Shown here one piece after another: positions 1 to 42,367 of a stretch of DNA of 42,367 bases (positions are counted from its first letter, which is position 1; each line of letters begins with the position of its first letter). The notes beneath the pieces are model-generated. The model saw only the letters and a program-made list of their open reading frames with translations. It had not been told where the DNA came from and ran no database searches. This DNA comes from Gaiellaceae bacterium (GTDB lineage: Bacteria > Actinomycetota > Thermoleophilia > Gaiellales > Gaiellaceae). The position numbers were made by a program, and so were the translations under genes. Where the stretch lies: the NCBI GenBank assembly GCA_035641605.1, contig DASQTZ010000044.1, forward strand, positions 1 through 42,367, written 5' to 3'.

Positions 1-513
1 GGGTACTCGCTCGGAATGCGGCAGCGCCTCGGGCTCGCAGCAGCTCTCCTGGGCGAGCCGCAGCTCCTGATCCTCGACGAGCCGGCGAACGGACTCGACC
101 CGGCCGGCATCCGCTGGCTTCGCGACCTCCTTCGCTCGCTGGCCCACCAGGGCCGAACGATCTTGGTCTCGAGCCACGTCCTCGCCGAGATCGAGCAGAT
201 CGCCGACGAGGTCGTGATCATTCATCGCGGCAAGTTCGTCGCGCAGTCGACGACGACAGAGCTGGGGGCGCGGGCAGCGGCCGGCGTTCGAGTCCGAAGT
301 CCCGAGGTGGATCGGCTTCGCGAAATGCTCGCCGGCCAGGGGATGAGCGCGATCGTGTTGGAGGACGGGGCGCTGGGCGTCACCGACGGAACGCCGGAAC
401 GCGTCGGCGAGCTGGCGGCCGCCAACAACATCGTGCTCCACGAGCTGGTCGCCGAGAAGGCGACGCTCGAAGAGGCGTTCCTGGAGCTCACGGCGGGGGA
501 GACGACCGAGTGA
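1..513 (+). CDS. ABC transporter ATP-binding protein, C-terminal part (5' end outside window)
   Basis: The frame is open from base 1. ABC signature-like YSLGMRQR, Walker B LLILDEP and H-loop SSHV. The stop overlaps the start of a downstream ABC-2 permease. Confidence 0.9.
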   Translation, partial: GYSLGMRQRLGLAAALLGEPQLLILDEPANGLDPAGIRWLRDLLRSLAHQGRTILVSSHVLAEIEQIADEVVIIHRGKFVAQSTTTELGARAAAGVRVRSPEVDRLREMLAGQGMSAIVLEDGALGVTDGTPERVGELAAANNIVLHELVAEKATLEEAFLELTAGETTE

Positions 514-1283
514 GACTGCTCTACTCGGAGCTGCTGAAGATCCGAACGGCCCCGCGGACGACCCTGGGCCTCGTACTCGGCCTGCTCCTGCTGACCGGTC
601 TCGGAAGCGCGTCGACGGCGTACGACGCGGAGTCCTCACCGTTCGAGTCCCAGATGGCTATGTGGGATGTCATCAGGGTCGTCTCGATCGCGCCTGTCTT
701 CACGCTCCTGCTCGGGATCCTGGTCGTTACCTGGGAGTACCGCCACGGGACGATCATTCAGACCTTCCTCGCAACGCCGCGGCGTGAGCGCGTAATCGGT
801 GCGAAGGATGCCGTCTCGTTCCTCAGCGGCGCGGTCCTTGCCCTCGCCGCTCTGGCGGTGGCGCTCCTCGTCGCGAGCTTCTGGATCTCTCTCGACCTCG
901 AGCGCGGGCAGTGGGAGCTCGCAGGCCGGATGGTGTTCGCCGCGGCGCTCTGGGGGGTCTTTGGTGCGGGCCTCGGGGCGCTGATGCAGTCCCAGGTGGG
1001 GGCGATCGTGACCGCGTTCGTCTGGTTCCTTGTCGCGGAACCGCTGGTCGGGGTCACGATCGAGGCGCTGACGGACGCGGCGATCACCGACTACCTCCCC
1101 GGCAACGTAATCGACCGCCTGCAGGAATCGACAGCCGCGACGGTCGAAGTCGGGCCCGAGGGCATCACGACCGAGCCGGACTATGCCTACGGCTTGTGGG
1201 TGGCCGCATTGATCGCCGCGGGATACGCGGCGGTCTTCGCCGCTCTCGGCCTGGTCTCTGCCGTGCAACGCGACGTTACGTAG
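510..1283 (+). CDS. ABC-2 family transporter permease
   Basis: The GTG start overlaps the upstream ATPase stop (GTGA). Multi-TM hydrophobic protein with an N-terminus (LYSELLKIRT) typical of ABC-2 permeases. Confidence 0.8.
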   Translation: MRLLYSELLKIRTAPRTTLGLVLGLLLLTGLGSASTAYDAESSPFESQMAMWDVIRVVSIAPVFTLLLGILVVTWEYRHGTIIQTFLATPRRERVIGAKDAVSFLSGAVLALAALAVALLVASFWISLDLERGQWELAGRMVFAAALWGVFGAGLGALMQSQVGAIVTAFVWFLVAEPLVGVTIEALTDAAITDYLPGNVIDRLQESTAATVEVGPEGITTEPDYAYGLWVAALIAAGYAAVFAALGLVSAVQRDVT

Positions 1284-1292
1284 CCTGACGGG

Positions 1293-2657
1293 GTGGCCGC
1301 CCCCGTCACCCGCGACCAGGAACTCGAGCTTTCCGTCGAGTCGCTCGCCTTCGGCGGCAACGGCGTCGCGCGGCTGAACGGGTTTGTCGTCTTCGTGCGG
1401 CGCGGGTTGCCTGGGGACCGGGTTCGCGCCCGGGTCACCAAGGTCCAACGCCGGCACGCCGAGGCGCTCGCCGTCGAGGTGCTCGAGCCCAGTCCGCTCC
1501 GAGTCGAGGCGCCCTGCGCGCACTACCCCGCTTGCGGCGGCTGCCGCTTCCAGGATCTCGCCTACGAGGCACAGCTCGACTCGAAGGCCGATCAGGTTCG
1601 CGACGCACTCGTCCGAATCGGCGGCATCGCCGAGCCGCCGCTCGAGGAGATCGTCCGCGCAGAGTCTGTCTTCCACTACCGCAACAAGCTCGAGTACTCG
1701 TTCACGGCGACGCCGGCCGGGCCCTCTCTCGGCTTCCATCGCGCAGGACGCTGGGACGAGGTGCTGGACATCGAGCGCTGCTGGCTCACGAACGACCTCG
1801 GGAACGCGGTCCGGCACGCGGTTCGAGACTGGGCACGCGAGGCCGGACTCGCGGCCTACGACCAGGCGGAGGGAACGGGATATCTGCGCCACCTCGTCTA
1901 TCGCGAGGGCCGCAACACGGGCCAGGTACTCGTCCAGCTCGTCACGGCTGCGGGAGACCTCCACGACGCCGATGGCCTCGTGGCGGCGCTGCGTCGCTTT
2001 CCGGAGGTGCGCTCGATCCATCACGCCGTGAACGAGACGCCGGCCGAGGTCACCAACCTGCCGACGACGCTGCTTTGGGGCGAGGAGGCGATCGAAGAGG
2101 AGCTCGGCGGCCTCCGGTTCCGCATCCGGCCGACGGCGTTCCTCCAGACGAACACGGCCATGGCGGAACGTCTCTACGAGCTCGCCGTCGAGTACGCGGC
2201 TCTCAGCGGCGAGGAGACGGTCTGGGATCTCTACTGCGGGATCGGCTCGATCGGCCTCTCGATGGCTCGGAACGCGCTCACTGTCTGGGGCGTCGACATC
2301 TCCGAGGAGTCGGTGGCGTGTGCGCTCGAGAACGCCGACCTGAACGGAATCGCGAACGCCGCGTTCTACGCTGGTGACGTCGGGCAGGCCATCGAGCAGC
2401 TCCAGGAGCGGTCGGGCGCACCGGACGTCGTCGTCGTCGACCCGCCGCGCGCCGGGCTGTCCAGCAAGGCAGTAAGGCGACTCGGCAGGATCGAGGCGCC
2501 ACGCATCGTCTACGTCTCCTGTAACCCGACGACGCTGGCCGGCAACGTCAAGCAGCTCGCGGCGGACTGGGACTACGAGCTGCGGCGGGGTCGCCCGGTC
2601 GACATGTTCCCGCACACGCCGCATGTAGAGACCGTGGCGCTGCTCGAACGGCCGTAA
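1293..2657 (+). CDS. TRAM-domain, Fe-S, SAM-dependent RNA (uracil-5)-methyltransferase (RlmD/RumA/TrmA family)
   Basis: N-terminal TRAM-like segment, Cys cluster CAHYPACGGCRFQDL, SAM motif DLYCGIGSIG and C-terminal VDPPRAG...YVSCNP. Confidence 0.85.
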   Translation: MAAPVTRDQELELSVESLAFGGNGVARLNGFVVFVRRGLPGDRVRARVTKVQRRHAEALAVEVLEPSPLRVEAPCAHYPACGGCRFQDLAYEAQLDSKADQVRDALVRIGGIAEPPLEEIVRAESVFHYRNKLEYSFTATPAGPSLGFHRAGRWDEVLDIERCWLTNDLGNAVRHAVRDWAREAGLAAYDQAEGTGYLRHLVYREGRNTGQVLVQLVTAAGDLHDADGLVAALRRFPEVRSIHHAVNETPAEVTNLPTTLLWGEEAIEEELGGLRFRIRPTAFLQTNTAMAERLYELAVEYAALSGEETVWDLYCGIGSIGLSMARNALTVWGVDISEESVACALENADLNGIANAAFYAGDVGQAIEQLQERSGAPDVVVVDPPRAGLSSKAVRRLGRIEAPRIVYVSCNPTTLAGNVKQLAADWDYELRRGRPVDMFPHTPHVETVALLERP

Positions 2658-2710
2658 GACCTTTGTAAAGAAGGATTGTTTCACCCTCCGAAACGGGCAT
2701 TGCGTTAGAC

Positions 2711-3592
2711 ATGGGAACGAGATTCGCCGCCGCGCTCGCTTTGGCGCTTGCAGCGCTCCCTTCAGCCTCGGCTGCCGACCGCGTCGTCACGATCGCGAGC
2801 ATCGGCTTCGTCCCGGCGGACGTGACCGTTGCGGCCGGCGATTCCGTGACATGGCGCAACAGCGACACGAAGCTCCACCAGGTGAACTTCGACAAGGCGC
2901 CGTGCAACCTGATGATCGCGGCGGGCGCGAGCGGGTCCTGCACGTTCCGCGCGGGCGGGAAGTTCAACTACCGCGACGCGAGCATGCCGGGAGGCAGCTT
3001 CCGCGGCTCGGTGACGGTCACCGGGCCGAAGACCTCGGTGACGCTCGCCGCCTCGCGCCGGGTTGCCCCTTTCTCCGCGCCGGTGACGCTCGCAGGGGTC
3101 ATCTCGAGCCAGCAGACCGGCGAGTCGGTGGCCGTCTCCGCGCAGGAGTGCGGCAAAACTGCCTTCACGCAGTTGGGAAGCGCCACGACCACCGCCGGAG
3201 GCAATTGGACCTTCACCGTGAAGCCGGGACTCAACACGGTCTACCGCGCGCGCTGGCGGACGAACGACAGTGCAACGGTGACCGTGAAGGTGACCCCGAA
3301 GATCCGTCTTACGCGGCTCCGATCGCGCTTCACGGTGCGCATCAGCGCCACGCACGGATTCATTGGCAAGGCCGTGCTCTTCCAGCGCTACCGCGCCGCC
3401 GACCGACGTTGGCTGAGGCTCAAGCGCGTCACGCTCGGTGCCGTGAAGCCGCCCGTCGCGGGGACTGTCGTCACGTCGGCGAGCTTCCGCAGCCGTGTAC
3501 GCCTCGGGTGGCGGCTGCGCGTCGTGTTGCCGCAGCCGCAGGCGGGGACCTGCTACCTGTCCGTGGCGAGCAACACGCTCAGGATTCGCTAG
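2711..3592 (+). CDS. Secreted protein: N-terminal cupredoxin-like fold (copper ligands not conserved) plus Ig-like beta-rich region
   Basis: Signal peptide MGTRFAAALALALAALPSASA. The segment IGFVPADVTVAAGDSVTWRNSDTKLHQV resembles the start of a cupredoxin, but the C-terminal Cys-His-Met ligand loop is replaced (YRDASMPGG). Confidence 0.6.
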   Translation: MGTRFAAALALALAALPSASAADRVVTIASIGFVPADVTVAAGDSVTWRNSDTKLHQVNFDKAPCNLMIAAGASGSCTFRAGGKFNYRDASMPGGSFRGSVTVTGPKTSVTLAASRRVAPFSAPVTLAGVISSQQTGESVAVSAQECGKTAFTQLGSATTTAGGNWTFTVKPGLNTVYRARWRTNDSATVTVKVTPKIRLTRLRSRFTVRISATHGFIGKAVLFQRYRAADRRWLRLKRVTLGAVKPPVAGTVVTSASFRSRVRLGWRLRVVLPQPQAGTCYLSVASNTLRIR

Positions 3593-4328
3593 CCGCCTGC
3601 TCTCGGCGCCAGCGCTGAAACTCCCGCCAGAGCAGATCCGCGTTCGGGACCAGGAACGCAAAAGCGAGGCCGGGCAGCGCCGGCAGTCCGGCCACGTCCC
3701 ACGTCACCGCCAGCCACATCGTCGCGCCCAGCGACAGCGTCAGCGCGACCCACGTCCAGCCGACGCGGAGGTTCCAGCGCGCTGCCGCGGCGAGAAACAA
3801 CGCGAAGAAGAGCAGGTCGGGGAGGCCGAGGTTGGCCGAGGTCTCGCTGCCCGGCGAGGGAAACGCGAAGGAGAAGACGTCGAAGATCTGCGGCTGCTCC
3901 TCGACGATGTGCCGCGTCGGCCCCCGCCAGACGGAGAACGAGTCGACGATCGGTATGACGCACGCCACGAGCGCGACCCAGAGGACGCTCTCGAAGAAGC
4001 CGAGGAACCAGAAGGCGAACGTCGTCATCAGCGCGAGCTTCGAGAAATTCGCGAGCCCTTCGAGATCCGCGGCCTGAAGGGCTACGGTCAGGGCGAGAAG
4101 CACGACGGCGGCCAACCAGAGGCCGTTCACTCGGCGAAGAGGAAGCGCAAGCCAGACGAGCGCGAACACGGCCGGCATGAGACAGAGGCCGAGGAACGCG
4201 ATCTCCCACGACCTCGAGAGGTCGACGAGGCGATCCGTGTACGCGTAGTACGCGCCGAGAGCGACGGCGAGCGCCGCAAACGCCGCGACGCGTCGCGGCT
4301 CTAGTAGGGCGGAAGCTCGGCCCACCAC
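3579..4328 (-). CDS. Polytopic membrane protein, signal-peptide-peptidase/presenilin-like (A22-like) candidate
   Basis: Motifs IPIVDSFSVW, NLGLPDLLFF and LPALPG occur in consecutive TM segments with SPP-like spacing. The longest ORF reaches 4433 but would overlap the upstream UDG gene by 133 nt. GTG codons at 4328 and 4325 give a short overlap instead, so the start is uncertain. Confidence 0.6.
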   Translation of the reverse strand: MVGRASALLEPRRVAAFAALAVALGAYYAYTDRLVDLSRSWEIAFLGLCLMPAVFALVWLALPLRRVNGLWLAAVVLLALTVALQAADLEGLANFSKLALMTTFAFWFLGFFESVLWVALVACVIPIVDSFSVWRGPTRHIVEEQPQIFDVFSFAFPSPGSETSANLGLPDLLFFALFLAAAARWNLRVGWTWVALTLSLGATMWLAVTWDVAGLPALPGLAFAFLVPNADLLWREFQRWRREQAASES

Positions 4329-4891
4329 GGGCCGAGCGTCTTCAGCGCCTGCCAAAAGCGTGTCTTCGCTGCCTGCTCGTCGAGCGAGGCGTCGATGTCG
4401 GGGACGTAGAGAGCCTGCACCGTCGGGGTCCACTGCTGGAGCTCACCCGAGGTGGCTTCCAGCTCCGCGGCGAGGGGGAAATCGAGTCCATTGAGGAACG
4501 AGAGGGCCTCTTCGCCCATGACCACGACGAGCTTGGGTTGCACGATGTGCAGCTCGCGGGTCAGCCATGCGGCGGCCTGCTCCTCGTCGCCGCCGTCGAA
4601 CTTGAAGCAGTTCGTGCCGTAGACGGCCATGGGGTCGACGTGCAAGCGCTGAAGCGACTTGAGGATCGCCTGGCCGGCGCGCCCGAAGAAGGCGACTCCC
4701 TCCTGGATCTCCGAGTGCTGCGGCCGGAACTTGAGCAGCAGGATGTCCGCCAACGGATGACCCGACCCGAGGGCAGGCACGCGGCCCTCTTCGGACCGCG
4801 TGATCTCGTCACCGAGCTCGTTGATCTCGGTGATCGCCTTCTGGAGGTAGCGCTCTTGGATTTCGTCGGTCGGCACTGGCAACGGCGGCAT
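4301..4891 (-). CDS. Uracil-DNA glycosylase superfamily protein (divergent family-4-like)
   Basis: GSGHPLADILLL...EGVAFFGRAGQAILKSL resembles UDG family 4 motif A and the PF(V)G-AG region. I did not recognise the C-terminal HPS motif. Confidence 0.65.
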   Translation of the reverse strand: MPPLPVPTDEIQERYLQKAITEINELGDEITRSEEGRVPALGSGHPLADILLLKFRPQHSEIQEGVAFFGRAGQAILKSLQRLHVDPMAVYGTNCFKFDGGDEEQAAAWLTRELHIVQPKLVVVMGEEALSFLNGLDFPLAAELEATSGELQQWTPTVQALYVPDIDASLDEQAAKTRFWQALKTLGPWWAELPPY

Positions 4892-4906
4892 GGGTCAGGT
4901 TCTCCC

Positions 4907-6640
4907 CTAGCGCACTCTTTCCTTGACCTGCGCCGACCATTTCAGAGCCTGGAGGTAGGCGAGCGAGCGTGGGCGGCGTAGTACCTCCGCGCTCCGGAGA
5001 CTGACGAGAAACTCTTCGGGGTCGTGGAACGCGCGCATGCGCACACCACCGGTGCCGAGCCCTTGGAGCACATGCGCGTCGGACCCCGCGCCCATCGTCA
5101 GGTTGTACTTGCGGGCAAAGCGCTCCGCCTCGTCGTTGTATTGCTCGAAGAGCAACCGTGCGTTGTAGACCTCGAAGACGTCAATGTCGGCCAGGTGCCT
5201 GTGCAACGTCGCCGCGTCGGGAATCGCGTGCATCCGGTCGAACGGATGGGGGAGATAGACGAGTCCGCCCTGCTCGCGGATCGCCGTGATCGTGTCTTCG
5301 AACGAGAGACCCCGTGGAATCTCCTCATCGAGGAAGAGCCCGATCACCTCGCCCTGGCCGGCCGTCTTGATCTCCTCGCCCGGGATGACCGTCAGCTTGC
5401 GGTCGCGTCCGAGCTCGACGGCCTCGAGCGCGCCGCCGAAAGCGTTGTGGTCGGTGACCGCGATCGCTCCCAGCCCTTGTCGTTCGGCCTGGTCGAGCAG
5501 CTCGGCCGGCTCGACGAGACAGTCGTGGGACCACGAGGTGTGCGAGTGGAGGTCACAGAGGATCCACGGCCGATCCGACAGCGGGTCGGCTGATCTGGAC
5601 TTCGCGCGCCGCCGCTCCGCCAGCCGCCGGTAGAGCTCGTCCAGCTCCTCGCCGAGCTCGGCGAAGCTTTGACCTTCCGCGTGCCGCCGTGACTCCGCCT
5701 GTGCGGTGGCTCGGAGCTCGTCGTTCTCGGCGAGGCGGGCCAGGGCGGCCGCCGCGAGGGCCGGCTGCTCCCGCACGCCGGGAGGCGAGGCGACTGCCGC
5801 GCCCGCGGCCTGTGCCTCGAGCTCCAGGCGAGGGAGACCGGCGAGTCCGGGCACGAAGATCGCCGCCTCGTTGAGCAGCGGAGCGCGGAGCGCGCCCGAG
5901 AGCGCGGTACGAACGTGGGCTCGTTTCCTGAGCGACGGCGTGATCGAAGGCCGCCCCGACAGCGGCTTCGTACGGAGAAGGATGAGCTCCCAGTCGGGCA
6001 ACTCTTTGAGAACTGAAAGGACGGCTCTGGTCAGCGGCCGCTCGCCGGTCCGCCACTCACAGACGACGAGCCGGCGTTTCGCCGCCGGGCTGAAGAGTTC
6101 CGTGTCGACTCCGAGCGGTACCGATCGGTACTCGCCCGGGAACCGCATCTCGGCCGCCTCCGCCGCAAGCGCGGACGTTGCCAGCAGCGCATCGATCCGC
6201 CCGAGTAGGCGCCTGCGCTGAGCGCGGCCCGGCGGATACCCGAGGCGGTCCGGCGAGAGGAAGGTCGCCACCGCGAGCGAGCGGGCATCCCGCAACGCGA
6301 GATAGGACAGGCTCGGCAAGCCCGGCTCGAACCCGTGGACGACGTCGTATTCGCCCCGAGCGAGCGCGAGCGCGAGGTTCGCCCGGACGCCGACAGGCAG
6401 ACCGATCCTGCTTCGGCGCGAGATGGGGACGGCCGGCCCCAGCGCGATGACCTCACGTCTGGCGCCATCCTGAAGAGCACGCCGCCCGGCGAGCAGGTCG
6501 GCGGCACGATTCGACGGGGCGAGCACGCTGACCTCGTGTCCGAGGTTGCGAAGCGCCCCAGCCGCGCCCGCGACGTGCTCGTTGACGTCATGAGGCTGCG
6601 ACCAGGAGAACGGCGTGACGAGGCAGATACGGAGCGTCAC
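4907..6640 (-). CDS. Fusion protein: GT4 glycosyltransferase (PimA-like) N-terminal part plus C-terminal PHP-domain metal-dependent phosphoesterase
   Basis: N-terminus LRICLVTPFSW...GHEVSVLAP...FEPGLPSLSYLAL is GT4/PimA-like. The C-terminal 220 aa carry the PHP motifs CDLHSHTSWSHD, VTDHN, PGEEI, LPHPF and GSDAH. It is a single uninterrupted 577-aa ORF with a GTG start. Confidence 0.85.
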   Translation of the reverse strand: MTLRICLVTPFSWSQPHDVNEHVAGAAGALRNLGHEVSVLAPSNRAADLLAGRRALQDGARREVIALGPAVPISRRSRIGLPVGVRANLALALARGEYDVVHGFEPGLPSLSYLALRDARSLAVATFLSPDRLGYPPGRAQRRRLLGRIDALLATSALAAEAAEMRFPGEYRSVPLGVDTELFSPAAKRRLVVCEWRTGERPLTRAVLSVLKELPDWELILLRTKPLSGRPSITPSLRKRAHVRTALSGALRAPLLNEAAIFVPGLAGLPRLELEAQAAGAAVASPPGVREQPALAAAALARLAENDELRATAQAESRRHAEGQSFAELGEELDELYRRLAERRRAKSRSADPLSDRPWILCDLHSHTSWSHDCLVEPAELLDQAERQGLGAIAVTDHNAFGGALEAVELGRDRKLTVIPGEEIKTAGQGEVIGLFLDEEIPRGLSFEDTITAIREQGGLVYLPHPFDRMHAIPDAATLHRHLADIDVFEVYNARLLFEQYNDEAERFARKYNLTMGAGSDAHVLQGLGTGGVRMRAFHDPEEFLVSLRSAEVLRRPRSLAYLQALKWSAQVKERVR

Positions 6641-6694
6641 GGAGCCCGAGTCTAGCCCGGAAGCCGTGCACTCTTCTCCGAGCAGGCTGCGGAC

Positions 6695-6723
6695 GGGAGG
6701 GCCGGCGCCGCACCGGCCCTCCC
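6695..6723 (-). terminator. GC-rich stem-loop between ino1 and the GT4-PHP gene (possible U-tract-less terminator/attenuator)
   Basis: Perfect 11-bp stem GGGAGGGCCGG / CCGGCCCTCCC with a 7-nt loop, beginning 10 nt after the ino1 stop. There is no U tract on the minus-strand transcript. Confidence 0.4.
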
Positions 6724-6732
6724 TTTATCTCT

Positions 6733-8196
6733 TCAGGCCTTCGCCTTGGCGCGCGAGGGCTTGCGCGCGTACTGCTTGATGAAGCGCTCGACGGCATCCC
6801 GCGCCTCGGCGTCGGGGATCTGCTTCGGCGGCGACTTCATCAGGTAGGCGCTCGGCGCCTCCAGCGCCCCGGAGATCCCGTTGTTCAGCGCCAGCTTCGC
6901 CAGCCTCACGGCGTCGATCACGATGCCGGCCGAATTCGGCGAGTCCCATACCTCGAGCTTCAACTCGAGATTGAGGGGCACGTTCCCGAAGGTCGTCCCT
7001 TCCATGCGGATGTACGCCCACTTCCGGTCCGTGAGCCACGGGACGTAGTCGGACGGCCCCACGTGGACGTTCTCCACGCCCAGGTCGTAGTCGAGCACCG
7101 ACGTGACCGCGTTCGTCTTCGAGATCTTCTTGGACTCGAGCCGATCCCGCTCGAGCATGTTCAGGAAATCCGAGTTGCCGCCGACGTTGAGCTGCATCGT
7201 CCGGTCGAGTCGCACGCCCCGGTCGCGGAAGATCTGCGTCAAGGCGCGGTGTGTGATCGTCGCGCCGACCTGGGACTTGATGTCGTCGCCGATGATCGGC
7301 AGGCCGCGCTCCTCGAACTGCTTCTGGAAGTAGCCGCCCTTGGCGATGAAGACCGGCATGCAATTCACCATCGCGCAGCCGGCGTTCAGGATCTGCTCGG
7401 CGTACCACTTGGTCGCTTCCTCCGAGCCCACAGGAAGGAAGCTGACGACGACGTCGGTGCCGGTCTCCTGGAGGATGCGAACGACGTCGTCGGTGTCGCC
7501 GGGGGCCTTCTCGACGACCTCGGCGAGGTACTTGCCGATCCCGTCGTGCGTCATCCCGCGCGAGACCTTGACGCCGGTCTTCGGAACGTCGGCGAACTTG
7601 TAGGTGTCGTTGGGCCGCGCCCAGATCGCGTCCGAGAGGTCCTTGCCGACCTTGTCGGCGGTGACGTCGAACCCCGCGGTGAACTCGATGTCGCGGACGT
7701 GATAGCCCCCAAGATTCACGTGCATGAGACCGGGGACGAACTCGTCCTCCGGTGCGTCCTTGTAGTACTCGACGCCCTGCACGAGCGAGTTCGCGCAGTT
7801 CCCGACGCCGATGATCGCGACGCGGACGCTGTCTTCGCTGCGGGCTGAGCTTCCGTTTCTGGATGGCATGCGTTCCTTTCTCCTGCTTGGGACGGCGGCC
7901 CCGAGCCGCTCGCCCAGGATCTCGACGATCAAGTCGTTGGTGCTACGGCCGCGCTCGGCAGCCCTGGTCTCGAGCTTCTCCTTGAGCGCCGCCGGCATGC
8001 GCAGCAAGACATCGCCTTTGCCCTTCGGCGCGGCGCCCTTGCGGCCGCTGGGCTCGAAGGGCACGGCGAAACGCGACGCCAGGATCCCGACGGCGACGTC
8101 GTTGAGACTGCTGCCGGCGCGCGTGACTTCGGCGGCCAGTCGCTGTTTTAGTTCGCCCGGAACCCGGACGAGGACGTCTCTTCTGCTAGCACTCAA
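6733..8196 (-). CDS. ino1: myo-inositol-1-phosphate synthase with an in-frame N-terminal tandem ribbon-helix-helix (Arc/MetJ-like) extension; internal ATG at 7869 with its own RBS
   Basis: The MIPS core ([22 protein letters not shown] onward) starts at ATG 7869, preceded by AGGAGAAAGGAA. The 109 codons upstream are in frame, contain no stop and have coding-like GC3. They encode two Arc-like repeats, [36 protein letters not shown] and [36 protein letters not shown]. The outermost start is TTG 8196. Confidence 0.8.
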
Positions 8197-8205
8197 GTGC
8201 TAGCA
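8184..8205. promoter_or_regulatory. Perfect inverted repeat TGCTAGCACT-ca-AGTGCTAGCA, candidate operator
   Basis: 10-bp arms with a 2-bp centre. The TTG start of the RHH reading frame (8196-8194) sits at the dyad centre. The repeat lies between the PIP synthase stop (8214) and the RHH-ino1 ORF. Confidence 0.5.
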
Positions 8206-8213
8206 AGCGTACC

Positions 8214-8846
8214 TCAGTACTGCTTCAGCTGTCGCCGGACGTGGTTGACGCGCTGGAAGACGGTCAGCCACGCCGTGACGTTGAGCAGGTAGACGGCCCA
8301 GGGCAAGAGCCCCCAGGGCGCCAGAAACAGTCCGCTGACGATCACGATCACCCGTTCCGCCCGACTGCCGATGCCGACATCACCCTTCAGGGTCAGAGCC
8401 TCAGCGCGGGCGCGTGTATAGCTGACTAGGAACGACCCGGCCAGTGCGGCGAAGGTGGCACCGAGCGCAATCTCGTTTCCGTCGCGCGTGAAGACCAGGC
8501 CGATGGCGCTGAGCATGACCGCCTCTCCGAGCCGATCCGTCGTCGAGTCGAGGAAGGCGCCGAACGGCGTCCCCTTGCCGCTCTGCCGGGCGAGCGCTCC
8601 GTCGAGGATGTCCAGCAGCGATCCGGCCCAGAAGAGCGTCGCCCCGGTCCAGAACCACAGCAGCTCGTTCCGGTCCTCAAAGTAGACGGCGACTGCGCCG
8701 GCGGCGCAGAGCGATAGCCCCAATGCGGTGAGCGCATCGGGCGTGATCCGGGTGCGTGCGAGGCCGACGATGGAGCGGGCGGCGACTCGCCGGACGCCCG
8801 TGGTGTAGCCCGCCTTGACTCGGGCCGCGCCGCCCTCGCGACCCAC
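8214..8846 (-). CDS. CDP-alcohol phosphatidyltransferase, phosphatidylinositol-phosphate synthase-like
   Basis: CDP-alcohol motif DILDGALARQSGKGTPFGAFLDSTTDRLGE (D-x2-DG-x2-AR...G-x3-D-x3-D) in a polytopic protein. The gene sits between a PAP2 gene and ino1. Confidence 0.85.
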   Translation of the reverse strand: MGREGGAARVKAGYTTGVRRVAARSIVGLARTRITPDALTALGLSLCAAGAVAVYFEDRNELLWFWTGATLFWAGSLLDILDGALARQSGKGTPFGAFLDSTTDRLGEAVMLSAIGLVFTRDGNEIALGATFAALAGSFLVSYTRARAEALTLKGDVGIGSRAERVIVIVSGLFLAPWGLLPWAVYLLNVTAWLTVFQRVNHVRRQLKQY

Positions 8847-9593
8847 TTACGTGGTGCGGACGAGCGCCCGCTTCACCGTCCGGCCGTGAATCACTGCGGC
8901 CGCGACGAGCACCACGGCGATGCCGGCGGCGATGTCGAGCCAGAAGTGGTTGGCGGTTGCCATAACGGCGAACCACACCCACGCCGGCCAGATCAGCCAG
9001 AGCGCTTTCAGCCAGCTGCGGCGGACGAGGATCGCCAGCGTGACGCCGACGATCAGTGCATCGGCGGCGTGAAGGCTCGGCATCGCCGCGTACGGGTTGG
9101 AGGCCAGCTCGACCAGGGTCGAGCCATGGTTTGCGGTCCCGACGGCCGCGAGCGTGTCCACGAAGCCGAGCTCGGGGAAGTAGCGCGGCGGCGCGGTCGG
9201 GAGTAGCACGTACCCGACCAGCCCGATCACGTTCGCGAGCATCAGCAGGTTGCGGAAGCGGATGAAGTGGCTGTAGTGGCGGAAGTAGACCCAGAGCAGC
9301 GCCAGTCCGACGACGGCGAACTGCGACAGCCAGTAGGTCCACGACGTCAGGAGGCCGAGCAGGTGAAACGACTCGGTCCAGCTCTGGAGCGAGAGCTCCC
9401 AGAGTCCCGTCGCGCGCCGCTCGAAGTCGATCACGCCGCGCGCGTTCTCGAAGGCAACCGACGGGCTCCGGTCGGCGATCCCGCGCACGACCTGATAGGC
9501 GAGCACGAACCCGAACCAGATCAGGATCTGGCGGAAGAGGTCGAACCAGCCGCGCGGTAGGACGCGGCGTTCGGCGGCGGCGACCGAAGTCAT
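8847..9593 (-). CDS. PAP2-superfamily membrane protein (PAP2_3 / Aur1-Ipt1 inositolphosphotransferase-like)
   Basis: Motifs NPYAAMPSLHAADAL and ATANHFWLDIAAG in a multi-TM protein. Its stop directly abuts the GTG start of the PIP synthase gene. Confidence 0.75.
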   Translation of the reverse strand: MTSVAAAERRVLPRGWFDLFRQILIWFGFVLAYQVVRGIADRSPSVAFENARGVIDFERRATGLWELSLQSWTESFHLLGLLTSWTYWLSQFAVVGLALLWVYFRHYSHFIRFRNLLMLANVIGLVGYVLLPTAPPRYFPELGFVDTLAAVGTANHGSTLVELASNPYAAMPSLHAADALIVGVTLAILVRRSWLKALWLIWPAWVWFAVMATANHFWLDIAAGIAVVLVAAAVIHGRTVKRALVRTT

Positions 9594-9634
9594 GAACTGA
9601 TTCTAAGCAGGCGCCCGGAGGCTGAGCATGGGAG

Positions 9635-10708
9635 TTACCCCCCGATCTGGCTCATCGAGCGTGATGCGCGGACGAAGCCGGGATCGTTGATCTTGTGCTT
9701 GAGCTCCTTGTGACGGATAGCCCAGCGGATTAATTCGGCCAGGTCGCCGTCTGTGGCTCCCTCGCGCAGCGGTGTCTTCAGATCCCACTCACGCCGGGAG
9801 AAGAGACAGGTACGAAGCTGGCCGTCGGCCGTCAGGCGGATCCGGTCGCACGACGAGCAGAACGGCTCCGAGACCGGGCTGACGAAACCGACCTCCCCGG
9901 CGCCGTCGGCGAACCGGAAGCGGCGCGCCGTCGACGACGCCTTGGCCGGGATCTCGACGAGCGGCCAGCGTTCCTCGATCAACGCGCGAATCTCCGCCCC
10001 AGTGAGCACGTCGTCGCCGTCCCACCGCTCGTCGGCGTCGAGCGGCATGAATTCGATGAAGCGGACGACGTACGGCTTCCGCCGGGCCAGCTCGGCGAGC
10101 GCGGGCACTTCCTCCTCGGTGAAACCGCGGATCGCGACGCAGTTCACCTTGATCGGCCGCAGCTCGCTGTAGCCCTCAGCAACCTCGAGCCCGGCGAGCA
10201 CGCGGTCGAGCGCGTCGCGCCGCGTGATCTCCGCGAAGCGGACGTGCGAGAGCGAGTCGAGCGAGACGTTCAGACGCCTGAGCCCGGCCTCGACGAGGGG
10301 GCCAGCGAACCGATCGAGGAGCACACCGTTCGTGGTCAGCGAGAGATCGGCGACGCCCTCGATCCCGGCGAGCAGCGAAACGAGCTTCGGCAGCTCGCGG
10401 CGGGCGAGCGGCTCGCCGCCGGTGAGCCGCACCTCGTCGACCCCCATGGACGCGAGCACGTGGACAACCCGCGCGAGCTCCTCGAAGGTGAGGAGTTCCT
10501 CCCGTCCGAGCCACTCCAGTCCCTCTGCGGGCATGCAGTAGCGGCAACGGAAGTTGCACTTGTCCGTCACCGAGACGCGGACGCTTTTGATCTCGCGGCC
10601 CCAACTGTCGACGAGCGGCTGCACGGACGGAAGGGTACCCCGAGGTTTGCGCGCTGACCGGTCGCGAAACACTGCTCCCACAGACTCTCTCGGAAAGGAG
10701 AGACGCAT
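9635..10708 (-). CDS. moaA: GTP 3',8-cyclase MoaA (radical SAM, molybdopterin biosynthesis)
   Basis: CNFRCRYCMP radical-SAM cluster, second cluster CSSCDRIRLTADGQLRTCLF and the C-terminal GG. The start is uncertain: ATG 10708, or GTG 10672 preceded by GGGAG. The longest ORF (10741) is unlikely. Confidence 0.9.
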   Translation of the reverse strand: MRLSFPRESVGAVFRDRSARKPRGTLPSVQPLVDSWGREIKSVRVSVTDKCNFRCRYCMPAEGLEWLGREELLTFEELARVVHVLASMGVDEVRLTGGEPLARRELPKLVSLLAGIEGVADLSLTTNGVLLDRFAGPLVEAGLRRLNVSLDSLSHVRFAEITRRDALDRVLAGLEVAEGYSELRPIKVNCVAIRGFTEEEVPALAELARRKPYVVRFIEFMPLDADERWDGDDVLTGAEIRALIEERWPLVEIPAKASSTARRFRFADGAGEVGFVSPVSEPFCSSCDRIRLTADGQLRTCLFSRREWDLKTPLREGATDGDLAELIRWAIRHKELKHKINDPGFVRASRSMSQIGG

Positions 10709-10877
10709 GTCCGATTGGCAGCAAGAAGGTACGGAAGGCACAGAGCAAGAAGGCGGCCAGCAGGAAGGCGGCCAGGGAACTCAACAAGAGGGCGGTCAGG
10801 GCGGCCAGGAAGGCGGCCAGGGCGGCCAGGAAGGTGGAGGCGGCTCGGAGGAAATGCCGGGCGGCCAGACGAGTTAG
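10707..10877 (+). CDS. Small acidic Gly/Gln/Glu-repeat protein (56 aa), hypothetical
   Basis: ATG preceded by GGAAAGGAGAG with a 6-nt spacer. Sequence MSDWQQEGTEGTEQEGGQQEGGQ..., built from GGCGGCCAG(GAA) repeats. Confidence 0.45.
   Translation: MSDWQQEGTEGTEQEGGQQEGGQGTQQEGGQGGQEGGQGGQEGGGGSEEMPGGQTS
10749..10868. repeat. Imperfect tandem 9/12-nt repeat GGCGG(C/T)CAG(GAA), about 7 copies
   Basis: Read directly: GAAGGCGGCCAG recurs at 10749, 10764 and 10809. GGCGGCCAG recurs at 10800, 10821 and 10860, with the variant GGCGGTCAG at 10791. Confidence 0.7.
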
Positions 10878-10938
10878 CCAGAAAAGGGGCGCCGGGCTTT
10901 CGGCGTCCCCTCCTTTCCCGGGAAACGGAGATCGAGCG

Positions 10939-11082
10939 ATGAGCGACGAACAAGACCTTCGGGAGGACACACCGCCCAAGCCGGACGACGAGACCTGGCA
11001 GATGGGCGACCCGCCCGAGGAAGGCAAGGAAGGCGAGCAACAAGATTCCGACTTCGAGGAGCGAGGTGGCCAGGGTGGCTGA
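10939..11082 (+). CDS. Small acidic protein (47 aa), hypothetical
   Basis: ATG preceded by GGAAACGGAG. Sequence MSDEQDLREDTPPKPDDETWQMGDPPEEGKEGEQQDSDFEERGGQGG, with G/C-rich third codon positions. Confidence 0.5.
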   Translation: MSDEQDLREDTPPKPDDETWQMGDPPEEGKEGEQQDSDFEERGGQGG

Positions 11083-11212
11083 GACCGAAACCCCGCGTGA
11101 AGACGAGTCGACTGAGACGCAGGACGAACCCGAGCCGTCTGCCGACCTCGACTGGGGCGACAACGAGCCGAGTCCACACCAAGGCGAAGAAGGACAGGAG
11201 GGCGAGGCATGA
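11066..11212 (+). CDS. Small acidic protein (48 aa), hypothetical
   Basis: GTG preceded by GAGGAG. It overlaps the end of the previous ORF, and its TGA overlaps the next ATG (ATGA). Sequence ...EDESTETQDEPEPSADLDWGDNEPSPHQGEEGQEGEA. Confidence 0.4.
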   Translation: MARVAETETPREDESTETQDEPEPSADLDWGDNEPSPHQGEEGQEGEA

Positions 11213-11388
11213 GCGAGCAAGAGGAACGCCGCGATGATCCGCTGCCCGATCCAGACGAGGACGACGTCGAGGTCGACACCGACATCGAGCGTCCAGTCGA
11301 GCCGGACCTGAGCCCTGGGAGGCTCGAGCCCGGCACCCCGGAGTCCCGGCCGGTCGATCCGCGCATCGGGCCGCCGATGATCGGTTGA
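11209..11388 (+). CDS. Small acidic Pro/Asp/Glu-rich protein (59 aa), hypothetical
   Basis: ATG preceded by AGGAGGG with a 6-nt spacer. Sequence MSEQEERRDDPLPDPDEDDVEVDTDIERPVEPDLSPGRLEPGTPESRPVDPRIGPPMIG. It is absent from the supplied ORF track, whose shortest entries are 60 aa. Confidence 0.5.
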   Translation: MSEQEERRDDPLPDPDEDDVEVDTDIERPVEPDLSPGRLEPGTPESRPVDPRIGPPMIG

Positions 11389-11405
11389 CCTCCTAGACTC
11401 GCCGC

Positions 11406-12284
11406 GTGGCGACCGCCGCGCTGATCCTCGTCGCGGCGGTCTGGGGCGTCACGTTCGTCCAGGTCAAGGACGCCGTCGAGCTGTATCCGCTCTTCGCGTT
11501 CCTGGCCGTCCGCTACTTGATCGCCTCCGCGGCGCTCGCGCCGACCGCGGCTCGGCGACTCCGCACCCTCGGGCGCGAAGGGCTGGTGGCCGGAGGAGTG
11601 CTGGGCGTGCTGATCGCGCTCGGGATCGGCCTGCAGACGGCGGGCCTCGAGCGGACGACGGTGACGAACACCGGCTTCATCACGGGGCTGTACGTCCTTT
11701 TCACGCCGCTGCTTGCACTCGCGCTCTTTCGCACGCGCATCCCGCGCGTGCTCTGGGCAGCTGTCGGCCTCGCGTTGATCGGCCTCGCGCTGCTCTCGGG
11801 AGTCCCTGAGGGCTCGGGCACCGGTGACCTGCTCGTCCTCCTGAGCACCGTCGCGCAGGCGCTGCAGATCGTGATGGTCGAGCGGTACGCGAATCGGTTC
11901 GACGTGTTCGCGCTCACTTTCGTCGAGGTGGCCACGGCCTGCGTGGCGTTCGGAGCGATCTCAGTGGCGCTTGGCGACCTCTCCGTTCCGCATGGAACGA
12001 CCGTCTGGGCGGCGTTGCTCGTGACCGGACTTTTTGCGGTCGCGTTCGCGATGCTCGTCCAGATCTGGGCGCAACGGCGGGTCAGCGCGACGCGGATCGC
12101 GATCATCTTTTCCCTCGAGACGGTGTTTGCCGGGCTGGCCGGCTATCTCTTCGCCGGTGACCGAATCGGTGTGGTCGGCTTTGCCGGCTGCGCTGCGATC
12201 TTCGCCGGCATCGTCATCGCCGAGTCGGCGGCCGCTGCGACGCTCAGGCGTTTCGCCTCGCCGGGCGTACGATCGGCCGCGTGA
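11406..12284 (+). CDS. EamA/DMT-family transporter
   Basis: Ten-TM-like hydrophobic protein with the duplicated EamA pattern and N-terminus WGVTFVQVKDAV. Confidence 0.85.
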   Translation: MATAALILVAAVWGVTFVQVKDAVELYPLFAFLAVRYLIASAALAPTAARRLRTLGREGLVAGGVLGVLIALGIGLQTAGLERTTVTNTGFITGLYVLFTPLLALALFRTRIPRVLWAAVGLALIGLALLSGVPEGSGTGDLLVLLSTVAQALQIVMVERYANRFDVFALTFVEVATACVAFGAISVALGDLSVPHGTTVWAALLVTGLFAVAFAMLVQIWAQRRVSATRIAIIFSLETVFAGLAGYLFAGDRIGVVGFAGCAAIFAGIVIAESAAAATLRRFASPGVRSAA

Positions 12285-12654
12285 ACGGCTGCGTGCGGAC
12301 CGTCCTCGGGGACGTGGAACCCAGTGCAATCGGGCCGACGTATTGCCACGAGCACCTGATGACACGACCCGCCGCCCGGTTGGCGACGATCTTCGCCTGT
12401 ACGACCGCGCCGAAGTCGTGAAAGCCGACACGTCTTCCGGCGGAGCCACGGTCGCTGAGGAACTGCTGCGCGCTTCAGCCGCAGCGCAACGCGAAAGCGG
12501 GGCGCCGATCACGACGCACACCACTGCGGGCACGCCCGGTTACCGCTACATCATCGACCGGTTTCTGCGGCACCTTCGGCCCGCCGGCCTCGAACAGGAT
12601 GCGGTGCGAGCGCTCGTCGTCGACAATTCGGCACGATTTCTTCGCTGGGGATGA
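12281..12654 (+). pseudogene. Decayed phosphotriesterase-family (PTER/Php-like) gene remnant
   Basis: The first frame gives VRTVLGDVEPSAIGPTYCHEHL (PTE N-terminal HxH motif) and then stops. A different frame gives ...GAPITTHT... and the C-terminal AVRALVVDNSARFL. The remnant spans about 124 codons, against the 300+ I would expect for this family, and contains a frameshift. Confidence 0.6.
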
Positions 12655-13568
12655 GCGAGCGGTTGCTGTTCATCGGCGTCTCGACCTCGGGGTCGAGCAT
12701 CTTCGAGCTCTTCCCCCGCTGGGCCGAGATCCTGGAGATCGAAGCACGAGTCGAGGGCTACGACATCGCCCTCGGCGCGCCGCCTGAAGCCTTCCGCGCC
12801 GCTGTCGAGCACATCGCCGGCGACCCTGCCGCACGCGGCGCCCTGGTCACGACGCACAAGGTCGACGTCTACCGCCACGCAAGCGGGCTCTTCGACGACT
12901 TGGACACGAACGCCCGCTTATGCCGTGAGGTCTCCTGCATCTCCAAGCGCGCCGGTTCGCTCGTCGGGCACGCGAAGGATCCGATCACCGCAGGCCGGGC
13001 GCTCGGTGAGTTCATGGCGCCGGGCCACTGGGCGAGCGGAGCGCACGGGCTCTGTCTCGGCGCCGGTGGCGCCGGGACGGCGATCGCGGTGCACCTCGCC
13101 GGCGGCGGGGAGCCGCCAGAGCGACTCGTCGTCACCGATACCGACGCCGGCCGGCTCGACACCCTTCGTACGGTCGTCGGCGAGCTCAGGTCGCGCGCCG
13201 ACGTCCGCCTAGAGCACGTCCGCTCCTCGGACGAGACCGACGCGCTGCTCGGGCAGCTTCCGCCCCGCTCTCTCGTCGTGAACGCCACCGGTCTTGGGAA
13301 GGACGCTCCGGGCTCGCCGATCTCGGACGACGCAACATTTCCGGAGCGTGGTGTGATCTGGGAGCTCAACTACCGCGGCGAGCTTCGCTTCCTGCGGCGG
13401 GCGTTGCACCAGCAGGAGGCGCGCCGCCTTGAGATCCACGACGGCTGGCGGTACTTCCTCCACGGCTGGAGCGAGGTCATCGCCGAGGTGTTCCACCTCG
13501 AACTCACGCCCGAGCGGTTCGAACTTCTCGCGGCAGCCGCCGAGCCGCAGCGGCCGGTTCCCGCTTGA
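12651..13568 (+). CDS. Shikimate/quinate dehydrogenase-family protein (divergent)
   Basis: AroE-like architecture: LVTTHKVDV (cf. NVTxPxK) and Rossmann motif GLCLGAGGAGTAIAVHL. The ATGA overlaps the upstream remnant. Confidence 0.65.
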   Translation: MSERLLFIGVSTSGSSIFELFPRWAEILEIEARVEGYDIALGAPPEAFRAAVEHIAGDPAARGALVTTHKVDVYRHASGLFDDLDTNARLCREVSCISKRAGSLVGHAKDPITAGRALGEFMAPGHWASGAHGLCLGAGGAGTAIAVHLAGGGEPPERLVVTDTDAGRLDTLRTVVGELRSRADVRLEHVRSSDETDALLGQLPPRSLVVNATGLGKDAPGSPISDDATFPERGVIWELNYRGELRFLRRALHQQEARRLEIHDGWRYFLHGWSEVIAEVFHLELTPERFELLAAAAEPQRPVPA

Positions 13569-13594
13569 CAGGAGCGCGCGACCTCTCATACGGT
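13565..13594 (+). promoter_or_regulatory. Candidate sigma-70-type promoter for the GntR-headed operon
   Basis: TTGACA (13565-13570), an 18-nt spacer, then TACGGT (13589-13594, which fits TANNNT). It lies in the only 43-bp gap upstream of a long run of overlapping genes. Confidence 0.45.
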
Positions 13595-13611
13595 CGTCCT
13601 GTACGGACAGG

Positions 13612-14433
13612 ATGCCCGACGCGAGCAACATCGTTCTGCCCGCCGTAGCGATCGATCGCCGGTCGCCGATCCCGTTCTACTTCCAGCTCACCGAGCTGCT
13701 GACGAGGGAGATCGAGACCGGGCGGTGGGCTGTGGGCGAGCGGCTTCCCTCGGAGCCTGCGATCTGCGAGCAGTTCGGTGTCTCACGGACCACGGTCCGG
13801 CAGGCTCTTATGGCGCTCGAGTCGGAAGGCCTCATCCGACGGGAGAAAGGCCGCGGCACGTTCGTGGCGGAGCAGGAGTCCGGCGGCTGGTTGCTCCAGT
13901 CCTCGCACGGCTTCTACGAGGAAGCGGAGCGGGCCGGGCATGCAGTCCAGTCGCGCGTGCTGGGCCGTAAGGTCGAGGCGCTCCCGGTCTGGGCATCCGA
14001 GTCGCTTCGCCTGCAGCCGGGAAGCGAAGGCGTGACCGTCGAGCGCCTTCGGTGGATCGACGAGCACCTCGTCATGTACGTGATCAGCCACTTCCCGGCG
14101 ACGGTCGCCGAGGCGCTGCTCCACGCCGATCTCGAAACAGGTTCGCTCTACCGGGTCCTGGAGGATCACCAGGGCTTGGTCGTCGCAGGCGGGCGCCGCG
14201 TGGTCGCGGCGACGAGAGCGGACCATAAGCTGGCCGAGCTGCTCGAGGTCGACCCCGGCTCGCCGCTTCTCTGTGTCGAGGCGGTGTCGTGGGACAACGG
14301 CTTGCAGCCGTTCGAGTGCTACCGAGCCTGGCACCGCGCCGACCGGACCAAGATCGAGGTGCGTGTTGTGCATCAGGAGACGGCCGCGAAGGTCGGCCTC
14401 GGTCTCGACGAGTTGCGGACGATCGGCGGGTAA
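13612..14433 (+). CDS. GntR-family (HutC/UTRA subfamily) transcriptional regulator
   Basis: wHTH segment PIPFYFQLTELLTREIETGRW..LPSEPAICEQFGVSRTTVRQALMALESEGLIRREKGRGTFV followed by a UTRA-like C-terminal domain. The start is ATG 13612, not the upstream ORF extension. Confidence 0.9.
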   Translation: MPDASNIVLPAVAIDRRSPIPFYFQLTELLTREIETGRWAVGERLPSEPAICEQFGVSRTTVRQALMALESEGLIRREKGRGTFVAEQESGGWLLQSSHGFYEEAERAGHAVQSRVLGRKVEALPVWASESLRLQPGSEGVTVERLRWIDEHLVMYVISHFPATVAEALLHADLETGSLYRVLEDHQGLVVAGGRRVVAATRADHKLAELLEVDPGSPLLCVEAVSWDNGLQPFECYRAWHRADRTKIEVRVVHQETAAKVGLGLDELRTIGG

Positions 14434-15170
14434 TGCGCTCGGCGATCGTCACCGGCGCAACGAGCGGAATAGGCCGAGCAGCAACGATGGCGCTCGCCGG
14501 CGCCGGGTGGTGGGTCCTTGCCTCGGGGCGCGACGGGGTCCGCGGTGAGGAGGTCGGACGGCAGCTGGGCGACGCAGGCGACTTCGTGGCCGGCGATCTC
14601 ACGGAGGCTGGCATGCCGGAGAGGCTGGTGGAGCGGACGGGCCCGAGGGCGCCGCTCGGCCTGCTCGTGAACTGCGCCGGGGCGCACTTCCTCGCGACGC
14701 TTCCGAACACTCGCCCGGAGCAGTGGGACGATTTGATGGCGCTCAACCTTCGCGCGGCTGCCCTGATGGCGCGGGCGGCTATCCCCCCGATGCAAGCCGC
14801 GGGCGGCGGCGTGGTGATCAATGTCTCGAGCGAAGCGGGGATCGCAGCCGTGCCCGGCCAGGTCGCTTACAACGTGTCCAAGGCCGCGCTCCTGATGCTC
14901 ACTCAGTCGATCGCCGTCGACCATGCGAACGACGGGATCCGCGCGGTCTCGATCTGTCCGGGCACAACGAGGACGGCGCTCGTCGAAGACGCGATCGCAT
15001 CGGCTCCGGACCCGCGGGCCCACGAGCAGTGGCTCGCCTCGGCGCGGCCCGCAAAGCGCCTGGGCAAACCGGAGGAGATCGCAGCGGCGATCGTCTTCGC
15101 GGCGAGCGACGAGGTCTCGTACATGACCGGCTCGCATCTCGTGATCGACGGCGGCTACACGGCGATGTAG
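14433..15170 (+). CDS. SDR-family oxidoreductase
   Basis: TGATSGIGRA cofactor motif, NCAG, and S...YNVSK catalytic residues. TAATG overlap with gntR. Confidence 0.9.
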   Translation: MRSAIVTGATSGIGRAATMALAGAGWWVLASGRDGVRGEEVGRQLGDAGDFVAGDLTEAGMPERLVERTGPRAPLGLLVNCAGAHFLATLPNTRPEQWDDLMALNLRAAALMARAAIPPMQAAGGGVVINVSSEAGIAAVPGQVAYNVSKAALLMLTQSIAVDHANDGIRAVSICPGTTRTALVEDAIASAPDPRAHEQWLASARPAKRLGKPEEIAAAIVFAASDEVSYMTGSHLVIDGGYTAM

Positions 15171-15217
15171 TCATGGCAGAGGCAACGACGACGGCGGAGA
15201 CGCCGAGGAGGTGGAGG

Positions 15218-16396
15218 ATGAAGCGACGGAGGATCGGGCTCGTGCTCGCCGCGTTGCTCGTCGGGCTGCTGGCCGCATCGTGCGGCGGCGACGACGATGG
15301 TGGTGGGGCGGCCGAGCAGGAGATTACGATCGGCTGGACGCCGCCGGACATCACCGGCGTGTTCAAGACCGCAACGAATTTCTTCGAAAGGGCCGCGAAG
15401 GACGCGAACGCGGCCGGCTTCAACGTCAAGGTCGAGAGCCGCTCGCCGGCTACACACACGGCCTTCGCCGACCAGTTGGCGATCATCGAGGACTACATCT
15501 CCCGCGGAGTCGACGTGATCGCGATCTCCCCGGCAGACACCGAGGCGGTCAAGCCCGCGATTCGTAACGCGAACGAGGCGGGCATCCCCGTGATCATGGT
15601 CAACCTCCTCGAGCCGCAGGAAGACATCGAGGTCGCGAGCTACATCGGCTTCGACAACTCCGAGGCGGCATCGGTCTCGGCCTACAGCGTCCTCGACTAC
15701 TACGGTGGTCCGGGCGTTCTCGGCAGCGGCCCGAAGCTCGAGGCCGGGGCCGACCAGTTCCTCGATCTCGAGTGGTGGGAGAAGACGTACGCCGACGCCG
15801 ACAAGGCGACGCCGAAAGCGAACGGCGTAGTTATCGAAGGCATCGCGGGGACGTTCTTCTCACAGGAGCGCCTCGACGGCTTCAACGAGGTGATCACCAA
15901 CTACCCGGGGATCAAGATCCTGGGCAAGCCGATCGCGGCTGACTGGAACCGCGAGAAGGGGATCAAGGCGGCCGAGACCTTCTACTCCCGGTTCAACCCG
16001 TCCCAGCTGGATTTCGTCTGGGCAGCGTCGAACGAGATGGGACTGGGCGCGATGATCACGGCCGAGCGGAAGGGGATCCTCGATTCGACGGGCGGGAAAA
16101 CACCCGCGCCAGACAGCAAGGTGTCGATCTTCACCAACGACGTCACACCCGAGTCGACCGACCGCATCCGGCAGGGCAAGCTGATCGCGGAGACGCACCA
16201 CGGGTTCCCGGAGTGGGGCTGGTTCGGCACGGAGTACGCCGTCCGGCTCGCCTGCGGCCTCGACGTTCCGAAGACGAAGGACATCCGGCCCCGGACCGTC
16301 TGGCAGGGGAACGCCGAGCAGTTCTATCCGACTCCAAAGCTCCCGGAAATCGACTGGGAAGGCATCAAGTCTGACTGCAAGGGCGACGAGGATTAG
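15218..16396 (+). CDS. Sugar ABC transporter substrate-binding protein (PBP type I, ribose/polyol-like), probably a lipoprotein
   Basis: GGAGGTGGAGG RBS and MKRRRIGLVLAALLVGLLAASCGG signal/lipobox-like sequence. An alternative ATG lies at 15173. Confidence 0.85.
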   Translation: MKRRRIGLVLAALLVGLLAASCGGDDDGGGAAEQEITIGWTPPDITGVFKTATNFFERAAKDANAAGFNVKVESRSPATHTAFADQLAIIEDYISRGVDVIAISPADTEAVKPAIRNANEAGIPVIMVNLLEPQEDIEVASYIGFDNSEAASVSAYSVLDYYGGPGVLGSGPKLEAGADQFLDLEWWEKTYADADKATPKANGVVIEGIAGTFFSQERLDGFNEVITNYPGIKILGKPIAADWNREKGIKAAETFYSRFNPSQLDFVWAASNEMGLGAMITAERKGILDSTGGKTPAPDSKVSIFTNDVTPESTDRIRQGKLIAETHHGFPEWGWFGTEYAVRLACGLDVPKTKDIRPRTVWQGNAEQFYPTPKLPEIDWEGIKSDCKGDED

Positions 16397-16406
16397 CGAT
16401 CCACTA

Positions 16407-17885
16407 CTGCGCCTTGAAGGCGTCAGCAAGGCGTATCCGGGCGCGCAGGCCCTCGCCGGCGTCGACTTCGAAGTCAACGCCGGCGAGGTCCACGCCCTGC
16501 TCGGGGAGAACGGCGCGGGCAAGTCCACGCTGATGAAGGTGATCGCAGGCTCGGTGACCCCGGACACGGGGCAGATGACCGTCGGCGGTGTGGAAGTTCC
16601 GTTCGGCTCGCCCGAGGAGGCGCGTTCGCGGGGGATCGGGATCGTCTATCAGGAGCTGAGCCTGGTGCCGCAGCTCTCGATCGCCGAGAACGTCTTCCTC
16701 GGGCGCTGGCACGGTCCCCGCGGGCTCGTCGACTGGTCGGCGGTGAACGAGGCCGCCCGCGAGCCACTCCGGCGGATCGGGTTCGACGTCGATCCACGGC
16801 GCCACGTGCGCGACCTGGGCATGGCCGAGCGCCAGCTGGTCGAGATCGCGAAGGCGCTTTCCTCCGAGATTCGGATCCTCCTCCTCGACGAGCCGACGTC
16901 AGCGCTCTCGGACCGTGAGGCGCACCGGCTGTTCGAGATCATTCGCGACCTCACGCGCTCCGGTGTCGCCGTCGTCTACGTCTCCCACCGGCTGCCCGAA
17001 GTCCTCGGGATCGCCCGTCGCGTCACTGTCCTCCGTGACGGGGAGAAGATCGAGACGGTCTCGGCCGCGGAGGTGGACGAAGGAAAGCTGGCGCGAACGA
17101 TGGTCGGTCACGCGTTGGCGAGCGAGCTCGAACAGGCGGCCACGCCGGCCGAGACGGAAGAGCGACCGGTAATCCTGCGGACAGAAGGGCTCGCCCGCCC
17201 GCCGCGGTTGAAACCGGTTGACCTCGAGCTGCGACCCGGAGAGATCGTCGGCGTGTTCGGCCTCGTCGGGGCCGGACGGACAAGGCTCGCAAGGACGCTG
17301 TTCGGACTGGAGCCGGCAACGGAGGGGACGCTGGAGATCGACGGCCGCGAGCGCACGATCCGCTCGCCGGCGACGGCAATCGCCGCGGGGCTCGGGTATC
17401 TCGGCGAGGACCGCGCGATGGGGGTCGTCCCACGCCTTCCGGTCGCCGCCAACATCACCCTGGCCTCGTTGGGCCGCGTCTCCGTGGGCCCGGTGCTCAA
17501 CTTCGGCCGTGAGAACGGCGTCGCCGCGCGCTACGCGAAGGAGCTGGGGATCCGCACGACCATCGACCGCCTCGCCGGCACCCTGTCGGGCGGGAATCAG
17601 CAGAAGGCCGTCCTCGCCCGATGGCTGTGCTCCAACGCCAGAGTCTTGATTCTCGACGACCCGACACGCGGAATCGACGTGGGCGCCAAGGACGAGGTCT
17701 TCCGCCTCGTTCGGCGGCTCGCGGAGGAGGGAGTCGCCGTGCTCTACCTGACGTCGGAGATTCGCGAGGCTCGCTCTCTCGCCGGCCGAGTCCTCGTCAT
17801 GGCGGACGGCCGGATCGCTGCGTCGTTCGCTCCCGACGCGACGGAGGAGGAGATCATGACCGCAGCGGGAGGCGTCGTTGTCTGA
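16407..17885 (+). CDS. Sugar ABC transporter ATP-binding protein (two fused NBDs, RbsA-like)
   Basis: Both NBDs are recognisable. The first Walker A, GENGAGKST (16503-16529), lies upstream of the first canonical start (ATG 16533), so the real start must be non-canonical (CTG 16407 or ATT 16392). The start is uncertain. Confidence 0.8.
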   Translation: MRLEGVSKAYPGAQALAGVDFEVNAGEVHALLGENGAGKSTLMKVIAGSVTPDTGQMTVGGVEVPFGSPEEARSRGIGIVYQELSLVPQLSIAENVFLGRWHGPRGLVDWSAVNEAAREPLRRIGFDVDPRRHVRDLGMAERQLVEIAKALSSEIRILLLDEPTSALSDREAHRLFEIIRDLTRSGVAVVYVSHRLPEVLGIARRVTVLRDGEKIETVSAAEVDEGKLARTMVGHALASELEQAATPAETEERPVILRTEGLARPPRLKPVDLELRPGEIVGVFGLVGAGRTRLARTLFGLEPATEGTLEIDGRERTIRSPATAIAAGLGYLGEDRAMGVVPRLPVAANITLASLGRVSVGPVLNFGRENGVAARYAKELGIRTTIDRLAGTLSGGNQQKAVLARWLCSNARVLILDDPTRGIDVGAKDEVFRLVRRLAEEGVAVLYLTSEIREARSLAGRVLVMADGRIAASFAPDATEEEIMTAAGGVVV

Positions 17886-18921
17886 GGCCGAGACGGTTCA
17901 ACCGGGGGGAGGCGGCCTCTCGCGGGCGCGGACGCTCGTCGCCCGCCTCTTGACGACGGCAGGAGGACGAGGGGGCGCACTCATCATCCTGCTCGCGCTG
18001 GTCGTCGCCTTCTCCCTCGCTGCGGACAACTTCCTCACGGTCGACAACCTCCGCAACATCTTGCGCCAGTACTCGGTGCCCGCGATTCTCGCGGTCGGGC
18101 AGACGGTCGTGATCGTCTCCGCCGGGATCGACCTCTCGGTCGCCTCGACGGCGGCGCTCTCGGGGTCGGTGATGGGCGTGATGTACGCGCACGAGGGGTA
18201 TCCCGAACCGGTCGCACTGCTGATGGGCCTTGCCGCTGGTTTCGCGGTCGGCGCGATCAACGGGTTCGTGATCACCAAGTGGCGCGTGCCGGACTTCATC
18301 GCCACGCTCGGGGCTTTCACTGCCGTCAGGGGAGTCGCGCTGCTCGTGACGGACGGGTTGCCCGTGCCCGACTATACGAAGGCGCAGGAGGGTCGAACGG
18401 TGCCGGAGACCGTCACGACGCTCGGAGCGGACTCGGTGTTCGGAATCCCGCTCATCGCCGTCGTCGCCGGTGCTTGTGCCCTGATCGGCTGGTTCATCCT
18501 TTCGCGGACGACGTTGGGCCGGTCCGCGTACGCGATCGGCGGGAACCGAGAGGCCGCGCGCGTCTCTGGGATCCGGGTCGAGCGCGTGAAGTGGTCGATC
18601 TACATCTTCTCCGGCTTGATGGCGGCGATCGCCGGCTTCATGCTCACCGGCCGGCAGGGGAGCGCGAACGCGCTGATGGGTGAGGGGATGGAGCTGCAGT
18701 CGATCGCGGCGGTCGTCGTCGGCGGAACCAACCTCTTCGGCGGCGAGGGGACGATCGGCGGGACGATCATCGGCGTCTTGATCATTGGAGTCCTGAACAA
18801 CGGCCTCAACATCCTGGGGGTCGCGGACTTCTGGCAGAGAGTGGTGAACGGTTCGATCATCGTCGCCGTCGTGGCGCTGGACCAGTGGCGACGGCGGGCA
18901 GCCGCGGCGAGGGAGGCATGA
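17878..18921 (+). CDS. Sugar ABC transporter permease (RbsC/AraH family)
   Basis: Polytopic protein with the typical motif RTTLGRSAYAIGGNREAARVSGI. It overlaps both neighbouring genes. Confidence 0.9.
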   Translation: MSEAETVQPGGGGLSRARTLVARLLTTAGGRGGALIILLALVVAFSLAADNFLTVDNLRNILRQYSVPAILAVGQTVVIVSAGIDLSVASTAALSGSVMGVMYAHEGYPEPVALLMGLAAGFAVGAINGFVITKWRVPDFIATLGAFTAVRGVALLVTDGLPVPDYTKAQEGRTVPETVTTLGADSVFGIPLIAVVAGACALIGWFILSRTTLGRSAYAIGGNREAARVSGIRVERVKWSIYIFSGLMAAIAGFMLTGRQGSANALMGEGMELQSIAAVVVGGTNLFGGEGTIGGTIIGVLIIGVLNNGLNILGVADFWQRVVNGSIIVAVVALDQWRRRAAAAREA

Positions 18922-19949
18922 GCGCGCCGCTCGGGGTCGCCGTCGTGGGGACGGGACGCGCCGGGATGGTGCACGCCCGGAACTTCGCGTTCGGCGTCGT
19001 CGGGGCGCAACTGGTTGCGCTGGCCGACCCGAGCGAGGCGGCGTTGGCAGCTGCCGCTGTGGAAACGGGTTGCGAGAGGACCTACGCCGACCCGCGCGAC
19101 GCGATCGCCGACGGCGCCGTGGAGGCGGTCGTGATCGCTTCGCCGACGTTCACGCACGCCGAGCTCACGGTCGCGGCGCTGGCCGCCGGAAAGCACGTCC
19201 TCTGCGAGAAGCCGCTCGCGTCGACCCTTGACGAGGCGGTGACGATCGCAGGTGCCGCCGCGGCGTCCGACGCCGTGTTCCTCATGGCGTTCATGCGCCG
19301 CTTCGACGCGACGTGGAGCTCCGTCGCGGAGCGCGTCACGGCCGGCGAGATCGGAGAGCCGCTATTCGTGCGGTCGACCGGACGTGGCCCCGGTCTACCG
19401 CCCGAGTGGGCTCTCGACCCCAGCAGGTCCGGCGGACTGATCGCGGAGGTGAACTCGCACGACATCGACAGCATCCGCTGGTTTTCCGGCCAGGAGTTCA
19501 ACGGCGTTTACGCCGTCGGACGGGCGGCCAAGCGACCCGACCTCGCCGAGCGCTACGCGGGCTTCGTCGACCTCGTCCTGGCGACCTTCGAGCTCTCGGG
19601 CGGCGCCCTCGGAGAGGTCGATGGAGCGTGTCCGGCCGACTACGGGTACGACGCCCGAGTCGAGATCTACGGCAGCGAGGGCGTCGCTTTCGCGGGCGAT
19701 CCTCGGCGTGGATCCGCGCTCCTCATCCGCCGCGGGGAGGCGGTCGCCGAGCCGGTCCGTGGCTGGCGCGACCTCTTCGCCGCCGCCTACCGCGCCGAGG
19801 ATGCCCACCTCGTCGCCGTCGCGCGAGGGGAGGACGAGCCGCGGACGAGCGTCGACGACGGCGTTCGCGCCCTCGAGGCTGTGTTCGCGGTCAACCGGTC
19901 GCTTGCGGAGGGCGCGCCGGTCACCCTCGCACGCGTCGCGGCCGCATGA
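18918..19949 (+). CDS. Gfo/Idh/MocA-family oxidoreductase (inositol 2-dehydrogenase-like)
   Basis: GGGAGG RBS. N-terminal Rossmann motif LGVAVVGTGRAGMVHA, and EKPLA. Confidence 0.9.
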   Translation: MSAPLGVAVVGTGRAGMVHARNFAFGVVGAQLVALADPSEAALAAAAVETGCERTYADPRDAIADGAVEAVVIASPTFTHAELTVAALAAGKHVLCEKPLASTLDEAVTIAGAAAASDAVFLMAFMRRFDATWSSVAERVTAGEIGEPLFVRSTGRGPGLPPEWALDPSRSGGLIAEVNSHDIDSIRWFSGQEFNGVYAVGRAAKRPDLAERYAGFVDLVLATFELSGGALGEVDGACPADYGYDARVEIYGSEGVAFAGDPRRGSALLIRRGEAVAEPVRGWRDLFAAAYRAEDAHLVAVARGEDEPRTSVDDGVRALEAVFAVNRSLAEGAPVTLARVAAA

Positions 19950-20911
19950 GAGCCGTCCGCGTCGGGACGGCCGCAGGGGCCGAGCTCATCGAGACCGACC
20001 GGCCGTCGCCGGAGGAGGGCGAGGCACTGGTGCGCGTCCAGGCTGCGGCGATCTGCGCGACGGATCGCAAGCTTGCCGCGCGCGGCGCTCGAGCACCGGT
20101 CATCCTTGGCCATGAGCTCGCCGGGCGGCTGGAGGACGGGCGGGTCGTCGGCGTTCACCCCGACGTCGGGTGCGGGACCTGCCGTTTCTGCCGCGCGGGC
20201 TTCGAGAACCGCTGCGCCGACCGCGTTTCGATCGGCATCGACCGGGACGGCGGCCTCGCGGAGTGGGTGGCCGTGCCGGAACGGCAAGCGCTTCCGCTCG
20301 ACGGCGTTCCGCTGGAGGTCTCGCCGGTGCTCGAACCGCTCGCCTGCTGCCTGCACGCCGTCCGACTCCTCGACGTTCGGCCGGACGATCCCGCGCTCGT
20401 CGTCGGCGCCGGTGCGATGGGGATCCTCTCGATGTGGGCGCTCCAGCAAGCCGGCGCCCGGGTCGCGGTCTCCCAGCGCTCGCAGGAGCGGCGGGAGCTG
20501 GCCGCGGAGCTCGGCGCCGACTCGGTTCTCGGCCCGGACGAGAGCGCTGAAGTCGCTCTGGGTGAACCGCCGAGGGTCGCGATCGTGACGGCTCCTGGAG
20601 CGGAGCCTCTTGTCTGGGCGCTGGAAGCCGTAGCGACGGGCGGAGCCGTCCATGCCTTCGCCGGGACGCCGAGCGGCGCGCGCGTGGACGCGAACGTCGT
20701 CCACTACCGGCACCTCAGGCTCATGGGGAGCACGGGCTCGGCCCTGTCCGACTATAAGCGGGCGGTCGAGCTCGTCGCGGGCGGCCGCATCCAGCTCGAT
20801 CGCCTGCCGAGGACGACCGTCTCTCTCGACGAGGTGCCGAAGATCTTGCTCGGTGAGCGGACCGCGCCGGGCCTCAAGGTCACCGTCGACGTAGGAGGGG
20901 CGAGCGGGTGA
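19946..20911 (+). CDS. Zinc-dependent medium-chain alcohol/polyol dehydrogenase
   Basis: ICATDRKL..GHELAG zinc site, structural zinc Cys cluster GCGTCRFCRAGFENRC, and GAGAMG Rossmann motif. ATGA overlap with the upstream gene. Confidence 0.9.
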   Translation: MRAVRVGTAAGAELIETDRPSPEEGEALVRVQAAAICATDRKLAARGARAPVILGHELAGRLEDGRVVGVHPDVGCGTCRFCRAGFENRCADRVSIGIDRDGGLAEWVAVPERQALPLDGVPLEVSPVLEPLACCLHAVRLLDVRPDDPALVVGAGAMGILSMWALQQAGARVAVSQRSQERRELAAELGADSVLGPDESAEVALGEPPRVAIVTAPGAEPLVWALEAVATGGAVHAFAGTPSGARVDANVVHYRHLRLMGSTGSALSDYKRAVELVAGGRIQLDRLPRTTVSLDEVPKILLGERTAPGLKVTVDVGGASG

Positions 20912-21471
20912 CGAACGTGGAGCCGTTCACGACGCTGCTGGATCTGACGTCCGGCCGCCTCGACCCGGAGCTCGACATCACCGAACGGCGCCTATCAGAC
21001 ATGGTGGGCATGTACCTCGAAGGCTCCGAGCTGGAGGGCGATCCGTTGATCTACCGCGTCTACGGCATCCCGGTCCCGCCGACGACGGGAAACGTCCTCA
21101 GCTCGACGACGGTGATCGAGCCCGGCACGATCGGACGCGAGTACTTCATGACGAAAGGGCACTTCCACGAGGTCCGCGACCGCGCGGAGATCTACGTCGG
21201 GCTCGCAGGGGAGGGCCGCCTGCTGATGGCTACCGCGGATGGGGAACACGTGGTCGAGTCCATGCGCCGTGGGACGGTCAACTACGTCCCGGGAGACTGG
21301 GCGCACCGCAGTATCAATGTCGGCGACGAGCCGCTCGTGTTCTTCGCCGCGTACGTCGGAGACGCTGGGCACGACTACGCGACGATCGAGGAGGAGGGCT
21401 TTCCGGTCCTGCTCGTGAAGGGCGACGAAGGCCCGGAGGTCGTCGCGAATCCTCGCTATCCCCGGGGCTGA
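20908..21471 (+). CDS. Cupin-type glucose-6-phosphate isomerase family protein (archaeal-type cPGI, PF06560-like)
   Basis: YFMTKGHFHEVRDRAEIY...VPGDWAHRSINVGDEPLVFFAAYVGDAGHDYATIEEEGF closely resembles, from memory, the Pyrococcus-type cupin PGI core (TKGHYH...WAHRTVNTG...AGHDY). Confidence 0.8.
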   Translation: MTNVEPFTTLLDLTSGRLDPELDITERRLSDMVGMYLEGSELEGDPLIYRVYGIPVPPTTGNVLSSTTVIEPGTIGREYFMTKGHFHEVRDRAEIYVGLAGEGRLLMATADGEHVVESMRRGTVNYVPGDWAHRSINVGDEPLVFFAAYVGDAGHDYATIEEEGFPVLLVKGDEGPEVVANPRYPRG

Positions 21472-22976
21472 TGCCGGTCTTCGTCGGCTGCGACCTCGGC
21501 ACGATGGGGACGAAGGCCGCCGTCGTAGACGAGGAAGGCCAGATCGTCGGTGACCACTTCGAGGAGGTGCAGCTTCGCTCGCCTGCACCGGGTCACGTGG
21601 AGCAGGACCTCGATGAGATCGAGGCCTCGGCTCATCGGGCGATCCGCGCGGCGCTTGACCGCTCGGGGCGCGCCGCCGAGGTCGCCGGTGTCGCGTTCTC
21701 GGGACAGATGTCGGGGATCGGGTCGATCGACGATCGCTTCGAGCCGGCAGCGCATTTCGACTCCTGGCTCGACACGCGCTGCGAGCCGCAGATCGTCCGG
21801 ATGCAGGAGGCGAGCGATCTCGTCACGCGGCTCTCGGGCTGCCCGCCAACGTACTCGCACGGGCCGAAGATCCTCTGGTGGCGGGACGAGCGGCCCGAGG
21901 ACTTCGCGCGCATCGCGCGGTTCGTCGTTCCCGGCGCCTACGTGGCGGCGCGCCTGGGCGGTCTGAGGCTCGACGACGCCTTCGTCGACCGCACGTACAT
22001 CCACTTCTCGAACCTCTCCGACACGGCGGCCTCCAGCTGGTCGCCGGAGCTCCTCGACGCGTTCGGCGTCGACGACTCGAAGCTGCCGCGGATCGTCGGT
22101 CCGCTGGACATCGTCGCTGAGGTGACCGCCGAGGTAGCGGACCGGACAGGCCTGCCGGCGGGGACGCCCGTGGCCGCCGGCGCCGGCGATCAGGCCGCGG
22201 CGTCACTGGGCGCCGCGGTCGTCAATCCCGGCCAGGCCTTCGACTCAGCCGGGACCGCGAGCGTCTTCGCGATGTGCGTTGGAAGCTTCTCGCCGGATCT
22301 CAGGCAGAAGACGCTGCTGGCCTCCCACTCGGCCGTCGACGGTGTCTTCATCGCGCTCGCGTTCATCAACGGGGGCGGTCTGGCGCTCCGCTGGTTCCGC
22401 GACCAGCTGGCTCCCGAACTGGCTAGCGCGCCCGATGCGTACGCGTTGCTGGACGGCTGGGCGGTAGCGATCGAGCCGGGTGCCGGGGGCTTGCTGTGGT
22501 ATCCGCACGTGCAAGGAGGCGTACTGCCGCCCAATCCACATGCTCGCGGCGCCTGGGTCGGGCTAACCTCGGCCCACACGCGCGGCCATCTCTTCCGCGC
22601 CGTTCTCGAAGGAATCGCGTTCGAGTACGCGCACTGGGCCGCGCTGGCGCCCGTCGAGCTGGGAGAAGCGCGGGCGCTCGGCGGCGGTGCCGGATCGGAG
22701 CTGTGGAACCAGATCAAGGCGGACGTGCTCGGGATCGACTGGGTCCCGATGGTGCGGCAGGAGTGCGGCGTCCTCGGCGACGCCCTGATCGCGGCCGCCG
22801 CCACCGGCCACGTGAAGGACCTGGCCGCGACGGCAACGCAATGGCAGGAGACCTCCGAGCCGGTTCGCCCCGATCCGGAGCGGCAGCGCACCTACGCGCG
22901 GCTTGCCGAGGCGTACCGGCGCCTCGGCGAGCAGCTCCACCCGGTGTTCGAGCAGCTCGGGAGCAGGCCTGGGTGA
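21471..22976 (+). CDS. FGGY-family carbohydrate kinase (xylulokinase/polyol kinase-like)
   Basis: N-terminal VGCDLGTMGTKA, GAGDQAA, and C-terminal GGGAGSELWNQIKADVLG. Confidence 0.9.
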   Translation: MPVFVGCDLGTMGTKAAVVDEEGQIVGDHFEEVQLRSPAPGHVEQDLDEIEASAHRAIRAALDRSGRAAEVAGVAFSGQMSGIGSIDDRFEPAAHFDSWLDTRCEPQIVRMQEASDLVTRLSGCPPTYSHGPKILWWRDERPEDFARIARFVVPGAYVAARLGGLRLDDAFVDRTYIHFSNLSDTAASSWSPELLDAFGVDDSKLPRIVGPLDIVAEVTAEVADRTGLPAGTPVAAGAGDQAAASLGAAVVNPGQAFDSAGTASVFAMCVGSFSPDLRQKTLLASHSAVDGVFIALAFINGGGLALRWFRDQLAPELASAPDAYALLDGWAVAIEPGAGGLLWYPHVQGGVLPPNPHARGAWVGLTSAHTRGHLFRAVLEGIAFEYAHWAALAPVELGEARALGGGAGSELWNQIKADVLGIDWVPMVRQECGVLGDALIAAAATGHVKDLAATATQWQETSEPVRPDPERQRTYARLAEAYRRLGEQLHPVFEQLGSRPG

Positions 22977-23872
22977 CAAGGGTCGCCGTCACGCCGCGCT
23001 CGTTGCGTCAGACGCCCGGAGCGCATCTCGACCGGCTCCACGCCGAGGTGGACGTCCGTTTCCCCGACCTGGACCGCCCGCTCGACGAGGACGAGATGGT
23101 GGAGCTCGTACGTGACTGCGCCGGTCTGATCGTCGGCGTCGATCCCGTGACGCCCCGCGTCCTCGAGGCCGGGCCGCTGCGCGTCGTCGTCAAGTACGGC
23201 AGCGGCATGGACAACATCGATGTCGAGGCAGCCCGGTCGCTGGGGGTGCAGGTCAGCTCGACGCCGGGGACGAATGCTCGCTCGGTCGCCGAGCTCGCGA
23301 TTGCCCTGCTGCTGACGCTCGCGCGCAACGTGGCGCTGCACGACCGCGGCGTCCGCGCTGGGTCGTGGCGCCGGTTCACGGGTGTCGAGCTCGCAGGGAA
23401 GCAGCTGGGCATCGTGGGGTATGGCGCGATCGGCCGGGAGGTGGCTCGGATCGCCCGGGGCCTCGACATGAACGTGGTCGCGCACGATCCGCTCGTCGAG
23501 GAGGCCGACGTTGACCTCGTGCCACTCGACGAGCTTTACGCCGCGAGCGACGTGGTCTCGCTCCACCTTCCCCTGACCGACGAAACGCGAGGCCTTGTCG
23601 GCGCCCGCGAGCTCGCGGTGATGAAGCCGACCGCCTTCTTGATCAACACGGCGCGGGGCGGACTCGTCGACGAGTCCGCGCTCGCCGACGCGCTTCGCTC
23701 GGGTCGTCTCGCGGGCGCGGCTCTCGACGGCTTCGAGGTGGAGCCGCTCGGCGACTCGCCGCTGCGGCAACTCGAGAACGTCGTGTTCAGCCCCCACGCC
23801 GGCGCGTCCACCTACGACGCCGTCCTGCGCACCGCCGCCCAGGCCGTGGACCAGCTGCTCGCCGACCTGTGA
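22973..23872 (+). CDS. D-isomer-specific 2-hydroxyacid dehydrogenase (PGDH-like)
   Basis: GIVGYGAIGREVA NAD motif, with LINTARGGLVDE and SPHAG catalytic regions. GTGA overlap with the kinase gene. Confidence 0.9.
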   Translation: MTRVAVTPRSLRQTPGAHLDRLHAEVDVRFPDLDRPLDEDEMVELVRDCAGLIVGVDPVTPRVLEAGPLRVVVKYGSGMDNIDVEAARSLGVQVSSTPGTNARSVAELAIALLLTLARNVALHDRGVRAGSWRRFTGVELAGKQLGIVGYGAIGREVARIARGLDMNVVAHDPLVEEADVDLVPLDELYAASDVVSLHLPLTDETRGLVGARELAVMKPTAFLINTARGGLVDESALADALRSGRLAGAALDGFEVEPLGDSPLRQLENVVFSPHAGASTYDAVLRTAAQAVDQLLADL

Positions 23873-24443
23873 ACCCGCTCGGAATCCACGCGCCGGAGGT
23901 CGACGCAGCGATGACCCGTCGAGTGCTCGGGCGGCCTCCGACCGAGCGCGGACGGCTCGTCGCGGCCCTCCGCCGGCTCGCCGAGCGTGCCCAGCGCGGC
24001 GGCGTGACGATCGGCGTGGAGGCGTGAACCGTTACGAGAGCAACCTCGTCAACACTGCCGAGCAGGCGCTCGCGCTCGTCGACGAGGTTGGCGCTCCCAC
24101 CTCGTCGTCCATCTCGACGCCCTACCACATGAACATCGAGGAGACCAACCTCGCCGATCCCGTTCGACAGTGCGGCGATCGGCTCGGCTACGTCCACATC
24201 GGCGACAGCCACCGCGGCTATCTCGGCACCGGAACAGTCGCCTTCGACGAGCTCTTCCGTGCGCTCGCCGAGATCGGCTATCGCGGCCCGCTGACGCTCG
24301 AGAGCTTCTCGACCGCCGTCATCTCCGAGCGCTTCGCGACGGCGCTCGCCGTGTGGTGCGACCCGTGGGAGGACGGGCGTGACCTCGCAGGGCACGCGCG
24401 GCGGTTCATCGTCGATCAGCTGAGCGCGGCGACAAAGGCGTGA
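23869..24443 (+). pseudogene. Truncated and frameshifted sugar-phosphate isomerase/epimerase (D-tagatose/psicose 3-epimerase-like TIM barrel)
   Basis: The C-terminal half (24024-24443) is intact: NRYESNLVNTAEQA...YHMNIEE...HIGDSHRGYLGTG...GYRGPLTLESF. An upstream 52-codon piece ends ...RGGVTIGVEA, then TGA, in another frame. GGCGTGGAGGCGTGAACCG looks like the loss of one G from GVEA-VNRYE. Roughly the N-terminal third of a normal family member is absent. Confidence 0.55.
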
Positions 24444-25030
24444 GCTCGGCGCCCGATCTCCTCGTGGTCACCGGTCGCGACCAGCTCGGGCGGCGCCAGC
24501 CTCGACCCGGCGTAGACGGCGATGGCCCCGGCCTCGAGGAAGGCGCGGGCGTTCTCCACCGTCACCCCGCCCGAGGGGACAAAGGCGGCGTCCGGGAAGG
24601 GGCCGCGGAGGTCGCGGAGATAGCCGGGCCCGCCGATCCCGGCAGGGAACAGCTTCACGGCGCTCGTCCCGGCCTTCAGCGCCGTGTCGACCTCGGTCGG
24701 TGTCAGCGCTCCCAGGAACACCGGCACCTCTGCCTCGCGCGCGACAAGGGCGACATCCTCGACGCAGGCCGGCGAGACGAGGAACCGCGCTCCCGCCGAC
24801 AAGGCGTCCCGCGCCTGGCGCTCGTCCCGCACCGTTCCCGCACCGACGAGCGCGCCGGAGCCGGCCACGGCCTCGATCGCCGCGAGCACGTCGGGGATCG
24901 TGAATGTGAACTCGATCGCACGGATCCCGGCGCCGGCGAGCGTCGCCGCGAGCCGCACCGGATCCGCGACGCGCTCCCCACGGATCACGGCGACGGCGCG
25001 ATCGCTGCGAATCGCGTCCAGGACGTCCAC
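24416..25030 (-). CDS. eda: 2-dehydro-3-deoxyphosphogluconate / 4-hydroxy-2-oxoglutarate aldolase
   Basis: AVIRGE...IRAIEFTF...GAGTV...FLVSP...GALTPTE...VKLFPA...PSGGV is the Eda pattern. Its 3' end overlaps the epimerase remnant convergently. Confidence 0.9.
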   Translation of the reverse strand: MDVLDAIRSDRAVAVIRGERVADPVRLAATLAGAGIRAIEFTFTIPDVLAAIEAVAGSGALVGAGTVRDERQARDALSAGARFLVSPACVEDVALVAREAEVPVFLGALTPTEVDTALKAGTSAVKLFPAGIGGPGYLRDLRGPFPDAAFVPSGGVTVENARAFLEAGAIAVYAGSRLAPPELVATGDHEEIGRRAHAFVAALS

Positions 25031-25059
25031 GGGCGGGCCAACCTACCAGGGAGGAAGCG

Positions 25060-25437
25060 ATGAAAACGACGATCTTCGAGCTCAGGTCGGGCCAGGTCGC
25101 GACGAACGTGCAGGACGACCCGGCGTGGCAGCCGTTCGAGGAGTACGACGGCAAGCCTCTCGAACGCGTTCGGGTGCAGGACCTAGTCGAGCCGCTGGGC
25201 GCGCTCGTCCAGCTCGTCGAGATCGCCGCCGGCGGCAGGTTCGCAATGCATTCGAGTCCGGACCTCGCGTTCTGCCAGGTCGTCCGCGGGCGCGGCAAGC
25301 TCGGGTTGCCGGACGGGCGGGAGCTCGACTACCTGGCGCCGGAGCTGTACGTCTTCCTGCCCGGGACGCTCCACGACTGGCACGACGTCGAGGAGGACAC
25401 GCTCCTCTCCGTCTGCCTCGTGCGTCAGTCCAGCTGA
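25060..25437 (+). CDS. Cupin-domain protein
   Basis: GGGAGGAAG RBS. 125 aa with a cupin-like ...MHSSPD...LPGTLHDW pattern. Confidence 0.7.
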   Translation: MKTTIFELRSGQVATNVQDDPAWQPFEEYDGKPLERVRVQDLVEPLGALVQLVEIAAGGRFAMHSSPDLAFCQVVRGRGKLGLPDGRELDYLAPELYVFLPGTLHDWHDVEEDTLLSVCLVRQSS

Positions 25438-25949
25438 GCGGAGCGCCGCGCTCGAGCTCGGGCTTCGACCTCTCTGATGAACGGGGTCTTCAGCTCGGTA
25501 TAGACCTCACGCGGGTGCCCCTCGGCCGCCAGCCGCCGCTTGAACTCCTCGTAGCGCCGCCGCTCTTCGGGGTCGGACCGGAGCGCGTCGCGAAAGGTGA
25601 GCTGCCGCTCCCAGTGGTCGCCGCCGTGCTCGACCACGTGGACGTTGTAGGTGTGCGGCTGCTTGCGGAAGAAGAGTCGGCCCGGGAGACCGTGCTCGCC
25701 GAGGTACTCGTACCCGAGTTCCTGCATCCCCGCGATCTGCACGTCGGTGAGTTCGAGCTCCCCGAGCCCGACGAGGATGTCCACGATCGGCTTGGCGGAA
25801 AGCCCGGGAACGGAGGTCGACCCGATGTGCTCGATTGCGACGGCCCGCCGGTCGAACACACGGATCAGCTTGGCGCGCTCGGTCTCGAAGAGCGACCCCC
25901 AGCTCGGATCGTGGTCCGAGAGCTCTACGCGCTCAGAAAGTCCACTCAC
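25425..25949 (-). CDS. GrpB-family (UPF0157) protein
   Basis: HIGSTSVPGLSAKPIVDILV and YNVHVVEHG motifs. I prefer the GTG at 25949 (preceded by AGGAAAA), which keeps the overlap with the upstream gene short. The longest ORF reaches 25994. Confidence 0.8.
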   Translation of the reverse strand: MSGLSERVELSDHDPSWGSLFETERAKLIRVFDRRAVAIEHIGSTSVPGLSAKPIVDILVGLGELELTDVQIAGMQELGYEYLGEHGLPGRLFFRKQPHTYNVHVVEHGGDHWERQLTFRDALRSDPEERRRYEEFKRRLAAEGHPREVYTELKTPFIREVEARARARRSAQLD

Positions 25950-27018
25950 CGTTTTCCTGTACCACCTCGCCGTCGCATTCGATCCGGCCGCCATTCCGAA
26001 GGTCCTTGACCATGTCCCAGTGGACGCTCGACTGGTTCTTGCCGCCGATCGTCGGCAGGCCGGCGCCGATCGCGAGGTGGATCGTCCCGTAGATCTTCTC
26101 GTCGAAGAGCGTGTTCTTCATGTAGCGCTGGATCCCGGGGTTGCAGCCGATTCCGAATTCGCCGAGGACGCGCGAGCCCTCGTCCCGGTCGAGCTTTGTG
26201 AGCAGGGCCTCTTCATTCGAGGATGCCGTGGCCTCGACAACCTTGCCGTCTCGATAGACCATGCGGACGTTCTCGACGAAGTCCGGCTCCTGGTAGGCCG
26301 GGTACTCCGTAAAGGCGACGACGCCTTCGGTCGAGTCCTCGACGGGGCTGTAGTAGACCTCGCCGCCCGGGAGGTTCGCGTGCCCGTCGTCGATCTCGCC
26401 GTCCCGCCCCTGGAGGCTGAAGCGGAGGTCGGTTTCGGCGCCGACGATACGGACCTCTTCGGCCCGGTCGAAGCGGTCGCGGATGCGCTTCATCTTCTCG
26501 CCCTCGGCGTCCCAGTCGAGGAGGACGGCGCCGTAGAGGAAGTCCTCGAACGCCTTCAGCCCCATGCCGGCCTCCTGCGCGAGCGCGGGGCAGGGGAACC
26601 GGCAGGTGACCCACGGAATCTCCAGCCGCAAACGTCGGGCGAGGAACTCGGCCTGGCCCTTCGACATGAGGTCGAACCGCTCGGAGGGAAGGTCGGCGCC
26701 TTCGCGGGGGTTCTCGGGGGCGCCCAGCAGCATCCAGGCGTCGACGGTGTCCCACACGTGCTTGTCGGCCGGCGCCGGCTTGTCGAGCAACTCGAGCGGC
26801 GCTTCTTCGGCCCAGAGCATCCGGAAGGGCAGCTGTTCCATCGCGTAGCTGAATCGCACCAGGGGGTAGGCGCCGCGGCGCGCGATCAGGCGCACGACCT
26901 CCTCGAGCAGCGGACGCGCGGCGGGCTGGGCGACGACGAGCACCTGCCACCCCGGCTGGACGTCGATCGAGCGCTCGACGATCAGACGGGCGTACTGCTG
27001 GACGCGCGGATCAACCAA
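25933..27018 (-). CDS. M29-family aminopeptidase (AmpS/PepS-like)
   Basis: N-terminus YARLIVERSIDVQPGWQVLV and C-terminus NTLFDEKIYGTIHLAIGAG...SSVHWDMV are typical of thermophilic metalloaminopeptidases. TTG start. Confidence 0.85.
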   Translation of the reverse strand: MVDPRVQQYARLIVERSIDVQPGWQVLVVAQPAARPLLEEVVRLIARRGAYPLVRFSYAMEQLPFRMLWAEEAPLELLDKPAPADKHVWDTVDAWMLLGAPENPREGADLPSERFDLMSKGQAEFLARRLRLEIPWVTCRFPCPALAQEAGMGLKAFEDFLYGAVLLDWDAEGEKMKRIRDRFDRAEEVRIVGAETDLRFSLQGRDGEIDDGHANLPGGEVYYSPVEDSTEGVVAFTEYPAYQEPDFVENVRMVYRDGKVVEATASSNEEALLTKLDRDEGSRVLGEFGIGCNPGIQRYMKNTLFDEKIYGTIHLAIGAGLPTIGGKNQSSVHWDMVKDLRNGGRIECDGEVVQENGEWTF

Positions 27019-27124
27019 CGGCGTGCGTCAGCCTACAGGAGGAAAAACTTGCTACGATCCGGCTTAGATTTTATCGGTATGCAGCACCTAAATCGTGGAA
27101 CCTTGGTCCTGAAAGGAAGTAACC

Positions 27125-29029
27125 ATGGCAAAGACGATCGGCATCGATCTTGGTACGACCAACTCCTGCATGGCGGTACTGGAGGGCGGTGACCCGACCG
27201 TCGTCCCGAACGCCGAGGGCGGGCGCACCACACCGTCTGTCGTCGCGTTCACGGGGGATGGTGAGCGCCTCGTCGGCCCGCCGGCCAAGCGCCAGCAGGT
27301 AACGAACCCGCAGAACACGATCTTCTCGATCAAGCGCTTCATGGGGCGCAAGTACTCGGAGGTCTCCGAGGAGATGAAGATCGTCCCATACGAGGTCAGC
27401 GAGGGACCGAACGGCGACGTTCGGGTCAACGCGGCGGGCAAGGAGTACGCGCCGCCGGAGATCTCCGCGATGATCCTCCAGAAGCTGAAGGCCGACGCCG
27501 AGGCCTACCTCGGCGAGGCGGTGACCGACGCCGTCATCACCGTGCCGGCCTACTTCAACAATGCGCAGCGCGAGGCGACGAAGGACTCCGGCAAGGTTGC
27601 CGGACTCAACGTGGTCCGGATCATCAACGAGCCGACCGCGGCCGCGCTCGCCTACGGGCTCGAGAAGGAGCACGACCAGACGATCCTCGTGTGGGACCTC
27701 GGCGGCGGGACCTTCGACGTCTCGATCCTCGAGCTCGGTGAGGGCGTCTTCGAGGTCAAGGCCACAAACGGCGACAACCACCTCGGCGGCGACAACTTCG
27801 ACAAGGCGATCGTCGACTGGATGGTCGCCGAGTTCAAGAAGGGCCAAGGGATAGACCTGGCTGCCGACAAGATGGCGCTCCAGCGCCTCTACGAGGCGGC
27901 CGAGAAGGCGAAGATCGAGCTCTCCTCGACGATGACGACGCAGATCAACCTTCCGTTCGTCACGGCGACGCCGGAGGGCCCGAAGCACCTCGACCTTCAG
28001 CTCACGCGCGCGAAGTTGAACGAGCTGACCGCCGACCTGCTCCAGCGCACCGTCGAGCCGACCAAGCTGTGCCTGAGCGACGCCGGCCTCGAGCCGAAGG
28101 ACATCGACCACGTGGTCCTCGTCGGCGGCATGACGCGAATGCCGGCGGTCGTCGACAAGGTCAAGGAGCTCGTCGGGAAGGATCCGCACAAGGGCGTCAA
28201 CCCGGACGAGGTCGTCGCCGTCGGCGCTGCGATCCAGGCCGGTGTCCTCAAGGGCGAGGTCAAGGACATTCTTCTGCTCGACGTGACGCCGCTGTCGCTG
28301 GGCATCGAGACCAAGGGCGGCGTCTTCACGAGGCTGATCGAGCGCAACACGACAATCCCGACGAAGAAGTCGGAGACGTTCACGACTGCCGAGGACAACC
28401 AGCCCTCGGTCGAGGTGCACGTGCTCCAGGGCGAGTCGGAGATGGCGCTCTACAACAAGACGCTCGGCAAGTTCCAGCTCGTCGGCATTCCGCCGGCACC
28501 GCGGGGCATGCCGCAGATCGAGGTCGGCTTCGACATCGACGCGAACGGGATCATCCACGTCTCCGCAAAGGACCTCGGGACCGGCAACGAGCAGAAGATC
28601 CGGATCGAGGGCGGCTCGGGCCTCAAGGAGGAAGAGGTGGAGCAGATGATCCGCGAGGCGGAGGCGCACGCGGACGAGGCGCGCAGGCTGCGCGAGCTCG
28701 CCGATGCGCGGAACGCCGCGGAGTCGCTCGCCTACCAGACCGAGCGCACGCTCAAGGAGAACCGAGAGAAGCTCGACGAGTCGGATGCCTCGACGATCGA
28801 GGGCCGCGTGATGGAGCTGAAGGGCGTGCTCGAGTCGGACAACGTCGCCGAGATCCGCGCGAAGACCGAGGCGCTCCAGGAGGCCTCGCAGAAGCTGGCC
28901 GAGGCCGTCTACGCCCAGGCGACCGCGACCGCGCAGGCTGGTGGTGACGGCGCGCCGACTTCGGATGAGGAAGTCGTCGAAGAGGCCGACTACGAGGTCA
29001 TCGACGAAGAGGAAGCGAAGACGTCGTAA
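27125..29029 (+). CDS. dnaK: Molecular chaperone DnaK (Hsp70)
   Basis: [28 protein letters not shown] and an acidic C-terminal tail. GGAAG RBS. Confidence 0.98.
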
Positions 29030-29517
29030 TGCCGGAGGAAGTCGAGAACACCGAGCAGGTCGAGGAGGTCGACGAGCTCGAAGCGCTGCGAAAGGAGCGG
29101 GACGAGCTCGTGGACACCGTCCAGCGAATCCAGGCGGAGTTCGACAACTACCGCAAGCGGGCGGCGCGCGACCAGCAGAGCCTGGTCGCGCGCGCCCACG
29201 AGCGGCTGGTGAAGGAGCTCCTGCCGGTGCTCGACGATCTCGAGCGGGCGCTCGAGGCCGCGGAGGCGCACGAGGAGGCGAAGCTGGAGGACGGGGTGGC
29301 GCTCGTCGCGCGCTCGCTTGCCGGCGTGCTTCGCAAGGAAGGCCTCGAAGAGGTCCCAACCGACGGGAAGTTCGATCCTCACGTCCACGAGGCGCTGCTC
29401 TCGCAACCGTCCGAGGTGGACGAGGGCAGTGTGATCGAGGTGCTGCAGAAGGGCTACCGGCTCGGCGACCGGGTGATCAGGCCAGCCCGGGTGGTGATCT
29501 CGAGTGGCAGCGACTAA
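29029..29517 (+). CDS. grpE: Nucleotide exchange factor GrpE
   Basis: AEFDNYRKR motif. TAATG overlap with dnaK. Confidence 0.95.
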
Positions 29518-30574
29518 GGACCTCTACGGCGCGCTCGGCGTCTCCAAGGGCGCGTCCGCGGACGAGATCAAGAAGGCGTACCGCAAGCTCGCCCGGGAGT
29601 ACCACCCAGACAAGAACCCGGGCGACGCCGCCGCGGAGGAGCGCTTCAAAGAGGTGCAGCACGCCTACGACGTGCTCTCGGACGCCGAGAAGCGCAAGCA
29701 GTACGACGCTTTCGGCAGCGCCGACGGACGGCGGGGCTTCGATCCGCGCGGCGGCGGATTCAACTACGCGGGCGACTTCAACATCGGCGACCTCGGAGAT
29801 CTCGGCGACATCTTCGGCGGGATCTTCGGACGCGGTCGCGGGGCGCGCCAGCAGACCAGAGCGCAGTCCGGCGCCGATCTCGAAGTCGAGGTCAGCCTCT
29901 CCTTCGAAGACTCGCTGAAGGGCATCGAGACCCGGATTCCGGTCGAGGTCGAGACGGCCTGCAGCGAGTGCGGCGGCTCGGGAGCCAAGCCCGGCACGTC
30001 GCCGAAGGTCTGCCCGGAATGCCGCGGCCGCGGCGTGATCTCGGAGAGCCAGGGCTTGTTCGCCCTCTCGCAGCCGTGTCCACGCTGCCGGGGGAACGGG
30101 ACCGTGATCGAGGATCCGTGTCCGCGGTGCCGCGGGACCGGCCGCGAGCGCCGGACGAGGCGCTATTCGGTGAAGATTCCGCCCGGCGTCAAGGACGGCA
30201 CACGGATCAAGTTGAAGGGCAAGGGCGAGTCAGGGGTCGCCGGTGGCCCGCCCGGCGACCTCCACGTCGTCACCCGTGTGGCCGAGTCGCCGATCTACGA
30301 GCGGCGCGGCGCCGACCTCGTTGTCGACGTGCCGGTGTCGCTGGCGGACGCGGCGCTCGGTACCGAAGTCGATGTGCCGACGCCTGACGGCGCAGTCTCG
30401 ATGAAGGTGCCCGCGGGCTCCGAGCACGGCAAGCTCCTGCGGATCAAGGGCCGCGGCGCGCCGAAGCTCAAGGGTGGCAAGGGGGACGTGCTCGCGCGCC
30501 TGCGGCTCGAGGTGCCGAAGAAGCTGAACAAGAAGCAGCGCGAGCTCTACGAGCAGCTGAGGAACGTCTCGTGA
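29504..30574 (+). CDS. dnaJ: Co-chaperone DnaJ
   Basis: J domain with HPDKN, a G/F region and four CxxCxGxG motifs ([32 protein letters not shown]). Confidence 0.95.
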
Positions 30575-30942
30575 TGGACGACAAGGGGCGGTACATGATC
30601 AGCGTCGCCGCCGAGCTCGTCGGCATGCACCCGCAGACGCTCCGGATCTACGAACAGAAGGGGCTTGTGCAGCCGACGCGCACCGCCGGGAACACACGGC
30701 TCTACTCCGAGCGCGATCTCGAGCGCCTGCGTTTGATCCAGCGGCTGACGACCGAGCTGGGGCTCAACCTCGCCGGCGTCGAGATGGTGCTCAGGCTCGA
30801 AGATCAGATGAATCGTATGCAGCGCCGGATGGAGCGGATGGAGCGCGAGATGCGCGAGCGTATGCGCGACATCGAGAAGCAGTACAAGCGCGAGCTCGTG
30901 CTCTGGAAGGAGCCGACGCTGCCGGTCCGGAGGCGTCACTAA
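30571..30942 (+). CDS. hspR: MerR-family heat-shock repressor HspR
   Basis: MerR HTH segment [46 protein letters not shown], located directly after dnaJ. Confidence 0.9.
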
Positions 30943-33413
30943 TGGACTTCAACAAGCTGACTCTGAAGAGCCAGGAGGCCGTCGGCGCCGCGCAGGAGCT
31001 GGCGCGCCGAATGGGCAACCCGGAGGTCTATCCGGAACACCTGCTGCTCGCCCTGCTCGACCAGGAGCTTCCGCAGCAGCTCGTCCCCGACACGGCCGAG
31101 CTCCGCGTCGAAGCCGAGACGACGCTTCGCGGCAAGCCCGCCGTCCAGGGCGGCGCGCAGCAGCCCCGTGTGTCCGCCGGTTTCTCGCGGGTGCTGGATC
31201 AGGCTTTCGACGAGGCGCGCCAACTCGAGGACGACTACGTCTCGACCGAGCATCTGCTGCTCGCGCTCGACGTCGTGCCCCGCGACGAGCTGCTCGCCAA
31301 GCTTCAGCAGGTCCGGGGCGGCCAACGCGTGACGAGCCAGGATCCCGAAGGCACATACCAGGCGCTCGAGAAGTTCGGTCGCGACCTGACCGAGCTCGCG
31401 GAGCAGGGCAAACTCGACCCGGTCATCGGCCGCGACGAGGAGATCCGGCGCGTGATCCAGGTCCTCTCGCGCCGCACGAAGAACAACCCGGTGCTGATCG
31501 GCGATCCGGGTGTCGGCAAGACCGCGATCGCCGAAGGGCTCGCGCAGCGAATCGTCGCCGGCGACGTTCCGGAAGGACTGAAGGGCAAGCGGGTCTGGGC
31601 GCTCGACATCGGCGCGCTGCTCGCGGGCTCGAAGTACCGGGGTGAGTTCGAGGAGCGACTCAAGGCGGTCCTAACCGAGATCCGCAACGCCGAGGGCCAG
31701 ATCGTCCTCTTCATCGACGAGCTGCACACGATCGTCGGCGCCGGCGCGGCCGAAGGTGCGGTCGACGCCGCGAACATGCTCAAGCCGATGCTGGCCCGCG
31801 GCGAGCTGCGCGCGATCGGCGCGACGACGCTGGACGAGTACCGAAAGCACGTCGAGAAGGACGCGGCGCTCGAGCGGCGCTTCCAGCCGATCTTCGTCGG
31901 CGAGCCGTCCGTCGCCGACACGATCGCGATCCTGCGCGGCCTCAAGGAGCGCTACGAGGCGCACCACGGCGTCCGGATCCGCGACGCAGCGCTGGTCGCG
32001 GCGGCTGTGCTCTCCGACCGCTATATCTCGGACCGCCAGTTGCCCGACAAGGCAATCGATCTCGTCGACGAGGCCGCCTCACGCCTTCGGATGGAGATCG
32101 ACTCGTCGCCGATCGAGCTCGACGAGGCCGAGCGGCGCGTGCGCCAGCTCGAGATCGAGCTCGCGGCGATGGGCAAGGAGTCGAAGGAGGTGCGCGAGCC
32201 CGTCGAGCGCGAGCTCGCCGAGGCGCAGGAGCGCCGCACTGAGCTCGCCGCCCGCTGGGCGACCGAGAAGCAAGCGCTCGAGCGCGTCAAGGAAGTCATG
32301 TCGCAGATCGAGGCGCTCCGGCATGAGGCGGAGCGGGCCGAGCGCAGCGGCGATCTCCAGCGCGTCGCCGAGATCCGCTACGGCGAGTTGCCGCAGCTCG
32401 AGAAGGAGCTCGCGGCGCGCGACGGCGCCGTGGTCGACAACCCGATGGTCAAGGAGGAGGTCGACGAGGACGACGTGGCCGCTGTGGTTGCCCGCTGGAC
32501 AGGGATCCCGGTCGACAGGCTGCTCGAGGGCGAGACCGAAAAGCTGATCCACATGGAGGACCGGCTGCACGAGCGTGTCGTCGGCCAGGACGAGGCCGTC
32601 TCGGCCGTGGCCAATGCGCTCAGGCGCGCCCGCTCAGGGCTGCAGGATCCGAACCGGCCGATTGGCTCGTTCGTCTTCCTCGGCCCGACCGGCGTGGGAA
32701 AGACCGAGCTCGCCCGCGCGCTCGCCGAGTTCATGTTCGACGACGAACGGGCCATGGTCCGGCTCGACATGTCCGAGTACCAGGAGCGGCACACGGTGGC
32801 TCGGCTCGTCGGCGCCCCGCCTGGCTACGTCGGCTTCGAAGAGGGGGGACAGCTGACGGAGGCCGTGCGCCGGCGGCCCTACTCCGTCGTTCTCCTCGAC
32901 GAGATCGAGAAGGCGCACATGGAGGTCTTCGACGTGCTCCTCCAGATCCTCGACGATGGGCGGCTGACCGACGGCCAGGGCCGAACGGTCGACTTCCGCA
33001 ACACCGTGATCATCATGACCTCGAACCTGCGCTCCGCCGAGGCGATGCGCGACGTCTTCCGGCCCGAGTTTCTGAACCGGATCGACGAGGTGGTCGAGTT
33101 TCAGCCTCTTTCCAAGGAACAGCTCGCCGAGATTGTCGAGCTTCAGCTGCGGCGGCTGCGCGAGCGGCTGGCAGAGCGCGGCCTCGGCCTCGAGCTGACC
33201 GATGCCGCGAAGGAGCAGCTCGTCGAGGCGGGGTGGGATCCGACCTACGGCGCGCGACCGCTCAAGCGCGCGATCCAGCGCCTGATCGAGAATCCGCTCG
33301 CACTGCGGCTGCTCGAGGGCGAGTTCGGCGAGGGCGACACGGTGCGCGTCGATGTCAAGGATGGCGAGCTCGCGTTCGCGAGGCCCGCCGCAGCCGAGCC
33401 GGCCGCCGCCTGA
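30942..33413 (+). CDS. clpB: ATP-dependent disaggregase ClpB
   Basis: Clp N domain, two AAA+ modules ([10 protein letters not shown] and [10 protein letters not shown]) and a middle coiled coil. The ATG overlaps the hspR TAA by 1 nt. Confidence 0.97.
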
Positions 33414-33422
33414 GATGTAGCT

Positions 33423-33740
33423 CTACTCGACCCGCACCGTGCCTACCATGAAGGGTGCGTGCGGTTGGCAGTAGTAGTGGTACGTCCCGGGCTGTCGGAA
33501 GGTGTAGTCGAACGTCTGCCCGCGCCGCGAGAGCGACTTGTTGAAGCGTCCGTTCGGCCGGAGGCGGCCGAGCGAGTCCGTCGACGTCACCGTGTGGAAG
33601 ACGTTGTCGCCGTTGACCCACCGGACAGACTGGCCGGCCCGGATCTGAACCTCTCGCGGACTGAAGGCGAAGGGATGCTCGGGGTCCCCGGGTACCGAGA
33701 CGAGCCTGACCTCGGCGGCCCTGGGACCCCTTACGTTTTT
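33423..33740 (-). CDS. Type-1 copper (cupredoxin/plastocyanin-like) domain with no start codon of its own, in the -1 frame relative to the upstream ORF
   Basis: My own translation: ...AAEVRLVSVPGDPEHPFAFSPREVQIRAGQSVRWVNGDNVFHTVTSTDS...GTYHYYCQPHAPFMVGTVRVE, then stop (33423-33425). The full His/Cys/His/Met ligand set is present. There is no in-frame ATG, GTG or TTG upstream of the domain, and it is not in the supplied ORF track. Confidence 0.6.
   Translation of the reverse strand, partial: KNVRGPRAAEVRLVSVPGDPEHPFAFSPREVQIRAGQSVRWVNGDNVFHTVTSTDSLGRLRPNGRFNKSLSRRGQTFDYTFRQPGTYHYYCQPHAPFMVGTVRVE
33681..33730 (-). other. RNA stem-loop immediately 3' of the A5 tract at the frame junction
   Basis: 8-bp perfect GC-rich stem (33681-33688 pairs with 33723-33730) and a 34-nt loop containing an inner 5-bp stem, CCGAG (33695-33699) with CTCGG (33711-33715). 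On the mRNA it starts 5 nt after the AAAAA tract (33740-33736). Confidence 0.5.
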
Positions 33741-34657
33741 GAGCAGCTGGGCGGTATCGTCCGCACAAAGCTGCGATCGACGCCTGGCCTGGACGCATCG
33801 AGCGAAACCGCGAGGTGCCAGAAGCCAGCTTCACCGCGCTTGCCGCCGCGCCCCTTGGCGTAGCTCGTCGCCTTGAGCCGCTGGAAGTAGGTGAAGTCGG
33901 CGTGACCTTGGTCCTCGCGGCAGAACCGACCGCGCTTGGCGATGCCGAGGTGGCGGAGCGCTGTTGCCTTCCCAGGGTCGGCCTTGTCGAACTGGAGCCA
34001 GATGAGGACATCACCGTTCACCCAGCGGTAATGCCTTGGGGCGGTCTGGCGGCCCCGGAGCGGGTTGTCGTTGAAGAACGCTGCCAGTCGCCTGATCTCA
34101 GCGCGCGTGAGGCGGTGCTGTCCGGGTCCCTGGAAGTCGGGGCGCGGCACGCTGGATCCGCAGGCCGGCCCGGGTGTCGGCGAGAACGCATAGTCGACGC
34201 CCGGCACGACCTTTCCGGACGAGGAGTCGAACTCGTCGACTGCGACCCAGAGCAGCCAGTAGCCTTGGTTCCAACCGGGCGGCCCGCCGTGGCCAGCCCC
34301 ATAGCTTGGAGAGTTGAGCCGGTGGTAGTGCGTGAAGCCGCCGGTGGCGCCGCGCGGTTGAGCCTCGGCGCAGAACGTGCCCTTGACGGACATGCCGACG
34401 TACCGCAAGGCCCGCGCCTCAGCGACCCGCGGCCGGTCGAACTGGACGAACATCGAGACGTTCTCGTTCACCCACCTGTATTGCCTCGGCGCGACCTGAC
34501 CGCCGGTGAAGGGGTTGTCGGTGAACAGGCCGAAGAGCGACTGGATGTGGCCTGCCGGAGTGGTCGGTCGTGCGGTGGTCTGAGCTTTTGCACTTGCGAG
34601 CAGACCGGCGAGGACGAAAGCGATGAACGCGGCGGCAGTGATCCGGCTGAGCCTCAT
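33731..34657 (-). CDS. Secreted protein made of two tandem copies of an unrecognised ~110-aa domain
   Basis: GGAGGGG RBS and signal peptide MRLSRITAAAFIAFVLAGLLASAKA. Repeat 1 is IQSLFGLFTDNPFTGGQVAPRQYRWVNENV...ALRYVGM..GTFC...FTHYHRL...GYWLLWVAVD. Repeat 2 is IRRLAAFFNDNPLRGRQTAPRHYRWVNGDV...ALRHLGI..GRFC...FTYFQRL...GFWHLAVSLD. Confidence 0.7.
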   Translation of the reverse strand: MRLSRITAAAFIAFVLAGLLASAKAQTTARPTTPAGHIQSLFGLFTDNPFTGGQVAPRQYRWVNENVSMFVQFDRPRVAEARALRYVGMSVKGTFCAEAQPRGATGGFTHYHRLNSPSYGAGHGGPPGWNQGYWLLWVAVDEFDSSSGKVVPGVDYAFSPTPGPACGSSVPRPDFQGPGQHRLTRAEIRRLAAFFNDNPLRGRQTAPRHYRWVNGDVLIWLQFDKADPGKATALRHLGIAKRGRFCREDQGHADFTYFQRLKATSYAKGRGGKRGEAGFWHLAVSLDASRPGVDRSFVRTIPPSCSKT

Positions 34658-34737
34658 GAGCTATCCCCTCCAGGCGACGGGTCGCGGGTCCTTTCACCTG
34701 GTCCGTACGCGACGGCGGAGCGGTGTGGATCCCTCGT

Positions 34738-35505
34738 CTAGCGGCCGGCGCGCCAGCGAAGGACCGGCTGGCCATTGGGCCGCTTGCTGCCCCTTGGCTG
34801 TTCGATGAGACGCGCTTCCTGGTAGACCGGTCCCGCCCGGTTCGCCTCGAAGAGGATGAGGCCGAAGCCGCTCGAGTCGATCGGGAGCACGCCGACGAGC
34901 CGCGTTTTGCCCCCGCTCGTCAGCCAGAAGTGGTATGCGCGACCACGGCGAGGCTGGGGCAGGCGGGCCGCCATGGCAACGACGTGCGGCATGTCGGCGC
35001 GACTGAAGACCTTGCCGTACGCACGGGAGTCGGAGCCTTGGGGGGGTAGGAGGACGGCCTTCCTCGTCTCCCGGGAGTCGACGACCTCCAAGACGAGCTC
35101 CTGCTGGACCTGAAGGCGCGCGATGCGCGCGCGAAGGTCGCGCTCCTGGGAGAGGGCGTCGTCGAGCCGCGCGTCCCAGGCGGCGAACAGGGCGGCCAAC
35201 ACGACGCTGATAAGCGCGAGCGCCGCGCTCGGTCGCCACGACCAGTGGCGCGCATCGACGCGTTCATCCGGCGCGAGCTGACCGAGGAGTCGGGCCTTGA
35301 GTCCTGCCGGCGGTCGCAGGGGCGAAACGGCGCCCAGCGCCAGCGGCAACTTGTGCGCGGTCTCCACGAGCCCGGCAGCGAGGGCCCGGCACTCGTCGCA
35401 GGTCTCCAGATGGCGCACGACCGCCACGCGTTCGTCCTCCTGGAGCGCGCCGAGGGCGTACGCCTCCAATAGCTCCCGCTCCGTGTGGCTGCCGCGCTCC
35501 GTCAT
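34738..35505 (-). CDS. Anti-sigma factor (zf-HC2 N-terminus, single TM, RskA-like extracytoplasmic domain)
   Basis: HLETCDEC matches H-x3-C-x2-C, and there is one TM segment (ALALISVVLAALFAAW). The ATG at 35505 overlaps the sigma-factor stop (ATGA). The longer ORF to 35883 is an overlap artefact. Confidence 0.8.
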   Translation of the reverse strand: MTERGSHTERELLEAYALGALQEDERVAVVRHLETCDECRALAAGLVETAHKLPLALGAVSPLRPPAGLKARLLGQLAPDERVDARHWSWRPSAALALISVVLAALFAAWDARLDDALSQERDLRARIARLQVQQELVLEVVDSRETRKAVLLPPQGSDSRAYGKVFSRADMPHVVAMAARLPQPRRGRAYHFWLTSGGKTRLVGVLPIDSSGFGLILFEANRAGPVYQEARLIEQPRGSKRPNGQPVLRWRAGR

Positions 35506-36173
35506 CCTCGTCGCTCGGAAACTTCTCCCTCGAGGAGTTCTACGAAGGGTCCGTCTGTCAAGGATGCCCGGAGCTTCTGGAGACCGAGGCGGGTGCGCTT
35601 CTTGACGGTGCCCAAGGGACAGCCGAGCTTCTGTGCGATCTCTGATTGCGTCAGCCCTCCGAAGTACGCGAGCACGAGCACGCGACGCTGCTCCTCGGGA
35701 AGCTCTCGGACCGCATCGAGGAGTCCCCGCCGGCGGTCGTGCAACCACGTCGCCTCTTCGACGTCGGCGTCGGGGTCTTCGGCGCCCGCTAAGAGCGCGT
35801 CGATCGTGGCGAGGGTGTCGTGGCTTCTCCCGCGATGCCTGATCTCGTCGACGATACGGTGGCGCGCGATCGCCATGATCCACCCAGCGACTGAGCCTCG
35901 TGTTTCGTCGAACTGGGCCGCACGCTGCCAGATGCGGACGAATACGTCCTGAGCAACCTCCTCTGCCGGTCCGCGCCCGAGCGCGTGCGCTGCGAACGCG
36001 TAGACGTCGCGCGCGTAACGGTCGTAGAGGGCGCCGAAGGCCGCGAGGTCGCCCCCGGCCACCCGACCGATGAGGGCGGCCTCACCGGCTGCGCCCTGGC
36101 TGCGATCCTCCACGCCTGTTCGCTCTGACGCCGATAGTGGCCTTCCGGTTAGACGCGCGACAGTGTGAGACAC
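35502..36173 (-). CDS. ECF (group IV) RNA polymerase sigma factor
   Basis: Region 2 (DVFVRIWQRAAQFD...WIMAIARHRIVDEIR) and region 4 (LPEEQRRVLVLAYFGGLTQSEIAQKLGCPLGTVKKRTRLGLQKL). An alternative GTG start lies at 36113. Confidence 0.9.
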   Translation of the reverse strand: MSHTVARLTGRPLSASERTGVEDRSQGAAGEAALIGRVAGGDLAAFGALYDRYARDVYAFAAHALGRGPAEEVAQDVFVRIWQRAAQFDETRGSVAGWIMAIARHRIVDEIRHRGRSHDTLATIDALLAGAEDPDADVEEATWLHDRRRGLLDAVRELPEEQRRVLVLAYFGGLTQSEIAQKLGCPLGTVKKRTRLGLQKLRASLTDGPFVELLEGEVSERRG

Positions 36174-36184
36174 GGAGGCTGGTG

Positions 36185-36607
36185 CTAGACGGCGGAGTCG
36201 AGGATCTCGCCGCGCTCGAGGTCAGGAGGCGCGCCGTACACGAAGACGAGGAGCTCCTCGTCAGTCTCGTTGACGCTCTGGAGCGGCGTTCCGGCCTCGA
36301 GGTGGACGATGCTTCCCTGGCCGACCTGGTGGCGCTCCGGCGGATCGCCGAGATGCATCGTCAGCGTGCCGCGGACGACCACGAACGTCTCCTCCTGGAC
36401 GGGTTCTCGATGGCGGCGCCCTTTTGCGCCGGGCTCGTATCGCCAGAGGCTCCCGCGGGAGTGCTCGAGGCCGGCGCGCTCGGTCAGCCCCGCGACGTGG
36501 CGCTTGGCCTCGCCGGGCTCGGACGGACGTGTCTCCCAGTCGAGGTTGCCGGGTCGAATGACGGTGTACGCCACGAAGTCGAGTCTAGGGGAAGGCGTTG
36601 AGGCCAA
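36185..36607 (-). CDS. Cupin-domain protein
   Basis: 140 aa with a cupin beta-barrel pattern (...RHREPVQEETFVVVRGTLTMHLG...GSIVHLEAGTPLQSVN). It ends 11 nt before the sigma-factor ORF. TTG start, with an alternative internal GTG. Confidence 0.7.
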   Translation of the reverse strand: MASTPSPRLDFVAYTVIRPGNLDWETRPSEPGEAKRHVAGLTERAGLEHSRGSLWRYEPGAKGRRHREPVQEETFVVVRGTLTMHLGDPPERHQVGQGSIVHLEAGTPLQSVNETDEELLVFVYGAPPDLERGEILDSAV

Positions 36608-36681
36608 ATTTCGTCTGGAAAAACGCGGCTGATCTCCGCGTCTAGTCGATAGTGAGAGACGGAACTGGGAGGTTGGTTTCG

Positions 36682-36741
36682 ATGCGGAAGAACATCATCT
36701 GGGGTGCCGTCGTCCTCGCGCTGGTCGGACTCGCCGCCTGA
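36682..36741 (+). CDS. Possible 19-aa hydrophobic micro-protein
   Basis: GGGAGG lies 10 nt upstream of the ATG. Sequence MRKNIIWGAVVLALVGLAA followed by a stop. This rests on sequence pattern only. Confidence 0.2.
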   Translation: MRKNIIWGAVVLALVGLAA

Positions 36742-36851
36742 TCGGGCTCGTCGCGCTCGAGGGACGACGGCTCGCGGCCCGCAGCGCCCTCGGAGCCGGC
36801 GGTGGGGAGGGCTGGCTCTCCGAGAAGGCGAAGCGCGGTTAGCGTGCCCAC

Positions 36852-37574
36852 GTGGAGAGTCGGGGCCAGAGAAGCCTGCCGCCGCCTGCGTCGCCGGCAG
36901 AGCGGACCGCCGGGCAGCTCGTCGGCGAGGCGATGCGGCTCTACGGGCGGCGCTTCTGGCTGGCGCTTCTCCTCGGCGTGCCCCCGACACTGGCCGGGAT
37001 CGTGCTCGCCGCGGCCGTGGATGCCGGCGCAACCCGCACGGCCCGACTGACACTTGCGCTCGCCGTCGGGGCTCCGGCTGTGAGCGTGTCGTACGTGGGC
37101 GCCTCGTTGCTCGCCGTGGGCGGACGTCCGGCCGCGCGGACAATCGTGGTTGCCTTCGTGGCCGCCCTCCTCGTATTGCTGCCCGTGCCTTTCCTCGGCA
37201 CCCTGCTGGTCTTGCCGGCACTCGCGTGGTTCGCTCTCTTCGGACTGGCCGTGCCCGCAGCTCTCGCCGAGGGGCTAGAGCTCAGAGACGCACTCGGCCG
37301 CGCACAGCAACTCGGCCGCGCCGACTTCGTCCACGCGCTCGGCTCTCTCGCCGCGGCGGCGATCATCGTCTTCGTCAGCGCCGGCGTGCTCCGGTTTCTG
37401 CTGGTGCAATTCGGCGAGACCGCGGCCGGGGTTGCCGCCTTCATCGCAATCCTGCTGCTGTCGCCGCTGATGCTGTTCGCGGCCGCCCTTCTGTACTTCG
37501 ATCAAGCGGCGAGACTCTCTCCGGGCCCACGCCGTGAAGGCCTGACGACGCCGCGCGCACGCCGCACGAAATAG
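36852..37574 (+). CDS. Polytopic membrane protein, unknown function
   Basis: Several hydrophobic helices (FWLALLLGVPPTLAGIVLAAAV...) and G/C-rich third positions. The start is uncertain (GTG 36852 or ATG 36933). Confidence 0.6.
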   Translation: MESRGQRSLPPPASPAERTAGQLVGEAMRLYGRRFWLALLLGVPPTLAGIVLAAAVDAGATRTARLTLALAVGAPAVSVSYVGASLLAVGGRPAARTIVVAFVAALLVLLPVPFLGTLLVLPALAWFALFGLAVPAALAEGLELRDALGRAQQLGRADFVHALGSLAAAAIIVFVSAGVLRFLLVQFGETAAGVAAFIAILLLSPLMLFAAALLYFDQAARLSPGPRREGLTTPRARRTK

Positions 37575-37605
37575 AGTCAGCCGCGAGCGAAGAAAGGAGC
37601 CACGC

Positions 37606-37890
37606 ATGCCGACCTACATCCTCCTCTCCAACCTGACGGCGCAGGGCGTCCAAACCCTCAAGTCGAACCCCGAACGCCTCCGGGAGGTCAACCGCGACGT
37701 CGAGGAGCTGGGCGCGAAGGTCCTGCACCAGTGGGCGACCCTGGGCCCCTTCGACTTCGTCAACGTCGTCGAAGCTCCCGACAACGCCACGATCGCGAGG
37801 GTCTCCGTCGCGCTCGGCGCACGGGGCAGCGCCAAGTTCCAGACCCTGAGCGCGCTCACGATCGACGAGTTTCTCGGCGCCGTGACGTAA
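37606..37890 (+). CDS. GYD-domain protein
   Basis: GAAAGGAG RBS. Sequence MPTYILLSNLTAQGVQTLKSNPERL...LGPFDFVNVVEAPDNATIARVSVALGARG is typical of the GYD family. Confidence 0.85.
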   Translation: MPTYILLSNLTAQGVQTLKSNPERLREVNRDVEELGAKVLHQWATLGPFDFVNVVEAPDNATIARVSVALGARGSAKFQTLSALTIDEFLGAVT

Positions 37891-37901
37891 CCCAGGCACG
37901 G

Positions 37902-38102
37902 TTGTACGAGCTCAGCTTCGGCCAGTTTCTCCTCGTCGTGGCGTTCGCGGCCGCCGGCTCGATGCTCGTCTTCGCGCACGCCGACCGCCACGGCAACAAG
38001 CATGCGACCGCCTGGGGGGTTGCAACGTTTCTCGCGCTCGGCATCGCCATGCCCCTCTATTTCGTCCGCTACTGGCTCAGGACTCGGAGCCTACGGCGCT
38101 GA
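37902..38102 (+). CDS. Small two-TM membrane protein (PLD-N-terminal-domain-like)
   Basis: TTG start, 66 aa: FLLVVAFAAAGSMLVFAHADRHGNKHATAWGVATFLALGIAMPLYFVRYWL. Its 3' end overlaps the next gene convergently. Confidence 0.45.
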   Translation: MYELSFGQFLLVVAFAAAGSMLVFAHADRHGNKHATAWGVATFLALGIAMPLYFVRYWLRTRSLRR

Positions 38103-38976
38103 GGACCGCGTCCCAGGCGAGCTCGGACGCGACGACGCCGAGGCTCATGCTGGGCAGCTTGAGGTTCTTCACTTCGTTCGTCGAGACCGTGTAGAGCACA
38201 TCGCCGTCGACGAGCGCGTGGAACGGCTGGATCGCGCGCGCGAGCGAGGTGTGTACCTGGACGCCGAGCTGCCTCAGCTCCCGACGAGTCAGCTCCTGGT
38301 TGGTGACGACGAGCGTCAGCGTCGTGTTGCCCGGCGCCGCTTGCGGCAACTGGGCCTCGAGGCCGTCGACGAGCGCGGTTCGCAGGTTGCGGTCGGCGTC
38401 GTAGTGGCCGCGGACGACGTTCCCTTCGCGGTCGACGATCGCCCCGAATGCGTTCACGACCGTGAAGACGGCGACCTTCGTCGGGCCGAGCTGCCGGAAC
38501 GCGCCACCCTGACCGGCGAACTCACCCCCCTCGAGACCGAACGTCTTGCCGACCGTAACCGAGCGGCCGGCGCCGCACCGACCGAGCGGGAAGACGCCCT
38601 CACGCGCGGCGCGGAGCGCTTGCCGCCCGAGGTCTGCGTCCGGATAGACGGCGTTCTCGCGTCGCCCGAAGTCGTAGACGATCGCGCCCAGGACCAGTTC
38701 GACGTCCTCCCAGCCGACGGTGTAGCCGCGGATCGCCATCAACTCCGCCGCGACGCCGCAGGCCGCTTCGAGACCGTACAACGAGCCGCCGGCGAAGCAG
38801 ACGGCATGCGCCCACTCGTAGTTGCCGAGCGTCCCAGGCGAACCCCCACGGATGTCGACGGAGCAGGCAGCGCCGCCGGGCGGCAGGTGGAAGACGGTGC
38901 AGCCGGTCGGCCCCTCCTCGTACTCGGCGATCCCGATCCGGAGGCCGGGGAAGTCGAAGTGCAGCTCCCCACTCAT
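38077..38976 (-). CDS. P1/S58-family peptidase (DmpA / L-aminopeptidase-D-esterase-like, Ntn hydrolase)
   Basis: GPTGCTVF, DIRGGSPGT and the autoprocessing-site-like PGNTTLTLVVTN. ATGA overlap with psuG. Confidence 0.85.
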   Translation of the reverse strand: MSGELHFDFPGLRIGIAEYEEGPTGCTVFHLPPGGAACSVDIRGGSPGTLGNYEWAHAVCFAGGSLYGLEAACGVAAELMAIRGYTVGWEDVELVLGAIVYDFGRRENAVYPDADLGRQALRAAREGVFPLGRCGAGRSVTVGKTFGLEGGEFAGQGGAFRQLGPTKVAVFTVVNAFGAIVDREGNVVRGHYDADRNLRTALVDGLEAQLPQAAPGNTTLTLVVTNQELTRRELRQLGVQVHTSLARAIQPFHALVDGDVLYTVSTNEVKNLKLPSMSLGVVASELAWDAVLSAVGSES

Positions 38977-39854
38977 TCGGCGGCCACGGCCAGCTCGGCG
39001 GCGAGCTGCGCGTTCGCTGCGGCCAGCTCGCGGTTCACCGCGAGCGTCCGCCCGTCGCTCCGCTCGTGCAGCCGCGCGAGGACGAACGGCGTCACCTCCT
39101 GGCCACGGATGTGCTCGCTCTCGGCTTCGGCGAGCGCTTCCTCGATCAGCTCGTCCACGTCGAGGCTCTGGTCCGGCGGCCGCGTGAGCAGGACGCCGCA
39201 GCCAACCAGCTCCCAGTGAGCGCGGGCGATTCGCAGTGCCTCCTCGACCGAATCGACTCGCGCCGTTACCGGCGGGCCGCCGGCCGCGTCGTAGAACCGG
39301 GGCATCGTGTCGGTCCGCCAGCCGAGCACGGGCACGCTGAGCGCCTCGAGCATCTCCGCCGTCGCTTCAACGTCGAGCAGCGACTTCACGCCCGAGCTGA
39401 CGACGACGACGGCCGAACGGAAGAGCGCAAGCAGGTCGGCCGAGATGTCGAGCCTTGGCCCGCGATGGATGCCGCCGATCCCGCCGGTGCCCATGAACTG
39501 GATTCCGACCTGTCGGCAGACGGCGAGCGTTCCGCCCACGGTCGTGGCGCCGGTCTCGCCTGACGCGACGCAGGCGGCGAGATCCCGTGGGCCGAGCTTG
39601 CGCACGTTCGCCGTGAAGCGTTCCAGCTCGTCGGCGGTCAGCCCGACCCTGATCTCGCCGTCGAGGACCCCGATCGTCGCCGGCACTGCGCCAGCGTCGC
39701 GGATCCGCCGCTCGCTCTCCAGCCCGACCGCCGCGCCCTCCCCCGGCGGGAAGCCGTGGGCGACGATCGTCGTCTCCAGCGCGACGACGGCTGCGGCCTC
39801 GCGCACCTCGTCGGCGACGCGGATCACGGCATCGTTCCGATGTTGGCCACACAC
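38973..39854 (-). CDS. psuG: Pseudouridine-5'-phosphate glycosidase
   Basis: VVALETTIVAHGFP...ATIGVLDGEIRVGL...GATTV...TGGIGGIHRG...DISADL. An alternative GTG start at 39827 forms a GTGA overlap with the upstream kinase stop. Confidence 0.9.
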   Translation of the reverse strand: MCGQHRNDAVIRVADEVREAAAVVALETTIVAHGFPPGEGAAVGLESERRIRDAGAVPATIGVLDGEIRVGLTADELERFTANVRKLGPRDLAACVASGETGATTVGGTLAVCRQVGIQFMGTGGIGGIHRGPRLDISADLLALFRSAVVVVSSGVKSLLDVEATAEMLEALSVPVLGWRTDTMPRFYDAAGGPPVTARVDSVEEALRIARAHWELVGCGVLLTRPPDQSLDVDELIEEALAEAESEHIRGQEVTPFVLARLHERSDGRTLAVNRELAAANAQLAAELAVAAE

Positions 39855-40624
39855 CGGGCAGCCGCCTCCATCGCCAGCTCCGGCCCTCCGACCAGATAGC
39901 CCGCGCCGAGCGCATCGCCGGCGCCGGTCGTATCGACTACGTCACCGGGCACCGGGGCATAGTCCCGACCGTCGATCGTCGCGCCCCGCGCACCGCGTTT
40001 GACGATGCGCTTGTCGCTCGGCACCGGCAACTCGTCATGCTCGGCTTCGTTTCCGAAGACCACGTCCGGGCGGATCCGGAAGAAGCGCTCCGCCAGCCGC
40101 GCCGGTCCGAACTCCCGGATTACGTTGACCGACGAGAGGTCAACGCTGATGCGGGCCCCCGCGCCCCTGGCCAGATCCACCGCCCGCTCGGCGGCGGTAC
40201 CGATCGGCTCACGCATCAGCGAATACCCGGAGAGGTGGATCGCGTCGCAGCCCTCGAACCACTCCGGCTCGAGCTCCTCCGCCGTCAGCTCCGGCGCGAT
40301 ACCACGGTCGGAGATCATCGTCCGGCTCCCGTCGAGATCGACGAGCGAAACGACGACCCCGTTCCTGCTCGTCGGGGGAGGGCCGAGCACCTTCACGGCC
40401 CGCCGGAGCAGGTCGGCCTCGGCGAGCTCACCCGCCGCGTCAGCTCCACGCTTGCCGATGAAGCGCGCCTCCGCGCCGAGCGCCGCAGCCCAGGCGGCGA
40501 CGTTCGCCGCCTGCCCGCCGCCGCCGACACGGGTCTCGGCGCCCGTGTCGTCGCCCTCGGCGAGCGGCCGCGCCAGCTTGACCACTACGTCCAGGAGCAG
40601 ATCACCGAGCGTGCAGACGACCAT
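39824..40624 (-). CDS. PfkB-family carbohydrate kinase (pseudouridine kinase-like by context)
   Basis: GGGQAANVA and DTTGAGDALGAGYL motifs. The gene lies directly upstream of psuG. Confidence 0.85.
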   Translation of the reverse strand: MVVCTLGDLLLDVVVKLARPLAEGDDTGAETRVGGGGQAANVAAWAAALGAEARFIGKRGADAAGELAEADLLRRAVKVLGPPPTSRNGVVVSLVDLDGSRTMISDRGIAPELTAEELEPEWFEGCDAIHLSGYSLMREPIGTAAERAVDLARGAGARISVDLSSVNVIREFGPARLAERFFRIRPDVVFGNEAEHDELPVPSDKRIVKRGARGATIDGRDYAPVPGDVVDTTGAGDALGAGYLVGGPELAMEAAARCVANIGTMP

Positions 40625-40638
40625 GCTTCAATGCTCCC

Positions 40639-40827
40639 ATGGACGGCGAAGCTCGCGCCCGACGCCTGCGTTCGTTTCTCCTCGGCGGTCTCGTCGGCGC
40701 CTCAGCGGCACTCTCCGTGGCCCGCCGGCGGCACCGGAGGCGTCAGCGCAGCGCGACCGGGCTCGCGGCGTTCGAGGGTGCCCCCTGCTATCAGGAGCGG
40801 CTGGAAGAGCGCGAACGCCGCGTCTGA
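40639..40827 (+). CDS. Small single-TM protein, hypothetical
   Basis: 62 aa with strongly G/C-biased third codon positions. Hydrophobic segment FLLGGLVGASAALSVA followed by an Arg-rich stretch. Confidence 0.4.
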   Translation: MDGEARARRLRSFLLGGLVGASAALSVARRRHRRRQRSATGLAAFEGAPCYQERLEERERRV

Positions 40828-40852
40828 TTCGGCAACTATCCTTCATCGAGGG

Positions 40853-41137
40853 ATGCCGATCTACGAATACAAATGTCCGAGGGGACATGCGTTCGAGCTG
40901 TTCCACGGCATCTCCGAGCCGGCTCCGGAGGTCTGCCCGGTCTGCGGCGAAGGTCCCGTGACCCGCGTGCTCCATCCGGTCGCCGTCCACTTCAAAGGCT
41001 CGGGGTTCTACTCGACCGACTACGGCCGCAGGAGCCGCACATCGGCGCGCGACGGCGAAAAGCCGGAGAAGACGGATTCTGGCGGCGAGAAGAAGAAAGA
41101 GCCGGAGAAGAAGGCCGCCGCCGGCGACGCCTCCTAG
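40853..41137 (+). CDS. FmdB-family zinc-ribbon protein
   Basis: MPIYEYKCPRGHAFELF...CPVCGEG...FKGSGFYSTDY, followed by a Lys/Glu-rich tail. Confidence 0.85.
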   Translation: MPIYEYKCPRGHAFELFHGISEPAPEVCPVCGEGPVTRVLHPVAVHFKGSGFYSTDYGRRSRTSARDGEKPEKTDSGGEKKKEPEKKAAAGDAS

Positions 41138-42285
41138 GAGAGGGGGGTTCCCTTCAGGCACCCGGCGCCCGAGACCGGGCTCGGCGGCTGGATCGCCGAG
41201 CGGCTGGTGAACATCAGCAGCACGGACGCGTTGTCGTCTCCGTCCCCGGTGACGCCAAGGCGGCAGTAGATCGTCCGATCCTTCGAGGCTCGGAACCGGA
41301 GCCAGCCGAGCTGGAAGACCTGCGCCGTCGAGAGGTCGGTGGTCAGCGGGCTGACGAGCTCGTCCCCGATGAACGGCAGCCGTACGAAGGTTCCGACGCC
41401 GACCATCTTGCCGAGCGTCGCCTGGAGCACCTGCTGCTGGCGACCGACGCGGTTGAGGTCGCCTTCGGCCCGGTTCAGGTCGTTCCTGCGGATCCGCGCG
41501 TAGATCCGCGCGCGCTTGCCGTCCATGTGCTGCCTGCCCCGGCCGAACCGCCAGCCGCCCCAGCGCCGGCACTTGTCGGCGTTGCGGTATGGGCATTCGT
41601 ACTTCGTCACCGCCGGTGACCGGACGTCGACCTCGATTCCGCCGAGCGCGTCGATCACGTCTTTGAACGACGTCATGTCGAGCAGGATGATGTGGTTGAT
41701 CTCGAAGCCGAATGCCTCGCGGACCGTGCGGATCGCGAGCGACGGGCCACCGAGCGGCAGCGACGAGTTGATCTTCTCGTGGCCGTAGCCAGGCACGTCG
41801 ACTTCGAGGTCGCGCGGGATCGAGAGGTAGGACATCCGGTGGTGGTCCGGGTCGGTTCGAATCAGCATGATCGTGTCGGCCAGGCGGTTGCCGCGGCGCG
41901 TCGGATGGGTCGAATGGTCGCTGCCGAGGACCAGGATCGTGCTCGGGTTCGAGAACATCAGGCCGTCCTGGGGCGCGAGTTGGGCCTTGGCCGCCGGCGA
42001 CAGGCGCTCGTTTGCCTTCTGGACGCCGCTGCGGACCGCGAGGTACCCCGCCACCGTCCAGCCGACCAGCAGCAGGATCAGGAGGATGACGGTGAGGAAG
42101 GCGATCCGACCCGGTCCCCAGCGGCGCTCTCGTTTGAGCGGGCCGGGCCCGCGGTAGTGCTCCGGGGGCCGACTCTCTTCGGCCGGGCGCTTGGGGATGG
42201 GTCGCGGCCGTCTCGTGAGGGTTGGGACGCCGCCCTTGGCCCGGCCGCCCCTGTAGACGCGATACGGCTTGTCGGCCCGGGCCAT
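41134..42285 (-). CDS. LCP (LytR-CpsA-Psr) family cell-envelope phosphotransferase
   Basis: N-terminal TM segment, then ILVLGSD...RADTIMLIRTDP...SIPRDL...KINS...VIDALGGIEV. Confidence 0.9.
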   Translation of the reverse strand: MARADKPYRVYRGGRAKGGVPTLTRRPRPIPKRPAEESRPPEHYRGPGPLKRERRWGPGRIAFLTVILLILLLVGWTVAGYLAVRSGVQKANERLSPAAKAQLAPQDGLMFSNPSTILVLGSDHSTHPTRRGNRLADTIMLIRTDPDHHRMSYLSIPRDLEVDVPGYGHEKINSSLPLGGPSLAIRTVREAFGFEINHIILLDMTSFKDVIDALGGIEVDVRSPAVTKYECPYRNADKCRRWGGWRFGRGRQHMDGKRARIYARIRRNDLNRAEGDLNRVGRQQQVLQATLGKMVGVGTFVRLPFIGDELVSPLTTDLSTAQVFQLGWLRFRASKDRTIYCRLGVTGDGDDNASVLLMFTSRSAIQPPSPVSGAGCLKGTPLS

Positions 42286-42311
42286 CCGGCGGGGTATCGT
42301 AGCCGCCGCTC

Positions 42312-42367
42312 GTGAGCGCCCAACGCGCCATCGGGGTCGACGTCGGCGGCACGAAGATCCTCGCCGG
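42312..42367 (+). CDS. ROK-family protein / glucokinase, N-terminal fragment (runs off the window)
   Basis: GTG start, then SAQRAIGVDVGGTKILAG, which is the ROK ATP-binding N-terminus. Confidence 0.7.
   Translation, partial: MSAQRAIGVDVGGTKILA

Follow-up and report, generated by a model that had tools for sequence, protein, structure and literature searches.

Is a PHP-type phosphoesterase the enzyme that makes phosphatidylinositol (PI) from phosphatidylinositol phosphate (PIP) in the Thermoleophilia, and what is the role of the PimA-like glycosyltransferase (GT) to which it is fused? This question is raised by a gene of a soil actinobacterium of the Gaiellaceae, which lies in a stretch of 42,367 nucleotides that was analysed as a whole and is called the window here. 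Bacterial and archaeal synthesis of phosphatidylinositol proceeds through PIP, and as PI is essential in mycobacteria, the PIP phosphatase step is of interest as a drug target. In the literature of 2015, 2022 and 2026, the actinobacterial PIP phosphatase is still described as unidentified or 'long-sought' (PMC4634129; PMC9385802; bioRxiv 10.64898/2026.07.15.738315), in agreement with the first-pass annotation of the locus, which regarded the step as lacking a firm assignment. Among bacteria, genetic evidence for a PIP phosphatase exists only for BT_1525 of Bacteroides thetaiotaomicron, a protein of the PgpA family that belongs to an experimentally defined cluster together with a PAP2-type synthase (BT_1522), a PIP synthase (PIPS, BT_1523) and a synthase of myo-inositol-1-phosphate (MIPS, BT_1526). 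In mycobacteria, the alpha/beta-hydrolase EphE, for which a physical association with PimA is predicted, was proposed as the PIP phosphatase in 2026 (bioRxiv 10.64898/2026.07.15.738315). Literature searches for a PHP-PimA fusion, for a PHP-type PIP phosphatase, and for inositol lipid genes of the Thermoleophilia gave nothing relevant.

A widespread fusion gene

The gene is a single open reading frame, as had been claimed in the first-pass annotation, and its translation contains all motifs quoted there, which are LRICLVTPFSW, GHEVSVLAP and EPGLPSLSYLAL for the GT part, and DLHSHTSWSHD, VTDHN, GEE, HP and GSDAH for the PHP part. A domain search had been recommended for both parts, and with Pfam, Glyco_transf_4 is found at residues 20-181 (E 3e-14), PHP at residues 363-427 (E 2e-9; 38.4 bits, cut-off 26.4), and PHP_C at residues 501-552 (E 1e-11; 44.3 bits, cut-off 21.3), all three above the curated cut-offs. 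There are more than 100 full-length homologues that are 77-98% identical, relatives exist in the genomes of at least 593 GTDB species, and full-length fusions, found in hundreds of metagenome-assembled genomes from Gaiellaceae, Thermoleophilaceae and other Thermoleophilia, can be followed down to 38% identity. Because full-length homologues are so widespread, the fusion is no artefact of a frameshift or of sequencing, and the concern that a stop or frameshift might separate two genes is settled in favour of one gene. All homologues found bear Thermoleophilia or Actinomycetota names. No match was obtained when the window was scanned for Rfam families and tRNAs.

Table 1. Positions of the fusion gene, its modules and neighbouring features in the window
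Feature	Position	Strand	Basis and remarks
UDG-superfamily protein gene	4301..4891	minus	Pfam UDG E 6e-9; alignments
GT4 (PimA-like)-PHP fusion gene	4907..6640	minus	577 aa + stop, GTG start; ORF, Pfam, homologues
PHP metal-dependent phosphoesterase domain	4910..5566	minus	aa 359-577; Pfam PHP + PHP_C, Foldseek
GT-B C-terminal Rossmann half	5606..6085	minus	aa 186-345; AF2 model, Foldseek, residue tables
GT-B N-terminal Rossmann half, PimA-like	6086..6640	minus	aa 1-185; phmmer vs PDB, residue mapping
GC-rich hairpin, 11 bp	6695..6723	.	terminator-like scan; in ino1-fusion spacer
ino1 (myo-inositol-1-phosphate synthase)	6733..8196	minus	Pfam Inos-1-P_synth E 3e-36; NCBIfam mycothiol_INO1 545 bits
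CDP-alcohol phosphatidyltransferase, PIP-synthase type (by sequence)	8214..8846	minus	Pfam CDP-OH_P_transf
PAP2_3 membrane protein, Aur1/IPC-synthase-like	8847..9593	minus	Pfam PAP2_3 E 2e-40

A complete metal site in the PHP domain

In the preferred reading, the fusion is a cytoplasmic protein of two modules, the conserved catalytic part of which is the C-terminal PHP phosphoesterase. This domain has the full set of PHP metal motifs (HxH, D, (D)H, E, H, DxH) in the form of H365-x-H367, D373, D397-H398, E422-E423, H465, E490/N493 and D521-x-H523, and these motifs align with those of RNase AM (7ug9), TM0559, 3e0f, 3e38 and 2yb1. H365, H367, D373, H398, E423, H465, D521 and H523 are invariant in fusions that are 34-48% identical to the window protein. 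The best Foldseek matches of the PHP part are TM0559 with a TM score of 0.67-0.69, as expected for a PHP barrel, and RNase AM with an rmsd of 3.3 A and 28% identity. The domain ends with a basic helix (residues 560-576) that is not prominent in a hydrophobic-moment scan.

For the named PHP subfamilies (RNase AM, pAp phosphatase, CehA/McbA, histidinol phosphatase), every NCBIfam score is below the cut-off, the best being the CehA/McbA domain with 70.5 bits (cut-off 80). The architecture of PHP followed by PHP_C is common to the fusion and the TrpH/YciV-type proteins (RNase AM 7ug9, Cv1693 2yb1, 3e0f, TM0559 2anu), but these are at most about 28% identical to it, and unlike the fusion none of them is joined to a GT or linked to inositol genes. 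That such nearest characterised relatives act on nucleotides or RNA counts against PIP as the substrate. Among them are 3',5'-bisphosphonucleotide phosphatases (NCBIfam; 2yb1, 3e0f), which cleave a ring phosphomonoester beside a second phosphate, and this chemistry may be seen as resembling that on PIP. No PgpA family is among the Pfam and NCBIfam matches of the fusion, and should the fusion act as PIP phosphatase, it would be one without homology to BT_1525.

Two competing gene associations

On the minus strand, the genes are arranged in the order PAP2_3, CDP-alcohol phosphatidyltransferase, ino1, fusion and UDG-like gene. The position of the fusion directly downstream of ino1 and the PIP synthase is as initially described, with the qualification of a spacer of 92 nt and its hairpin in between, and a co-transcription of ino1 and the fusion would be putative in the window. 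The ino1 product has an N-terminal extension of about 120 residues with ribbon-helix-helix motifs (HicB/FitA/Arc RHH matches, residues 57-98). For the CDP-alcohol transferase, the best PDB matches are PgsA1 of M. tuberculosis (MtPgsA1, E 5e-25) and RsPIPS, the top NCBIfam matches are AIP/PIP synthases (below cut-off), and it has conserved the RAER (RxxR) and FQR arginines that are diagnostic of PIP synthases (PMC4634129). By these arginines, the neighbour is of the genuine PIP-synthase type, so that the cell would be expected to make PIP and to need a phosphatase for it. The sole PDB matches of the PAP2_3 protein are Aur1 proteins, with PSLH and HxxxD aligned, and its NCBIfam match to phosphoinositol dihydroceramide synthase (E 3e-12) is far below the cut-off; judging from these matches, it is probably a phosphoinositol transferase that requires PI as donor.

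This neighbourhood is conserved. Among divergent relatives (below 50% identity and with 5 kb or more of sequence upstream; 21 loci for the upstream counts), ino1 is found upstream on the same strand in 19, the CDP-alcohol transferase in 18, and PAP2_3 in 13 loci, and in close relatives the respective numbers are 60, 59 and 57 of 61. The ino1/PIP-synthase neighbourhood persists in relatives that are 35-40% identical, and the scan of genome contigs covers the 80 closest loci. The fusion thus clusters with PIP synthase and MIPS, as expected for a PIP phosphatase, and the surveyed divergent loci give the opposite of a regular occurrence in genomes without these genes, which had been named at the outset as an argument against such a function. 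Against the PIP phosphatase reading, ino1 and the fusion lie 1-5 kb apart in many close relatives, with unrelated protease genes on the opposite strand in the gap, and in the window they have the hairpin between them. A TRAM methyltransferase gene and dnaK-grpE-dnaJ are also syntenic, and as these genes are unrelated, inherited gene order may account for part of the conserved neighbourhood, nor do the loci count as independent cases.

The linkage to the downstream UDG-like gene, which starts 15 nt after the fusion, is even tighter than that to ino1 and counts against the PIP phosphatase reading: this gene follows directly in 47 of 49 divergent and 100 of 100 close loci (147 of 149 informative loci), and it does so also at loci without ino1 (L081, L110). 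DNA ends are the substrate of the PHP domains of PolX and DnaE, and also here the PHP domain could be a phosphoesterase for nucleotides or nucleic acids and cooperate with the UDG-like partner, for example in 3'-end cleaning or AP-site processing during base excision repair, in which case the inositol genes would be nearby as a matter of inherited order only, like the methyltransferase and dnaK operon genes. The RNase AM and pAp phosphatase relationship of the domain agrees with such a role, as does a translational coupling of the UDG-like gene with a gap of 2 nt at the Gaiellales locus L172. However, a fusion with a lipid glycosyltransferase derived from PimA makes no sense in DNA repair, the UDG-like protein has no family-4 catalytic motif (GE(A/G)PG) and the copy in the window also no Fe-S cysteines, as seen in alignments, and there are loci at which the inositol genes and a PHP gene are organized together. 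In some Gaiellales (two long contigs, L171 and L172), a PHP protein of 225 residues that has no GT is encoded in a tight PAP2_3-PIPS-MIPS-PHP operon with overlaps of 4 nt and a gap of 3 nt between MIPS and PHP, and the PAP2_3/PIPS/MIPS overlaps followed by the PHP gene suggest a single operon. A function in DNA repair is thus unlikely. The idea of the first-pass annotation, in which the missing PIP phosphatase may be this PHP domain, gains considerable comparative support from the PIP-synthase neighbour, the conserved neighbourhood and the operons without GT, and has to be weighed against the competing association with the UDG-like gene.

A GT-B module that has lost most of the PimA active site

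The fusion protein was modelled with AlphaFold on the basis of an alignment of 53 sequences, distant fusions among them (mean pLDDT 92.2, pTM 0.87); a model with a pLDDT of 65.9, from a shallow alignment of 20 sequences with 77% identity or more, was discarded. Despite the lack of a Pfam match to Glycos_transf_1 across residues ~190-345, this region forms a full second Rossmann half in the model, and the two-halved GT-B fold of the GT4/PimA type is thus complete. The C-terminal half had been suspected to be divergent, and indeed it is the least conserved part of the protein, but still completely folded. PimA (2gej/4n9w, GDP-mannose:phosphatidylinositol alpha-1,2-mannosyltransferase) is the best match among solved proteins by sequence and structure: it is the sole GT match of the window protein in a phmmer search of the PDB (residues 3-187, E 1e-12), and the best PDB match of the model in Foldseek (TM 0.70, ~385 columns, 25% identity). 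In a relative with intact GT (P0175), PimA reaches 108 bits, in comparison to 45 bits for MshA and 25 bits for PimB', and the closest solved relative is thus PimA and not another GT4 enzyme. As the GT is specifically PimA-like, it ties the protein to PI lipids and not to soluble inositol derivatives. A PIP synthase is nearby in both cases, in mycobacteria in the form of the pgsA1-pimA operon.

The residues that are required in PimA are mostly replaced, whereby their roles are taken from studies on PimA and other GT4 enzymes (PMC9883506, PMC4506291, PMC9202250), and mutations of these residues abolish the activity of GT4 enzymes (PMC9883506, PMC9202250). The glycines G15/G16 of the Gly-rich loop, which bind the beta-phosphate of the donor, correspond to H17-D18 in the window protein and, in the two main clades, to H-D/E in all of the 80 members that were sampled. 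H118 is L128 in the window protein and F or L in 40 of 40 members of its clade, and still H in other clades. The pyrophosphate ligand K202 is P, L or A (P or L in the window clade). E274 is A267 in the window protein, with a deletion of the three residues 275-277 of the mannose loop, and P or A across the window clade, D253 is G, and for R196 the equivalent is W196 or R197, as the alignment is ambiguous by one position. The window clade retains the ribose-binding E282 of the EX7E motif in the form of E275, and 39 of 40 members of the Thermoleophilaceae type have R at this place. R201, for which a contact to the inositol or phosphate of PI has been proposed in PimA, is kept in the window protein and 100% conserved. 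The critical PimA residues are depleted, with an identity of 0.11-0.12 in comparison to 0.27 overall. Also the amphipathic 77-RKVKK-81 helix of PimA is not conserved, and when amphipathic helices for membrane binding were sought by hydrophobic moment, none was singled out, the top segments being ordinary GT helices.

Family-wide, the identity is 0.53 for the PHP domain, 0.30 for the N-terminal and 0.23 for the C-terminal GT half, and the donor-binding half is thus least conserved, which is the opposite of what is usual in GT4 enzymes. Fusions that are 34-48% identical to the window protein have just one invariant residue in the GT part. Purifying selection nevertheless acts on all three lobes, with dN/dS values of 0.09 (GT-N), 0.15 (GT-C) and 0.085 (PHP). 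The PimA-derived module has lost most residues for sugar-nucleotide binding and catalysis of the transfer and is most likely non-catalytic, and a mannose transfer from GDP-Man to PI by this module is poorly supported by the residues that are present.

An active module would make the protein bifunctional: the PHP domain would dephosphorylate PIP, and the attached PimA-type GT would glycosylate the resulting PI to a PIM1-like glycolipid. The complete fold with PimA as closest relative, the selection on the module and the persistence of R201 and, in the window clade, E282 agree with this, and so does the existence of basal clades that are near-canonical, such as P0152 with G16, H118 and E282 kept and K202 replaced by R. 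In two relatives, genes for GT-C mannosyltransferase-like proteins (GT87/PIG-M-like, PMT_2) are found between ino1 and the fusion, and Solirubrobacter, which also belongs to the Thermoleophilia, contains PI and PIM (PMC10722151). However, the replacements in the window clade, the arginine in place of E282 in the Thermoleophilaceae clade and the reversed conservation of the donor-binding half stand against it, and a large Gaiellales clade keeps the operon without any GT, which makes a bifunctional enzyme quite improbable. The channelling of PI into an active PimA, as proposed at first, is hence not upheld, and the fallback offered with it, a GT part that serves as scaffold, fits better to the residue losses and the lineages without GT.

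About equally improbable is a soluble substrate, in which case the PHP domain would be an inositol-1-phosphate phosphatase that generates free inositol, or it would act on a glycosyl-inositol-phosphate made by the GT. The gene follows directly after ino1, with only 3 nt in between in the standalone operons, and the second-best GT family is MshA, a GT4 enzyme that uses inositol-1-phosphate. GT4-phosphatase fusions on phosphorylated acceptors are also known, such as sucrose-phosphate synthase (Foldseek lists 6kih), and like in the case of this enzyme, of OtsA/OtsB, GpgS/GpgP and MshA/'MshA2', the fusion combines a GT with a phosphatase for a phosphorylated pathway intermediate; those systems have an active GT and a HAD-type or other phosphatase, in contrast to the PHP domain and apparently inactive GT of the fusion. 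But the GT is far nearer to PimA than to MshA by the scores given above and has no donor-binding residues, the window protein itself has no match to MshA, and relatives score with 62-72 bits far below the cut-off of 462 of the MshA family TIGR03449; an MshA-like, soluble pathway was down-weighted for this score gap. In addition, the GT is dispensable, as seen in the standalone PHP operons, and the co-conserved PIP synthase directly consumes inositol-1-phosphate, with which a soluble phosphatase from the same operon would compete.

A putative route to PI in the Thermoleophilia

The reading that is preferred here is that the PHP domain would be the PIP-to-PI phosphatase of this lineage, with a PimA-derived module that is non-catalytic, to which a probability of roughly 0.5 can be given on the basis of the sequence comparisons. 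The ino1 product would supply inositol-1-phosphate, which the neighbouring PIP synthase would join with CDP-diacylglycerol to PIP. The PHP domain would then remove the phosphate of the inositol ring, and the PI so formed could serve as membrane lipid and as phosphoinositol donor for the Aur1-like PAP2_3 transferase. The PimA-descended module would contribute docking, substrate presentation or regulation, and would not be the next enzyme. PIP as substrate, the way in which the pathway runs and what the GT module does are all inferred.

Lipid phosphate phosphatases also belong to the PAP2 superfamily, such as PgpB, which dephosphorylates phosphatidylglycerophosphate, and it could be argued that the PAP2_3 protein, whose gene abuts that of the PIP synthase in the window (gap of 0 nt) and shares 4 nt with it in L171 and L172, is the true, PgpB-like PIP phosphatase and the PHP fusion a phosphodiesterase or head-group remodelling enzyme of inositol-lipid metabolism. 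This is very improbable, as PAP2_3 is not found in 8 of 21 divergent loci in which PIPS, MIPS and fusion persist, its sole PDB and NCBIfam matches are phosphoinositol transferases (Aur1, BT_1522-type synthase) and no phosphatases, and the homologous PAP2-type protein in Bacteroides is a PI-consuming synthase next to which a separate phosphatase is needed; the protein was down-weighted as phosphatase for the transferase-type matches and its absence from divergent loci.

With the PHP domain as PIP phosphatase, the four functions of the Bacteroides cluster match one for one with those of the locus, and the PHP domain occupies the place of the PgpA-type phosphatase; the proposed reaction is the same, as inferred from sequence for the fusion, but the PgpA fold is unrelated to the PHP barrel. 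The same step is at stake with EphE, the fold of which is also unrelated to PHP, and its association with PimA would have a covalent counterpart in the fusion. A wider scenario, which is somewhat less probable than the function itself, is that a PHP with PHP_C domain is the PIP-to-PI phosphatase of all Thermoleophilia, that it was first captured by fusion to PimA, that the PimA part then decayed to a pseudo-glycosyltransferase under selection, which perhaps presents PIP or PI or docks on the PIP synthase or the membrane, that this module was later lost in some Gaiellales, and that the invariably linked UDG-fold protein, which has no catalytic motifs, may be a further component that is unrelated to DNA.

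The locus in any case offers a PIP phosphatase candidate that is cheaply testable and belongs to another enzyme superfamily than PgpA, and natural controls are at hand in the form of fused, near-canonical and GT-less versions. If the reading is true, unrelated phosphatases have filled the PIP-to-PI step independently, the gene would be a marker from which the synthesis of inositol lipids could be predicted in uncultured Actinomycetota that abound in soil, and a glycosyltransferase that turned into a pseudoenzyme would be documented; the mycobacterial case would still not be solved by a PHP of the Thermoleophilia alone.

Standalone and partial forms

Standalone PHP proteins of 217-229 residues form more than 100 clusters at 90% identity, and those clusters that carry a taxon name belong to Gaiellales or Actinomycetota. 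Two further loci were rejected as standalone cases: the gene at L124 is cut by the contig end, and L108 has a truncated PHP without the HxH motif after unrelated sequence, probably due to an assembly break. Proteins of 372-389 residues that combine half a GT with a PHP domain (P0528, P0523, P0184) may be real, but no weight was put on them, as the locus L173 has several fragmented genes.

Domain architecture and distribution of the fusion

The first-pass annotation had taken the PHP domain of the fusion for a candidate PIP phosphatase, attached to a PimA-type glycosyltransferase (GT) for channelling, and the gene behind this proposal is genuine. Its codon-position GC has the pattern of a real gene (GC3 0.83), all motifs cited are found in the translation, Glyco_transf_4, PHP and PHP_C exceed the curated Pfam thresholds, and the fusion occurs as one protein in more than 100 full-length homologues with 77-98% identity to the window protein, the named ones being from Gaiellaceae or Gaiellales, and in others down to 38% identity, including a large Thermoleophilaceae clade. 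Relatives are present in at least 593 GTDB species genomes, and public annotations call the protein 'glycosyltransferase', 'PHP domain-containing protein' or 'CehA/McbA family metallohydrolase'. Glycos_transf_1 was absent from residues ~190-345 in the Pfam scan. AlphaFold performed poorly on a shallow alignment; the model used here is based on a second alignment of 53 sequences with distant fusions (mean pLDDT 92.2, pTM 0.87) and predicts a complete GT-B fold joined by a helical linker to a PHP barrel with a long basic terminal helix. In Foldseek searches, PimA is the top PDB match to the fusion (TM 0.70 normalised to PimA, 25% identity, ~385 columns), and the top matches of the C-terminal domain are TM0559 and RNase AM.

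Features of the fusion and its neighbourhood in the window
Feature	Position	Strand	Remark
MoaA	9635-10741	minus	
PAP2_3 membrane protein	8847-9593	minus	
CDP-alcohol phosphatidyltransferase, PIP-synthase type	8214-8846	minus	
ino1 with N-terminal ribbon-helix-helix extension	6733-8196	minus	
11-bp hairpin, almost all GC	6695-6723		in the 92-nt ino1-fusion spacer
Fusion gene	4907-6640	minus	single 577-aa ORF, GTG start
Glyco_transf_4	fusion aa 20-181		Pfam, above curated threshold
PHP	fusion aa 363-427		Pfam, above curated threshold
PHP_C	fusion aa 501-552		Pfam, above curated threshold
UDG-superfamily protein	4301-4891	minus	downstream, 15 nt from fusion
Polytopic membrane protein	3579-4433	minus	start uncertain; overlaps UDG-like gene as listed

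Among fusions that are 34-48% identical to the window protein, nearly all invariant columns lie in the PHP domain, including D363, H365, H367, D373, H398, E423, H465, D468, D521 and H523, and the invariant PHP residues align to the metal-binding motifs in PHP enzymes of known structure. The fusion has the defining features of PHP phosphoesterases, and it belongs to no named NCBIfam subfamily.

Association with inositol-lipid genes

The CDP-alcohol transferase of the window is, judged by its sequence, of the PIP-synthase type: among solved structures it is closest to M. tuberculosis PgsA1 (E 5e-25) and the PIP synthase of Renibacterium, and the RxxR (RAER) and FQR arginines are retained. The cell would then make PIP and require a PIP phosphatase. 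Conservation of this neighbourhood was followed in the 80 closest GTDB loci, 80 metagenome loci found with a distant member as seed, ten that surround seven distant representatives and three for short forms. Counting loci with at least 5 kb upstream, close relatives have ino1 upstream on the same strand in 60/61, the CDP-alcohol transferase in 59/61 and PAP2_3 in 57/61 cases. It had been considered as an objection that homologues might regularly occur without ino1 and PIP synthase, and the opposite was found, as among relatives less than 50% identical to the window protein, counted in the same way, ino1 is upstream on the same strand in 19 of 21 loci and the CDP-alcohol transferase in 18 of 21 (PAP2_3 in 13/21). 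The counts call for caution on two points: all taxon-named members of the fusion/PHP group are from Thermoleophilia or Actinomycetota and unrelated genes (TRAM methyltransferase, the dnaK-grpE-dnaJ operon) are likewise syntenic, so that the neighbourhood signal is partly inherited gene order, and in many close relatives ino1 and the fusion are 1-5 kb apart (see below).

The most informative result is the existence of standalone PHP orthologues in inositol-lipid operons. With a 226-aa PHP protein as query, more than 100 clusters of such proteins with 217-229 aa were found, those with a taxon name being from Gaiellales or Actinomycetota. On two long contigs (L171, L172) the order is PAP2_3, PIP synthase, MIPS, PHP, UDG-like, with 4-nt overlaps among the first three and a 3-nt gap before PHP. 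As these operons lack a GT, the GT module is dispensable, and the partner that stays constant beside the inositol-lipid genes is PHP. By function, the four genes PAP2_3-PIP synthase-MIPS-PHP correspond one for one to a genetically defined Bacteroides cluster with the PAP2-type synthase BT_1522, the PIP synthase BT_1523, the PIP phosphatase BT_1525 and the MIPS BT_1526, PHP taking the slot of the PgpA-type phosphatase. BT_1525, without which B. thetaiotaomicron accumulates PIP, is the only assigned bacterial PIP phosphatase, and the fusion is not homologous to it.

It is the best-supported reading, with a probability of about one half, that in this lineage PIP is converted to PI by the PHP domain, and that the PimA-derived module is a non-catalytic appendage, which might have a docking, substrate-presenting or regulatory role. 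By analogy, such a chemistry is plausible, because among the characterised PHP enzymes nearest to it are 3',5'-bisphosphonucleotide phosphatases, which take off a ring phosphomonoester beside a second phosphate. The enzyme of this step is still described as unidentified (PMC4634129, PMC9385802), and our literature searches found no paper describing either such a fusion or a PIP phosphatase of the PHP type. A 2026 preprint (bioRxiv 10.64898/2026.07.15.738315) puts forward a different, unproven candidate, EphE, whose predicted PimA binding parallels the covalent PimA-like attachment in the fusion. The fusion makes this long-standing question directly testable, at least in Thermoleophilia.

Several loci show variations. 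Proteins of 372-389 aa (P0523, P0525, P0528, P0184; L173:8001-9119) contain only the C-terminal GT half and PHP; they may be intermediates in GT loss or frameshift artefacts, and several genes are fragmented in L173. In many close relatives the gap between ino1 and the fusion is 1-5 kb and contains opposite-strand secreted-protease genes. Several of them have large ones inserted there (subtilase S8, fungalysin M36, M6/PKD; L001:5954-9817, L007:6576-9836, L009:4423-9165), and the junction seems to be an insertion hotspot. In two loci, GT-C-type glycosyltransferase genes lie there on the same strand (L077:7387-8634 (+), L075:8486-9961 (+)), which are GT87/PIG-M-like (PimE-type family) and PMT_2, a hint at the synthesis of glycosylated PI lipids in some Gaiellales.

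The UDG-like partner

The association with the UDG-like gene is the main point that a PIP phosphatase does not explain. In 147 of the 149 loci that are informative, this gene comes directly 3' of the PHP-encoding gene, fused or standalone (loci with at least 800 bp downstream; 47/49 for relatives below 50% identity, 100/100 for close ones), a linkage tighter than that of ino1 and kept where ino1 is absent (L081, L110). Its product is related to family 4, with the GE(A/G)PG motif changed to L-K-F/Y-x-x (K54 invariant) and HPS replaced by P-D-I-D; the Fe-S cysteines are lost in the window copy and retained in relatives. The PHP domain could be a nucleotide or DNA-end phosphoesterase partnering this protein, and the inositol genes would then owe their place beside it to inherited gene order. 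Set beside the inositol-lipid operons with standalone PHP, this explanation is unlikely.

State of the glycosyltransferase module

An active bifunctional phosphatase-PimA is improbable. Like PimA, the module has a GT-B fold, but several catalytic features that define PimA are replaced. For this comparison, the PimA sequence was rebuilt from printed alignments and residues with documented roles (PMC9883506, PMC4506291, PMC9202250) were mapped onto the fusions; the equivalent of R196 could be placed only to within one alignment position.

PimA residues and their equivalents in the two main clades of fusions
PimA	Window clade	Thermoleophilaceae clade
G15-G16	H-D	H-E/D
H118	F/L	H retained
R201	retained	retained
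K202	P/L/A	A/G/S
D253	G	D in 27/40
E274	P/A/D, loop 275-277 deleted	A/S
E282	retained	R in 39/40

In the window clade, critical PimA residues are 11-12% identical, as opposed to 27% identity overall. R201 is conserved without exception in the members sampled from both clades; in docking studies this residue lies against the inositol O3 or the phosphate of PI. P106 is the sole invariant GT residue among the fusions of 34-48% identity, and across the family pairwise identity falls from 0.53 in PHP to 0.30 in the N-half of the GT and 0.23 in its C-half; ordinary GT4 enzymes have a nucleotide-binding C-half that is conserved better than the N-half (PMC9883506). With dN/dS values of 0.09 (GT-N) and 0.15 (GT-C) in 53 close pairs, next to 0.085 for PHP, the GT module is nevertheless maintained and not decaying. 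Certain basal clades are nearer to canonical PimA: P0152 retains G16, H118 and E282, and P0175 aligns with PimA across the whole domain (108 bits, 45 for MshA). The ancestor of the module was plausibly an active PimA. The fusion is thus a relative of PimA by fold and ancestry, but as several catalytic features are missing, it should not be filed as PimA.

At L081:7240-9626 (-), where ino1 is missing, as it is in few loci, a canonical full GT4 gene and an LPG_synthase_TM (flippase-like) membrane protein are paired divergently with the fusion.

Other possible substrates and phosphatases

It is improbable that the PHP domain acts instead on a soluble inositol phosphate or glycosyl-inositol phosphate; such a substrate would fit the ino1 linkage, and the adjoining PIP-synthase-type gene points to the lipid. 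That PAP2_3 is the true PIP phosphatase is very unlikely, since its sole solved relatives are Aur1 inositol-phosphorylceramide synthases (E 0.02; PSLH and HxxxD catalytic motifs aligned) and its sole NCBIfam match is the Bacteroides phosphoinositol-dihydroceramide synthase, so that it looks like a PI-consuming phosphoinositol transferase.

A second PHP/PHP_C paralogue of 229 aa (L089:17327-18016 (-)) lies 5 kb from the fusion and adjoins a YjbQ gene, so that not all members of the PHP_C subfamily stand in an inositol context.

Further features of the window

The hairpin between ino1 and the fusion is followed by a T-rich tail on the plus strand and by none on the coding (minus) strand; it could serve as terminator or attenuator, or stabilise the mRNA. 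The first ~120 codons of ino1 (about 7837-8196) encode two ribbon-helix-helix-like repeats, with Pfam HicB/FitA/Arc matches at aa 57-98, and this joining of a DNA-binding-type module to inositol-phosphate synthase suggests autoregulation. By tblastn, the extension is present in many close Gaiellaceae loci (matches from residue 2-5) and was not found in distant clades (matches begin near residue 100-120). The polytopic membrane protein, whose position behind the UDG-like gene is conserved in Gaiellaceae and the P0175-like clade, carries D-S-F, L-G-L-P-D and P-A-L motifs and matches no Pfam family significantly; weak Presenilin matches (E 0.03, below threshold) were obtained both for this protein and for an independent homologue, and it may be a presenilin/SPP-like intramembrane protease. 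What looks like an ordinary sugar-uptake locus lies at 13429-18921 (+), where genes for a periplasmic sugar-binding protein, an ABC ATPase and a permease come after that of a GntR/UTRA regulator.

Follow-up and report, generated by a model that had tools for sequence, protein, structure and literature searches.

In the window, the whole stretch of 42,367 nucleotides of Gaiellaceae DNA that was analysed, the gene for inositol-3-phosphate synthase (MIPS) encodes a tandem ribbon-helix-helix (RHH) module and the enzyme in one stop-free frame, an arrangement shared by 76 of 78 informative loci from species-level Gaiellales genomes. We propose, with a probability of roughly 0.55, that the gene encodes an autoregulated trigger enzyme in two isoforms, and that the RHH module most likely switches this gene off. 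Almost all knowledge of Gaiellales comes from metagenome-assembled genomes (MAGs), and gene regulation in the order is essentially unexplored; here the locus would represent a compact and testable device that regulates the first committed step in the synthesis of phosphatidylinositol, with the enzyme most likely its own repressor. The features of the locus are listed in Table 1.

Table 1. Features of the fused gene and its surroundings in the window
Feature	Positions	Strand	Remarks
Long ORF (long isoform)	6733..8196	(-)	TTG start, 487 aa: tandem RHH module, linker and MIPS
Long-isoform start codon, TTG	8194..8196	(-)	Inside the 4-nt palindrome spacer
RHH unit 1	8065..8184	(-)	aa 5-44; strand 5-12, helices 14-27 and 31-43 (AlphaFold2)
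Inter-unit linker	8017..8064	(-)	aa 45-60; lower pLDDT of 68; dN/dS 0.42; part conserved
RHH unit 2	7903..8016	(-)	aa 61-98; strand 61-68, helices 69-81 and 86-98 (AlphaFold2)
Flexible junction between RHH module and internal Met	7870..7902	(-)	aa 99-109; pLDDT <50; dN/dS 0.49
Shine-Dalgarno-like purine-rich run AGGAGAAAGGAA	7873..7884	(-)	Within the long-form coding sequence
Internal ATG, putative enzyme-only start (378 aa)	7867..7869	(-)	Coincides with the canonical Ino1 N-terminus (1GR0)
MIPS domain and stop codon	6733..7869	(-)	PF01658, TIGR03450 and 1GR0 matches
Candidate operator	8184..8205	.	Inverted repeat TGCTAGCAC-TTGA-GTGCTAGCA; core TAGCAC-N4-GTGCTA at 8187-8202
-10-like TAnnnT hexamer TACGCT	8206..8211	(-)	Abuts the left arm; putative promoter element; weak
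Phosphatidylinositol-phosphate synthase (PIPS; CDP-alcohol phosphatidyltransferase)	8214..8846	(-)	Upstream; uses the MIPS product; PF01066; PDB 6H53, E 4.6e-25
PimA-like GT4 glycosyltransferase fused to PHP phosphoesterase	4907..6640	(-)	Downstream; Pfam; PimA 4N9W and 2GEJ

The fusion and its reading frame across Gaiellales

The long ORF is as the earlier note described it, with a TTG start, a length of 487 residues and 109 stop-free codons 5' of ATG 7869 in frame with MIPS; both RHH peptides quoted in that note were found in this frame. The note had also taken the missing stop and the G/C-rich third codon positions as evidence of coding. The absence of a stop stands, and the GC3 is 0.83 in the RHH part versus 0.93 in MIPS, but the openness of the frame is not significant: the window DNA is 68.7% GC, 34% of the 109-codon windows in all six frames are stop-free, and the composition-based probability of a stop-free stretch of this length is 0.11. 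The case for coding of the RHH part therefore rests on homology, conservation and selection.

The comparative set comprised loci from 80 species-level GTDB genomes among the matches listed, with 86 weaker genome matches left out, and the 78 loci that showed both the RHH and the MIPS parts were taken as informative. In 76 of them the RHH module runs into MIPS in one frame without a stop, whereas the two exceptions (L036 and L045) have frameshifts that would break MIPS too and look like assembly errors. The RHH identity among fused loci goes down to 65%, and more distant fused or partial forms were found at about 41-55% identity. Searching with the full-length query yielded at least 120 clusters of proteins 470-498 aa long, at 95-100% query coverage; the 109-aa module as query listed only proteins of at most 191 aa, and the fusions were counted with the full-length query instead. 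All related loci recovered are from MAGs, many of them from soil.

These relatives bear directly on the possibility that the in-frame fusion is an assembly or sequencing artefact caused by a missed stop or an indel near 7860-7880, a reading that can draw on the general error rate of metagenome assemblies and on the frameshifts in L036 and L045. In 76 of the 78 genomes, which stem from many studies and sequencing platforms, this junction is likewise in frame, and an independent assembly of a soil metagenome (ENA contig) encodes an identical protein of 487 aa. Moreover, the frameshifts in a few database entries fall 3' of the internal Met or within MIPS; these entries are errors or pseudogenes rather than separate RHH genes, because the enzyme would be inactivated as well. 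The artefact reading, whose remaining chance is negligible, is thus refuted by the in-frame loci and the independent contig. As to whether relatives encode the RHH part separately or fused, which the earlier note had left for comparison, it is fused in all of the 78 informative loci but the two frameshifted ones.

Several database entries were rejected as candidates for other arrangements. Three apparent fusions to other proteins (P0266, P0278 and P0377) are frameshift-chimeric ORF calls of the PIPS, RHH and MIPS locus. Four apparent stand-alone RHH genes on long contigs (P0016, P0064, P0087 and P0102) switch frame after the internal Met into out-of-frame MIPS, and are errors or pseudogenes, not counter-examples.

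In hundreds of database entries the protein is named just inositol-3-phosphate synthase, and the lesson for annotation is that this name hides a predicted DNA-binding domain. The earlier note knew of no described MIPS with such a domain; likewise, our literature search found no paper on RHH together with inositol-1-phosphate synthase or on an N-terminal extension of MIPS, and the gene is not mentioned in the Gaiella occulta genome paper.

Domains of the protein and the neighbouring genes

Pfam assigned the 109-aa module to RHH families above the respective cut-offs, namely HicB with 33.2 bits (cut-off 21, in two stretches), FitA-like_RHH with 30.9 bits (cut-off 27) and Arc with 26.7 bits (cut-off 20.4), and PHROGs, like Pfam, places it in the Arc-family RHH. 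Scanned alone, unit 2 matches Arc with 25 bits, over the cut-off of 20.4, whereas unit 1 reaches only a sub-threshold 16.4 bits for HicB. The two units share 43% identity (E 3e-10), which identifies unit 1 as a diverged duplicate of unit 2 and agrees with the two Arc/MetJ-type units read from the sequence in the earlier note. Conserved positions in the relatives include the strand residues R11 and R66 and the helix-cap motifs N32-D33 and N87-D88. A reading of the module as a HicB-type antitoxin was rejected: there is no toxin partner, the neighbours belong to lipid synthesis, and of the HicB model only the RHH portion is matched.

The AlphaFold2 model of the 109-aa module (pLDDT 80.3, pTM 0.72) has the β-α-α order twice, with strands only at residues 5-12 and 61-68, which would pair together as the only two strands of the model. 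The tandem units thus model as one compact single-chain RHH2 domain, in line with the fold that had been suggested from the sequence. A full-length AlphaFold2 model from a 36-sequence alignment had a pLDDT of 48 and an unusable enzyme part, and all statements on the fold are drawn from the module-only model. Structural similarity search using Foldseek gave as best matches the 102-120-residue chains E/F/G of the F-relaxosome, which we take to be TraY (TM 0.61-0.68 over 95-112 aligned columns, 16-20% identity), and also the permuted single-chain Arc (PDB 1U9P, TM 0.58/0.65), with weak E-values of 1.5e-3 at best and a probability of 1.00. In a PDB sequence search with the module, Mnt was the best match with an E-value of 0.039, and no TraY match appeared up to E 10. 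The model therefore suggests that the module works like TraY, whereas membership in the TraY family is not supported at the sequence level.

Altogether 325 homologues of the module were found, many of which are stand-alone tandem-RHH proteins of an unnamed family (~100-140 aa). They align over both units and the FxVxFEPxGR linker with 33-55% identity, are free-standing and often have a PFGGGRR tail at the end. In three contexts of such proteins examined, no inositol genes were found beside them, and two of these contexts look mobile-element-like. The stand-alone proteins are the likely evolutionary source of the fused module.

The MIPS domain scores 124.3 bits with PF01658 (cut-off 27) and aligns by residues 11-364 of the query to residues 12-365 of Mycobacterium tuberculosis Ino1 (PDB 1GR0, E 5.7e-147). 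Against the NCBIfam equivalog TIGR03450 (mycothiol_INO1) it has 545.3 bits versus a cut-off of 638, which suggests a close relative of the mycothiol-pathway equivalog that is not filed as such. The dN/dS of MIPS is 0.25, and this strong purifying selection argues for an active enzyme. The values for RHH units 1 and 2 are 0.25 and 0.34, respectively, compared to 0.42 for the inter-unit linker and 0.49 for the junction (aa 99-109), which is the fastest-evolving part and differs among relatives in both length and sequence. Judged by these ratios, both RHH units are under purifying selection.

The neighbour genes point to phosphatidylinositol synthesis. The PIPS gene is directly upstream in 81 of 81 sequences; it ends 18 nt from the long ORF in the window and lies at a distance of 0.4-1.9 kb in some loci, where the palindrome described below stays with the RHH gene. 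The gene downstream, present in 66 of the 81 sequences, encodes a GT4-PHP protein with matches to the PimA structures 4N9W and 2GEJ (E 1e-12 over aa 3-187) and PHP matches at aa 354-523. Rfam and tRNA scans of the window gave no matches.

Two putative start codons and a conserved palindrome

For the long form, TTG recurs at this position in 30 related loci that have a TTGA spacer, and ATG occupies it in L077. Across the 81 sequences the start codons are 32 TTG, 27 GTG and 22 ATG, located 7-9 codons 5' of the first strand, and in none of the 81 is there an SD-like 5-mer upstream. In mycobacteria ATG or GTG is reported to be sufficient for leaderless initiation, with TTG not mentioned (PMC6448022). 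In clade 2 the start would lie ~6 nt past the expected transcription start, so translation of the long form may be very inefficient there.

A start of this kind, a TTG without a Shine-Dalgarno sequence, might suggest that the RHH region is translated negligibly or not at all. The long ORF would then be a by-product of high GC content, only the 378-aa enzyme would matter, and the upstream DNA would be cis-regulatory and bound by another factor; the frequency of stop-free 109-codon stretches (34% of windows) and the choice of the internal ATG by some gene callers (e.g. P0385, 378 aa) fit this as well. We nevertheless regard it as very improbable. It would leave unexplained the purifying selection on the RHH frame (dN/dS 0.25-0.34), the Pfam matches above cut-off, the confident AlphaFold2 fold and the 325 homologues with their many stand-alone tandem-RHH members, together with a start codon at the same short distance from the first strand in every sequence and the lack of a stop between module and MIPS in any relative.

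Translation of the RHH part is thus the preferred reading, and a second start within the same frame is indicated by the comparison. Of 79 loci, 78 retain the internal start codon (ATG in 77 and GTG in L015; L045 is frameshifted), and an SD-like 5-mer lies at -18 to -5 of this codon in 78 of 78 loci, compared to 8.3% of MIPS coding windows. The purine run is kept though the encoded residues vary (RRKER, SRKEP, GSTGP, RRTRP, GRSTKP and LGKEP). This conservation lends weight to the internal ribosome-binding site that the earlier note had pointed out, and an enzyme-only isoform of 378 aa is probably also made. If only the long protein were made, as the annotation of the long ORF by gene callers and NCBI would have it, the internal ATG and the purine run would have to be conserved for what they encode in the protein, a Met and a linker motif. 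This is improbable, since the residues of the run vary while the 5-mer stays at the right distance throughout, the Met codon is substituted solely by GTG, also a start codon, the rest of the junction evolves fastest, and the ATG coincides with the canonical N-terminus of Ino1.

The palindrome at 8184-8205, proposed in the earlier note as a binding site for the RHH module, is present as a single copy in the 42-kb window and conserved in every relative, which makes it a candidate operator. Its core is exact in 77 of 81 sequences and has one mismatch in the other four, an invariance partly built into the regular expression used for aligning the loci, and the spacer is fixed at 4 nt. It overlaps or abuts the long-form start in 81 of 81 sequences (offset 6-62 nt 5'). 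There is one palindrome per ~12-kb locus, in addition to a second full or partial copy in five loci, with centres 21 bp apart in three of the five. The right arm is read as TTG AGT GCT AGC in clade 1 and as GTG CTA GCA in clade 2, and lies upstream of the ATG in clade 3; because the frames differ among clades, the element is conserved at the level of nucleic acid. In L086, a 43%-identical relative, the -10-like hexamer, a palindrome and an in-frame TTG in its spacer are all kept.

The hexamer TACGCT may be a promoter element. Of 77 loci, 56 have a TAnnnT sequence in this place (e.g. TATAGT, TATACT and TATCCT), which resembles the mycobacterial -10 element TANNNT (PMC6448022). A strict sigma-70 scan of 7800-8400 found no promoter.

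With PIPS ending only 18 nt upstream, read-through transcription is possible, and on such a transcript the palindrome would form a hairpin with an 8-bp stem and a 4-nt loop that holds the start codon (region z-score -2.7). Even with a real and translated fusion, the element might thus act as RNA, throttling translation of the long isoform or stabilising or processing the mRNA, while the RHH domain binds another target; one outer pair shows a compensated switch, with C-G in 41 loci and A-T in 18. We consider this rather unlikely. What is kept is the sequence, not just the pairing: the core is invariant where about half of the synonymous sites are substituted, and the deviations from pairing are mismatches (12 A.G, 6 G.G and 3 C.C) instead of wobbles, with G.U at most one per position. 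In clade 3 the start codon is outside the hairpin, and where PIPS is 0.4-1.9 kb off the element remains with the RHH gene. Moreover, a real -10-like hexamer would place the transcript start within the left arm and so preclude the hairpin. Autoregulation, the usual mode of RHH repressors, also favours a DNA operator.

A proposed model of negative autoregulation and its known counterparts

In the proposed mechanism, weak initiation at the SD-less TTG 8196 would produce the 487-aa long isoform. Within its N-terminal 100 residues, the two RHH units would fold on each other into a whole RHH2 domain that needs no dimerising, as in F-plasmid TraY, and a flexible tether of ~25 residues would join this domain to a normal inositol-3-phosphate synthase. 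The internal Shine-Dalgarno sequence and ATG 7869 would give the 378-aa enzyme alone, which is probably more abundant. Since MIPS enzymes are homo-oligomers (tetramers), the oligomeric enzyme body would serve as the scaffold for which other RHH repressors have a separate domain. This oligomer would present at least two RHH2 modules in two-fold symmetry, which would bind the inverted TAGCAC half-sites, 10 bp apart from centre to centre, in the palindrome. Because the palindrome lies against the -10-like hexamer and has the long-form start codon within it, binding should block transcription; we infer repression rather than activation, and the outcome would be negative autoregulation of the first step in phosphatidylinositol synthesis.

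More tentatively, the enzyme body might also act as sensor and dosage meter, a reading we hold to be possible but doubtful. The long and short forms would assemble into mixed tetramers, at least two long subunits would be needed to clamp the palindrome, and active-site ligands would alter the presentation of the RHH2 domain. If so, repression would climb steeply with the long-to-short ratio and with the total enzyme level, and the ligands that shift the presentation of the tethered RHH2 would be glucose-6-phosphate, NAD(H) or inositol phosphate. The supply of lipid headgroup would then be coupled directly to transcription, by a self-contained metabolic feedback device made of one gene and two start codons.

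An N-terminal RHH domain on a metabolic enzyme is known from PutA, which represses its own regulon autogenously in E. coli and Salmonella (PMC5293562). The MIPS fusion resembles trifunctional PutA in having an RHH DNA-binding domain at the N-terminus of an enzyme polypeptide, and would represent a second, independent RHH-enzyme fusion beside the PutA paradigm. They differ in that each PutA chain has a single RHH unit, with RHH2 formed between two chains, whereas the MIPS fusion has two units in one chain. In addition, the enzyme of PutA is a PRODH/P5CDH flavoenzyme that switches by flavin reduction and membrane binding, whereas that of the fusion is the unrelated NAD-dependent MIPS. To our knowledge, PutA has no internal start for an enzyme-only isoform. 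The natural single-chain RHH2 and the conserved internal start, which should give an enzyme-only isoform, are thus twists absent from PutA.

The entire RHH dimer fold within one polypeptide is found in the monomeric TraY (PMC12117103). Like F-plasmid TraY, its best structural match, the module has two tandem RHH units in one polypeptide; TraY, however, is a stand-alone conjugation protein that lines up as a train of monomers on oriT, with no enzyme fused. The module also belongs with the Arc-family RHH proteins Arc and Mnt of phage P22 and the engineered single-chain Arc 1U9P. Natural Arc and Mnt are single-unit chains that assemble by dimer-dimer contacts (Arc) or by a C-terminal coiled coil (Mnt), whereas the presumed assembly scaffold in the MIPS fusion is the enzyme. 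Arc binds as two RHH2 dimers on adjacent half-sites about one helical turn apart, and the 10-bp spacing of the half-sites suggests the same arrangement here.

The repressor NikR combines RHH domains with a domain for tetramerisation and ligand binding, and has a palindromic operator with two half-sites. The MIPS fusion is similar in joining the RHH part to a separate oligomerising domain and in its palindrome with two half-sites. By contrast, the C-terminal domain of NikR is a dedicated nickel sensor without enzyme, and each chain has one RHH unit. Altogether, the architecture suggests that an oligomeric enzyme can take over the role that a dedicated oligomerisation domain has in classical RHH repressors. 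In Corynebacterium and Mycobacterium, ino1 is controlled by inositol supply through the LacI-type regulator IpsA, a protein on its own that belongs to an unrelated family and has its gene elsewhere, whereas in Gaiellales the regulator would be part of the enzyme itself.

Architecture and conservation of the RHH-MIPS fusion

The long open reading frame joins a ribbon-helix-helix (RHH) module of 109 residues to an inositol-3-phosphate synthase (MIPS, the ino1 product) (Table). The MIPS part matches PF01658 with 124 bits and the M. tuberculosis Ino1 structure (PDB 1GR0) with an E-value of 5.7e-147, and scores 545 bits against the TIGR03450 equivalog, missing its cut-off of 638. As MIPS query residues 11–364 pair with residues 12–365 of the 1GR0 chain, ATG 7869 corresponds to the canonical Ino1 N-terminus. 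The 109 codons 5' of this ATG contain no stop and encode both RHH peptides, exactly as the earlier note had read them. An open frame of this length means little in the window, where the GC content is 68.7% and 34% of all 109-codon windows in six frames are stop-free; the case for the fusion thus rests on other evidence.

Features of the RHH-MIPS locus in the window
Feature	Position	Strand	Remarks
Long ORF, 487 aa	TTG 8196 to stop 6733	minus	RHH module and MIPS in one frame
MIPS part, residues 110–487	from ATG 7869	minus	bacterial inositol-3-phosphate synthase
Palindrome core	8187–8202		sole copy in the 42-kb window
TACGCT, candidate -10-like hexamer	8206–8211	minus	
GT4-PHP fusion, 577 aa	4907–6640	minus	gene 3' of ino1
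PAP2_3-family gene, 248 aa	8847–9593	minus	PF14378, E 1.7e-40
G+C-rich hairpin, 11 bp	6695–6723	minus	GGGAGGGCCGG-N7-CCGGCCCTCCC

A search with the full-length protein returned at least 120 clusters of 470–498 aa, with 79–95% identity over 95–100% of the query. In a scan covering one genome for each GTDB species, 166 genomes had a relative of the module; the best 80 loci all belong to Gaiellaceae, Gaiellales or Thermoleophilia MAGs, except for one contig labelled Pseudomonadota. Among these 80, the RHH frame continues into MIPS without a stop in 76 of the 78 loci showing both parts; the two exceptions (L036 and L045) are taken as assembly errors, since their frameshifts would destroy MIPS too. 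The fusion proposed in the earlier note is also borne out by an independent soil-metagenome contig (ENA ERZ923686), which encodes the identical 487-aa protein. Relatives that always carry a separate RHH gene with its own stop were looked for, and the opposite was found. It is practically certain that the fusion is real, being the rule in relatives and not an artefact. In more distant fused or partial forms, the module identity is about 41–55%.

Single-base frameshifts occur within the locus in several MAGs or gene calls, namely the loci L036, L045 and L021, all from MFD-series MAGs with very long contigs, and the database proteins P0016, P0087, P0266 and P0278. The resulting ORF calls are chimeric or truncated and pass for “separate RHH genes” or “new fusions”, readings that we rejected. 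Likewise, P0016, P0064, P0087 and P0102 were dismissed as separate RHH genes, as the frame switches after the internal Met and MIPS follows out-of-frame. A 130-aa ATG ORF runs antisense to the module at 7811–8203 (plus strand). Long antisense ORFs are frequent all over the window at this GC content, and both the selection pattern and the Pfam matches fall in the minus-strand frame; the antisense ORF is almost certainly spurious.

In agreement with the earlier note, whose author knew of no MIPS with a DNA-binding domain, a literature search for an RHH-MIPS fusion found no paper, and the genome paper on Gaiella occulta says nothing of one. Hundreds of such ORFs are in the databases, where they go by no other name than “inositol-3-phosphate synthase” or “myo-inositol-1-phosphate synthase”.

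Fold and likely origin of the tandem RHH module

The module scores above the curated Pfam cut-offs of HicB (two stretches), FitA-like_RHH and Arc, and Arc-like repressor families in PHROGs match it too. Scanned alone, unit 2 is above the Arc cut-off and unit 1 is sub-threshold. The two units share 43% identity with an E-value of 3e-10, which marks unit 1 as a diverged internal duplicate. In 73 intact fused ORFs taken from related genomes, unit 1, unit 2 and the enzyme have median dN/dS values of 0.25, 0.34 and 0.25, respectively; selection is more relaxed in the inter-unit linker (0.42) and in the junction before the internal Met (0.49). Judged by its sequence, the upstream segment is a genuine tandem RHH module under selection.

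AlphaFold2 prediction of the module alone, from a 47-sequence alignment, gave a model with a pLDDT of 80.3 and a pTM of 0.72, composed of E5–12, H14–27, H31–43, E61–68, H69–81 and H86–98. As the model has no other strands, E5–12 and E61–68 must pair with each other as an intramolecular RHH2 ribbon, the arrangement anticipated for two RHH units in one chain; a single-chain RHH2 fold is highly probable. The top Foldseek matches in the PDB were chains E/F/G of the F-plasmid relaxosome (102–120 residues, TM 0.61–0.68), which we take to be TraY, followed by the “permuted single-chain Arc” 1U9P. F TraY, a monomer in which one polypeptide holds the whole RHH-dimer fold (PMC12117103), is the closest structural precedent. 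A PDB sequence search found no link between the module and TraY; going by the model, the module would work like TraY, with membership of the TraY family lacking sequence support.

Stand-alone tandem-RHH proteins of 100–140 aa with 33–55% identity to the module form a family that includes P0254, P0256, P0259, P0269, P0270, P0281 and P0288, and the loci L082–L084. Many of them end in a conserved tail, R-x-x-P-F-G-G-G-R-R, and the fused relative P0278 retains VPFGGGRRKET immediately before the MIPS start. Two of the three stand-alone loci examined have mobile element- or prophage-like surroundings (HTH_3 neighbours, DUF932 and numerous small ORFs). The module probably derives from this family.

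Palindrome, two starts and putative self-repression

Every aligned 5' region (81 sequences) contains the inverted repeat T-G-[C/A]-TAGCAC-N4-GTGCTA-[G/T]-C-A, exact in 77 and with one mismatch in L010, L034, L047 and L071. Each ~12-kb locus has a single palindrome, always 6–62 nt 5' of the first RHH residue. For the clade of the window, bases 1–3 of the 4-nt spacer are the TTG start (ATG in L077); a second clade has a GTG start made up of right-arm bases 1–3, so that this arm is read in a different frame; the third clade has the palindrome ~8–10 nt 5' of an ATG. Because the relation to the coding frame differs between clades, the palindrome is kept as nucleic acid, not as protein. The core is invariant and the spacer constant at 4 nt, part of the core being fixed by the aligning regular expression. 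The outer pair is C-G in 41 loci, A-T in 18 and an uncompensated A.G in 12, and the remaining deviations are G.G or C.C mismatches, not G.U wobbles. Together, these features are more in keeping with a DNA site bound by protein, its half-sites spaced 10 bp from centre to centre, than with an RNA stem, and the palindrome is, fairly probably, the DNA operator of the module. The distant locus L086 (43% module identity) retains TATACT-GC-TAGCAG-N5-CTGCTA, whose spacer contains an in-frame TTG. A second copy, full or partial, lies 5' of the first in L043, L045, L047, L054 and L074; in three of these (L043, L047 and L054) the centres are separated by 21 bp, or about two helical turns, a spacing that would suit a single tetramer binding with four RHH2 modules at once.

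The MIPS N-terminal codon is ATG in 77 of 79 loci, GTG in L015 and frameshifted in L045. A Shine-Dalgarno-like (SD-like) 5-mer occurs at -18 to -5 of the internal start in all 78 loci; within the MIPS coding sequence, 8.3% of equivalent windows contain one. The purine motif persists while the encoded residues vary widely (RRKER, SRKEP, GSTGP, RRTRP, LGKEP), which argues for selection on the RNA and upholds the predicted internal ribosome-binding site for an enzyme-only product. Long-form starts (32 TTG, 27 GTG and 22 ATG) have such a 5-mer in 0 of the 81 sequences. The simplest reading is that the long isoform would be weakly translated from a leaderless or short-leader transcript and the enzyme-only isoform strongly; two isoforms from one gene are quite likely.

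Of 77 loci, 56 have a TAnnnT hexamer ending 2–3 nt 5' of the TAGCAC core; a strict sigma-70 promoter scan of 7800–8400 of the window gave no match. The mycobacterial -10 motif is (T)ANNNT, located at -6 to -13, and mycobacterial transcripts whose leader is ≤5 nt long are classed as leaderless (PMC6448022). By analogy, TACGCT would place the transcription start 1–3 nt before the TTG.

We propose that the long isoform would be a self-contained RHH2 domain tethered by ~25 residues to MIPS. MIPS enzymes are homo-oligomers, and the MIPS body would pair RHH2 modules with two-fold symmetry, as dimer-dimer contacts do in Arc, a coiled coil in Mnt and the sensor domain in NikR. Two modules would fill the inverted half-sites one helical turn apart, covering the -10 region, transcription start and start codon, so that the gene would be repressed. 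The short isoform would supply the bulk of catalytic capacity, and may dilute the long isoform within mixed tetramers. We assign the whole model, an operator-binding, self-repressing two-isoform enzyme, a probability of about 0.55. Functionally, the nearest known case is trifunctional PutA, in which RHH and enzyme are likewise fused and the protein acts as repressor of its own regulon (PMC5293562). Each PutA chain has a single RHH unit, and no enzyme-only isoform of PutA is known, whereas RHH-MIPS has two units and a predicted enzyme-only isoform.

The inositol-lipid gene cluster

The gene order is MoaA, the PAP2_3 protein, phosphatidylinositol-phosphate synthase (PIPS), the palindrome, RHH-MIPS and a PimA-like GT4 fused to a PHP phosphoesterase. 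PIPS (PDB 6H53, E 4.6e-25) is directly 5' of RHH-MIPS in 81 of 81 sequences and consumes the inositol phosphate made by MIPS, which identifies a phosphatidylinositol (mannoside) cluster. The GT4-PHP fusion, kept downstream in 66 of the 81, combines a PimA-like GT4 glycosyltransferase in its N-terminal half (4N9W and 2GEJ, E 1e-12, aa 3–187) with a PHP-family metal phosphoesterase (aa 354–552). Given its adjacency to PIPS, the PHP domain is a candidate phosphatase converting phosphatidylinositol phosphate to phosphatidylinositol, a step that to our knowledge is poorly defined in Actinobacteria. The PAP2_3 gene, kept upstream in 68 of the 81, abuts the PIPS gene start with zero gap (8846/8847), which suggests translational coupling; its product is a candidate for another lipid phosphatase or phosphotransferase of the cluster. 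The hairpin lies 10 nt past the ino1 stop codon, lacks a T-run and precedes the GT4-PHP gene start by ~55 nt; it may be an actinobacterial-type factor-independent terminator or an mRNA-stabilising stem. Locus L074 (JBLNEO010000070.1) has the typical Gaiellales order of PIPS, RHH-MIPS and GT4-PHP in a MAG labelled “Pseudomonadota bacterium”, a label that most likely reflects a binning error, not horizontal transfer.

Follow-up and report, generated by a model that had tools for sequence, protein, structure and literature searches.

A locus in the window, by which we mean the whole 42,367-nt stretch of DNA analysed here, raises the question of how a complete copper-binding domain without a start codon could be translated. 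The 308-aa ORF1 ends in frame 0, and a type-1 copper (cupredoxin) domain follows directly in the -1 frame. The initial annotation had described ORF1, the -1-frame copper domain with its four ligands, the junction, an A5 tract and an 8-bp stem, and all of these features were present. It had offered three readings of them: a sequencing or assembly indel, a recent inactivation, and programmed or transcriptional slippage. The first two did not hold; the third stood as ribosomal frameshifting and fell as transcriptional slippage, the A run being only 4-5 long. Programmed -1 ribosomal frameshifting, which would yield a short and a cupredoxin-bearing isoform, is probably the explanation, and we put its probability at roughly 80%. 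To our knowledge, bacterial genes outside mobile elements offer few examples of programmed frameshifts (dnaX, prfB, copA, csoS2, cdd, chelatase-like genes and a handful more), and each of the known chromosomal cases is informative on recoding signals and on the need for a fixed product ratio.

ORF1 and the cupredoxin in the -1 frame

ORF1 (34657..33731, minus strand) was taken from the ORF list and its translation, and is predicted to encode a secreted protein with two repeats. Its N-terminus (MRLSRITAAAFIAFVLAGLLASAKA; 34583..34657, minus strand) reads like a signal peptide with a presumed cleavage site, and in the AF2 model of the protein (pLDDT 89.7) this segment forms a low-pLDDT helix that covers residues 5-22. 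Sequence searches gave no match for ORF1 in Pfam, NCBIfam or the PDB sequences, and a fold search with the AF2 model returned no fold match in the PDB. Altogether 246 homologues were found. Three His residues of repeat 1 (H110, H112 and H123) are invariant, and it is our guess that they form a metal site served by the cupredoxin. Among the cluster representatives of the family that were listed, 40 of 120 end in C-x-K-x-stop; the 90% cluster of the window's own protein has 48 members, and those listed are 307-309 aa long. The frame-0 stop UAA (TAA, 33733-33731, minus strand) lies one codon past the shift site and would terminate the short isoform.

Just upstream lies a gene for an RskA-like anti-sigma factor with a zf-HC2 domain (34738..35505, minus strand; NCBIfam NF052375, E = 7e-21), whose start at 35505 was inferred from an ATGA overlap with the sigma gene. 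The latter encodes a SigK-like ECF sigma factor (35502..36173, minus strand; NCBIfam TIGR02937, 108 bits against a cut-off of 42.9) and is the first gene of a conserved module. The same gene order, with its sigma / anti-sigma context, was seen in the relatives L001, L098, L099 and L103 and in others.

The open stretch of the -1 frame starts at 33830, and the extension (33423..33743, minus strand) comprises 106 codons and the stop TAG (33425-33423), 9 nt from the stop of the convergent clpB, which ends at 33413. A linker (LKNVRGPRAAEVRLVSVPGDPEH) is followed by the cupredoxin domain (33426..33683, minus strand). The -1 translation matched PF00127 (Copper-bind) with E = 8e-15 and 55.5 bits against a cut-off of 21.2, and the NCBIfam models for plastocyanin, amicyanin and halocyanin gave only sub-threshold matches to the cupredoxin. 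The copper ligands are His52, Cys94, His97 and Met101 of the 108-aa translation (33596-33594, 33470-33468, 33461-33459 and 33449-33447, respectively). Their pattern in the window, FHT...YYCQPH...FM, is invariant in 17 relatives.

As the initial annotation had claimed, no start codon precedes the copper domain. The first ATG, GTG or TTG of the -1 frame is a GTG at 33590, which lies past the first His ligand and is therefore unable to start a complete cupredoxin domain. In six loci, including the window, the -1 frame is free of such codons over a stretch that begins 29 or more codons ahead of the heptamer and reaches to the domain, and none of the tabulated split loci share a conserved -1-frame start position. 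The cupredoxin is thus encoded by a second, overlapping ORF without an initiation signal of its own. Nor does the -1 frame hold a signal peptide, whereas the stand-alone orthologous cupredoxins have lipoprotein signals. As read from the sequence, the signal-peptide-like N-terminus of ORF1 is the sole export signal open to the cupredoxin.

Seventeen complete distinct sequences have an intact -1 ORF with all four ligands. Among these 17, pairwise dN/dS values had a median of 0.34 and a range of 0.13-0.70, with a median dS of 0.84 and values up to saturation. Between the window and its nearest diverged relative (L026), 18.5 non-synonymous and 33.5 synonymous differences gave a dN/dS of 0.13; the L103 rows of this comparison, read with a wrong offset, were left out. 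By these substitution patterns, purifying selection acts on the -1-frame cupredoxin. The predicted trans-frame product also aligns through the junction with natural fusions (CSK-NVRGPRAAEVR vs CPSGGGGQAAAEIR).

The putative shift site and the downstream hairpin

On the mRNA, the junction reads AGC UGC UCA AAA ACG UAA in frame 0 and CUG CUC AAA AAC GUA AGG in frame -1. The putative shift site, C_UCA_AAA (33737..33743, minus strand), contains the A5 run (33740-33736), whose A_AAA tetramer is the part able to re-pair in the -1 frame. The caveat raised earlier, that the heptamer is non-canonical, proved right for the window, where re-pairing in C_UCA_AAA(A) is limited to the A_AAA part; in most relatives (15 of the 20 distinct split loci) the canonical C_CCA_AAA takes its place. 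In the alignment, YCA_AAA stands at a single position in all 20, with no variation in the A_AAA part. A slippery sequence of the X_XXY_YYZ heptamer or Z_ZZN tetramer type is accordingly present, as the A_AAA tetramer in the window and as C_CCA_AAA in most relatives. The A run itself has five residues in the window and four in most relatives. AAA is a rare codon here, making up 8% of Lys codons in the ORFs of the window and 15% elsewhere in these genes.

The frame-0 stop lies one codon past the heptamer in 17 of the 19 tabulated split loci, and likewise in L103; in L030 and L043 it is found 7-8 codons further on. L030 has a -1-frame stop one codon ahead of the heptamer. Taken together, this -1-frame stop and the frame-0 stop just past the heptamer in the 17 loci place the frame change within about four codons. 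In one relative (L101), the site is mutated (AGA) and the cupredoxin lies in frame 0 behind a UAG. In E. coli, CCCAAAA with the IS3 pseudoknot gave 16.9% frameshifting (PMC4066793 supplement) and motifs of the V_VV.A_AA.R class rank with the best, while A_AAA is the weakest of the shift-prone tetramers (PMC4066793). Since the site in the window is non-canonical and depends on this weakest tetramer, the efficiency in this organism may be low. When the split-locus alignments were inspected by eye, no upstream Shine-Dalgarno-like stimulator was seen.

A GC-rich hairpin (33681..33730, minus strand) with an outer 8-bp stem (GGGGUCCC/GGGACCCC) is the putative 3' frameshift stimulator. It starts 6 nt past the heptamer and 5 nt (CGUAA) past the A5 run. 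It folds at -34.6 kcal/mol (z = -3.2 relative to shuffles), none of 200 shuffles folded as well, and it is the most stable of the 372 52-nt windows in its own gene. In nearly all split loci a hairpin of -24 to -43 kcal/mol starts 4-8 nt past the heptamer. At the same position, the hairpin falls in the top 2.2% of own-gene windows in 16 of 18 loci and is the most stable in nine. This agrees with the spacing of about 5-9 nt expected of a 3' stimulatory structure; the exception is L043, where no convincing hairpin was seen.

The stems differ between lineages: GGGGUCCC/GGGACCCC, GCCCGGG/CCCGGGC, GGGGGCC/GGCCCCC, GGGGUUCCC/GGGAACCCC and GGCCGCGAG/CUCGCGGCC. When pairing was scored in a fixed register, 74% of cells were paired, compared with 37-50% when the register was slid; the covariation score was 0.176, compared with at most 0.096, and eight pairs were altered on both sides. 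As the register varies by lineage, we relied on per-sequence folds with background windows from the same gene, and the fixed-register covariation support for the hairpin is only moderate. RNAalifold gave no consensus structure on either the MAFFT or the Infernal alignment, and synonymous variation was not reduced in the hairpin region (pS 0.455 vs 0.494). The same GC-rich linker also folds fairly well in three in-frame fusion controls (-19 to -29 kcal/mol). A covariance model (R1) matched the split loci alone (E ≤ 6e-7), the best other matches having E ≥ 0.04. Realignment with R1 was almost identical to the MAFFT alignment and added little. A search of Rfam gave no family and one sub-threshold match on the opposite strand.

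Relatives of the split gene and competing explanations

The split is common to twenty distinct loci from independent metagenomes and MAGs, with ORF1 identities of 54-99% and the -1-frame cupredoxin directly behind ORF1. The comparison of orthologues proposed with the initial annotation came out in favour of recoding: the split and A_AAA are kept in all twenty, the hairpin in nearly all, and the continuous ORFs are nested within the clade. The signal is thus kept in diverged homologues together with purifying selection on the -1 ORF, the motif being found in all split loci. In the tree, all split genes fall into one clade (support 100/99), within which in-frame fusions and losses of the cupredoxin (the latter in L036 and L099) are nested; none of these keeps the motif. 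An exclusive clade of split genes was rejected by the AU test (p = 2.4e-6). In the outgroups the cupredoxin is a separate lipoprotein gene or a fusion. A search for RNA runs gave two runs of unspecified type, whose contigs cross the junction without indels and are no proof of transcription.

According to one alternative, the split is an indel in the homopolymer, introduced by sequencing or assembly, and the true gene is an in-frame fusion of about 410 aa. Fusions of 409-410 aa that use the signal of ORF1 do occur in related lineages; their junction sequence is different, however, and has no A run. The inspection of 33730-33745 suggested earlier was carried out on contigs from independent soil metagenome runs spanning the A5 tract, and no indel was found in any of six runs (X1, X2, X4, X7, X9 and X11) from at least four studies, which share the A5. 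Moreover, twenty distinct relatives with many substitutions show the same -1 relation, including those with A4. An artefact is therefore refuted by the conserved split, the shift-site alignment and the independent contigs, and we give it practically no probability. Scarcely better is the prospect of an inactivating frameshift that has left the cupredoxin part as a decaying, untranslated remnant. The domain has been lost in L036 and L099 and the junction is disturbed in L101, as might be expected of decay, but the -1 ORF is free of stops, the ligands are kept in 17 diverged sequences, and dN/dS stays at 0.13-0.70, with dS reaching saturation. All loci have the frameshift at one identical position, and a split found in about 20 distinct sequences, with ORF1 identities as low as 54%, is at odds with a recent event.

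Two further explanations have the domain made without a ribosomal frameshift. RNA polymerase could drop one A or add two, giving a single-frame fusion mRNA. A homopolymeric A run lies exactly at the junction, and transcriptional slippage is used in some bacterial genes, such as Thermus dnaX (PMC5009743). Against this, a run of A5 (window) or A4 (most relatives) is short, and the conserved downstream hairpin and canonical X_XXY_YYZ heptamer are marks of ribosomal slippage. The runs on which RNA polymerase is known to slip productively have about 8-9 residues or more, and we regard transcriptional slippage as very unlikely here. Somewhat less improbable, though still unlikely, is separate translation of the cupredoxin as a small copper protein, from a non-canonical start (a GUG in the linker, or the CUG or GUG that adjoins the heptamer on its 5' side) or by re-initiation once ORF1 has ended. 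A -1-frame CUG (GUG in L038) does stand directly 5' of the heptamer in nearly all loci, some loci have a GUG 14-16 codons downstream, and the two proteins are separate genes in other Actinomycetota. The xUG codon is, however, forced by the conserved Cys codon UGC, and the alignments show no Shine-Dalgarno-like sequence before it; a canonical start is not conserved and is lacking altogether in the six loci mentioned above. The product would have no signal peptide, whereas the stand-alone orthologues all have lipoprotein signals and the fusions that of ORF1. Separate initiation would also leave the invariance of the rare AAA codon and of the A_AAA run unexplained.

Proposed mechanism and comparison with known systems

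Under programmed -1 ribosomal frameshifting, the majority of ribosomes would read ...UGC UCA AAA ACG and end at UAA, giving the 308-aa two-repeat protein. A fraction would pause over the GC hairpin 6 nt past the shift site, and the tRNA-Lys on AAA would re-pair one base upstream, on the A_AAA run. On the canonical C_CCA_AAA of most relatives, the tRNA-Pro in the P site would slip simultaneously, from CCA to CCC. These ribosomes would then read the -1 frame through a linker of about 20 residues into the cupredoxin domain, giving a product of about 411 aa. As the long and the short product would have one signal peptide, two exported isoforms are expected, one with and one without the electron-transfer domain, at a ratio set by the RNA signal. 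The ribosomal shift, the tRNA that slips, the stimulation by the hairpin and the roles of the isoforms are all what we infer from sequence comparison.

A more far-reaching interpretation, which we offer tentatively and consider rather unlikely as a whole, is that the frameshift is a dosage device at least as old as the split-gene clade. It would supply a secreted metalloprotein, whose fold is so far absent from the PDB, with a tethered type-1 copper domain for electron transfer in a fixed, sub-stoichiometric amount. The efficiency of the frameshift could respond to the supply of the rare tRNA-Lys(UUU) or to copper via the ECF sigma module, and the frameshift would have been replaced repeatedly by fusion, separate genes or domain loss. 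If this were true, the family would represent a new case of bacterial recoding and a new kind of two-centre copper enzyme. The comparative support is unusually rich for this gene family, in which one domain pair has four solutions: frameshift, in-frame fusion, separate genes and loss. The purpose of the isoform ratio is therefore directly testable. Through the family, a protein without a known fold is also tied to copper redox chemistry, within a conserved ECF sigma / anti-sigma module of abundant uncultured soil Actinomycetota.

The signals resemble those of the IS3-family orfA/orfB genes (IS3, IS911, IS150), which have an A_AAA_G/A tetramer or X_XXA_AAR heptamer, a nearby 0-frame stop, a 3' hairpin or pseudoknot after a short spacer, and fusion with a start-less downstream -1 ORF (PMC4066793). 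Unlike these, the present gene lies outside mobile elements. Its products are a secreted two-repeat protein and a cupredoxin, its ECF sigma / anti-sigma neighbourhood is conserved, and the gene follows the gene tree of its hosts. Membership of the IS3-family orfAB group was rejected because neither Pfam nor NCBIfam gave a match for ORF1, the -1 ORF encodes a cupredoxin and the context is chromosomal and conserved; the likeness is one of working only. A close comparison is offered by dnaX tau/gamma, especially in its 'reversed' form, where frameshifting yields tau and the stop of gamma lies past the shift site. Both are chromosomal, with short and long isoforms that have a common N-terminal part and extra C-terminal domains on the long one, both have a hairpin a few nt downstream, and in both, different lineages have arrived at this pair of products along other genetic routes (PMC5009743). 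The E. coli dnaX site is A_AAA_AAG, however, the protein family and cellular location differ, and no upstream Shine-Dalgarno-like stimulator was seen in the present gene. E. coli copA is likewise a chromosomal gene of copper biology in which a -1 frameshift gives two proteins from one mRNA, including the CopA(Z) chaperone (PMC5009743; PMC7558416). There, the frameshift truncates the product to a 70-aa chaperone, whereas the present gene would gain a cupredoxin, and the proteins are unrelated.

With the Mg-chelatase-like genes, csoS2 and the GeneTack clusters (Antonov et al. 2013), the present case shares the type of evidence, comparative genomics (PMC5009743). Common to it and to these cases are overlapping ORFs, a selected slippery site and a structure with weakly conserved sequence (PMC5009743). 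The present family is not mentioned with the conserved frameshifts of PMC5009743, and no copper or cupredoxin-type protein was found in the full text of PMC3711429. No earlier description of this frameshift was found in the literature searched. As for the domain itself, it shares the PF00127 match and the His/Cys/His/Met ligands with the small blue copper proteins (plastocyanin, amicyanin, halocyanin and pseudoazurin), but it scores too low for the equivalog cut-off of any named subfamily, lacks its own signal peptide and start codon, and is joined to ORF1. The reading proposed here would correct the annotation of the family, as about one-third of its 120 listed cluster representatives are now called a 308-aa hypothetical protein. 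In the contigs inspected, a truncated 'plastocyanin' fragment is annotated beside ORF1.

ORF1 and the cupredoxin domain in the -1 frame

ORF1 (34657-33731, minus strand) encodes a protein of 308 amino acids whose translation begins with a signal-peptide-like segment, and its 3' end reads ...AGC UGC UCA AAA ACG UAA in frame 0. The junction region is also open in the -1 frame, where it encodes LKNVRGPRAAEVRLVSVPGDPEH and then a complete cupredoxin domain ending at a TAG codon (33425-33423, minus strand), which leaves 9 nt to the stop codon of the convergent clpB. The domain matched PF00127 with an E-value of 8e-15 and 55.5 bits (cut-off 21.2) and contains all the copper ligands, His, Cys, His, and Met, while its nearest NCBIfam models, plastocyanin, amicyanin, and halocyanin, all scored below their equivalog cut-offs. 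The earliest ATG, GTG, or TTG in this frame is the GTG at 33590, already past the first His ligand. These results agree with the initial annotation, which had described an intact four-ligand blue-copper domain that ends close to clpB and has no in-frame start ahead of it.

The ORF1 search returned 246 homologues. The closest, with 81-89% identity, were nearly all 308-309 amino acids long (one had 287) and without a Pfam domain, and several at 60-65% identity were 'plastocyanin' fusions of 409-410 amino acids. In total, 21 genome and 73 metagenome loci (L numbers), plus some contigs obtained via exact protein look-up, were fetched and classified by tblastn and reading frame into four architectures. 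The -1-frame cupredoxin directly behind ORF1, class (a), was found in the window and 19 other distinct sequences with ORF1 identities of 54-99%. Class (b), the in-frame fusion, comprises L035/L064, L004 (a Solirubrobacteraceae MAG), L098, and all Chloroflexota/Thermomicrobiales members. In class (c), carried by Kribbella, Micromonosporaceae, Jiangellaceae, Lapillicoccus, and other Actinomycetota, ORF1 ends at a conserved Cys (...PPDC-TGA) and a separate cupredoxin gene has its own lipoprotein signal, ...LLAGC... (L006-L019, L046-L050, L076, and L078; e.g., L046:2958-3380); the ORF1 stop and this gene often overlap as TGAtg or TGAcgtg. The cupredoxin is absent in class (d), which includes L036 and L099 within the split clade and 18 further, more distant loci. 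Among the 120 listed cluster representatives, 40 had the C-x-K-x-stop ending, 33 ended at the Cys, 26 were fusions, four ended in C-P-K-A plus a short tail, and three in [AV]-P-K-[AG].

Origin of the split reading frame

One explanation offered by the initial annotation was an indel in the homopolymer. Near-identical sequence was found across many soil metagenome runs, and contigs of six of them (X1, X2, X4, X9, X11, and X7), from at least four studies, spanned the junction with no letter inserted or deleted; these are assembler contigs and not raw reads, and it is their independence across samples that counts. An assembly or sequencing indel at the junction was therefore ruled out. Variants near the A run in the soil contigs were substitutions only. 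They amount to strain-level polymorphism at the shift site in soil populations, namely 33735 G>C (ACG to AGG in the coding-strand sequence, the state also found in L026) and 33736 T>C (A5 to A4G); A_AAA and the relation of the two frames are retained in every variant.

Recent inactivation, the second explanation proposed, does not account for a split common to the window and 19 distinct relatives. All 17 complete distinct -1 ORFs were free of stops and kept the four ligands, and their dN/dS (Nei-Gojobori, 136 pairs) ranged from 0.13 to 0.70 with a median of 0.34, the median dS being 0.84. For the window and L026, a member of its own UCA-variant clade, dN was 0.082 and dS 0.62, a ratio of 0.13. 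Because the -1 ORFs are intact and under purifying selection, a pseudogene was excluded and, judging from sequence comparison, the -1 ORF is translated.

We regard the cassette as a probable case (about 80%) of programmed -1 ribosomal frameshifting, a kind of recoding already known, and the comparative support for this is strong. In six loci, including the window, the -1 frame lacks any ATG, GTG, or TTG over a stretch that begins 29 or more codons before the heptamer and runs up to the domain start, and GUG codons, where present in this frame, vary in position between loci. The CUG directly before the heptamer results from the conserved Cys codon. In split genes, the cupredoxin apparently has to be physically joined to ORF1 to be exported, because no signal peptide was found in their -1 frame, unlike in the stand-alone orthologues, which carry lipoprotein signals; the fusions rely on the signal of ORF1. 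The natural fusions align with the predicted trans-frame protein right across the junction.

Proposed shift site and hairpin

The junction reads (U)GC YCA AAA RNN in 20/20 class (a) sequences, and the element common to every shift site is the A_AAA tetramer. The initial annotation had cautioned that the heptamer (33737-33743, minus strand) is not canonical. This holds for the window, whose C_UCA_AAA is followed by A as in L025, L026, L031 (cut), and L033, but not for 15 class (a) relatives, in which C_CCA_AAA, a canonical X_XXY_YYZ with CCC AAA in the -1 frame, is followed by G. C_UCA_AAA followed by G was seen in L103 and in a strain variant of the window organism. The UCA variant arose more than once, because it is placed in two separate clades of the tree. 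Lys is rarely encoded by AAA in these genomes, with 23 of 287 codons in the coding ORFs of the window and 51 of 347 in the rest of the split genes; that AAA is nevertheless invariant at the shift site indicates nucleotide-level selection. In E. coli, V_VV.A_AA.R heptamers rank with the most efficient, and CCCAAAA gave 0.19% frameshifting alone, 0.44% when combined with IS911 stimulators, and 16.9% when combined with the IS3 pseudoknot (PMC4066793). As A_AA.A is the weakest of six shift-prone tetramers in that host (PMC4066793), the window's C_UCA_AAA may be a weaker shifter than the sites of its relatives.

In L030, a UGA closes the -1 frame one codon before the heptamer, and the 0-frame stop sits one codon past AAA in 17 of 19 tabulated loci, so that, if one mechanism serves all, the frame change must be confined to about four codons containing the heptamer. 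The 0-frame stop is a non-essential part of the signal, since in L030 and L043 it is shifted 7-8 codons downstream and the heptamer is retained.

A hairpin of -34.6 kcal/mol follows in the window (33730-33681, minus strand) and none of 200 shuffles was as stable, which confirms the GC stem-loop noted earlier behind the A tract. Split loci were folded one by one and compared with every other 52-nt window of the same gene. Their hairpins start 4-8 nt past the heptamer, most commonly at 6 nt, and range from -24 to -43 kcal/mol. In 16 of 18 loci the hairpin was among the most stable 2.2% of same-gene windows, and in nine the single most stable; the junction window had been picked as the best of seven offsets, a slight advantage in this comparison. 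L089 requires a longer window (-29.6 kcal/mol at 64 nt), and no convincing hairpin was found for L043 in its individual fold and same-gene comparison. The A_AAA is kept in all 20 class (a) sequences, and a hairpin is present in nearly all loci. Stem sequences differ between lineages: GGGGUCCC/GGGACCCC in the window, a 12-bp GGGGUCCCCGGG/CCCGGGGACCCC in L033 and L103, GCCCGGG/CCCGGGC in L038, GGGGGCC/GGCCCCC in L056, GGGGUUCCC/GGGAACCCC in L089, and GGCCGCGAG/CUCGCGGCC in L102. Synonymous double changes also occur, e.g., GCC...UCG to GCU...UCA in L026.

The hairpin is present and well placed. Its role as a frameshift stimulator is putative, because the fixed-register covariation signal was only moderate, RNAalifold gave no consensus structure for the junction, synonymous diversity was not reduced in the hairpin region, and three fusion controls also fold at the equivalent GC-rich linker, into branched structures of -19 to -29 kcal/mol. 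Matches to a covariance model of the junction were confined to split loci, and no Rfam family matched the junction. The cassette resembles the IS3-type orfAB frameshift and the 'reversed' dnaX arrangement in how it works, and copA as a copper-related chromosomal frameshift (PMC5009743), but it lies outside these gene families. A full-text literature search, of incomplete coverage so that absence is no proof, found no description of a frameshift in such a cupredoxin-bearing gene.

Evolution and context of the module

In the IQ-TREE phylogeny of the ORF1 part, all split genes fall in one clade (support 100/99). The in-frame fusions L098/L035, whose sister group (97/97) is formed by the split genes L045/L005/L042/L044, are nested in this clade, as are the domain-less L099 and L036; an exclusive clade of split genes was rejected by the AU test (p = 2.4e-6). 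The slippery motif is missing in every nested lineage without a -1 cupredoxin. In the simplest history, the frameshift configuration arose a single time, with one later conversion to a fusion and two or more losses; the direction of change is inferred, as only the chosen outgroup roots the tree. L101 (P0024; L101:1281-1386) is an exception: the site reads UCA AGA ACG UAG with one extra C behind the stop, which puts the cupredoxin linker in frame 0 immediately after the UAG, and the contig ends 70 nt further on. This locus may represent decay, a step towards in-frame fusion, or a stop-codon read-through variant.

ORF1 had no match among Pfam, NCBIfam, and PDB sequences. Its AlphaFold (AF2) model is confident (pLDDT 89.7, pTM 0.84) and shows two similar beta-rich repeats, and no PDB fold matched the model (best E 0.2, TM 0.16). 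The protein consists of a tandemly duplicated domain of about 130 amino acids. Its invariant residues include H110, H112, and H123, all in repeat 1, and four Cys; the His residues are missing from repeat 2. Since class (c) couples the modules through a separate lipoprotein gene behind ORF1, it is a third way of joining the same two modules, and linkage of one pair in three different genetic ways argues that ORF1 and the cupredoxin work together. It is tempting to speculate that the cupredoxin serves a metal site in ORF1. A Cupin_2 gene lies behind ORF1 in a relative that lost the cupredoxin (L099:4927-5481 and L100), and in the window a cupin ORF (36185-36607, minus strand) is located upstream of the sigma gene.

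In the window (34738-36173, minus strand) and in relatives of every architecture checked, ORF1 is always preceded by a SigK-like ECF sigma factor and an RskA-like zf-HC2 anti-sigma factor. The anti-sigma ORF, listed at 381 amino acids, is probably 127 codons too long; if it began at 35505, its start would overlap the stop codon of the sigma gene as ATGA. Just upstream of the sigma/anti-sigma/ORF1 module in L001 (L001:58-1298) are genes for a thioredoxin/AhpC-like protein and a DsbD/CcdA-type membrane protein, which fits an envelope redox role.
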